A DNA stretch of 36,792 nucleotides from Terriglobia bacterium (GTDB lineage: Bacteria > Acidobacteriota > Terriglobia > Terriglobales > Acidobacteriaceae). Below are positions 1-36,792 of the stretch, piece after piece. Numbering within the stretch: position 1 is the stretch's first letter; the number at the start of each line of letters is the position of its first letter. Made by a program: the position numbers and the translations under genes. The notes beneath the pieces were generated by a model that worked only from the letters and a program-made list of their open reading frames with translations, had not been told where the DNA came from and did not search any database. Location: assembly GCA_041498365.1 (NCBI GenBank), contig JBGQIG010000001.1, positions 1-36,792 on the forward strand, written 5' to 3'.

Positions 1-1293
1 CGCGCCAATTCCGATGCGCGGCAGTTCATCACCACAAACACAATGGGCTGGTATGACGGGTTCGATCACTACGTGGTGGAACAGGACCTCGATCTCGCTG
101 TCTGGGATGATTATGTAGGCCAAGGACACCTGGATGCGGCCAAGAACGGCTTTGCCCACGACTTGACCCGTGGTTTCAAAGGCAAGAATTTCTGGGTCAT
201 GGAGACGCAGCCCGGCTCGGTAAACTGGGCGCCTGTCAACAACGCTCTCGATAAGGGAGAGGTTCGCGCCATGGCATGGCACGCCGTCGGCCACGGTGCC
301 GATGTCGTCAGCTACTGGCAGTGGCGCAGCGCCCTGAATGGCCAGGAACAGTACCACGGCACGCTGCTTGGAGCGGACGGCACGCCTGTTCCCTTGTACG
401 CGGAGGCGCAGCAGATTGGCCGGGAATTCGCTAAAGCCGGTCCGGCGCTGGCGGGGACGTCAGTCAAGTCCGAGGTTGCGATACTGCACTCGTACGACAG
501 CCGCTGGGCCATCGATTGGCAACGCCACAACAAGAACTATAACCCCATAGATGAACTCGTCAGCTACTACCGGCCGTTGCGAGCTGTCAGTCAATCCATC
601 GACGTGATCGAGCCAGTGGCTCCACTCCAGCAATACAAGTTGGTAGTAGCGCCTGGACTCAACGTGCTTTCGGATGCCGCCGCCAGGAACCTCGTTGAGT
701 ATGTCCGCCAGGGAGGACATCTGGTGCTGGGACAGCGCTCCGCCATGAAAGACGAGGACAATGGCCTGCAGCCTCAACGTCAGCCCGGGCCGCTGGCCGA
801 TCTGCTGGGAGGACGCGTAGAACAGTATTACGCGCTGCTCGATCCGGTTCCAGTCGAGGGACAGTTCGGCCCCGGACAGGGAAAGCTTTGGGCCGAGTTG
901 TTAAGCGCCAAAGACAGTGACACCGAAGTTCTGGAGCGCTACGGAAAGAGCAATGGCTGGCTCGATGGCGAACCGGCAGCCATCACCCGCAAAGTCGGAA
1001 AAGGCAGGATCACCTACATTGGCGCCTGGCTCGATGACTCGGCCATGAACGCAGCGGCGAAATGGATGGCGGACGTGAGCGGTGTGAAACCGGCACTGGG
1101 GGCGGTTCCGGACGGGGTTGAGGTGTATCCGCGCTACGGCGAGCACGGGGCGGTCTACATCTTGGTCAATCTTTCCAAGTCTGAGCAAACCGTGGCGCTG
1201 CCCTCCGCCATGAACGACGTACTCGAAGGCGGATCGAAATCATCCGTCCAGCTTCCGCTTTATGGTGTGGCGGTGCTGTCGACGGGGCACTGA
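1..1293 (+). CDS. Glycoside hydrolase family 42 beta-galactosidase, C-terminal ~430 aa (5' end outside window)
   Basis: Frame 1 is open from nt 1 to TGA 1291-1293; track ORF 43..1293 starts at an internal Met. The translation contains a GH42-type nucleophile region (FWVMETQPGSVNW) followed by a long C-terminal beta-domain region. Assignment is from motif memory. Confidence 0.8.
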   Translation, partial: RANSDARQFITTNTMGWYDGFDHYVVEQDLDLAVWDDYVGQGHLDAAKNGFAHDLTRGFKGKNFWVMETQPGSVNWAPVNNALDKGEVRAMAWHAVGHGADVVSYWQWRSALNGQEQYHGTLLGADGTPVPLYAEAQQIGREFAKAGPALAGTSVKSEVAILHSYDSRWAIDWQRHNKNYNPIDELVSYYRPLRAVSQSIDVIEPVAPLQQYKLVVAPGLNVLSDAAARNLVEYVRQGGHLVLGQRSAMKDEDNGLQPQRQPGPLADLLGGRVEQYYALLDPVPVEGQFGPGQGKLWAELLSAKDSDTEVLERYGKSNGWLDGEPAAITRKVGKGRITYIGAWLDDSAMNAAAKWMADVSGVKPALGAVPDGVEVYPRYGEHGAVYILVNLSKSEQTVALPSAMNDVLEGGSKSSVQLPLYGVAVLSTGH

Positions 1294-1303
1294 CACGAAA
1301 GCT

Positions 1304-1366
1304 TAACCACAGAGGATACGGAGGACACAGAAAAAACCTCTGTGTACTCTGTGTCCTCTGTGGTTA
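1304..1366. repeat. Palindromic hairpin element, CCACAGAGGACAC family, copy 1
   Basis: Left arm TAACCACAGAGGATACGGAGGACACAG and right arm CTCTGTGTACTCTGTGTCCTCTGTGGTTA are imperfect reverse complements. Each arm is built from GAGGACAC/GAGTACAC-like sub-repeats. The element lies 11 nt after the GH42 stop. Confidence 0.85.
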
Positions 1367-1460
1367 GATTTTCTTAAGTGGCAGACGCAAATCGTGCCCC
1401 GTCATCTCCTTCGGCTGCGGGATCCAGCGTGGCGGTGCTGCCGCCGGCGCACTGAGACCA
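1364..1460 (-). pseudogene. Relic duplicate of the 3' end of gpmI (last 19 codons plus stop intact, upstream part degenerate and frameshifted)
   Basis: 1364..1425 matches 1525..1586 with only 2 substitutions. On the minus strand it reads [19 protein letters not shown]-stop, identical to the real gpmI C-terminus; both substitutions are synonymous (CTG>TTG, CCG>CCA). Similarity continues weakly to about 1460 with a 2-nt deletion. There is no upstream ORF. Confidence 0.6.
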
Positions 1461-1466
1461 ATGTCG

Positions 1467-1526
1467 ACCACAGAGGGTACAGAAGACACAGAGGAAACCT
1501 CCGTGTACTCCGTGTCCTCTGTGGTT
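1467..1526. repeat. Palindromic hairpin element, CCACAGAGGACAC family, copy 2 (overlaps the gpmI stop codon)
   Basis: ACCACAGAGGGTACAGAAGACACAGAGG ... CCTCCGTGTACTCCGTGTCCTCTGTGGTT. It sits 162 bp downstream of copy 1 in the same orientation. Its last two nt are part of the gpmI TAA (1525-1527, minus strand). Confidence 0.85.
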
Positions 1527-3138
1527 AGATTTTCTTAAGCGGCAGACGCAGATCGTGCCCCGTCATCTCCTTCGGCTGCGGGATGCCCAGCATGGCCAGC
1601 ACGGTGGGCGAGATATCGCGCAGTGAACCGCCCGGCTGCAGAGTGAACTGTTTGCCATTCTCAGCGATCACAATAAATGGCACCGGGTTCGTCGTGTGGG
1701 CAGTGTGTGGGCCGCCGGTCACGGGATCGATCATCATCTCCGCGTTGCCGTGATCGGCGGTGATAAGCAGGGCTCCACCCTTGGCGCGAACAACGGGCTC
1801 AATGCGCCCAAGACAGGCGTCTACCGTTTCGACCGCCTTGACCGTAGGCTCGATTTTCCCGGAATGACCCACCATATCGGCGTTGGCGAAGTTCACGATG
1901 ATGACGTCAAAAGTTCCGTCCTCCACCGCTTTCATCACCGCATCGGCGATTCCGGCCGCGCTCATCTCCGGCTTCAGATCGTAAGTAGCAACTTTGGGTG
2001 AAGGCACCAGCACGCGATCTTCACCGGGAAACGGCTGCTCGATCCCACCGTTGAAGAAATAGGTTACATGGGCGTACTTCTCGGTTTCCGCCACCCGCAG
2101 GTTGCGCAAATTCATCTGCCCCATCACGTTGGCAAGAATATTGTCCAACGACTCCGGCGGGATCACGACCGAGAGCGAAAATTTCTTGTCATACTGGGTC
2201 ATACATACATAGTGCAGATTCCTGGGCACGCGATTGCGCGGGATGGCAGCGTCGAGATCTGCGGCCCCCGGCAAGTCGCTTCCACCTTGAGGGTTCAGCC
2301 CGCTGTTGCGGGCCAGGGCGCGGGTGATCTGGCGGACACGGTCGGCGCGAAAGTTGAAGCAGATACAGGAATCTTCATCGCGGATGGTAGCCAGCGGTTC
2401 TCCGCGATTGTCCACGCAGACGAAAGGCACGATGAATTCGTCGGTCACACCCTTGTTGTACGAATCTTTCACTCCCTGCACCGGGTCCACGTACTTGCCG
2501 CCTTCGCCATCGCCGAAGACCATCGCGTTGAACGCCTTTGCAAGACGCTCCCAGCGGCGATCACGATCCATGGCGTAATAACGCCCGTTCACGGACGCGA
2601 TCTTACCCGTGTTGTACTCACGCATCTTCTGCTGAAGTTGTTCCAGATATCCGGCGCCGTTGGTGGGCAAAGTGTCGCGGCCATCCATGAAGGCGTGCAC
2701 AATGACCCGGTCGACGCCGTTTTGCTTGGCCATTTTCAACAAGGCGTAGAGATGCGTCTGATAAGAGTGCACGCCGCCATCCGAAAGCAGTCCGAAAAGA
2801 TGCAGCCTGCGCCCGCCCGAGCGCGCATTTTTCATGGCGCTGAGCAAAACAGGATGGGAAAAGAACTCGCCCTTCTGGATCATCAGCTCAATGCGCGTGC
2901 TGTCCATGTGCACGATGCGGCCAGCCCCGATGTTGAGGTGGCCGACTTCGCTGTTGCCCATTTGACCGTCAGGCAGGCCGACATAGTGGCCGCTGGTCTG
3001 GATCAGCGTGTTGGGGTATTCCTGGAGCAGCCGGTCGTAGCTGGGTTTGCGGGCGAGAGCGATGGCATTGGCTTTGCTTTCGGCACGGTAGCCCCAGCCG
3101 TCGAGGATGATCAGGACGAGAGGTTTGGGACGGTTCAT
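1525..3138 (-). CDS. gpmI: 2,3-bisphosphoglycerate-independent phosphoglycerate mutase
   Basis: The 537-aa ORF carries iPGM hallmarks: [39 protein letters not shown]. The size is typical for GpmI. Confidence 0.95.
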
Positions 3139-3304
3139 TAAGCTCCTGGGTTCTTGTTCCGGCGGTTTGTAAGAATCTACGGGACAGTGGAAGAGGTTTT
3201 CAAACCTCGTGACGTCATAATATAGTCGGAGAAGGCCGCAATCATAGTCCCCGGCTTTCCTGCCCGGGCGAACCGCGAGCCCTACTCGACCTCACGGAGA
3301 ATTC

Positions 3305-3808
3305 ATGCCGATCAGTGAACTACTGCTACTCGAATTCGATTCAGAAATGGCCAAGACTCGTACGACTCTGGAGCGCGTTCCCGCGGACAAAAAGGACTTC
3401 GCGCCTCATCCCAAATCAATGCCCCTCGGCAAACTCGCACCTCACGTTGCCCAGCTCGCAGGCTTTGGACTCACCGTTTTGACAACTCCTGAACTCGATT
3501 TTTCGCGAGGCACCTACAAACCCGTGCCGTTCGAGTCTTCAGCACAACTCCTGGGCGTTTTTGATGAAGGCGTAGCCAAGGCTCGCGCCGCGCTGCAGAA
3601 CACGCCCGATCAAGCCTGGCAGCAGAACTGGAAGTTGAGTTTTCGGGGCAAGCCCATCTTTGAGGGACCGCGCTTCCTTGCTTACCGGCAAATGTTTCTG
3701 AACCATCTGGTGCATCACCGTGCCCAACTCGGGGTGTACCTGCGTTTGAATGACAAACCGGTGCCCGCGACTTATGGGCCATCGGCTGACGACACGATGG
3801 GGTTTTGA
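3305..3808 (+). CDS. DinB-family (four-helix-bundle, metal-binding) protein
   Basis: 167-aa ORF. The N-terminus has the pattern EFDSEMAKTRTTLERVPADKKDFAPHPKSMPLGKLAPHVA and there is a C-terminal HHRAQL motif, both typical of the DinB/DinB_2 superfamily. A GGAG lies about 8 nt upstream of the ATG. Confidence 0.75.
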   Translation: MPISELLLLEFDSEMAKTRTTLERVPADKKDFAPHPKSMPLGKLAPHVAQLAGFGLTVLTTPELDFSRGTYKPVPFESSAQLLGVFDEGVAKARAALQNTPDQAWQQNWKLSFRGKPIFEGPRFLAYRQMFLNHLVHHRAQLGVYLRLNDKPVPATYGPSADDTMGF

Positions 3809-3821
3809 GAGAACAGCGAGA

Positions 3822-4346
3822 TCAAGGGCTCGGAACGTGCGTGAGCTTGAGATCCGCAAACGTGGTCCACTTCCCGTCTTTGTCTTTTTGTTCCAACAGC
3901 CATTGCCACGAGTCGTGCTGCGGCGACCACCGGTAAGTAGTATGGAAAGGCCCATCCGGATACTCGAAGACGAAGCGAATCGCATTGCCATCACGAGTGC
4001 CGTAGCCGAGTGTCTCCGAAAACCGGGCTCCGAATACGTCGAGCAGGTGGCTGACGTATCTCTCGCTGACCGGGTCATAGCCAATGAACCAAATGGCCTC
4101 GTAGCGGCTCTCGGACGCAGGGGCGTTTGAGGCTGTCTTCTCATGAATGCGAAGAAACTGGTGATTCAGAACCCATTCTGCAGTAACGGTATGGTGAGCC
4201 GCTTTCCCCATAACCGTTCCTCCCAGCACCCAAGTGCCAGCCATGTGATCAACCAGGTCGTCATACCACTCTGCGGGCCGGCCTTGCGCGACAGACGATA
4301 TGGCAGCGATGACGACCAGGAGAAGGGATGAGAGTGCAGTTTTCAT
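3822..4346 (-). CDS. Secreted hypothetical protein (possibly DUF1579-like beta-barrel)
   Basis: 174-aa ORF with a clear signal peptide (MKTALSSLLLVVIAAISSVAQG). It is rich in W/Y/H. It is preferred over the overlapping Arg-rich alternative-frame ORFs. The family guess is weak. Confidence 0.7.
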   Translation of the reverse strand: MKTALSSLLLVVIAAISSVAQGRPAEWYDDLVDHMAGTWVLGGTVMGKAAHHTVTAEWVLNHQFLRIHEKTASNAPASESRYEAIWFIGYDPVSERYVSHLLDVFGARFSETLGYGTRDGNAIRFVFEYPDGPFHTTYRWSPQHDSWQWLLEQKDKDGKWTTFADLKLTHVPSP

Positions 4347-4381
4347 GATCGAGCTATTCTTTCCCAGAGCGCAGGACTTAT

Positions 4382-4402
4382 GGCACGACTGGAAGTCGTG
4401 CC
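4382..4402 (-). terminator. Stem-loop 30 nt downstream of eno (terminator-like, no U-tract)
   Basis: GGCACGAC-TGGAA-GTCGTGCC gives a perfect 8-bp GC-rich stem with a 5-nt loop. No T-run follows on either strand, so it could equally be a REP-type hairpin. Confidence 0.35.
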
Positions 4403-4432
4403 CTTCCCGGAGGCAACTGAAACCCAGAGCAC

Positions 4433-5749
<1,317 letters not shown>

Positions 5750-5798
5750 TCATCACTAAAACTCGTGATTATAACGGAAGCCCCAACATGACCCTGTT

Positions 5799-5892
5799 CT
5801 TCTTTGCGTACTTTGCGTTGCCTTCGCGACCTTTGCGGTCAAAAGCTTTTAACCGCAAAGAGCGCAAAGGAAATTCGCAAAGGACGCGAAGC
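5799..5892. repeat. Palindrome built from phased CTTTGCG / CGCAAAG heptamers
   Basis: The left arm carries 4 copies of CTT(T/C)GCG at 5802, 5811, 5822 and 5831. The right arm carries 4 copies of the complement CG-CAAAG/CGAAG. Spacing is about 9-11 nt around a centre near 5845. Track ORF 5788..6012 is just its translation. Confidence 0.8.
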
Positions 5893-5987
5893 ACTTCAGA
5901 TCAGTCTTCCCAACCCGTGCCTCTAATGGTTCCTCCACTTTTCCACAGGGTTGTTCCAGGCCACTTGTGCCCTAGAGTCAGTTCAGG

Positions 5988-6494
5988 ATGTTGGATCGTA
6001 CTGAAACTCTGACTGTCGGCTCACGGGCGCCAGAGTTCTTGTTGTCCGCCGCGAACCGTGACGGGATTCTCTCGCTTTCCGGCTTCTTGTCGCGGGCGCC
6101 GCTGATTGTGGAATTCCTGCGCGGCACCTGGTGACCGAACTGCGTGCAACGCATGGCTCAGTTAGAGCTGACGAAAAACGAAATCGGTCAGGCCAAGGCG
6201 GAACTCGTGTACATCGCAGCGGAGAAGGCCCGGGGGGTGTGGAACCCGGCAAAGTTTCTGCAGTCGCATCCGGTGTCATTTCCTTTTCTGCTGGATGAGG
6301 ACCGCTCGGTAACCAAAGCCTACGGGCTGTATCACCGGCTGGGCATAGATGCGATCAATATTGCGCATCCAGCGACGCTGGTGGTCGAGCGCGACCGCAA
6401 GGTGACATACATCTATCGCGGGGACAATCAGACGGATCGGGCGCCCTTCAATCAGGTGCTGGAGGCGGCAAAGAAGTTATCGGTTTCGAGTTGA
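5988..6494 (+). CDS. AhpC/TSA (peroxiredoxin-like, thioredoxin-fold) protein with in-frame TGA at the active-site Cys position; candidate selenoprotein (alternatively a pseudogene)
   Basis: ATG 5988 is the first start after TAG 5973-5975. It opens 48 codons ending ...PLIVEFLRGTW, then TGA 6132-6134, then the same frame continues PNCVQRMAQLE... to TGA 6492-6494. The joined ~168-aa product has the family layout, and the TGA sits in the RG-x-W-C-P-x-C motif. The track shows only 6144..6494. Confidence 0.6.
6150..6173 (+). promoter_or_regulatory. Candidate bacterial SECIS stem-loop downstream of UGA 6132
   Basis: Upper stem 6154-6159 (UGGCUC) pairs with 6165-6170 (GAGCUG): 4 Watson-Crick and 2 G-U pairs. 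The apical loop is AGUUA, with G in the second loop position, 25 nt after the UGA. A possible lower stem is 6150-6151 with 6172-6173. An alternative hairpin is 6141-6145 with 6149-6153. Folded by eye only. Confidence 0.3.
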
Positions 6495-6545
6495 GGCATG
6501 TTGTTTCGACCAGGTCGGCACATTTGAAGAAAATCAGGAGGCGGA

Positions 6546-7175
6546 ATGAAAAAACTATCTGTACTGTTTTGCGTGTTGTTGCTGGCGGCTGCGGCGGTGG
6601 CGCAGACCAACATGTCGTTGCCCGCAGGCACGGCGTTCAAAGTCAAACTGGAGAACACGCTGTCCACTTTCTCCAGCAAGGAAGGCGATCCCTTCTCAGG
6701 ACGGGTTACGGAGGCCGTAATGCTGGATGGGAAAACCGTCATTCCCGTCGGGACTACGGTGCAGGGTCGGGTCACAAAGGTCAATGAACCTCGCCGCATT
6801 GCAGGCAAACCGACGATCGGAATTTTCCCGGAGACGGTGGTCCTGCCCAACGGCGAGCGCTACATGCTTAACGCGGTGATGGTGGACACCAATCTCCGCA
6901 ACGGAACCGACGTGAATACCGAAGGCCAGTTCAAAGGTGACGGCCACGACGGGAAAGATCTGACCGAGATCGGCTTCGGAACCGGCGGCGGCATGCTGAT
7001 AGGCGGACTCGCGGCCGGGGGCAAAGGCCTGCTGATCGGAGGAGGGGTTGGCGCCACCCTCACGGTCGCGCATTGGCTGGGAAAGAAACGTTCGGCGGTG
7101 CTGCCGTCAGGCACAGAGCTGATGATGGAATTGAGCCGTCCACTGGAGATGACTGCCCAGAGCGGAGGACAATAA
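6546..7175 (+). CDS. Secreted hypothetical protein with C-terminal glycine-zipper segment
   Basis: 209-aa ORF with GGAGG 6-10 nt upstream of the ATG. Signal peptide MKKLSVLFCVLLLAAAAVAQ. The central region loosely recalls TrbI/VirB10-like beta motifs (LPAGTAFKVKL...VIPVGTTVQGRV). The C-terminus has GGGMLIGGLAAGGKGLLIGGGVGA. Confidence 0.7.
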   Translation: MKKLSVLFCVLLLAAAAVAQTNMSLPAGTAFKVKLENTLSTFSSKEGDPFSGRVTEAVMLDGKTVIPVGTTVQGRVTKVNEPRRIAGKPTIGIFPETVVLPNGERYMLNAVMVDTNLRNGTDVNTEGQFKGDGHDGKDLTEIGFGTGGGMLIGGLAAGGKGLLIGGGVGATLTVAHWLGKKRSAVLPSGTELMMELSRPLEMTAQSGGQ

Positions 7176-7180
7176 GCGGG

Positions 7181-7310
7181 ACGTCAGACCTCGGGCGTCG
7201 GACGAACTTCAGTCATGGGTACGTGGGCAGGTGTGTGATCGATGGCTCGGATGAGGTTCGAAGTCTGAGTCCGAAGTCCGAAGTCCGAGGTCCGACCCCG
7301 AGGTCCGTCC
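7181..7310. repeat. Inverted repeat with tandem GTCCGA(A/G) heptamers between convergent genes
   Basis: 7257..7309 holds about 7 degenerate tandem heptamers: GTTCGAA GTCTGA GTCCGAA GTCCGAA GTCCGAG GTCCGAC ... GTCCGTC. 7181..7206 (ACGTCAGACCTCGGGCGTCGGACGAA) is an imperfect reverse complement of 7283..7310. The element abuts the GH57 stop at 7313. Confidence 0.7.
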
Positions 7311-7312
7311 GG

Positions 7313-9565
7313 TTACCACAAGGCCATCAGGTCTTCCTGACTGAATACCTGCAACTCCATCCATCCCTCTACCGGAAGCGCGTCTGTGGGGAGGCCGTCT
7401 TGCCAGAGGCTGAATCGCAGGCGCAGTTTGATGACGGTGTTACTCTGGGCACCCTCACCGGTCGCAGCCGTCGGGACGGCCAGCATCCATTCGAGCGGCA
7501 GCTTGAATTCAAAGTTTCGGACCAGGGCTACGGCGACTCGTTCCGATGGCTGATCGGAGGTGGCAAGAGGCTGGTCCGAGTCAGGGAGATTGACCTTCCA
7601 GGTCCGGATCCTGCCTGCTTCCACTCTGACATCGAGGCGCAAAGCGCGCCGTGGCCGCTGACCGTCCGCCCTCCAGGACTCGAGGTTCACCACTAGTTCA
7701 AAGTCCACCCCCGGGACGTTATTCTCGCCAAAATCCAGGCGCCCATAAACAAAAGCCTCGTCGATTCCGGCATAAACCGAGTCGAGCAGGAACTGTTTGC
7801 CGTGCATGGCGCCCGCGCGGCGGTCGGCAGTGTAGACTGCCGCCCCCATCCACTCGAAATAGCGCACCATGTCGCCGGTAATCCGGGGATGAATGTAGGC
7901 CGTCTGAGGCAGAACCGACGGTCGCGTCGTACCGCTCAGGATGGGCTGCGCGAGATAGTCGGGCGGGCGGGCGCCGAGCGCCTGATAAACGTTAGAGAGA
8001 TGTTTGCGGTAAAGTTCATCGAATTCATGATCGTTGGCCGAATGGTGCTCGGGACCGTACCACCAATTCCAGTCGCTGCCCTCGGCGATCAGGATCTCCT
8101 CAAACGCCAGTTGGCGCTGCGCCTCGCTGGCCTCGGAGGCGGCCTGAGCGTAGAAATTGCGCGCGTTGTGGAGGTAGTCCCAGGCACGGTTGTCTTCCTG
8201 AGCGCCAATCCAGACGTTGAAATTGGCGTGAATCCAGGAGCCCGGAACCAGCGACGTGAGCTTGCCAAATTTCTGGTGCCGCTGCACGGCCTCTGAGACC
8301 GTAACCGCCTCCACTCCGGGTTCACGCTGCAGCCCGTCGTAAAAACTACGCAAGAATTCCCGCCCGGATTGAGGATAGTATTCCCACGCATTTTCGCCAT
8401 CCAGAATGATCGGAACCACAGCATCATATCCCTCATCCAGGACGGGCTGGGCCGATTGCTTAATGTTATTCATGAGGTGATTCGCAGCTTCCCGGGGCGG
8501 CATGCCGGAATAAACAAACCCAATCAAGTCCGAGATGGCGTGATCGCGGAAGATCATGTGCATCTGGGTCTGGTCATTCTCGAAGCGATAGATGGTGTAG
8601 AGCTTCGCGGCCAACTCACTCGGCAGGCGCCCATGGCCGTCACGGGCGAAAGAGATGCCCAGGCTTCGGCCCAGTACCTCCTCGTCGGTGGCCATCCATC
8701 TCACGCCCAGACCCTGTGCGATGGCAATCACTTCTTCGGAAACGCTGCCCTCGGAGGGCCAAACGCCCTGGGGACGAACGCCGAATACCTGCTGATGCAA
8801 GTCAAGTCCGCGCTGAAGCTGCTTCCGGGCGTCTTCGGGACGGCGAAATCGGTTCTGCGGCAAAGGTAGCCCCGGTGTGGAAACCGCCCCCACGTTGGTA
8901 TCACAGACCAGCGGAAGGATCGGGTGATAGAAAGGCGAAGCCGAGATCTCGATTTGGCCACGTCTTGCGGCCTCCCCATGGGCGGGCAGGACCTTGCCTA
9001 CCAGTTCCCGCTCGCGACTGATTACGAGGCTCTGGTCTTCGAGCGTATACCCTCGACCCTTTCGAATGAGCTCGGCGATATCGGGATCATCCAGGATAAG
9101 TTCGTCGAACCAGGCAATCTGCGAAAGCACTTGCAGGTCGGCAAAGTCCTGCGGCTGAAAAAATCTCTCGGCGCGTTCGGGTGAGCCGCCCGCAATGCGA
9201 AAGTGTTCCCAGAGCTCGCGGTAGCGCGGATAGCGGCCAATCATGTTTACCGGGTTAGCCTGAAAAAGATACTGCAAGGCAAAACGGCGTTCATCGGGGT
9301 TGAGGTCTTTTGCGGGCTTGGCCGCGACCTCCAGGAACGGATCCCGCGCCGTGCCGTTCACATAGTCCTGGATTTGAGTAATCAACGATGGAACCAGATT
9401 GAAGGTCTGGTGGATGGTGGGAAATTCATCCAGTAATTTGACCATCCCATAGTAGTCTTTGAGCGCATGCAGGCGAACCCAGGGCAGCCGGTACTCGCCG
9501 GAGACCAGGTCTTTGTAGAACGGCTGGTGCTGGTGCCAAAGAACAACGACGCGCAGAACGGGCAT
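7313..9565 (-). CDS. Glycoside hydrolase family 57 alpha-glucan-active enzyme (long form with C-terminal extension)
   Basis: GH57 conserved regions are present: WHQHQPFY, GQIEISASPFYHPILPL, WPSEGSVS (nucleophile Glu), ILDGENAWEY (acid/base Asp). The maximal ORF reaches 9640. I prefer ATG 9565 (MPVLRVVVLWHQHQP) because family conservation begins right there. The start is uncertain. Confidence 0.85.
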   Translation of the reverse strand: MPVLRVVVLWHQHQPFYKDLVSGEYRLPWVRLHALKDYYGMVKLLDEFPTIHQTFNLVPSLITQIQDYVNGTARDPFLEVAAKPAKDLNPDERRFALQYLFQANPVNMIGRYPRYRELWEHFRIAGGSPERAERFFQPQDFADLQVLSQIAWFDELILDDPDIAELIRKGRGYTLEDQSLVISRERELVGKVLPAHGEAARRGQIEISASPFYHPILPLVCDTNVGAVSTPGLPLPQNRFRRPEDARKQLQRGLDLHQQVFGVRPQGVWPSEGSVSEEVIAIAQGLGVRWMATDEEVLGRSLGISFARDGHGRLPSELAAKLYTIYRFENDQTQMHMIFRDHAISDLIGFVYSGMPPREAANHLMNNIKQSAQPVLDEGYDAVVPIILDGENAWEYYPQSGREFLRSFYDGLQREPGVEAVTVSEAVQRHQKFGKLTSLVPGSWIHANFNVWIGAQEDNRAWDYLHNARNFYAQAASEASEAQRQLAFEEILIAEGSDWNWWYGPEHHSANDHEFDELYRKHLSNVYQALGARPPDYLAQPILSGTTRPSVLPQTAYIHPRITGDMVRYFEWMGAAVYTADRRAGAMHGKQFLLDSVYAGIDEAFVYGRLDFGENNVPGVDFELVVNLESWRADGQRPRRALRLDVRVEAGRIRTWKVNLPDSDQPLATSDQPSERVAVALVRNFEFKLPLEWMLAVPTAATGEGAQSNTVIKLRLRFSLWQDGLPTDALPVEGWMELQVFSQEDLMALW

Positions 9566-9661
9566 GAGATTCCCGGATCGAAGGTGGAAGTCTAGCAGGG
9601 TCGCCGGGACCCGCGCGATATCACCGAAAGTCCGGTACACTAGGTGGGCATTACTTTAGTG

Positions 9662-11599
9662 ATGGCCAAGCAAACTACACCCACATTGGCGCAGCCTCCC
9701 CGCAGCGACGCCAGCCTGCTGACAGAGCAGGATTTCCATCTATTCAACGAAGGCACTCATTACCGGATCTACAACAAGCTGGGCGCACACATCACCATAG
9801 ACGACGGAAGGCCGGGAACGTGCTTTGGAGTTTGGGCGCCGAATGCCAGCTCCGTGTCCGTGGTAGGCGATTTCAACGGCTGGGACATCCAATCCCATCC
9901 GCTGCGGGCGCGCGGGAGTTCCGGCATCTGGGAAGGATTTGTGGCCGGAGTCGGCAAGGGCGCGTTGTACAAGTTCCACATCGTTTCCCATAATCAGGGA
10001 CACGTCGGCGATAAAGCCGATCCCTTTGGCTTCCTCCACGAGAATCCGCCGCGCACGGCGTCGGTGGTGTGGGATCTCGAATATCAGTGGGCCGACCGGG
10101 AGTGGATGGAAACGCGCGCCCAAAAAGACTCTCTACAGGCGCCCATCTCCATCTACGAAGTTCATCTGGGTTCCTGGATGCGGGTTCCGGAAGAGGACAA
10201 CCGGCCGCTGACTTACCGTGAGACGGCGCCGCTTTTGGCCGAATATGCGCAGCGCATGAACTTTACCCACGTGGAACTGTTGCCCATCATGGAACATCCG
10301 TTCTACGGTTCGTGGGGCTATCAAACTACGGGATATTTCGCGCCCACGTCGCGCTATGGGACGCCACAGGATTTCATGTACCTGGTGGACTATCTGCACC
10401 AGCACCGGATTGGGGTGATTCTCGATTGGGTGCCGTCGCACTTCCCTTCGGACGCGCATGGGCTGGCGTACTTCGACGGCACGCATCTGTTCGAACACGC
10501 CGATACGCGCAAGGGTTTTCACCCTGACTGGAAGACCTTCATCTTCAACTACGGCCGCAACGAGGTCCGCAGCTTTCTTCTCGCCAGCGGCATGTTCTGG
10601 TTTGACAAATATCATATTGACGGTTTGCGCGTGGACGCCGTCGCTTCCATGCTCTATCTCGACTATTCGCGAAAGGCTGGCGAATGGATTCCCAACAAGT
10701 ACGGCGGACGGGAAAATCTGGAAGCCATCGATTTTCTGCGCCAATTCAACACTGAAGCCTATAAGGAGTATCCCGGGATCCAGACCATCGCGGAAGAATC
10801 GACTGCGTGGCCCATGGTGTCGCGGCCAACCTATATCGGCGGGCTGGGTTTCGGCATGAAGTGGGACATGGGCTGGATGCATGACACGCTGGCGTACTTC
10901 TCCCAGGATCCCATCCATCGCCGCTTCCATCACAACCAGCTCACCTTCCGCATGCTCTATGGTTTCACAGAAAATTTTGTTCTGCCCCTTTCTCATGATG
11001 AGGTGGTTCACGGCAAGGGTTCGCTGATCGGCAAGATGCCGGGAGACGAGTGGCAGAAGTTCGCCAATCTGCGGCTGCTGTTCGGATACATGTATGCCCA
11101 GCCCGGTAAGAAGATGCTCTTCATGGGCTGCGAATTCGGTCAGGTGCGGGAGTGGGCGCACGACACCAGTCTGGAATGGCATGTCCTGCAGTACCCGGTG
11201 CACCGGGGCGTGCAGGGCTGGGTCGCGCAATTGAACCAGGTTTATCGTGAGCAGGCCGCCCTGCACCAACTCGATAGCGATCCCGCCGGATTCGAATGGG
11301 TGGACTGCAATGACACGGCGGCCAGCGTTATTTCCCTGCTACGCAAAGGCAGATCGCCCGCGGACCAGGTCGTGATCGTATGCAACTTCACCCCGGTGCC
11401 GCGGCAAGGATATCGTGTGGGAGTGCCGTCCGGCGGATTCTGGCGCGAAATTTTGAACAGCGACGCCGAGGAATACGGGGGCAGCGGTATGGGCAACCTG
11501 GGAGGCGTCCACGCGGAGCCGCAACCCACCCATGGACGCCCCTTCTCGTTGAGTCTGACGCTGCCACCACTAGCCGCTGTCTTCCTGAAACCCGAATAG
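9662..11599 (+). CDS. glgB: 1,4-alpha-glucan branching enzyme (GH13)
   Basis: GH13 regions I-IV are present: [38 protein letters not shown]. An N-terminal CBM48-like segment is also present. The track ORF starts at GTG 9644; ATG 9662 (MAKQTT...) is the likelier start. Confidence 0.95.
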
Positions 11600-11847
11600 C
11601 CCGCCGACGTTACGATCCAAAATCACAGCCAGCGAGACGTGGCATACAAGGAAAGGGCTCCCGTTGCGCCAACGCGGATCCGCGACTACCCGTGCTATTC
11701 TGCCCTTAGCGGGCAGCGGAGAAATTCGCGCAAGCGATGAAAGCAGCTTGGGCGCTCCGTTGTTGGGTGGAGCAGCGCTTTAGCGCTGCATTCGACGCTC
11801 GTTTCGACGGCGGCTTCAGCCGCTGAGGTTCCGCTTCAGTCACCTCC

Positions 11848-14178
11848 ATGCGCATTCTGACGCGCTACATCCTGAGCGAGGTCATTTCCCACGCCGCCAT
11901 CGGCGTCGCGGTGTTCACCTTTGTGCTGTTTACGCGGGACCTGGGCCATATTCTTGACCTCGTGGTACGGAATAGCGCGCCTGTGCCCAGCGTGCTGCAG
12001 ATCTTTCTATTCACCCTTCCTGTTGCTTTCGCTTACACGATTCCCATGGGCGTGCTGGTCGGCATTCTGATCGGATTGAGCCGCCTTGCCGCGGACAGCG
12101 AAATCACAGCCATGCGGGCCAGTGGTATCGGGGTGTGGACGTTCTTGCGGATCGTTTCCACCTTTGCCGTGGCCGCCTGGATGCTGGCCCTGTTCAATGC
12201 CGTGTATCTGGCGCCGGCAGCGCAAGCGGCGCTGGGCCGACTCGAAGACCGGCTGAAGGCTTCACAGGTGTCCTTCGAAGTGCAGCCGCGAGTTTTCTAT
12301 GAGGGTTTCCCCAAGCTTGTGCTCTACGTTCAGGATGTAAAGACCGCACAGGGTGCTGCCATCTGGAAAGGCGTTTTCATCGCCGATATCAGTACCCCGG
12401 CGGCGCCCCGCATCACACTGGCCCGGCAAGGCGTTCTGGTCAGCGAAGGGCCGCAGCTGTTGCACCTTCATTTGACTGACGGGGCCACGCACGAAACTGA
12501 TTCCGCCTCCGCTGACCATTATCAGATCTCGACTTTCGAGCAGACGGATATACCGATTCCGCTCCCGCAAGCCGATAACAAGGACCAGGAACCTGCGCCG
12601 GCGGCGCAACTGTCCACGGGCGAGCTGAGAGCCCAGGCTGGCAGAGTCAACAAATATGCCGCTCCCTGGTACCTCATCGAGTTCCACCGCCGCTTCGCTC
12701 TGCCGACCTCGTGCCTGGTCTTGGCTCTGGTTGGAATTCCACTGGGGCTGTCGTCGAAAAAGGGCGGCAAGTCGGCGGGATTTGTCCTCACCATTCTGTT
12801 GGTGTTCGCTTACTACTCGGTGACCCTGATAGGAGTTTCGCTGGCTCGCCAGGGGAAGGTGCCCCCTGCCCTCGGCGCGTGGCTGGCAAATATCGTTTTT
12901 TCCCTGTGCGGCGCGTTTCTGTTGTGGCGCGCGGAACGCCGTCCTTTTGAGATCGCTTCTTTTCGTGCCCGCTGGAACCCACTGAAAGCACGACTGGCCG
13001 AAAGCGGCAAGAACCTGATCCGCTTCAACCGGCCCGAAGACGCTTTCCAGAGGGCGGTCAGCCGACGCCGGGTGTTCAGCGCCAGTTTTCCGATGATTCT
13101 GGACGACTATGTGCTGCGGGATTTCTTCCTCTATCTGACCATGATCCTGGCGTCGTTCCTCATGTTATTGCAAGTGTTCACGCTGTTTGAGTTGCTGGGA
13201 GATATCTTGCGCAACCGAATTTCGCCACTGGTGGTGGGCGAATATCTGCTGACCGTCGCGCCTTTTTTTCTGTATAACATCACGCACCTGAGCATTCTGC
13301 TGGCTGTGCTGGTCACTCTGGGGCTGATGCAACGGGCCAACGAAATTACCGCAATCAAGGCCACCGGCATCAGCATTTATCGAGTGATCGTGCCTATCCT
13401 GGTGGTTTCTATGCTACTGGCAAGCGGCCTGTTTTTCTTCGACCAGTTTTATCTTCCCCGCGCCAACAAACGGCAAGATGCACTGCGTAACCTGATCAAG
13501 GGCAAACCGGCCCAGACATATCTGAATCCCGACCGCAAGTGGATCTTCGGGCAGCATTCCAGCATTTACTATTACCAGCTGTTCGATCCCGACCGGAACC
13601 AGTTCGGCAATCTCTCGGTATTTCAGTTTGACCCGGCGACTTTCCTGCTGACCAACCGGGTTTACGCCGACCAGGCGCACTGGGAGGAACGGCTGCAGCG
13701 CTGGGTTTGTACCCAGGGATGGGAACGCAGTGTAAGCGGTTCCGCCATCGCGGACTACCGCACTTTCGACGTAGCTACATTTGCCGGCATCAGTGAGCCA
13801 CCCGGCTATTTCAAGAAAGAAGTGCGGCAGTCTTCCGAAATGAATTACGAAGAGCTGCGGCGCTACATTCGCGACCTGCAGCAGAGCGGCTTCGACGTAG
13901 TACGGCTCCAGGTCCAGCTACAGGAAAAACTGGCGTTCCCGCTCAATACTCTCATCATGGCCGTGCTGGCCATTCCGTTCGCGCTGGCTGCCGGGAAACG
14001 AGGCGCGATTGCAGGCGTGGCTACGGCGGTGGGCATCGGGTTGCTGTATATCACGGTCTCGCGCCTGTCCGAGTCCATGGGAAACGTCAGCCAGTTGCCA
14101 CCGGTCCTGGCAGCCTGGGCCCCCGATGTGATTTTCGGATTAGCCGGCGGATATTTGATCCTGAAAGTGCCCACGTAG
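11848..14178 (+). CDS. Fused LptF/LptG-type (YjgP/YjgQ family) LPS export permease, two modules in one 776-aa polypeptide
   Basis: Module 1 spans residues 1 to ~365 and starts MRILTRYILSEV. An ~45-aa basic linker follows. Module 2 starts near residue 413 (FPMILDDYVLRDFFLYLTMIL, ATG 13093 in frame). Each module has the 3 TM - periplasmic beta-jellyroll - 3 TM layout. No stop codon separates them. Confidence 0.85.
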   Translation: MRILTRYILSEVISHAAIGVAVFTFVLFTRDLGHILDLVVRNSAPVPSVLQIFLFTLPVAFAYTIPMGVLVGILIGLSRLAADSEITAMRASGIGVWTFLRIVSTFAVAAWMLALFNAVYLAPAAQAALGRLEDRLKASQVSFEVQPRVFYEGFPKLVLYVQDVKTAQGAAIWKGVFIADISTPAAPRITLARQGVLVSEGPQLLHLHLTDGATHETDSASADHYQISTFEQTDIPIPLPQADNKDQEPAPAAQLSTGELRAQAGRVNKYAAPWYLIEFHRRFALPTSCLVLALVGIPLGLSSKKGGKSAGFVLTILLVFAYYSVTLIGVSLARQGKVPPALGAWLANIVFSLCGAFLLWRAERRPFEIASFRARWNPLKARLAESGKNLIRFNRPEDAFQRAVSRRRVFSASFPMILDDYVLRDFFLYLTMILASFLMLLQVFTLFELLGDILRNRISPLVVGEYLLTVAPFFLYNITHLSILLAVLVTLGLMQRANEITAIKATGISIYRVIVPILVVSMLLASGLFFFDQFYLPRANKRQDALRNLIKGKPAQTYLNPDRKWIFGQHSSIYYYQLFDPDRNQFGNLSVFQFDPATFLLTNRVYADQAHWEERLQRWVCTQGWERSVSGSAIADYRTFDVATFAGISEPPGYFKKEVRQSSEMNYEELRRYIRDLQQSGFDVVRLQVQLQEKLAFPLNTLIMAVLAIPFALAAGKRGAIAGVATAVGIGLLYITVSRLSESMGNVSQLPPVLAAWAPDVIFGLAGGYLILKVPT

Positions 14179-14271
14179 GACCTGAATAGCCCGCTTGACC
14201 GCAGCTATGGGCAAGCGTAGCCTCGCGTGGGAAATCTCTGCATTTGCCCTCGCACCCGAAGGAGGCTGCGT

Positions 14272-14829
14272 ATGGTTGCTCTCACCGCTCTTTGGCTTCC
14301 AATCCTGTTGGCGGCTATCATCGTCTTTGTGGCCAGCGCCATCATGCACACAGTGCTGCCCTACCACCAAAGCGACTGCAAGCCGCTCCCCGATGAGGGG
14401 AAGGTTCTGGGCGCGCTGCGCGCCGCGGGCCTGAAGCCGGGTTACTACCATTTCCCTTTTTGCTTGCCTAAAGAAATGAAGTCGCCCGCCATGATGGAAA
14501 AGTACAAGCAGGGACCGGTTGGAGTGATGACTGTGTTGCCTAGTGGCCCGCCCGCCATGCCGAAATTGCTTGCGATGTGGTTTGTCTATTGCTTGATTAT
14601 CGGCTTTTTCGTCGCCTATCTGACCGGGCGTACGGTTGCGCCGGGCGCGAACTATCTGGCCGTGTTTCGCGTCGCTGGCACGGTGGCCTTCCTCGCCTAC
14701 GGTCTGGGACAGCTGAGCAACGGAATCTGGAAGGGGCAGCCGTGGGGCATGACCATCAAGGAAGTCATCGATGGACTCGTCTACGGCTTGCTGACCGCAG
14801 GCACATTTGGCTGGCTTTGGCCTCGATAA
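14272..14829 (+). CDS. Hypothetical integral membrane protein (about 4 TM segments)
   Basis: GGAGG at 14260-14264 precedes ATG 14272, inside track ORF 14227..14829. Hydrophobic segments include LWLPILLAAIIVFVASAIM, LLAMWFVYCLIIGFFVAYL, VAGTVAFLAYGLG and LVYGLLTAGTFGWLW. The opposite-strand ORF 14140..14844 is Arg/His-rich and was rejected. Confidence 0.7.
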   Translation: MVALTALWLPILLAAIIVFVASAIMHTVLPYHQSDCKPLPDEGKVLGALRAAGLKPGYYHFPFCLPKEMKSPAMMEKYKQGPVGVMTVLPSGPPAMPKLLAMWFVYCLIIGFFVAYLTGRTVAPGANYLAVFRVAGTVAFLAYGLGQLSNGIWKGQPWGMTIKEVIDGLVYGLLTAGTFGWLWPR

Positions 14830-14946
14830 AAACTGGCTGGTCACTTTGAATCCTCATCGGGCGGGCGGTTTGCGGCCCCGCTTGGCTTGAACCACGCCTG
14901 AAACGCTAAAGAATCACCGTCAGCAGTGAAAACGGAGCAAGCAACA

Positions 14947-15735
14947 ATGATCGTTATCGGCGATGAACACGTGGAACTTTCTACCCCTTACGGACCGATG
15001 CGGACTCACATTGTCCGGCCGGCAGCGCCGGGCAAGTATCCCGGAATCGTTTTCTTTACCGAGATTTTCCAGGTGACCGGGCCCATCCGCAGAACCGCTG
15101 CAATGCTTGCGGGGCATGGATACATCGTTGCCATCCCGGAGATCTATCACGAGTTTGAAGCCGCCGGGACGGTACTGGCGTATGACCAGGCCGGTTCCGA
15201 CCGCGGAAATGTGCTGAAGACGACCAAAGAGCTCGCGAGCTTCGACGCGGACGCACGCGCGGTGCTCGACCATCTGAAGTCACGCCCGGATTGCACCGGT
15301 CATCTGGGAGCGTTGGGCATTTGCATCGGGGGTCACCTCGCGTTCCGCGCGGCCATGAATCCCGAGGTGCTGGGGACCGCATGCTTCTATGCAACCGACA
15401 TCCATAAGTGCAGCCTGGGCAAAGGTATGAAGGACGATTCGCTGCACCGTGCGAAGGACATCACGGGCGAGTTGCTGATGATGTGGGGCCGCCAGGACCC
15501 GCACATTCCCTTGGAAGGTCGCATGAAGGTGCTGGCCCGATTGAATGAGGTGAACGCGAAGTTCAGCTGGCATGAGGTGAACGGCGCTCACGCCTTCATG
15601 CGTGACGAGGGTGTCCGCTATGACCCTGAACTGGCATATCAGCTCTACGGGCTGGTCTTTGATTTCTTTCATCGCCGATTGGGTTACGGCGATTTACCAG
15701 TGCAGCTCGCGGGTGCAGGTGAGACGAAACACTAG
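14947..15735 (+). CDS. Dienelactone hydrolase family protein
   Basis: The alpha/beta-hydrolase has the DLH-type nucleophile elbow G-I-C-I-G-G (LGALGICIGGHLAF) and a C-terminal His region (NGAHAF). GGAG lies 10 nt upstream of ATG 14947. The track start GTG 14926 is also possible. Confidence 0.85.
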   Translation: MIVIGDEHVELSTPYGPMRTHIVRPAAPGKYPGIVFFTEIFQVTGPIRRTAAMLAGHGYIVAIPEIYHEFEAAGTVLAYDQAGSDRGNVLKTTKELASFDADARAVLDHLKSRPDCTGHLGALGICIGGHLAFRAAMNPEVLGTACFYATDIHKCSLGKGMKDDSLHRAKDITGELLMMWGRQDPHIPLEGRMKVLARLNEVNAKFSWHEVNGAHAFMRDEGVRYDPELAYQLYGLVFDFFHRRLGYGDLPVQLAGAGETKH

Positions 15736-15867
15736 CGGACTCCGGGTCGTCGCGGGAGTTACTGCCCCACGAGTTTCAGAAGTGATCCACTTTCCAGTGG
15801 CGGACTGCTGAAGAACTCATAGGTGGGGTCACTACGGTATCGGGAGGATTGGAAAGCCGAGCAGGAA

Positions 15868-17049
15868 CTATCTTGCCGCCACTGCCGAGGGCTGTCCCCC
15901 GCTGCTCACGGGCGAGTCTACCTGGCCCAGCGTGCCAACGGTCGAATCAAAGCTGTAGACTGAAATCGAGGACGATCCGAGATTCGCTACATACAGAAAG
16001 TCCGTGCTGCCGCCGGTACCCGCAACGATTGTGGTTCCCTTTCGAACCGTTGCCCAAACGGGATTGGCTCCAGTTGATATCGTCGCTTGCGTATTTGCCG
16101 TCAACGCTCCAGTTCCCGTACTGATCTTGAGTTGTGAAACCTGGTTGGACAGCCGATTGACCACAAAGAGAAATTTTCCGTCTGAGGTAGCGACGATCGC
16201 AGCCGGACCCAGACCAACTGAGAACGGAGAGCCGGTAACGGGAGTGAGACTGCCGTCCGGACTGGTTGAATTGCTGCAGCTGATCAAGACCTGGTTGCAC
16301 ACGGCGAAGGCCGACACATTGCTCGAGCCGGAGTTGGCCACGTAGAGAAAGCCGCCGTCGGGAGTTATCGCCAGCGCCGAAGGTGCGGTTCCGACCGGAA
16401 TCGCGAGTTGCCGGGTCAGGATTCCGGACGCGTTCACCGAAAATTGCGTCACCGTGTTGTCGAACTGATTGGCCACGTATAGAAATTTCCCGTCGGGCGT
16501 TACCGCTACCGCCGATGGCCCCGTCCCAAAGGCCGCGCCAGGCGCGGCGGTAGGAAACGGCGTGGCGGATACGGGGTTGAGAGTCGTATCCTGAACCGAA
16601 AAAACCGAGATGGTACCGGAAGCTGGATCGCTCTGCTGCCCCTGATTGGCCACGAAAAGGAAATGCCCCGCCGCGTCCATGGCCATGCCTACGGGGGTCA
16701 TTCCTGTCGCCGGGGTTCCGCTGGCCGGGCTAAGGGCAACATCCGGCTGTACCGTGTAAGCGGAAATTGTGTTCGCGGCGCTATTGCTGACGAAAAGCGC
16801 ATTCCCGGAAGGCGCCATGATCATTGCCGAAGGCACCGAACCGGTGGCCACCCCATGCCCAGCCGTCGAGAGCCTTCCGCCGCTCAGATCGATGGTGAAA
16901 CCCGAAACCAGGGAGTCTCCCTGAGTAGCCACAAACAGAGCGCCGGAGCTCGAAGAACCTGTTGAATTGCTGCTACTTGAGCAGGCGCTCAAACCAAGCA
17001 GCGAAACCGTAACCAGCAACGCTGCCAGGCAACGACACCTCGTCCCCAT
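15868..17049 (-). CDS. Lipoprotein, 7-bladed beta-propeller lactonase-like family
   Basis: Lipobox LLGLSAC follows a signal sequence and a Ser-rich linker. Blade motifs recur: LFVATQGD, LFVSNSAAN, FLFVANQGQ, FLYVANQFDN, FLYVANSGSS, FLFVVNRLSN, FLYVANLGSS. The start was moved to ATG 17049, which is preceded by AGGGAGAAAGA. Confidence 0.8.
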   Translation of the reverse strand: MGTRCRCLAALLVTVSLLGLSACSSSSNSTGSSSSGALFVATQGDSLVSGFTIDLSGGRLSTAGHGVATGSVPSAMIMAPSGNALFVSNSAANTISAYTVQPDVALSPASGTPATGMTPVGMAMDAAGHFLFVANQGQQSDPASGTISVFSVQDTTLNPVSATPFPTAAPGAAFGTGPSAVAVTPDGKFLYVANQFDNTVTQFSVNASGILTRQLAIPVGTAPSALAITPDGGFLYVANSGSSNVSAFAVCNQVLISCSNSTSPDGSLTPVTGSPFSVGLGPAAIVATSDGKFLFVVNRLSNQVSQLKISTGTGALTANTQATISTGANPVWATVRKGTTIVAGTGGSTDFLYVANLGSSSISVYSFDSTVGTLGQVDSPVSSGGQPSAVAAR

Positions 17050-17216
17050 TCTTTCTCCCTGTCCTCTCTCAGGTTCCCGACCCGCCATACACCATACCTG
17101 CCGACAGATCGAGGTCCAACCGTACCTTCATTTGTGTATCAGGAATATCCGGTAAGAGCAAACCGCGCTGCCTGGTTGGAACCAGCATGTGAAAAGAAAG
17201 TTGCCTGTCGATTCTT

Positions 17217-18647
17217 TCACTTAGAAAGGCCCGAACCGGTTTCCACCGGATCGTGCCGCGCCGTGACAACCACGGGATTCGGGCTGACCTCGGTGGCGGC
17301 AAGAGGGAGGCGAATCTCGACCTGCAGACCTCCCTCGGATCGATTGGAAGCCTTCACAGTTCCGCCGTGAAGGCGAACCGCACGCTCGGTGATGGCGAGT
17401 CCGAGTCCGACCCCGCCGGTCTGACGGCCACGCGCGTCGTCAATGCGATAAAACGGACGGAAGAGCTTGTCGAGCGCTTCCTCGGGCACACCCGGACCCG
17501 AGTCGACGATCCGGATGACAGCTTCCGGGCCTCCATTGCCTTGGCCGCGATCAAGCGAGACCTGAGCGCTGGTGCCCCCCTGAGTGTAGCGGGCGGCATT
17601 GCGCACCACGTTCTCTATGGCACTGTGCAACAAGATGGGAGCGCCCATCACCAGGCAATTTTCCTTGATGACACTCTCCACCCGGCATCTCCGTCCCTGG
17701 GCTTCAAAGTCCGCATCGGCCGCAATTTGCTCGATCATTTCCCCGAGAGGGATGACCGACTTCTGCCGCGAATCGTTACCGCTCTCGAGGCGGGCAATGG
17801 TGAGCAAGCCTCCGATCAGATCGTTTAATCGATCGGCTTCCAGATCTATGCGCTCCAGCGCGCTGTGCGCTTCCGGCCCGGCTCGCTGGCGGGCCAGGGC
17901 CGAGGCGACGTTCAGCCGGGCAAGGGGAGACCTGAGTTCGTGGGAAATGTCATTCAGCAGGCGGGATTGAGCGTTCACCGATGCTTCCAGGCGCTCGGCC
18001 ATGGTGTCAAAATCGCGCACCAGTTGGGCCATTTCGTCGCGGCGCCGGGCGGCCAGTCCTCCCGCCCTTGCAGTCAGATCGCCTGCCGCCAGCCGCTGTG
18101 TAGCTGCCCGCAAGCGAACCACCGGGGCGGTCAGATATCGCGCCAGCAGGTAACACACCAGACCGGACGAGATAATTCCAATCAGAATGCTCAAGCCCGG
18201 GACCCCGCCTGGCCCAAAGGGCCCGCTCGGCGGCAAAAATGCGACCAGGGTATAGCGCCGCCCGCTGGCTGCAACCAGAGACTGCCGCCTGAACGGACTC
18301 GGCATCAAACGCTGCCAGAAGTCGCGAGCCGGCGGGGAAATGCCTCTTCCCAAGGATTCGGCCCAGCGCGGGAGACCGCGTCCTGAGACCTCCTGCCCCT
18401 GCTCGTCCAGCAAATAGGCCCGCCCATGCAGCGAGTCGCGTACCTCCTCGAGGTAGCGCCGCAGCTCCGCCTGCCCACCTTGTTCGTAAGTCTGGACCGC
18501 TTTGTCGAACACTGCGGCTTGCTGCGCGTCCCAGACAGACGACTCTCCGCGCTCGCGCACCACGACTGTAATCAGTATGGCGAGCATCAGGAACAGCGCC
18601 TGAGCGACCCAGTACGACAGAAAAATCTTGAGAAACAGACTTCTCAT
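17217..18647 (-). CDS. Sensor histidine kinase (2 TM, HAMP, HisKA, HATPase_c; CpxA/BaeS-like architecture)
   Basis: H-box ISHELRSPL, N-box VVRNAARYT, G1 VDSGPGV, G2 GGVGLGLAI. There is an N-terminal TM, a periplasmic segment and a second TM. The start overlaps the response regulator stop by 4 nt (ATGA at 18644-18647). Confidence 0.9.
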   Translation of the reverse strand: MRSLFLKIFLSYWVAQALFLMLAILITVVVRERGESSVWDAQQAAVFDKAVQTYEQGGQAELRRYLEEVRDSLHGRAYLLDEQGQEVSGRGLPRWAESLGRGISPPARDFWQRLMPSPFRRQSLVAASGRRYTLVAFLPPSGPFGPGGVPGLSILIGIISSGLVCYLLARYLTAPVVRLRAATQRLAAGDLTARAGGLAARRRDEMAQLVRDFDTMAERLEASVNAQSRLLNDISHELRSPLARLNVASALARQRAGPEAHSALERIDLEADRLNDLIGGLLTIARLESGNDSRQKSVIPLGEMIEQIAADADFEAQGRRCRVESVIKENCLVMGAPILLHSAIENVVRNAARYTQGGTSAQVSLDRGQGNGGPEAVIRIVDSGPGVPEEALDKLFRPFYRIDDARGRQTGGVGLGLAITERAVRLHGGTVKASNRSEGGLQVEIRLPLAATEVSPNPVVVTARHDPVETGSGLSK

Positions 18648-19387
18648 GGGCCGCTGCTCCTGACCTTGTCGAGCGCAGATTCCTGGGGCCGGGTAAAGAT
18701 ATAGCCGACACCGCGCACGGTCTTGATGTGGTCTACTCCCGATTCAGACTCGCCCAGCTTCTTGCGAATCTTGCTGACATGCATATCAATGCTGCGGTCA
18801 AAGGGAGAGAATTTGCGGCTGAGCACGATGTCCACCAGTCGTTCGCGAGGAACCACGCGCCCCGCTTCACGCAGCAGGACGTGCAGCAGATTGAATTCGA
18901 CTGAAGTCAACTCCACCGGCCTGCCTCTCTGAAGAACGGTTCGAGTGGCGGGATCAAGTTCAACGTCGCCCACACGCAGGATTTCAGATGGCTGCCCGCT
19001 GCCGGCCCTCTCCGAGGCGCGCGTCCGCCGCAGAATGGCTCGGATGCGCGCCACCAGCTCCCGGGGATTGAAAGGCTTTGGAAGATAATCGTCGGCGCCA
19101 ATCTCAAGGCCCACAATGCGGTCCACGTCTTCGCCGCGGGCGGTGAGCAGCAGCACCGGGATTCTCGATTTGTCGCGCAGCCGCCGCAGAACTTCGAAGC
19201 CGTTCAGGCCGGGCAGCATCACGTCAAGGACGACCAACACGTACTCGCCGTTCAGCGCCTGCTCCAGCCCGCGATTACCGTCGGGAGCAGATTCGACCTG
19301 AAAGCCTTCCGGCTCCAGGTACTCGCCGACCAGGCTGCAAAGCTCGACGTCGTCGTCGATAACCAGGATTCGATCCACAACTCTCAT
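18644..19387 (-). CDS. OmpR-family response regulator (receiver plus winged-helix DNA-binding domain)
   Basis: Receiver motifs ILVIDDD, VLDVMLPGLNG and LTARGE are present. The C-terminal trans_reg_C region has VELTSVEFNLL ... TVRGVGYIF. Confidence 0.92.
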   Translation of the reverse strand: MRVVDRILVIDDDVELCSLVGEYLEPEGFQVESAPDGNRGLEQALNGEYVLVVLDVMLPGLNGFEVLRRLRDKSRIPVLLLTARGEDVDRIVGLEIGADDYLPKPFNPRELVARIRAILRRTRASERAGSGQPSEILRVGDVELDPATRTVLQRGRPVELTSVEFNLLHVLLREAGRVVPRERLVDIVLSRKFSPFDRSIDMHVSKIRKKLGESESGVDHIKTVRGVGYIFTRPQESALDKVRSSGP

Positions 19388-19450
19388 TGTACTTCTACAA
19401 CAGCGTGCCCTGTCCCGCAGTAAAGAATTGTCAAGGCGTTAGAGTCTACG

Positions 19451-19487
19451 CTTTACAAAACTTTACTCCGCTTGACCGAGTCTTTAC
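19451..19487 (-). promoter_or_regulatory. Three direct CTTTAC (= GTAAAG on minus strand) repeats; the first two match the CpxR consensus GTAAA-N5-GTAAA
   Basis: On the plus strand, TTTAC is at 19452-19456, then AAAAC, then TTTAC at 19462-19466. A third TTTAC is at 19483-19487. Centre spacings are 10 and 21 bp. The site is in the divergent region, 65 bp from the response regulator start and 162 bp from the CpxP-like start. Confidence 0.4.
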
Positions 19488-19627
19488 CGCCATCCACGCA
19501 GAGACCGCTTCTAATCCAACAAGAGGGTTTACGCTGCGCCGGCGTCCCTTCGACTTCGCTCAGGACAGGCCCGCCGGCTGTCGCGAGGGCATCTGTCCCT
19601 CGCCGCTGCGGGCAAAAGAGAGGACCA

Positions 19628-20119
19628 ATGAAATCAAGATATTTCAAGATTCTGGCAATCACGTTAGCTCTGGCGGTGATAACCGCTATCGCCGTATCGC
19701 AAACCGCAAAGCGTGCTCACATGCGTGGCATGTATGGCGGAGAAATGTTTGGCGGACACATGCTGGGTTTCCTCGCCCACAAGCTGGACCTCAGTGGCGC
19801 ACAGCAAGCCCAGGTGAAAGAAATCCTGGCCAAGGAAAAACCAGCGCTTCAACCCCTGATGCTGCAGATGGCGCAAAGCCACCAGCAACTGCGGCAGCTG
19901 GAAATGAGCGGCAGCTTCGACGAGGCAAAAGTCCGCGAGCTAGCCTCGCAGCAGACGCGGAACGTCACCGAGCTCATCGTGCAGAAAGCGCGCATCGGGT
20001 CGGAACTCGTCCAGATTCTGACTCCGGAGCAGAAAGCCAAACTGAGCGATCTGATGACTCAGCATGAGCAACGGTTCATGAATCACATACAGGGGCAGGG
20101 ACAGACGCAGAGTCAGTAG
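19628..20119 (+). CDS. Periplasmic Spy/CpxP-family (LTXXQ) protein
   Basis: ATG 19628 is preceded by AAGAGAGGA. Signal peptide MKSRYFKILAITLALAVITAIAV. Two LTXXQ-type motifs are present (LSGAQQAQV and LTPEQKAKL) in a helical, Gln-rich 163-aa protein. The upstream part of track ORF 19472..20119 runs through repeat DNA and was rejected. Confidence 0.75.
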   Translation: MKSRYFKILAITLALAVITAIAVSQTAKRAHMRGMYGGEMFGGHMLGFLAHKLDLSGAQQAQVKEILAKEKPALQPLMLQMAQSHQQLRQLEMSGSFDEAKVRELASQQTRNVTELIVQKARIGSELVQILTPEQKAKLSDLMTQHEQRFMNHIQGQGQTQSQ

Positions 20120-20126
20120 AAGAGCC

Positions 20127-20324
20127 GGTAGTGGCTCAAGTTGAACACAATGCCCCACTACGGTGTCATCCTGAGGGACTTCAGTCCCGAAGGATCTGGC
20201 GCGCACCGGCACAATTGCGGCGGGCAAATACATATCCGCTTCACGCAAGATCCTTCACGGCCTGAAGGCCGTTCAGGATGACGCCTTGAAATTAGAGGTA
20301 GAAATTTCGAACTGAGCCACTGCT
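20127..20324. mobile_element. MITE-like nonautonomous element (198 bp) with imperfect terminal inverted repeats and 8-bp target-site duplication
   Basis: A GAAGAGCC direct repeat is at 20119-20126 and 20325-20332. The ends GGTAGTGGCTCAAGTTGAA and TTCGAACTGAGCCACTGCT are inverted, with a 9-nt perfect core AGTGGCTCA. An inner GTCATCCTGAG ... TTCAGGATGAC palindrome spans 20162-20285. There is no coding capacity. Confidence 0.6.
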
Positions 20325-20390
20325 GAAGAGCCTTTGCTCGTCAGCCCTTAATCTTCACTTAACAGACAACGAGAAAGGAAGAATAGATCT

Positions 20391-20609
20391 GTGGCCACTA
20401 CAGTCGTTGACCGAGACCTGATCCAGGTGATCGCCGAGGAAATGGCCATCGGGGTGGAGACAGCCGTCGACCGCTGGATGGCTCAGATTGACTTGGCCCT
20501 CACCGACATGCATCTCACAACCCTGGGCAGGCTAGACGCTGTGCGTGAAATCGTGGAGAGCTACAAGCACCTGACCGGCAAAGTTCAATTGGATCGCAGA
20601 GGGGCCTGA
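20391..20609 (+). CDS. Small hypothetical protein (72 aa)
   Basis: GTG start preceded by GAGAAAGGAAG. The composition is acidic and helical-looking, without the Arg/Pro-rich signature of spurious high-GC ORFs. I recognise no family. Confidence 0.4.
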   Translation: MATTVVDRDLIQVIAEEMAIGVETAVDRWMAQIDLALTDMHLTTLGRLDAVREIVESYKHLTGKVQLDRRGA

Positions 20610-20632
20610 GCTCACATCCTCTTAGAATTGCT

Positions 20633-20743
20633 ATGAACGCTGTATATGTTTACCTCATCGCCTCGAGCTGGTTCTTTCTTTTCGGCTGGATTGTCCTGCT
20701 CCTGGTCGCGTACGCTCTCGCTTTCCGGGGCGATTCAGCCTAA
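20633..20743 (+). CDS. Possible 36-aa single-TM micro-protein (not in ORF track)
   Basis: ATG 20633 to TAA 20741-20743 encodes MNAVYVYLIASSWFFLFGWIVLLLVAYALAFRGDSA. That is an uninterrupted hydrophobic helix of about 28 residues with a basic/polar tail. There is no obvious SD. It lies between the 72-aa ORF and the ABC exporter. Confidence 0.25.
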   Translation: MNAVYVYLIASSWFFLFGWIVLLLVAYALAFRGDSA

Positions 20744-20849
20744 GTTGGGCCTGGAACTGTGACCTTAGGCGGAGCTACGCTTCCACGGGATATTGCATCA
20801 GCGTCAAAACTGAAGCCGGTGCTGCTAGAATCACATCTATTAGAAGCAC

Positions 20850-22610
20850 ATGCTGCCCAAGAGCCTGCGTCCACTGTTTCCCTACCTGAAGAAGTACCGC
20901 CGCAGCTATGTAGTCGGTACCATTTGCGTTTTCTGCAACAACGGGGTCTGGATTCTGTTTCCCCTGGTGCTGCGGCGCGCGGTGGATGATCTGCACCTTG
21001 GAGTGAACCGCGAAAAGCTACTGACATACTCCCTGCTCCTGATGGCGGTGGCTGCGACCAAGAGCATTTTCCAGTTCCTGACCCGCTGGATCCTGATCGG
21101 CATCTCTCGCGAGATCGAGTTTGACTTGCGCAACGACCTGTTCCGGCACCTGGAGAGTCTTTCGCACTCTTACTACCAACGTACTCGCACCGGCGACATC
21201 ATGGCCCGGGCCACCAATGATTTGAATGCCGTCCGCATGCTCTTGGGGCCGGCCATTATGTATTCGGCGAATACCATCGTGTTTACCGCCGGCGCGCTGG
21301 CCTTCATGCTTTCGATCAGCCCCAGGCTGACCATCTACGCCTTTTTGCCGCTACCGGTGGTAAGCATTGTGGTGCAATACTTCGGAAAACAGATTCACGA
21401 GCGCTTCGAGAAAATCCAGGCGATGTTTTCGGAGATTTCGGCACGGGCCCAGGAGAATTTCTCCGGCGCCCGCGTGATCCGCGCCTACGTACAGGAAGAG
21501 CCGGAGATCGCGGCGTTTGAAACTTCCAACCGGGAGTACATCCGCCGCAGTCTGAAGCTCGTCCGCCTGATGGGAATGCTCTGGCCCACACTTGAGACTA
21601 TGCTCGGCCTCGCTATTGTGCTGGTGCTTTGGCTGGGCGGACGCGAAGTCCTGTTCGGGCGCATTACAGTTGGCGGCTTCGTCGCTTTCAATACCTATAT
21701 GGTGCAATTGACCTGGCCCGTGATCGCACTGGGCTGGGTCATTAACATTTTCCAGCGTGGAACGGCGTCCATGGGACGCATCAACGAAATTCTGGTCGAG
21801 AAGCCGGAAATCGGAGATAGCCCGGCAGTAAAGGCAGCGAGCGAGAGCGCCCGCTCTACACCGATTCGCGGCGAGATCGAGTTCCGGGGATTGAACTTTG
21901 CTTACAACGGCGTCCCCGTTCTGCACGATGTCACTCTGCGAATCCCTGCGGGAAGCAGCCTGGCCATCGTCGGCCCCACGGGCTCCGGTAAAACCACGCT
22001 GGTGAGCCTCATTCCCCGCATTTACGATGCTGCGCCGGGGAGCGTGTGGATCGATGGCAAGCCGGTGCGTGAATATCCGCTGGAGTCGCTGCGCCGCCAG
22101 ATCGGTTTTGTGCCGCAAGAGACCTTTCTGTTCAGCGAAACCGTGCGTGAAAACATTGCATTCGGCAAAGAAGATGTCGCCGATGAGGAAGTACGCTCGG
22201 CGGCGGAGGCTGCCAATATTGCCCACGATATCGAAGACTTTCCCGAGCAGTATCGAACCATGGTCGGCGAACGCGGGATTACGCTTTCCGGCGGACAGAA
22301 GCAGCGCACTGCAATTGCGCGCGCCATCATCCGCAATCCCCGCATCCTGATTCTCGATGACGCACTTTCCAGCGTGGATACTCACACCGAAGACAAGATC
22401 CTCAACCATCTTCGCGAAATCATGCAGGACCGGACCACGATCTTCATCTCCCATCGCGTTTCTACGGTCCGCAATGCCGACATGATCGCCGTACTGCACG
22501 CCGGCCGCGTGGTGGAACTGGGCACCCACGATGAATTGCTGGCCCGCAACGGCTACTATAGCGACCTCTATAACAAGCAGTTGCTGGAAGAGGAACTGGC
22601 CGAGGTCTAG
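20850..22610 (+). CDS. ABC exporter, fused 6-TM permease and ATPase (MsbA/multidrug-exporter type)
   Basis: An N-terminal ABC_membrane domain with 6 TM is followed by Walker A GPTGSGKTT, Q-loop, signature LSGGQKQR, Walker B ILILDDALS and H-loop ISHR. Confidence 0.93.
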   Translation: MLPKSLRPLFPYLKKYRRSYVVGTICVFCNNGVWILFPLVLRRAVDDLHLGVNREKLLTYSLLLMAVAATKSIFQFLTRWILIGISREIEFDLRNDLFRHLESLSHSYYQRTRTGDIMARATNDLNAVRMLLGPAIMYSANTIVFTAGALAFMLSISPRLTIYAFLPLPVVSIVVQYFGKQIHERFEKIQAMFSEISARAQENFSGARVIRAYVQEEPEIAAFETSNREYIRRSLKLVRLMGMLWPTLETMLGLAIVLVLWLGGREVLFGRITVGGFVAFNTYMVQLTWPVIALGWVINIFQRGTASMGRINEILVEKPEIGDSPAVKAASESARSTPIRGEIEFRGLNFAYNGVPVLHDVTLRIPAGSSLAIVGPTGSGKTTLVSLIPRIYDAAPGSVWIDGKPVREYPLESLRRQIGFVPQETFLFSETVRENIAFGKEDVADEEVRSAAEAANIAHDIEDFPEQYRTMVGERGITLSGGQKQRTAIARAIIRNPRILILDDALSSVDTHTEDKILNHLREIMQDRTTIFISHRVSTVRNADMIAVLHAGRVVELGTHDELLARNGYYSDLYNKQLLEEELAEV

Positions 22611-22618
22611 AACCCTTT

Positions 22619-22685
22619 AACCACAGAGGACACTGAGGACACAGAGTATAGTGGCTCCTCCGTGTACTCTGTGTCCTCTGTGGTT
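22619..22685. repeat. Palindromic hairpin element, CCACAGAGGACAC family, copy 3
   Basis: AACCACAGAGGACACTGAGGACACAGAG ... CTCCGTGTACTCTGTGTCCTCTGTGGTT. It starts 9 nt after the ABC exporter stop. Confidence 0.85.
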
Positions 22686-22710
22686 GGCCTCTTTGCGTGA
22701 AGCGCAAACA

Positions 22711-22769
22711 AAGGCCGCGGAGGATACAGAGTATGATGTGCCTCTGTGTACTCCGTGTCCTCTGTGGTC
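22711..22769. repeat. Palindromic hairpin element, CCACAGAGGACAC family, copy 4 (degenerate left arm)
   Basis: AAGGCCGCGGAGGATACAGAGTA ... TACTCCGTGTCCTCTGTGGTC. It has the same orientation as copy 3 and lies 92 bp downstream of it. Confidence 0.75.
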
Positions 22770-22780
22770 AATCTTTTTGC

Positions 22781-23446
22781 GTGAAGCGCGTAGCCACCCC
22801 CGAACTGCTCGATACGGACTCCGGCACGCCGGCGGAGGTCGCCGCCTCTCTCGGCGATCTGCGACGAATCAATCGCTGGTTCGGAGGGGTCTCCACTACC
22901 GAGCAGATGGTCAGGCGCGTAGCCCGGGAAATCAAGGCGCCGTGCCTTTCCCTGTTGGAAGTTGCTTCCGGCTCGGGATATGTCCCCGCGACTGCCAGAG
23001 AACGACTTCAGCAGCGCGGATTGAATCTGCAAGTTACGTTGCTCGATCGTGCGCTGTCCCATTTGAACAACGGAAACCGGGCGGTCGTGGGTGATGCTCG
23101 GGCGCTCCCCTTTCGAGACGCAGGCTTCGATCTGCTGGGCTGCAATCTGTTCGCTCATCATCTAAGCCCGCTGGACCTGGTGCAGTTTGTTGACGAAGCC
23201 TTGCGCGTATGCCGGATTGCGGTGCTGATCAATGACCTGGTCCGGAGCCCGCTGCACCTGTCGCTGGTGTATGCCGGAATGCCCCTCTACCGGAGCCGCA
23301 TCACACGGCACGACGCTCCGGCTTCCGTGCGCCAGGCCTACACGGTGGAAGAAATGCGAAAATTATTGGCTCAAACCAGGGCGGCCCGCGTGGAAATTCA
23401 TCAGCACTACCTGTTTCGCATGGGGGTGATAGCGTGGAAGCAGTGA
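22781..23446 (+). CDS. Class I SAM-dependent methyltransferase
   Basis: Motif I-like LLEVASGSGY, a post-I acidic LLD, and RALPFRDAGFDLLGCNLFAHHL are present. I place the start at GTG 22781 (VKRVATPELLD...) because the longer track ORF from GTG 22697 reads through hairpin copy 4. The start is uncertain. Confidence 0.8.
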   Translation: MKRVATPELLDTDSGTPAEVAASLGDLRRINRWFGGVSTTEQMVRRVAREIKAPCLSLLEVASGSGYVPATARERLQQRGLNLQVTLLDRALSHLNNGNRAVVGDARALPFRDAGFDLLGCNLFAHHLSPLDLVQFVDEALRVCRIAVLINDLVRSPLHLSLVYAGMPLYRSRITRHDAPASVRQAYTVEEMRKLLAQTRAARVEIHQHYLFRMGVIAWKQ

Positions 23447-23480
23447 GGTTGGAAGCGATGCCGTCCTGGAAATGTAGAAT

Positions 23481-23539
23481 GTCATCCTGAGCAAGGATGC
23501 CTCTTCGCGCAGCGAAGCATCTGCCGCGCCCAGGATGAT
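23481..23539. repeat. Compact palindromic element, GTCATCCTGAG family
   Basis: GTCATCCTGAGC (23481-23492) and GCCCAGGATGAT (23528-23539) are inverted with 10/12 matches. An inner CTTCGC-GCA-GCGAAG hairpin is present. A direct repeat GCTGACGGCTG x2 follows at 23557-23567 and 23571-23581. Confidence 0.75.
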
Positions 23540-23587
23540 ATTGGGGTTGGCCGAGGGCTGACGGCTGAAAGCTGACGGCTGTTTCTG

Positions 23588-24691
23588 ATGCTTACCTACG
23601 ATCTGATCATCATCGGTGGCGGTCCGGCGGGCACATCCGCTGCCATTTCTGCCGCCCGCTGCGGCGCCCGCGTCCTGCTCCTGGAACGTGGACGCTTTCC
23701 CCGCCACAAGGTGTGCGGCGAGTTTGTCTCGGCTGAATCTCTTGGCCTGCTCACGGATCTTCTTGATCATCAGCATGCGACGCTGTTGCGCGATGCAGTG
23801 CGCATCCCGCGCGCTCGTCTTTTCCTCGATGGCCGCACCCTTCAGGCCAACGTGGATCCGCCTGCCGCCAGCATTGCCCGACTGGACCTCGATGCCGCAC
23901 TCTGGCACTCGGCCAAGAGCTCTGGCGTGGATGCCCGGCAGCAAGTCACGGTCCAGACCATCTCCGGCTTCGGTCCGTTCCGCATCGTGAGCAACGGCGG
24001 GGAGTTTGAGACACGAGCCTTGGTAAATGCGTCCGGGCGATGGTCGAATTTGAATCTCGCATCCAAAGAAAATGGCATGCGCCATGAAAAGTGGCTCGGA
24101 CTCAAGGCTCACTTCGCTGAACCACTGTCAGAGCCGTCGGTGGACCTGTATTTCTTCGATGGTGGCTATTGCGGGGTCCAGCCCGTCAGTGTCGCTGCCG
24201 AAAGCTCAAACCGCGGACGGGTAAATGCTTCCGCCATGGTGCGCGCTGACGTGGCCAGCACTCTGGATGAAGTCTTCGCTCAGCACGCTGCGCTGCTCGA
24301 CCGCAGCCGGCACTGGACTTCGTTGAGTGATCCCGTAAGCACCTCGCCGTTGATTTTCCGTCCGCCGCAGCCGGAGCGTGATTGCGTCCTCATGGTAGGA
24401 GACGCCGCGGGTTTCGTGGATCCATTTGTGGGCGACGGGATTTCAGTAGCTTTACGCAGCGGGTCGCTAGCCGCGCAGTGCCTTAAACCCTTCTTTGCCA
24501 GAGAGGCTTCCCTGCCCGATGCGGTACGCCGATATTGCGAAGCCTACAAGCAATCGCTGTTGCCGGTGTTCCGTGCCTCTTCCAAAATCCGACGCATGCT
24601 TGTCCTGCCACGTTCCGTCCGCAGACCGCTCCTGTTTGTTCTGGAAAGCAGTCCGGCAATTACGAACTATCTGGTGCGCCAGACACGCTGA
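23588..24691 (+). CDS. FAD-dependent oxidoreductase (geranylgeranyl-reductase / FixC-like family)
   Basis: The N-terminal dinucleotide fold is YDLIIIGGGPAGTSAAISAARCGARVLLLER, followed by the family-typical FPRHKVCGEFVS and a C-terminal GDAAGFVDPFVGDGIS motif. Confidence 0.88.
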   Translation: MLTYDLIIIGGGPAGTSAAISAARCGARVLLLERGRFPRHKVCGEFVSAESLGLLTDLLDHQHATLLRDAVRIPRARLFLDGRTLQANVDPPAASIARLDLDAALWHSAKSSGVDARQQVTVQTISGFGPFRIVSNGGEFETRALVNASGRWSNLNLASKENGMRHEKWLGLKAHFAEPLSEPSVDLYFFDGGYCGVQPVSVAAESSNRGRVNASAMVRADVASTLDEVFAQHAALLDRSRHWTSLSDPVSTSPLIFRPPQPERDCVLMVGDAAGFVDPFVGDGISVALRSGSLAAQCLKPFFAREASLPDAVRRYCEAYKQSLLPVFRASSKIRRMLVLPRSVRRPLLFVLESSPAITNYLVRQTR

Positions 24692-24725
24692 GCTTCGGGT
24701 TGACTATGAGAGTCCTTCGACGACG

Positions 24726-25427
24726 CTAGCGCACGACCAGGACTTCGCGAACGTTGTCTCGTGCGAGGAAGAACTTGATGGACGCAAAGTCGCGGAAGAG
24801 ATTTTCGATGTTCCGGTTGTTGAACACCCGTTGCAGGCGGAACTTGCTTGCCGGAACCCCTTTTTTCCCGTCGCCGCGGGCGATGTGCTGCATCTCCAGT
24901 ACGTCGCCACCCACGATGTGATACCTGTAGCAGGGTGCGTCCGGCCCCGCCTCCTGGGTGTGGAAAAACGCCAGCAGCATGCCTCCAGGCTTGAGCAAGG
25001 ACCACAAGCGTCCGACTACCGGCTTCACCAGGCTTTCGTCCAGGTAGTCGGGCAGATTCCAACACAGTACGATGTCGAACTGCGCGCCCGGATAGACCAG
25101 ATTTTCCGTCAGAAAGCGCTTGCTGTCGAGAACCGGTTTGCCGGCTTCATCTTTGATGAGCAACGACGGTTCCGTGGAAGAAACCAGCACGTCGTCACTG
25201 TAGATCTTATGCCCGCGCTCGGTGCAGTAGCGGATGTTGGCCGGAGAGGTGGATCCGAGATCGAGTATGCAGAGCGTTTCTTCCGACTCCAGCGATTTAA
25301 TCAGCTGGGCCAGGCCGCTGGAGCGGCGCGTGAGCTTCGATCCCCCAGTGGCCGCCGAATTCGGCGTAGCGCTGTCTGATGAGCGAAAGAGTTTCATGAA
25401 GCTGTGTGCCCCTGACGCCGTTGGCAA
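24726..25427 (-). CDS. Class I SAM-dependent methyltransferase-like protein
   Basis: The 233-aa ORF has motif I-like ILDLGSTSPANI, FDIVLCWNLPDYL and LKPGGMLLAFFH. The opposite-strand ORF 24495..25379 is Arg-rich and was rejected. The start could be the internal Met at 25397. Confidence 0.75.
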   Translation of the reverse strand: MPTASGAHSFMKLFRSSDSATPNSAATGGSKLTRRSSGLAQLIKSLESEETLCILDLGSTSPANIRYCTERGHKIYSDDVLVSSTEPSLLIKDEAGKPVLDSKRFLTENLVYPGAQFDIVLCWNLPDYLDESLVKPVVGRLWSLLKPGGMLLAFFHTQEAGPDAPCYRYHIVGGDVLEMQHIARGDGKKGVPASKFRLQRVFNNRNIENLFRDFASIKFFLARDNVREVLVVR

Positions 25428-25500
25428 CCACTTGGCGTCCAGTTCATTCCCTCCTCGGAGCGCAACCTGTCGTCAGCCGAAGAGAATTCGGGGGCAGGAA

Positions 25501-25953
25501 TTATTTGCCGTCGCTGGTCTTTGACGGCACCGCGGAGCCACCGCCTGCGGAAGCAGAGCCCGCTGCGGCGGAGGCACTGGTGGCTTGCGCAGGCCTGGCC
25601 CCATCCGTCTTGGAGATATCCCTCTGGATATCCACCTTGCCCTTGAAATACGCGCCCTCTTCGATGGCGACTCGCTGCGTGACAATATCACCCACGGCGA
25701 TGGCGGATTTGGTCAGCTCAGCCCGCTCACCGGCATGGATATTGCCTTCCAGCTTGCCCTGAACGATCACGCCCTTGGCATTCACGTTGGCGCGAACCTG
25801 CCCGTGGGGACCGATGATCAACCGGTTGCCGGACAGCTCAATGCTGCCCTCAACCTGGCCGTCCACGTACAGATCCTCGCTGCCGGAGAGTTCTCCCTTG
25901 ATGATGACGGATTTACCGATATGCGCAAACTCTGCCGTCTTCGGCGTCTCCAT
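25501..25953 (-). CDS. Bactofilin-family cytoskeletal protein
   Basis: The central DUF583-type beta-helix has repeating G-x-(I/V)-x-G patterns (IIKGELSGSEDLYVDGQVEGSIELSGNRLIIGPHGQVRANVNAKGVIVQGKLEGNIHAG...). The C-terminal tail is disordered and Ala/Ser/Gly-rich. Confidence 0.9.
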   Translation of the reverse strand: METPKTAEFAHIGKSVIIKGELSGSEDLYVDGQVEGSIELSGNRLIIGPHGQVRANVNAKGVIVQGKLEGNIHAGERAELTKSAIAVGDIVTQRVAIEEGAYFKGKVDIQRDISKTDGARPAQATSASAAAGSASAGGGSAVPSKTSDGK

Positions 25954-26249
25954 AGATTTCGGCCTCCTCGGGCAAATTTCCCACTTCAGACTAGCGCAGG
26001 AATTGTAGGTAACCTGTGATCTGCCAGGGACAGAAAGACATTAGGAAAAACACGCCCCCGAACAGTTGCGAACGCCATTTCCTCTTCATCGAACTATATC
26101 CCACAGCGACCAGCGGGGCAACCTCGCAAACCTGGAATCAGCTGCGAAACTGGTAGCTTTCGCGGTTCCAGCACTGCGGGCTCAACGCCAATTAGACAAC
26201 GTGCCAGAGCTGTTTTTCGTCTAATCTAGTTGGGGTGCACTTATCCATT

Positions 26250-27152
26250 ATGAAACTGATCCGATTCCGGAAAGCTTCGCGAGTGGTGCTTGCAGCACTG
26301 GCACTCACCGCCGGGATAGGGAGTGTTGCCGAGGGCCCTCCTGCGGTAGCACCTGTGGAACTGGTCAGGCGCGCAGTCGCGAACGAAATGAAGTCTGGCA
26401 ACCAGACGAAGAAGTACATGTTCCGCGAGCGCAAGCAAACGCCCAACGGTTCGCAGACCAAACTGCTGGTGGAAACTCTGGATGCCATGGCAGGCATGGT
26501 CGTCGCCTACAACGACCAGCTTCTTAGCCAAGACCAGCGTCAGGGCGAATATAACCGCCTTCAGCGCTTTTTGAATGATCCGGAAGAGTTGGGTCGCAAA
26601 CGAAAGCAGGAAAAGGAAAATTACGAGCGGGTGAAACGCATCCTCAAGGCTTTGCCAGACGCTTTCCTCTATGAATACGACGGCACTGAAACGGGCAAGC
26701 CGGGAGTGGGGGAACCGGGCCGCCAACTGGTGCGCCTCAAGTTCCGCCCCAGTCCGAACTACGACCCGCCAACGCGTGTCGAGCAAGTCCTCACCGGGAT
26801 GCAAGGAATCGTGCTGATTGATACGCAAAGGCAGCACATCGCCGCGATCGACGGCACTCTCGCCAAAGAGGTCGGCTTCGGATGGGGCATCCTTGGCCAT
26901 CTCGACCGTGGAGGACGTTTCCAGGTCAACCAGGCCGACATTAGTGACGACAACTGGGCCATTACCCGCATGGATCTAGCTTTCACCGGCAAGATCCTCT
27001 TCTTCAAGAATCTCAACATCAAGTCCACCGAGGTTTACAGCGATTTTCGTCCCGTGCCCACGGATTTAACTTTTGCCCAGGGGGTGGACCTGCTGAAGAA
27101 ACAGCAAGCCACAGTGGCGGAAAACCAACAACAGCAGGGAGGCAGCAAATAG
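26250..27152 (+). CDS. Secreted hypothetical protein
   Basis: The ~300-aa ORF has a signal-like N-terminus (MKLIRFRKASRVVLAALALTAGIGSVA), a charged coiled-coil-like middle and a beta-rich C-terminal half. I recognise no family. Start is either GTG 26235 or ATG 26250. Confidence 0.65.
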   Translation: MKLIRFRKASRVVLAALALTAGIGSVAEGPPAVAPVELVRRAVANEMKSGNQTKKYMFRERKQTPNGSQTKLLVETLDAMAGMVVAYNDQLLSQDQRQGEYNRLQRFLNDPEELGRKRKQEKENYERVKRILKALPDAFLYEYDGTETGKPGVGEPGRQLVRLKFRPSPNYDPPTRVEQVLTGMQGIVLIDTQRQHIAAIDGTLAKEVGFGWGILGHLDRGGRFQVNQADISDDNWAITRMDLAFTGKILFFKNLNIKSTEVYSDFRPVPTDLTFAQGVDLLKKQQATVAENQQQQGGSK

Positions 27153-27193
27153 CAACGCGTTGGGAAAACTCGAAACCAGAAACCTTCGGTTGC

Positions 27194-28306
27194 TCACTCC
27201 GCTGCGATCGTTTCTTTACGCACGGTAAGCTTCTCGATCAGACCCTCGCGAATCCGGTATCCGGTTCCCGGCTCCTCGCTGACCGCAATTGTTCCACGGG
27301 TGCTGACTTCGACTTCCGGTTCGATGAGGTCCTCCTTCCAGTAGCGTTTTGAGGCGGAGACATCGCCGGGCAGGCGAAAATTCGGCAACGTGGAAAGCGC
27401 GATATTGTGGGCGCGCCCCACCCCTGATTCGAGCATGCCACCGCACCATACCGGAACGTCGTTGTTCTGGCAGACGTCGTGCACCTTTTTGGCTTCGCTG
27501 AACCCTCCTACACGGCCCACCTTGACATTGATGATGCGGCAGGCTCCGGTCTCGACGGCAGCCGCCGCGTCTCGCGCATGGCGAATAGACTCGTCCAGGC
27601 AGATCGAAGTGCGCAGCTCGCGCTGCAGCCGGGCATGGTAGTAAATATCGTCGTTCCAAAGCGGCTGCTCAATCATCAGCAGTTTGTAGCGATCGAATTT
27701 GCGCAGGTGCTCGACCTCATCGAGGGTATAGGCGGAATTGGCATCACAGCTCAGCAGGATATCGGGCCAGCGCGAGCGAATCCGTTCCAGCACATTCAAG
27801 TCCCAGCCCGGTTTTACTTTCACCTTGATGCGGCGGTAACCCGCGGCGAGTTCCTTCTCCACATTCTCTAGCAGCTGTTCGACGGAATCCTGAATGCCGA
27901 TCGAGACACCGCACTGAATCTCCCGTGTCGTCCCGCCCAGCAGCTTCCACAGGGGCAGTTGTTTTTGCCTGGCCTCGGCGTCCCACAGCGCATTTTCAAT
28001 CGCAGCCTTGGCCATGCGGTGCCCGCGCACTCTCGCCATGAGGCCGGCACTTTCGTGAGCTGCGGTCATCGCGCGCCTCAGCACGGCTGGGGCCAGGTGA
28101 TGCCGAATGGTGGACCAGGCTGTCTCGATCCATTCTGAACTGTAAAACGGATCTTCGGCAGCGACACATTCTCCCCATCCATCCACTCCTTCACAGCGAG
28201 CCGTGAGCAGCAGGATGCGGCGGCTGTGGGTCCGGCCAAAGCTCGTCTCAAAAAAATGGACGAGCGGCATATGGATTTCGCGCAGTGTAATGGTTTCAAT
28301 CTTCAT
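27194..28306 (-). CDS. Enolase-superfamily o-succinylbenzoate synthase / N-succinylamino-acid racemase (OSBS/NSAR) family
   Basis: KxK motif RIKVKVKPG. Metal-ligand contexts are LLSCDANSAY (Asp), LLMIEQP (Glu) and ICLDESI (Asp). The second catalytic Lys is in IINVKVGRVGG. The C-terminal GGMLESGVGRA motif is present. The size (370 aa) is typical. Confidence 0.88.
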   Translation of the reverse strand: MKIETITLREIHMPLVHFFETSFGRTHSRRILLLTARCEGVDGWGECVAAEDPFYSSEWIETAWSTIRHHLAPAVLRRAMTAAHESAGLMARVRGHRMAKAAIENALWDAEARQKQLPLWKLLGGTTREIQCGVSIGIQDSVEQLLENVEKELAAGYRRIKVKVKPGWDLNVLERIRSRWPDILLSCDANSAYTLDEVEHLRKFDRYKLLMIEQPLWNDDIYYHARLQRELRTSICLDESIRHARDAAAAVETGACRIINVKVGRVGGFSEAKKVHDVCQNNDVPVWCGGMLESGVGRAHNIALSTLPNFRLPGDVSASKRYWKEDLIEPEVEVSTRGTIAVSEEPGTGYRIREGLIEKLTVRKETIAAE

Positions 28307-28318
28307 GAGGATTCAATG

Positions 28319-29203
28319 CTAGTAAAGCCACTTTTCGTCCCATCGGCCCAGCAGGAACTTGCCATTCCCCGCCTCATCGCGTTCGTACCCCAGGACCGCC
28401 AAGCCGTCGGAAAACGCCTGTAGAAAATCGCGGCGGTTGCACTCCTGAACTTCTGCGGCACGATCCCGTGTCACGGGTGAGGCTTTCCAGTCGTATATTT
28501 GTGCCGGAACCGAGATTGTCTTCAGCGTCTCAAACGGACCACGTGGGGACAGCCGCCCTCGGCTGCCCGGTCGCCCGGAGGGCGATAAGCGGTGAAGTCG
28601 AGCTCCGCTCGACTGGACAGCCGAGGGCGGCTGTCCCCACGTGGTCCTTGCTTGCCCCGGATCACCGGGCGACGAACCCATCAAACTCTCAACCCGTTTC
28701 GACTTCAACCACCATTCCGCGACCAGTCGGTCCGAAGGTAGCCCGCCCTGCAGGGGCGAAGAGGTGATCCCATATTGGTTGACGTTATAACGGCGCGCAA
28801 TGGCTCCCAGTCGCTCGATGTTGAGATACGCATTCTTGATTTCCAGAGGATCGAACGTCCACTCGATCAACTCAAATCCCTGCACCAGTGCGTCCTCCCG
28901 CTGAAAAAGTTTGACCTTACGTCCCAGCCCGGCATCGCGATATTGGCGGCGCACCGCCAGCATCTGCGAGTGCAGGTAGGAATGTCCGCCCCGCGCGCCC
29001 GGCACAGAAAACGCGAACGCCACCATTTTCCCGCCCTCGAACGCGCCGATGACCTGCCCCCCGATTTTCTCCGCCACCACAAACATGCGCAGCGGCACGA
29101 GTTCCGCGTCGGTAAAATTCCAGACTTCCTTCTGCAAGGCGACGCAGGCGGACATTTCATCCAGAGTGTGGCACTTGCGGATCGCCATCGTACCTGCAGT
29201 CAT
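28319..29203 (-). CDS. GNAT-family acyltransferase (long form) carrying an in-frame palindromic repeat insertion
   Basis: The N-terminal GNAT core includes QMLAVRRQYRDAGLGRKVKLFQRE (acyl-CoA binding Q/R-x-x-G-x-G/A-like). The start ATG overlaps the mazG stop (ATGA at 29200-29203). The ORF stays open through the 30-bp inverted repeat at 28536..28647. Confidence 0.8.
   Translation of the reverse strand: MTAGTMAIRKCHTLDEMSACVALQKEVWNFTDAELVPLRMFVVAEKIGGQVIGAFEGGKMVAFAFSVPGARGGHSYLHSQMLAVRRQYRDAGLGRKVKLFQREDALVQGFELIEWTFDPLEIKNAYLNIERLGAIARRYNVNQYGITSSPLQGGLPSDRLVAEWWLKSKRVESLMGSSPGDPGQARTTWGQPPSAVQSSGARLHRLSPSGRPGSRGRLSPRGPFETLKTISVPAQIYDWKASPVTRDRAAEVQECNRRDFLQAFSDGLAVLGYERDEAGNGKFLLGRWDEKWLY
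28536..28647. repeat. Perfect 30-bp inverted repeat (112-bp element) embedded in the GNAT coding sequence
   Basis: GGACCACGTGGGGACAGCCGCCCTCGGCTG at 28536-28565 is the exact reverse complement of 28618-28647. The 52-nt spacer contains a further AGTCGAG-CTCCG-CTCGACT hairpin (28596-28614). Confidence 0.9.
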
Positions 29204-30105
29204 CTGGCCTCACGCTCGTTCTCCCGCAGTTGCAGTTTTGCCTGCTGCCACAACGATTCCAACTCCGTCATGGATGCCTGCCCCGGGCTGCGTCCGGAAG
29301 CGCGCAACTGTTCCTCCATCCACTGAAAGCGCCGCCTGAACTTGCGATTGGTTTTTCTCAACGCCGACTCGGGATCGAGCGAAAGATAGCGGGCAATATT
29401 CACCAGTACAAAGAACAGGTCGCCAACCTCGTCCTCCAGATGCTGCCTGAGATCCTCAGGAACTTGCTGTCTGCCCGCCCCCGCCAGCCCGCGCGCGTGC
29501 GGTTGGGGACCGGGTGCCGGAAACTCTTTCAGGTGTTCCTGAAGCTCCTCCGTTTCCTCCTGGAGCTTTTCAAACAGCCCGCCAATTTCAGGCCAGTCGA
29601 AGCCCGCCTGCGCGGCACGGGAACTGAGTTTGTAGGCTTCCATCAACGCCGGAATCGCTGTAGAAACCCCCGCCAGCACGGAGTCTGGCGGGCTCGCAGG
29701 TTCGCCCGCGTCTGCCACTCGCTTCTTTTTTTCTTCTGTCTTGAGAGTTTGCCAGTTGCGCAACACGTCCGACGAAGTCTCAGCCTTCACATCGCCGAAA
29801 ACGTGCGGGTGCCGGTCTACCAGCTTCTTGGAGAGACGATCCAGCACCTCGTCGATTGAGAATGTGCCCGCGTCCTTGGCCATCTGGGCATAAAACAGGA
29901 CCTGGAGAAGCAGATCGCCGAGCTCGCCCGGCAGCTCATCCCAGTCGCGATTATCAATGGCTTCCAGGACCTCGTAAGTCTCCTCCAGAGTGTAGGGTTT
30001 GATCGAGTCGAAGGTTTGTTCCCGGTCCCACGGACATCCGCCTGGACCGCGCAGGCGGGCCATGATGGAAACCGCGCGTTCGAAGCGTTCCCCAGTGGTT
30101 GGCAT
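29200..30105 (-). CDS. mazG: Nucleoside triphosphate pyrophosphohydrolase MazG
   Basis: Tandem MazG domains are present: CPWDREQTFDSIKPYTLEETYEVLEAI, ELGDLLLQVLFYAQMA, and a second EEVGDLFFVLVNIARY. The start was moved to ATG 30105 because the 5' extension of the track ORF (to 30216) reads into a repeat element. Confidence 0.9.
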   Translation of the reverse strand: MPTTGERFERAVSIMARLRGPGGCPWDREQTFDSIKPYTLEETYEVLEAIDNRDWDELPGELGDLLLQVLFYAQMAKDAGTFSIDEVLDRLSKKLVDRHPHVFGDVKAETSSDVLRNWQTLKTEEKKKRVADAGEPASPPDSVLAGVSTAIPALMEAYKLSSRAAQAGFDWPEIGGLFEKLQEETEELQEHLKEFPAPGPQPHARGLAGAGRQQVPEDLRQHLEDEVGDLFFVLVNIARYLSLDPESALRKTNRKFRRRFQWMEEQLRASGRSPGQASMTELESLWQQAKLQLRENEREAR

Positions 30106-30202
30106 GAGCCCAAACACTCTAAACGAGATGCGCGTGTACGAGCAATGAAGGCCGCAGCTTAGAGAGCCGTTTCCAGCTTGGCTGATCCTCAACCCTCTAC
30201 CA

Positions 30203-30321
30203 GCGTCATCCCTCACCGGGCTTCAGCCCGGTGAGGGATCTTGCGCGCATCTCTGCGGGCGTCGCACGAGGCGCTCCACACTAGATCCTTCGTGGCCTGA
30301 AGGCCGCTCCGAACGTCACGC
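30203..30321. repeat. Palindromic element, GTCATCC family (homologous to the core of 20162..20285)
   Basis: It contains a perfect 13-bp stem ATCCCTCACCGGG / CCCGGTGAGGGAT with loop CTTCAG (30208-30239). This is followed by TCTTGCGCGC and a distal AGATCCTTCGTGGCCTGAAGGCCGC arm that closely matches 20247-20272. Confidence 0.75.
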
Positions 30322-30470
30322 GGAATGATAGGTCAACCACGACGATTCACAACGATTTACTGGACATCCACTTCCATCTATCTCTTAACCTTTAGCTCTA
30401 ACGACCGAATATTCGACATGAAATATTGCAGCGAGTTTTCCCGTTACCCGCTGGACCTGGGTTATCTTTG

Positions 30471-30508
30471 AAGTTCTAGTCAACGGTCGCACGGTATCCT
30501 TAGAACTT
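30471..30508. promoter_or_regulatory. Inverted repeat AAGTTCTA-N22-TAGAACTT upstream of glpD (possible operator or 5' UTR hairpin)
   Basis: The perfect 8-bp arms at 30471-30478 and 30501-30508 end 33 nt before ATG 30541, in a locally AT-richer region. No regulator gene is adjacent. Confidence 0.2.
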
Positions 30509-30540
30509 TGCGCCGTCCAGGCTGCTGGCGTCATCTCGAC

Positions 30541-32184
30541 ATGAACTATGCCCCTGCAATCCGGCGACCCCTAGAAGGCGAACACTTCCAGGTGATCGTC
30601 ATCGGGGGCGGGATCAACGGGGTGGCCATCGCACGGGAGTGCGCCCGCGCCGGACGGCGCACGCTTCTGGTCGAGCAGCACGATTTCTCAGCCGGGACCA
30701 CCAGCCGCGCCACCCGCATCATCCACGGCGGCCTGCGTTACCTGGAACACGCGGAGCTCGGACTGGTGCGCGAGTCTCTGCTGGAACGCCGGCGTTTGCT
30801 GCAAGAGCGGCCACACCTGGTGCATCCGGTTCACTTCCTGCTTGCGCTGGATGAGAAGAGCGGTCGCAGCGCCCTCGCCGTACGCACTGGCCTGTGGCTG
30901 TATCGCCACCTGGGCGGGGGAAGGCTTCAAGCCGACTCTGGCCGGGAGAATGAGCGCAAACTGGAGCGCCTGCTGGATTCTGGACGGCGTTGGTCGGTTT
31001 TCAGCTACGAAGACGCACAGTGCGAATTCCCCGAACGATTGGTAGCAGAATGGCTGGTGGAGGCCATGGCATCAGGTGCAGTGGCGCGCAATCATGCCGA
31101 GGTGCTGGCCGTTGATGTCCGCCATCGGCGTGCCGTGGGCGTGCTGCTGCGGGATCGGCTTACCGGGAAGGAAGAACGCGTAGAGGGCACCTGGATCATC
31201 AATGCGACCGGCCCATGGGCCGACCGGCTGTGCCTGCGCTCCCACATCGAGACGGAACATCCCATGGTGGGCGGGGTCCGCGGATCGCACATCGTGATTC
31301 CCCGATTCGCAGGCGCTCCCGATGCAGCCGTGTACACCGAAGCAGTGGACAAACGCCCGATTTTTGTCATCCCCTGGAATGAACAAGTACTGGTTGGCAC
31401 AACCGAGGTGGCAGACCAGGGAGATCCTGCCAAGGTCCAGGCCTCGCAGGACGAAATTGAGTACCTGGTACGCTCCCTGCTTCACCTGTTTCCGCGGCTC
31501 AAGCTGTCTGCCGGCGATATCCGTTACACCTTCGCCGGGGTTCGCCCTCTCCCCTTTGCCCCCAAGGAAAAGGCCGCCGCGGTAACCCGCAAGCACTATC
31601 TTCACGATCACAGAGACGACGGCGCGGAGCACATGATTTCCGTGATCGGCGGCAAGCTGACCACAGCCTCGGAACTGGCACGGCAATGCGCCGCCAAGAT
31701 TGGAGTCAGGCAAAAATCGTCCGGGACCCTGGCTGTCGTTTCGGTGGAGAGTGTCGACCGGCTGCTGGACCGGTGGGTGACAGAGATTGGCAACGCGGGA
31801 GGACTGAGCGAAGACACGGCTCGCAGCATCATGGAATGGCACGGCCAGCGCGGACTGGAGATTTCCCTTATGGCGCTACGCCATGCCGAGCTGCGGGCGC
31901 CGCTTTGCTCGCATACGGGTCATATTGTGGCTGAGGCAGTGGATGCGTTTGCCGGCGAGTGCGCGGTTACCCTAGGCGATGTGTTATTGCGGCGTGTACC
32001 CGTGGCGCTGGGTGCTTGCTGGTCGCCGGCCTGCAGCCGGGAGGCGGCGGTCCGCATCGCCGCGCTCATGGGATGGAATGATGCACAATCCGCGGCTGAA
32101 CTGGAGGCATTTGAAGTCGAACGAGTCACCTTCCTTCGCAAGCCCGCACGGATAGACGGCCTTCCGGGAGCGGCCGCAGATTAG
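30541..32184 (+). CDS. glpD: FAD-dependent glycerol-3-phosphate dehydrogenase
   Basis: FQVIVIGGGINGVAIARECARAG (FAD fold), TSRATRIIHGGLRYLE and a C-terminal GlpD alpha-helical domain are present. ATG 30541 is preferred to the track's TTG 30508. Confidence 0.9.
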   Translation: MNYAPAIRRPLEGEHFQVIVIGGGINGVAIARECARAGRRTLLVEQHDFSAGTTSRATRIIHGGLRYLEHAELGLVRESLLERRRLLQERPHLVHPVHFLLALDEKSGRSALAVRTGLWLYRHLGGGRLQADSGRENERKLERLLDSGRRWSVFSYEDAQCEFPERLVAEWLVEAMASGAVARNHAEVLAVDVRHRRAVGVLLRDRLTGKEERVEGTWIINATGPWADRLCLRSHIETEHPMVGGVRGSHIVIPRFAGAPDAAVYTEAVDKRPIFVIPWNEQVLVGTTEVADQGDPAKVQASQDEIEYLVRSLLHLFPRLKLSAGDIRYTFAGVRPLPFAPKEKAAAVTRKHYLHDHRDDGAEHMISVIGGKLTTASELARQCAAKIGVRQKSSGTLAVVSVESVDRLLDRWVTEIGNAGGLSEDTARSIMEWHGQRGLEISLMALRHAELRAPLCSHTGHIVAEAVDAFAGECAVTLGDVLLRRVPVALGACWSPACSREAAVRIAALMGWNDAQSAAELEAFEVERVTFLRKPARIDGLPGAAAD

Positions 32185-32223
32185 TGCTTGTCAGTACGAC
32201 CGAAAACCGCCTCTCACCCCGAT

Positions 32224-32874
32224 TCATCTCAAGGTGTGCGCCAGAAGTTCGGTATCATCGGAGATAATCCCATCAACCTCCAAGCTGGCGAAGCGAAGCA
32301 TAGCTTCCCTGTCATTGACTGTCCAAACGAAGATCTTGAGGCCAGCCCCCTGGACGTTTCGCACCAGCTTCCCGTCCACCAGCGACTGGTGAGCGATTAC
32401 GTAGTCGACTGGCAGTTTGGGCCAACGGGCGAGTTCCACGGGCGTCTCGCAGATGATCCCGAGGGAGACCGCGGCGTTGCGCGCCTCCAGGTCCATTACA
32501 ACGTCAGGAATAAACGAAGAAACGACATAACCCCGCTCGGGTGGATAGTCGTGCAGTGCAGCCAGTACCTTCGATTCCAGATCCTTTACTTTGAGCTCGA
32601 TGTCCAGAAAAGCGCGGTTGCCATAACGCTGCACCACATCAGTCAGGTGCGGGAGTTGAGGCAACCGGCTGGCCCGCGCGCGCGCGACCGTGATCTTGCC
32701 GACCTTAGGATCATGGCAGACCACCGCGGTCCCACAGACAGTAAGGCGAACGTCAAACTCAAACCCATCGCAGCGATGTTCGAGGGCAAGATCGAAAGAC
32801 GCGAACGTATTCTCAGGAACCCTGGTGGACACACGTGCGCCGCGATGGCCGAGGAGAAGGGGAAGATTGGCCAC
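32224..32874 (-). CDS. Glycerophosphodiester phosphodiesterase (GDPD family)
   Basis: LGHRGA, PENTFASF, GFEFDVRLTVCGTAVVCHD and the C-terminal VWTVN / DGIISD motifs typical of UgpQ/GlpQ-like enzymes are present. Confidence 0.88.
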   Translation of the reverse strand: MANLPLLLGHRGARVSTRVPENTFASFDLALEHRCDGFEFDVRLTVCGTAVVCHDPKVGKITVARARASRLPQLPHLTDVVQRYGNRAFLDIELKVKDLESKVLAALHDYPPERGYVVSSFIPDVVMDLEARNAAVSLGIICETPVELARWPKLPVDYVIAHQSLVDGKLVRNVQGAGLKIFVWTVNDREAMLRFASLEVDGIISDDTELLAHTLR

Positions 32875-32927
32875 GGGCTATTTTAAGCCGGAATCGATTT
32901 AGCGATTGTAAGCTTTCGGTGGAAAAA

Positions 32928-33254
32928 CTAGTCCAAATCGAAATCCCGGATCGGCTTCCCCGTATCAGGAGACTCTTTGGCTTTCTTGACCGCTTCCTGG
33001 AATTTCTTTTCCAGCAGGTCGGAGGCATGTTTTTGAGCCTCCACCGACTGCCGGAAGATGGAATCGCGCCGGCTGTCCTGTTCCTTCATGGCACGAGCAG
33101 CTTCTTCGATATCGGCAAACATCTTTGGCTTGAATGCGGCGGTGTGGGCGATAACACCTTTGATTTCAGCGTCCACCTTGAGGACCGCATTGCAGCATGG
33201 GCAGGTGACCTCGAACGGGGGGACGTTCTTCGCCATCATCGAATCATACCCCAA
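32928..33254 (-). CDS. Hypothetical protein with N-terminal CxxC zinc-ribbon-like motif and charged helical tail
   Basis: 108-aa ORF. It has FEVTCPCCNAVLKV, then a Lys/Glu-rich helical region. It lies 6 nt downstream of the preceding membrane-protein ORF on the same strand. Confidence 0.6.
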   Translation of the reverse strand: MGYDSMMAKNVPPFEVTCPCCNAVLKVDAEIKGVIAHTAAFKPKMFADIEEAARAMKEQDSRRDSIFRQSVEAQKHASDLLEKKFQEAVKKAKESPDTGKPIRDFDLD

Positions 33255-33260
33255 AAACTG

Positions 33261-33593
33261 CTAGTCATGACGCTGGAGCTTGATGGGGAAGATCTTGAAC
33301 AGATTGAGCATCTCCCAGCCCAGAAGCACAATCGAGACCAGGACCACCATGATGGCGATGGTTTCTCCGAAGCTCAGGCGGGAGCGTGAGGTTTCAAAGC
33401 GCCTGGCGACCAGTCCCAGAATATTAAGTGTGGCGAAACCGAACACCAGTGCCCACAAAATGCTATAGATGTCGCCCTTCTTATCTGAATCCCCGAAGAA
33501 CACCATGGCCTGGACTTGGTATCGGAAGGCGGAATCCAGCCACGTGGCGGGTATGGGGAGGGATGTCAGCAGCGAGGTGAGGGACAGGGGCAT
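33261..33593 (-). CDS. Hypothetical small membrane protein (2-3 TM)
   Basis: The 110-aa ORF has hydrophobic segments IYSILWALVFGFATLNILGLV and IAIMVVLVSIVLLGW. I recognise no family. Confidence 0.55.
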   Translation of the reverse strand: MPLSLTSLLTSLPIPATWLDSAFRYQVQAMVFFGDSDKKGDIYSILWALVFGFATLNILGLVARRFETSRSRLSFGETIAIMVVLVSIVLLGWEMLNLFKIFPIKLQRHD

Positions 33594-33780
33594 AGGTGCG
33601 GTGTCTGGGCGTCAGAAGAACACAACGTCACGGATTGCCAAAGGCAAAGATATTACCCTTTTCCGGTCGTCAAGTCAGCCGAATGGGCGAGATTCGCCGC
33701 CAAGGGCACCAAGGAACACACCGACTCTATTCAGCAGCGACGAAGTCCCGATCCTATCGCTGCGATAAAATGTCGCCGGT

Positions 33781-36144
33781 ATGAAGAGATACCTGGTTTG
33801 GTTCTGCCTGTTGATTCCGAGCGTGGCGCTGGCCGCAAGCGCACAAGCCGCTCAAGGAAATCTTGATGCCAGGGCTCAAGCCGCTCTCTCAGTGGTGCGC
33901 GGCAGGATCAAGTTAGCGGGCCTCCAGCAACCGGTAAACGTGCTACGTGACCGTTGGGGCGTACCCCACATCTATGCTCAGAACCAGCATGACTTGTTCT
34001 TCGCTCAGGGGTTTGTGGCCGCCCAGGATCGCCTCTTCCAAATGGAGCTATGGAAGCGATCAGGCCAAGGCCGGCTCGCGGAGATTCTGGGTCCATCAGC
34101 CTTGCTGCGCGACGTCAATGCACGGCTGCTAAGTTATCGCGGCGACATGAAGGCCGAATATGAAAGCTACTCACCGGACACCGGGGAGATTCTCGAATCC
34201 TTCACCGCGGGAATCAACGCGTATATCGCAAGCCGGCTGGCGGCAGCAGGGCAGGGCCTGCCAATAGAGTTTCAACTGGCAGGGTTCAAACCGGAGTTTT
34301 GGAAGCCGGCGGATTGCCTGAACCGCATGGCGGCATTCTCGATGACTGGCAACGCATTCGGCGAAATGGAGCATGCTCTGGCGGTAAACGCGGTCGGCGC
34401 GGATTCAGCCTCGCTGCTTTTCGATTTTGATCCGCCCGTGAAGTTAGATCCCGCACCGGGCACGGACTTGTCTGGATTCTCTCCCGCTTTGCTGCAGAAT
34501 CTGGTCGGGAGCGATTCGCGGATCGAATTTCCCAAGCCTCCCGCCGAGGGTAGCAATAGCTGGACCGTCTCTGGCAAGCTCACCCGTACCGGCAAGCCGC
34601 TGCTGGCCAACGATCCGCACCGCGTCATCGCCCAGCCTTCTCTGCGCTACATGGTCCACCTGGTAGCGCCGGGATGGGACGTGATCGGCGCAGGGGAGCC
34701 GGGGCTGCCCGGCGTTGCCCTGGGACACAATCAAAACATCGCCTGGGGTTTTACCATTTTTGGCCTGGACCAACAGGACTTATACGTAGAAGAACTGAAC
34801 CCGTCCGATCCCTCGCAGTACAAAACCGCACAGGGTTGGGAGAGCATGCAGGTGCGGAAGGAGACGTTCGGGATTCGCGGCGGCCCGAGTGTGCAGGTAG
34901 ATTTGAAGTTCACGCGCCACGGCCCAGTCCTGTGGGAAGACGGCAAGCGTGCTCTGGCCTTACGCTGGGTCGGCGCGGAACCTGGGACCGCAGGCTATCT
35001 CGGTTCGCTGGCCGTGGACCGGGCGCAGAACTGGCAGGAATTCGAGACGGCGATGCCCCGCTGGAAAGTTCCTTCCGAAAACATCGTTTACGCTGACCGC
35101 GCGGGTAACATCGGCGAGCACTCCACCGGCCTCGCCCCTGTCCGCAAAAACTGGACCGGACTGCTGCCGGTGCCGGGCATCGTAGGCTATGAGTGGTCCG
35201 GGTTTGTGGCCAATGCCGAGCTGCCGCATCAATACAATCCCGCTGCCGGGTTTGTGGCAACGGCGAATCACAAGATGATTCCTGAAGGATATCCGTACAA
35301 AGTGGGTTATATGTGGGCGCCGCCTTATCGATTTCAGCGCATCAGGCAGGTGTTGCAGCAAGCACGGACGGGGAAGAAATTGGATGTGGAAGCTATGCAG
35401 CGTCTGCAGTCCGATGTGCTCTCGTTGCCGGCGCAGGAACTGATCGCATTGTTGCGCGCGGCCGTGCCGCGCCAGAAATCCACCGCCGCTTCGCGGCTCC
35501 TCTTGCCATGGAATTGCGAGATTGAGCGCGACTCGGCGGCGGCTGCGCTCTACGAAGTCTGGCTGCAGATCGTAACCCGGGAGACGATGAACCTGGCGGT
35601 GCCATCCGCGGCAAGGACGATGATTGAAGATTGGTCTCCCCATCAGGTACTGGACTTTCTCGAAGGTATCAACCATCAAGGTATCGACACGCTGGTTGTG
35701 ACGCGAGATGTCATGCTGCGAAAAAGCCTCGAGGAAGCCTGGAGCGCGATGGAAAGACTCCAGGGGCCAGACCCGGCAAAGTGGTCGTGGGGGCGGCTGC
35801 ATCTAGTCCGCTTGCGTCATCCCGTGAATCAAACACCGAACGCAGCAAGCGTCACTGATCTGGGACCCGTGCCACGTCCCGGGGATGAATACACGGTCAA
35901 TGCCACCGGATATTCCGGCAGCTCGTTCGATCAGGTCTCCGGCGCGAGTTATCGCGAAATTCTCGATCTCAGCGACTGGGACCACTCGGTCGCGGTGAAT
36001 GCGCCCGGGCAGAGCGGGCAGCCAGGCAGTCCCCATTATTCGGATTTGTTAGCACCGTGGAGCGAAGGAAAATACTTCCCTCTGGTTTATTCGCGGGAAG
36101 CAGTCGAGAAGGAGACGATGGATAGGATGACGCTGGAGCCGTAG
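33781..36144 (+). CDS. Penicillin acylase family Ntn-hydrolase (penicillin amidase / possible acyl-homoserine-lactone acylase)
   Basis: Signal peptide MKRYLVWFCLLIPSVALAASAQA. The alpha-subunit has RDRWGVPHIYA and FAQGFVAAQDRLFQME. The autoprocessing site is G-SNSW (EGSNSWTVSG) followed by LLANDPH. The 787-aa size is typical. Confidence 0.9.
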   Translation: MKRYLVWFCLLIPSVALAASAQAAQGNLDARAQAALSVVRGRIKLAGLQQPVNVLRDRWGVPHIYAQNQHDLFFAQGFVAAQDRLFQMELWKRSGQGRLAEILGPSALLRDVNARLLSYRGDMKAEYESYSPDTGEILESFTAGINAYIASRLAAAGQGLPIEFQLAGFKPEFWKPADCLNRMAAFSMTGNAFGEMEHALAVNAVGADSASLLFDFDPPVKLDPAPGTDLSGFSPALLQNLVGSDSRIEFPKPPAEGSNSWTVSGKLTRTGKPLLANDPHRVIAQPSLRYMVHLVAPGWDVIGAGEPGLPGVALGHNQNIAWGFTIFGLDQQDLYVEELNPSDPSQYKTAQGWESMQVRKETFGIRGGPSVQVDLKFTRHGPVLWEDGKRALALRWVGAEPGTAGYLGSLAVDRAQNWQEFETAMPRWKVPSENIVYADRAGNIGEHSTGLAPVRKNWTGLLPVPGIVGYEWSGFVANAELPHQYNPAAGFVATANHKMIPEGYPYKVGYMWAPPYRFQRIRQVLQQARTGKKLDVEAMQRLQSDVLSLPAQELIALLRAAVPRQKSTAASRLLLPWNCEIERDSAAAALYEVWLQIVTRETMNLAVPSAARTMIEDWSPHQVLDFLEGINHQGIDTLVVTRDVMLRKSLEEAWSAMERLQGPDPAKWSWGRLHLVRLRHPVNQTPNAASVTDLGPVPRPGDEYTVNATGYSGSSFDQVSGASYREILDLSDWDHSVAVNAPGQSGQPGSPHYSDLLAPWSEGKYFPLVYSREAVEKETMDRMTLEP

Positions 36145-36210
36145 AAAAGTTTCTAGTTCAGAATTCCTGGTTTCTAGTTCCGCGCACACCAATTCGCCTC
36201 GATCCTCGCA

Positions 36211-36426
36211 CCTGTCATCCTGAGCGGAGTGTCTGCTTCGCTTCGCGAAGCAGACGCGAAGTCGAAGGACCCCTACCGTCTGAAACCCTGCCGGCATCCA
36301 TACAGTCTTTCTATCACACGCTCACAGCACAAACCCCGACGTGGGCACACCGTTGCAAGGCAGGGGTCCTTCGACTCCGCAGGCCCATTCGCGAGCGAAT
36401 GATCCCGCGGCGCTCAGGATGACAGG
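36211..36426. repeat. 216-bp long imperfect palindrome / MITE-like element, GTCATCCTGAG family
   Basis: The outer 16-bp inverted repeat is perfect: CCTGTCATCCTGAGCG (36211-36226) with CGCTCAGGATGACAGG (36411-36426). A second-tier 15-bp inverted repeat is also perfect: AGTCGAAGGACCCCT (36260-36274) with 36362-36376. There is an internal 10-bp hairpin GTCTGCTTCG-CTTCG-CGAAGCAGAC (36231-36255). The right arm overlaps the stop of the bshC-like gene. Confidence 0.85.
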
Positions 36427-36792
36427 GAAACTATCTGGTGATCCAGGCAGTCGGTCCGAAGTGTGTCATACAGATTCCGCAGAAGTTCGGTGCCAAGGCG
36501 TGACACAAAGTACACCCCGCCGATCTCGCGTTCCTGCAAGACCCTGTTGGGATACAGCGCATTGCTGAGGACTTCGGCGTGACGTCCCAAAGTTTCGCTC
36601 TGGCGCAGCTCGGCGCGCGCCGCACGCGAACGCAGTTGCTCAAGCTGATGCTGCATCTTGGATCCGGCGTTGTCGGCTGCCTCCACTAACGTCTTATCCA
36701 GGCGTTGCAGAGACTGTTGAATCGAGGCCAGAGACTGCTTCAACGACGATGCTGCCTGATCGAAAGCGAGTTGCAAGTCTGGCGGCAGAGTA
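36414..36792 (-). CDS. bshC: C-terminal ~125 aa of a BshC-like (bacillithiol biosynthesis cysteine-adding enzyme) protein; 5' end outside window
   Basis: The frame is open from the window edge to TGA (36414-36416, minus strand). A coiled-coil segment is followed by LYPNRVLQEREIGGVYFVSRLGTELL, which matches my memory of the conserved BshC C-terminus (L-F/Y-P-N-x-x-L-Q-E-R ... Y ... G). Not verified by search. Confidence 0.55.
   Translation of the reverse strand, partial: TLPPDLQLAFDQAASSLKQSLASIQQSLQRLDKTLVEAADNAGSKMQHQLEQLRSRAARAELRQSETLGRHAEVLSNALYPNRVLQEREIGGVYFVSRLGTELLRNLYDTLRTDCLDHQIVSLSS

Follow-up and report, generated by a model that had tools for sequence, protein, structure and literature searches.

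Peroxiredoxin-like (Prx-like) selenoproteins with a UxxC motif, and bacterial SECIS elements that lie within the open reading frame, are textbook matter in the selenoprotein field. Selenoproteins of the Prx-like thiol:disulfide oxidoreductase type (UxxC/UxxU, PF00578) include ‘Prx-like 1’ and ‘Prx-like 3’ (pfam08534) of the GOS survey (PMC1794560, PMC2398784), and a catalogue of 2026 lists a ‘Redoxin family protein, PF08534, UxxC, HEU0032618.1’ (PMC13188914). Bacterial SECIS (bSECIS) criteria specify an apical loop of 3–9 nt on an upper stem of 4–16 bp, situated 16–37 nt past the UGA, with the loop pattern N1-G-[G|U]-N-N2 (PMC13188914, Fig. 2). The gene that we describe here shares much with the Prx-like UxxC selenoproteins: the same Pfam families, selenocysteine (Sec) substituting for the first CxxC Cys, a Trx/Prx-like fold, a SECIS candidate within the reading frame just 3' of the UGA, and Cys homologues that are far commoner than Sec forms. 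It differs in provenance and in its RNA: the earlier Prx-like selenoproteins came from Deltaproteobacteria, Clostridia and marine metagenomes (PMC1794560, PMC2398784), whereas this one belongs to the Terriglobia, a soil lineage of the Acidobacteriota, and carries a two-hairpin element of its own.

The gene lies on the forward (+) strand of a 36,792-nt stretch of Terriglobia DNA, ‘the window’, and was brought to our attention by an earlier sequence-only reading, which took an in-frame TGA for a possible Sec codon. Every coordinate in that reading proved correct, base for base. The start codon, ATG 5988–5990, is the first start past the in-frame TAG 5973–5975 and stands at the same position in the orthologues, whose N-termini begin alike (M-[LQS]-[DN]-[RH]-T-E-T-L). 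From it the frame runs for 48 codons (MLDRTETLTVGSRAPEFLLSAANRDGILSLSGFLSRAPLIVEFLRGTW) to TGA 6132–6134, then continues open (PNCVQRMAQLE...) until the true stop codon, also TGA, at 6492–6494. Interrupted by that one TGA, 5988–6494 forms a complete candidate selenoprotein coding sequence of 168 codons, Sec49 included. We consider it highly probable that this interval is one gene, encoding a cytoplasmic 168-residue selenoprotein: an oxidoreductase built on a Prx-like (BCP) scaffold, with Sec49-Pro-Asn-Cys52 as its redox centre. On the comparisons that follow, UGA 6132–6134 almost certainly encodes Sec in the active site.

The open reading frame list of the window gives the gene as two halves, 5988..6134 (48 aa) and 6144..6494 (116 aa, GTG start), and gene callers annotate precisely this. 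Taken literally, such annotation describes two products, a 48-aa peptide ending at the UGA and a 113-aa part begun at ATG 6153 (or the longer form from GTG 6144). It is exceedingly unlikely that the cell makes these as separate proteins: one thioredoxin-fold domain would be severed ahead of its active-site helix and lose the redox centre, the internal Met codon lies inside conserved hairpins, the Cys-type orthologues are single proteins of 165–175 aa, and both halves co-vary as one family. The joined protein, which the sequence-only reading had put at about 168 aa, matches PF08534 over residues 10–158 (E = 4.9e-21; 75.5 bits, cutoff 26.6) and PF00578 (E = 2.7e-17; 63.3 bits, cutoff 26), and both matches span the TGA.

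Among all full-length homologues, the column of the TGA is the first Cys of RGTWCPNC, the placement that had been proposed for it, and it is occupied by Cys, never by Trp or Gly. The closest structural and sequence matches are BCP/PrxQ proteins (PDB 3hjp, 2cx3 and 5epf; TM 0.86, E = 3e-14). An AlphaFold model of an 85%-identical Cys orthologue (pLDDT 90.9) superimposes on Bcp4 (3hjp) with a TM of 0.86, and in this model residue 49 directly precedes helix 50–60, so that U49-P-N-C52 stands at the N-terminal end of helix 1 in a thioredoxin-like fold. The invariant Pro128 (codon 6369–6371, in IAHPA) is unchanged in two alignments and falls opposite the Prx catalytic Arg in a profile alignment to BCP 2cx3; it would correspond to the cis-Pro loop of the Trx fold.

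The description ‘peroxiredoxin-like’ in the sequence-only reading holds for the scaffold, which is of the BCP/Prx-like kind, but not for the active site, which is a CxxC of the thioredoxin/ResA type with the Prx catalytic residues replaced. In BCP/PrxQ, and in the TxxU selenoprotein PrxU, the corresponding positions are Pro, Thr/Ser and Arg; here they are Arg45, Sec49 and Pro128. PrxU differs further in that its Sec occupies the peroxidatic-Cys position, which here is held by Cys52, three residues past the Sec. Judged by these predicted active-site residues, the accurate label is Prx-like thiol:disulfide oxidoreductase rather than peroxiredoxin proper, because the Prx residue opposite the Sec is the Thr/Ser of PxxxTxxC rather than the peroxidatic Cys, and the catalytic Arg has become Pro. 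The NCBIfam models for PrxU (NF040737; 17.1 bits, cutoff 270) and BCP (NF006960; 30.5 bits, cutoff 140) score the protein below their cutoffs, as does that for SelL-related redox proteins (NF040769; 43 bits, cutoff 120), a partial match confined to residues 29–115. ResA and TlpA are anchored in the membrane and lie outside the cytoplasm. The motif context G-T-W-C-P-x-C resembles theirs, and the Sec column coincides with the first Cys of the ResA CxxC (Bacillus subtilis ResA, PDB 1st9 and 3c71). Unlike them, the protein described here has neither signal peptide nor anchor, and its scaffold is nearer to BCP/PrxQ.

Orthologues of both kinds anticipated by the sequence-only reading, Cys-type and TGA-type, were found. 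Within the species-representative genomes of Terriglobia we compared the 80 closest orthologous loci: 75 have TGA at the same column, down to 65% protein identity, and the remaining five have TGT or TGC. On this alignment, an in-frame TGA shared at one column by 75 of 80 loci is far beyond what chance would give. Codon-position entropies indicate coding constraint on either side of the TGA, upstream (0.68/0.32/1.31) as well as downstream (0.58/0.51/1.33). A single window would by itself be insufficient to exclude a recent nonsense mutation, and hence a pseudogene, or a miscalled TGC/TGT. That either accounts for the codon is nonetheless scarcely credible, given that the same TGA recurs in 75 species-level assemblies that are independent of one another and stem from several projects and sequencing platforms, that NCBI, JGI and Logan contigs bear identical protein halves, and that both halves are under purifying selection, with a conserved RNA element following the codon.

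That element consists of two adjoining hairpins. Hairpin A (6141–6153, UGCGU-GCA-ACGCA; 5-bp stem and triloop) lies between the UGA and the SECIS core, and its 5' arm includes the codon UGC of the resolving Cys52 (6141–6143). Hairpin B (6154–6170, UGGCUC-AGUUA-GAGCUG; loop 6160–6164, with invariant G6161 and U6163) is the candidate core; the sequence-only reading had drawn it by eye, and RNAfold recovers it in the window. RNAalifold, applied to 65 orthologues, predicts A and B independently. Hairpin A (−3.7 kcal/mol in the window) pairs in 99.7% of cells over the 65 sequences, with U-A, U-G or C-G as the closing pair. In hairpin B the loop reads R28-G29-K30-U31-N32, with G29 and U31 invariant in all 77 Sec-type genes; positions 28 and 32 pair as A-U or G-C in 30 of 65 sequences, covarying from A-U to G-C, while changes at the base of the stem are limited to G-C/G-U or U-A/U-G. 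In about one-third of the sequences a C.A mismatch interrupts hairpin B. Taken together, the two-hairpin model pairs 91.9% of cells and has 12 cells changed on both sides, values matched by none of 500 shuffles. The element's high conservation keeps covariation modest.

Synonymous sites tell of the same constraint. Only four synonymous codons are frozen among 97 tested, and all lie within codons +1 to +12 (4/8, versus 0/89 elsewhere; Fisher p = 2e-5). Third positions +11, +20, +29 and +35 are invariant, and the first two of these frozen sites fall within hairpin A. The codon for Cys52 is UGC in 77/77 Sec-type genes, whereas the five old Cys-type genes all use UGU. Neither hairpin is present in these old genes, among them L043, where different codons spell the same peptide MAQLE; L093 and L095, whose TGT is recent, retain both.

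Hairpin B conforms to the bSECIS criteria for stem, loop, spacing and loop G: it has a stem of 5–7 bp and a loop of 3–5 nt that starts 25–26 nt past the UGA, in keeping with the apical-loop G and the spacing of about 25 nt that had been foreseen. It thus resembles the bSECISearch model and the SelB-binding hairpin of the Escherichia coli fdhF type in its 3–5 nt loop with G at loop position 1 or 2 followed by G or U, its N1:N2 closing pair, its distance from the UGA, and its site within the coding sequence. It departs from the bSECIS consensus in being short and often mismatched, and in its spacer, where instead of a lower stem taking in the UGA there is a separate and equally conserved 5-bp hairpin, A, adjoining the core. 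Whether the folding energy satisfies the bSECIS rule (≤ −7.5 kcal/mol) depends on the element counted, hairpin B alone giving −6.1 kcal/mol and A plus B −10.4. The SECIS loop of acidobacterial fdhA, GGUCU, has the signature G-[G/U]-U in common with hairpin B.

Other folds fared less well. The minimum-free-energy structure of 6132–6195 contains a lower stem, UGACCGA/UCGGUCA, that is specific to the window, its 3' arm not being conserved in the orthologues. A competing helix of +4..+10 with +27..+33 is 89% compatible with the alignment and has no excess of covariation (424 of 500 shuffles do as well or better); it is less likely than the two hairpins. Rfam yields no match over the window at gathering thresholds, and the sole match at E ≤ 1 around the gene, mir-790, we ascribe to chance (24.6 bits; gathering score 63).

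From this anatomy, decoding can be pictured as follows. As the ribosome nears UGA 6132–6134, SelB-GTP carrying Sec-tRNA(Sec) would bind the apical loop of hairpin B at G6161/U6163, and Sec would be inserted in place of termination. Hairpin A would occupy the spacer, its probable role being to set the geometry or to stack on hairpin B. In the finished enzyme, Sec49, at the N-terminal end of helix 1 and opposite the Pro128 loop, would act as nucleophile; when the enzyme reduces a disulfide, or possibly a hydroperoxide or sulfenate, a Sec49–Cys52 selenenylsulfide would form, and a thiol reductant such as thioredoxin would recycle the enzyme.

The residue inserted at a UGA is not readable from sequence alone, and recoding might in principle deliver something other than Sec: a selC* tRNA(Cys) with a SelB paralogue could insert Cys, or the hairpins could stimulate near-cognate read-through by Trp, Cys or Arg. 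Some bacteria do have a selC*/SelB* system, and Acidobacteria harbour unusual allo-tRNAs that resemble tRNA(Sec) (PMC7609411). The selC* tRNA(Cys), however, has been reported only in Firmicutes, Thermodesulfobacteria, Nitrospirae and Proteobacteria (PMC7609411), the loop and spacing described above fit a SECIS of the SelB type, and to reach Cys by a detour through UGA would bring no obvious benefit when TGY is one base change away, a change that several lineages have made at this codon. Relatives, moreover, carry the canonical machinery: in a related acidobacterial MAG (L097), tRNA-SeC(UCA), selA and selD adjoin selB, and a TGA-containing fdhA is present as well. We therefore consider recoding to a residue other than Sec very unlikely, and retain Sec as the product of UGA 6132–6134.

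SelB is found, too, in named Terriglobales (Edaphobacter, Tunturiibacter, Granulicella and Terracidiphilus), and Occallatibacter riparius is listed as Sec-utilizing (PMC12013277, Table 2 and Data S1). None of the SelB matches is tied to a contig carrying the TGA-redoxin. We found selA, selB, selC or selD neither in the 36.8-kb window nor in some 634 kb of orthologous Terriglobia neighbourhoods, the 634 kb having been probed with E. coli SelA/B/D, acidobacterial SelD/A/B and tRNA-Sec, and the three Occallatibacter selenoproteins, the last of which matched nothing there.

A wholesale change of genetic code, with UGA read as Trp or Gly (codes 4/25), has in its favour that some database entries show Trp at this codon (RGTWWPNC). 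In the RGTWWPNC entry, though, the codon is TGA and the product is mismatched under table 11, and the Trp is for that reason a gene-caller artefact. TGA is moreover a normal stop here, terminating 9 of the 23 major open reading frames of the window, this gene included, and the homologues have Cys at the column. The probability of reassignment is, in our judgement, negligible. A scan of the window for other pairs of open reading frames split by an in-frame TGA returned about 90 candidates, among which GC3 did not discriminate. Scanning around the gene for sigma-70 and terminator consensus sequences gave nothing useful, and the CGCAAAG repeats at 5854–5891, considered as an operator, have no counterpart upstream in 57 of 84 orthologues.

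With Sec accepted at residue 49, the gene is of a known selenoprotein type, and what it calls for is a correction of annotation, with no new mechanism. The catalogued HEU0032618.1 may belong to the same family, because its HE* accession style matches that of soil TPA MAG proteins (e.g. HEY1270527.1); the comparison with WP_010940744.1 and HEU0032618.1 is one of descriptions only. Two selenoprotein inventories credit Acidobacteria with very few members (PMC1794560, Table 2; three in Occallatibacter, PMC12013277), and the present gene adds a widely conserved candidate to this abundant soil phylum. A bolder proposal, which we put forward tentatively and think considerably more apt to be wrong than right, is that the tandem hairpins A and B constitute a distinct, lineage-specific class of SECIS in which both are needed, and that the redoxin is, for aerobic soil Acidobacteriota, a major selenoprotein so far left out of the count. 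Soil selenium supply would then be tied to the redox physiology of these bacteria, and repeated Sec-to-Cys reversions would mark lineages that have lost access to selenium or lost sel genes.

The Sec and Cys forms trace a history in which Cys was ancestral, Sec was gained once, and at least four reversions followed. The single-base changes at the UGA codon gave several lineages their TGY, and some revertants still carry a fossil SECIS. The family offers a clean natural series for studying the origin and decay of SECIS elements.

The prediction that automated annotation would truncate the gene is borne out: public databases systematically hold one of two wrong forms, a 113-aa fragment or a protein whose Sec is replaced by Trp, and functional or comparative analyses of redox metabolism in Terriglobia inherit the error. 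The 113-aa fragment, from which the active site is missing, accounts for about 50 of the best 120 clusters listed, and recurs on NCBI, JGI and Logan contigs.

The in-frame TGA at 6132-6134 very probably encodes selenocysteine (Sec), which would make 5988-6494 (+) a genuine Sec-encoding gene. In the window sequence an in-frame TAG (5973-5975) precedes ATG 5988, which opens 48 codons ending in EFLRGTW; past TGA 6132-6134 the unchanged frame reads PNCVQRMAQLE and continues to TGA 6492-6494. Mechanical ORF calling breaks this frame into two pieces, 5988..6134 (48 aa) and 6144..6494 (116 aa). The frame and coordinates proposed by the sequence-only reading, a candidate selenoprotein split by the ORF caller, match the sequence exactly, and the interpretation is supported by the position of the TGA on a CxxC cysteine, by its conservation, and by an RNA element. 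TGA terminates 9 of the 23 major ORFs in the window, this gene included, so the code is standard and recoding must be local.

Translated with Cys at the TGA, the gene gives a 168-aa product with two Pfam matches, Redoxin (PF08534; 4.9e-21; residues 10-158, profile 2-148 of 148) and AhpC-TSA (PF00578; 2.7e-17). These are the two profiles named in the sequence-only reading, and both matches run continuously over the TGA position. NCBIfam matches are all sub-threshold: SelL-related (43 bits vs 120), PrxU (17 bits vs 270), ResA and BCP. Among the matches listed from 5.8 billion protein clusters, homologues form two populations: full-length proteins (165-175 aa, 55-86% identity), and many 113-aa proteins (81-92% identity) that represent the C-terminal 67% only and have the Met within RMAQLE as their first residue. 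All of the listed full-length homologues carry RGTW-C-PNC in the alignments, which puts the TGA precisely at the leading Cys of the CxxC motif, as in the sequence-only reading.

The TGA is conserved. A homologous locus whose product is 87% identical (L005) has the same in-frame codon. Scanning bacterial genomes, one per species, gave 279 loci with relatives; the best 80, which were kept, all come from Terriglobia/Acidobacteriota MAGs, are as little as 65% identical to the window protein, and carry TGA (75/80), TGT (3/80) or TGC (2/80) at the column. Entropy per codon position (1/2/3), computed over 77 distinct TGA-type sequences, is 0.68/0.32/1.31 in the 20 codons before the TGA and 0.58/0.51/1.33 after it. 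This pattern on both sides indicates that the two halves are under protein-coding selection in one frame, which excludes a pseudogene, a sequencing error at the TGA, and a pair of separate genes.

Just downstream of the UGA, entropy is suppressed at every codon position (0.22/0.15/0.74 over +3..+38, in nt after the UGA, for the same 77 sequences). Third positions are frozen in UGC at +11 (77/77), CGC at +20 (76/77), G at +29, and GAG at +35 (77/77). Across the whole gene, 97 codons with a conserved amino acid include 4/8 frozen synonymous positions in codons +1..+12 vs 0/89 elsewhere (Fisher p = 2e-5). Single-sequence folds, RNAalifold and explicit pair counts converge on a pair of adjacent hairpins. 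Hairpin A (6141-6153; UGCGU-NNN-RCGCA) is paired in 99.7% of cells, with a closing pair of U-A, U-G or C-G. Hairpin B (6154-6170; (U)GGCYC-RGKUN-GAGYY(R)), the SECIS core, is the stem-loop that had been folded by eye. Its loop, R-G-[G/U]-U-N, begins 25-26 nt past the UGA and contains invariant G6161 and U6163, an apical-loop G lying within the expected ~40 nt. Changes at its base pairs are only G-C to G-U or U-A to U-G; pair 28:32 switches between A-U and G-C, and about one-third of sequences tolerate a C.A mismatch. None of 500 column shuffles reaches the two-hairpin model in cells paired, in cells changed on both sides (12) or in covariation score, and the model collapses on sliding by 1-3 nt; a competing long-range helix shows no excess over shuffles. 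The bSECIS rules (PMC13188914, Fig. 2 legend) specify a loop of 3-9 nt, a stem of 4-16 bp, a spacing of 16-37 nt, an energy of <= -7.5 kcal/mol, and a G in the first two loop positions (N1-G-[G|U]-N-N2). Hairpin B agrees in loop, stem, loop-G pattern and spacing; the energy rule is reached only when hairpin A is counted (B alone, -6.1; A+B, -10.4). This conserved spacer hairpin beside the SECIS core is the only structurally unusual feature.

Cys-type genes serve as natural controls. In five Cys-type genome loci (L038-L041 and L043) neither hairpin can form, and the second Cys codon is UGU rather than UGC in all five. L043 keeps the MAQLE peptide and encodes it with GCG CAA CUU GAA, vs GCU CAG UUR GAG in TGA-type genes. 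The loss of the hairpins, together with these codon changes, places the nucleotide conservation of TGA-type genes at the RNA level rather than the protein level. Three close Cys-type genes found in metagenomes, L093 and L094 (protein P0013 in both) and L095 (protein P0001), carry TGT in place of the TGA (L093:3145, L094:3145 and L095:353) and retain nearly intact versions of both hairpins. These hairpins look like fossil SECIS elements left by a one-base Sec-to-Cys change; the five genome loci are older Cys lineages in which the hairpins have been lost. In an NJ gene tree without support values, distant homologues are all Cys, and the TGA genes form one large clade with at least four Cys lineages nested inside, which suggests one Cys-to-Sec gain and then repeated reversion. 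The family offers a natural set of cases in which to study how SECIS elements are gained and decay.

No tRNA genes or Rfam matches were found in the window, and no selA/B/D, tRNA-Sec or other known acidobacterial selenoprotein genes in the window or in ~634 kb of orthologous neighbourhoods, as expected because this DNA is one locus sampled many times. Acidobacteria have been credited with three selenoprotein families (PMC1794560, Table 2), and a cultured member of the Terriglobales, Occallatibacter riparius, is listed as using Sec, its selenoproteins being an AhpD-like protein, a deiodinase-like protein and FdhA (PMC12013277, Table 2 and Data S1). With the Occallatibacter FdhA as query, all of the best 120 matches are ~890 aa at 83% coverage, indicating that these relatives are cut at the Sec codon. 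A 4.03-Mb contig of an acidobacterial MAG (L097) carries a compact Sec island at L097:9452-19423 (ena:ERZ25039523:contig_2649): fdhA with an in-frame TGA at ENQARI*HSASVPG, fdhB-like and nrfD-like genes, tRNA-SeC(UCA) on the opposite strand, selD, selA and selB. Its SelB has homologues (52-73% identity) in Edaphobacter, Tunturiibacter gelidoferens, Granulicella and Terracidiphilus. The fdhA SECIS in L097 and a second locus, L096, has the apical loop GGUCU at a distance of 21 nt, counted from the U of the UGA, and has the G-[G/U]-U loop signature in common with hairpin B.

An AlphaFold model of an 85%-identical Cys orthologue (pLDDT 90.9, pTM 0.89) places residue 49 immediately before helix 50-60. 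Its closest structures are BCP/PrxQ peroxiredoxins (top 3hjp, TM 0.86), and the closest solved relatives by sequence are A. pernix BCP and B. subtilis ResA. By profile alignment, the peroxiredoxin catalytic set is absent: the Pro and Thr/Ser of PxxxTxxC are Arg45 and Sec49, Cys52 occupies the peroxidatic position, and the catalytic Arg is replaced by invariant Pro128 (IAHPA). The G-T-W-C-P-x-C of ResA, in contrast, aligns residue by residue with the redoxin active site. Together these point to a thioredoxin/ResA-type CxxC, here UxxC, on a BCP scaffold, in keeping with the Prx-like UxxC family proposed earlier. The protein is of the 'Prx-like thiol:disulfide oxidoreductase' type of selenoprotein, a known kind catalogued since 2004-2008 (PMC1794560; PMC2398784, 'Prx-like 1/3'); a 2026 list includes 'Redoxin family protein, PF08534, UxxC, HEU0032618.1' (PMC13188914, Table 1), an entry that may represent the present family. 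It has no signal peptide and is therefore taken to be cytoplasmic.

The gene adds a new member to this kind, one that is both widely distributed and mis-annotated, and the value of the finding lies mainly in annotation. On NCBI, JGI and Logan contigs it is called as a 113-aa fragment, at times with a separate 48-aa piece, bearing out the forecast that automated annotation would truncate or split it. A second kind of mis-annotation puts Trp at the Sec column: the database proteins P0023, P0024 and P0028 read RGTWWPNC, as do some JGI entries. In one of these, on L092, the codon is TGA (L092:589-591) and translation table 11 does not reproduce the product. This is a code-4-style mistranslation, the gene caller evidently having taken TGA for Trp on a short contig.

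Synteny is kept at TGA- and Cys-type loci alike: enolase (- strand), the redoxin (+), a gap of ~50 nt, a secreted Gly-zipper protein gene (209-230 aa), GH57 (- strand), then GlgB and LptF/G. In the window the product of the Gly-zipper gene (6546-7175, +; 209 aa) has a signal peptide at its N-terminus and, at the C-terminal end, a glycine-zipper-like stretch (IGGLAAGGKGLLIGGGVGATL); no family was found for it in Pfam or NCBIfam. The gene starts 52 nt past the redoxin stop, with no terminator-like site found between, and so the two may be co-transcribed. Upstream of ATG 5988, ~80 nt (~5910-5987) contain blocks conserved even among orthologues ~65% identical as proteins (alignment A4): first CCCGTGYCT-N4-TGGTTC, next, in many of them, (T)TTGTTCC, and last, 8-10 nt ahead of the ATG, TG-N3-TA[GC]AGTC. 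With 16-17 nt between them, TTGTTC and TA[GC]AGT resemble a putative -35/-10 pair, from which the transcript would have almost no leader; one clade does not conserve the -35 element, which makes this only a lead. The in-frame TAG 5973-5975 falls within the putative -10 box. Three or four copies of CGCAAAG/CGCGAAG, 9-13 nt apart, lie between enolase and the redoxin (5854-5891); they are missing upstream of 57 of 84 orthologues and are probably incidental. One MAG holds two nearly identical TGA-type copies (L032 and L033, on CAVXXN010000004.1 and CAVXXN010000001.1), each within ~2-3.5 kb of a contig end, and the pair could be a real duplication or an assembly-breaking repeat.
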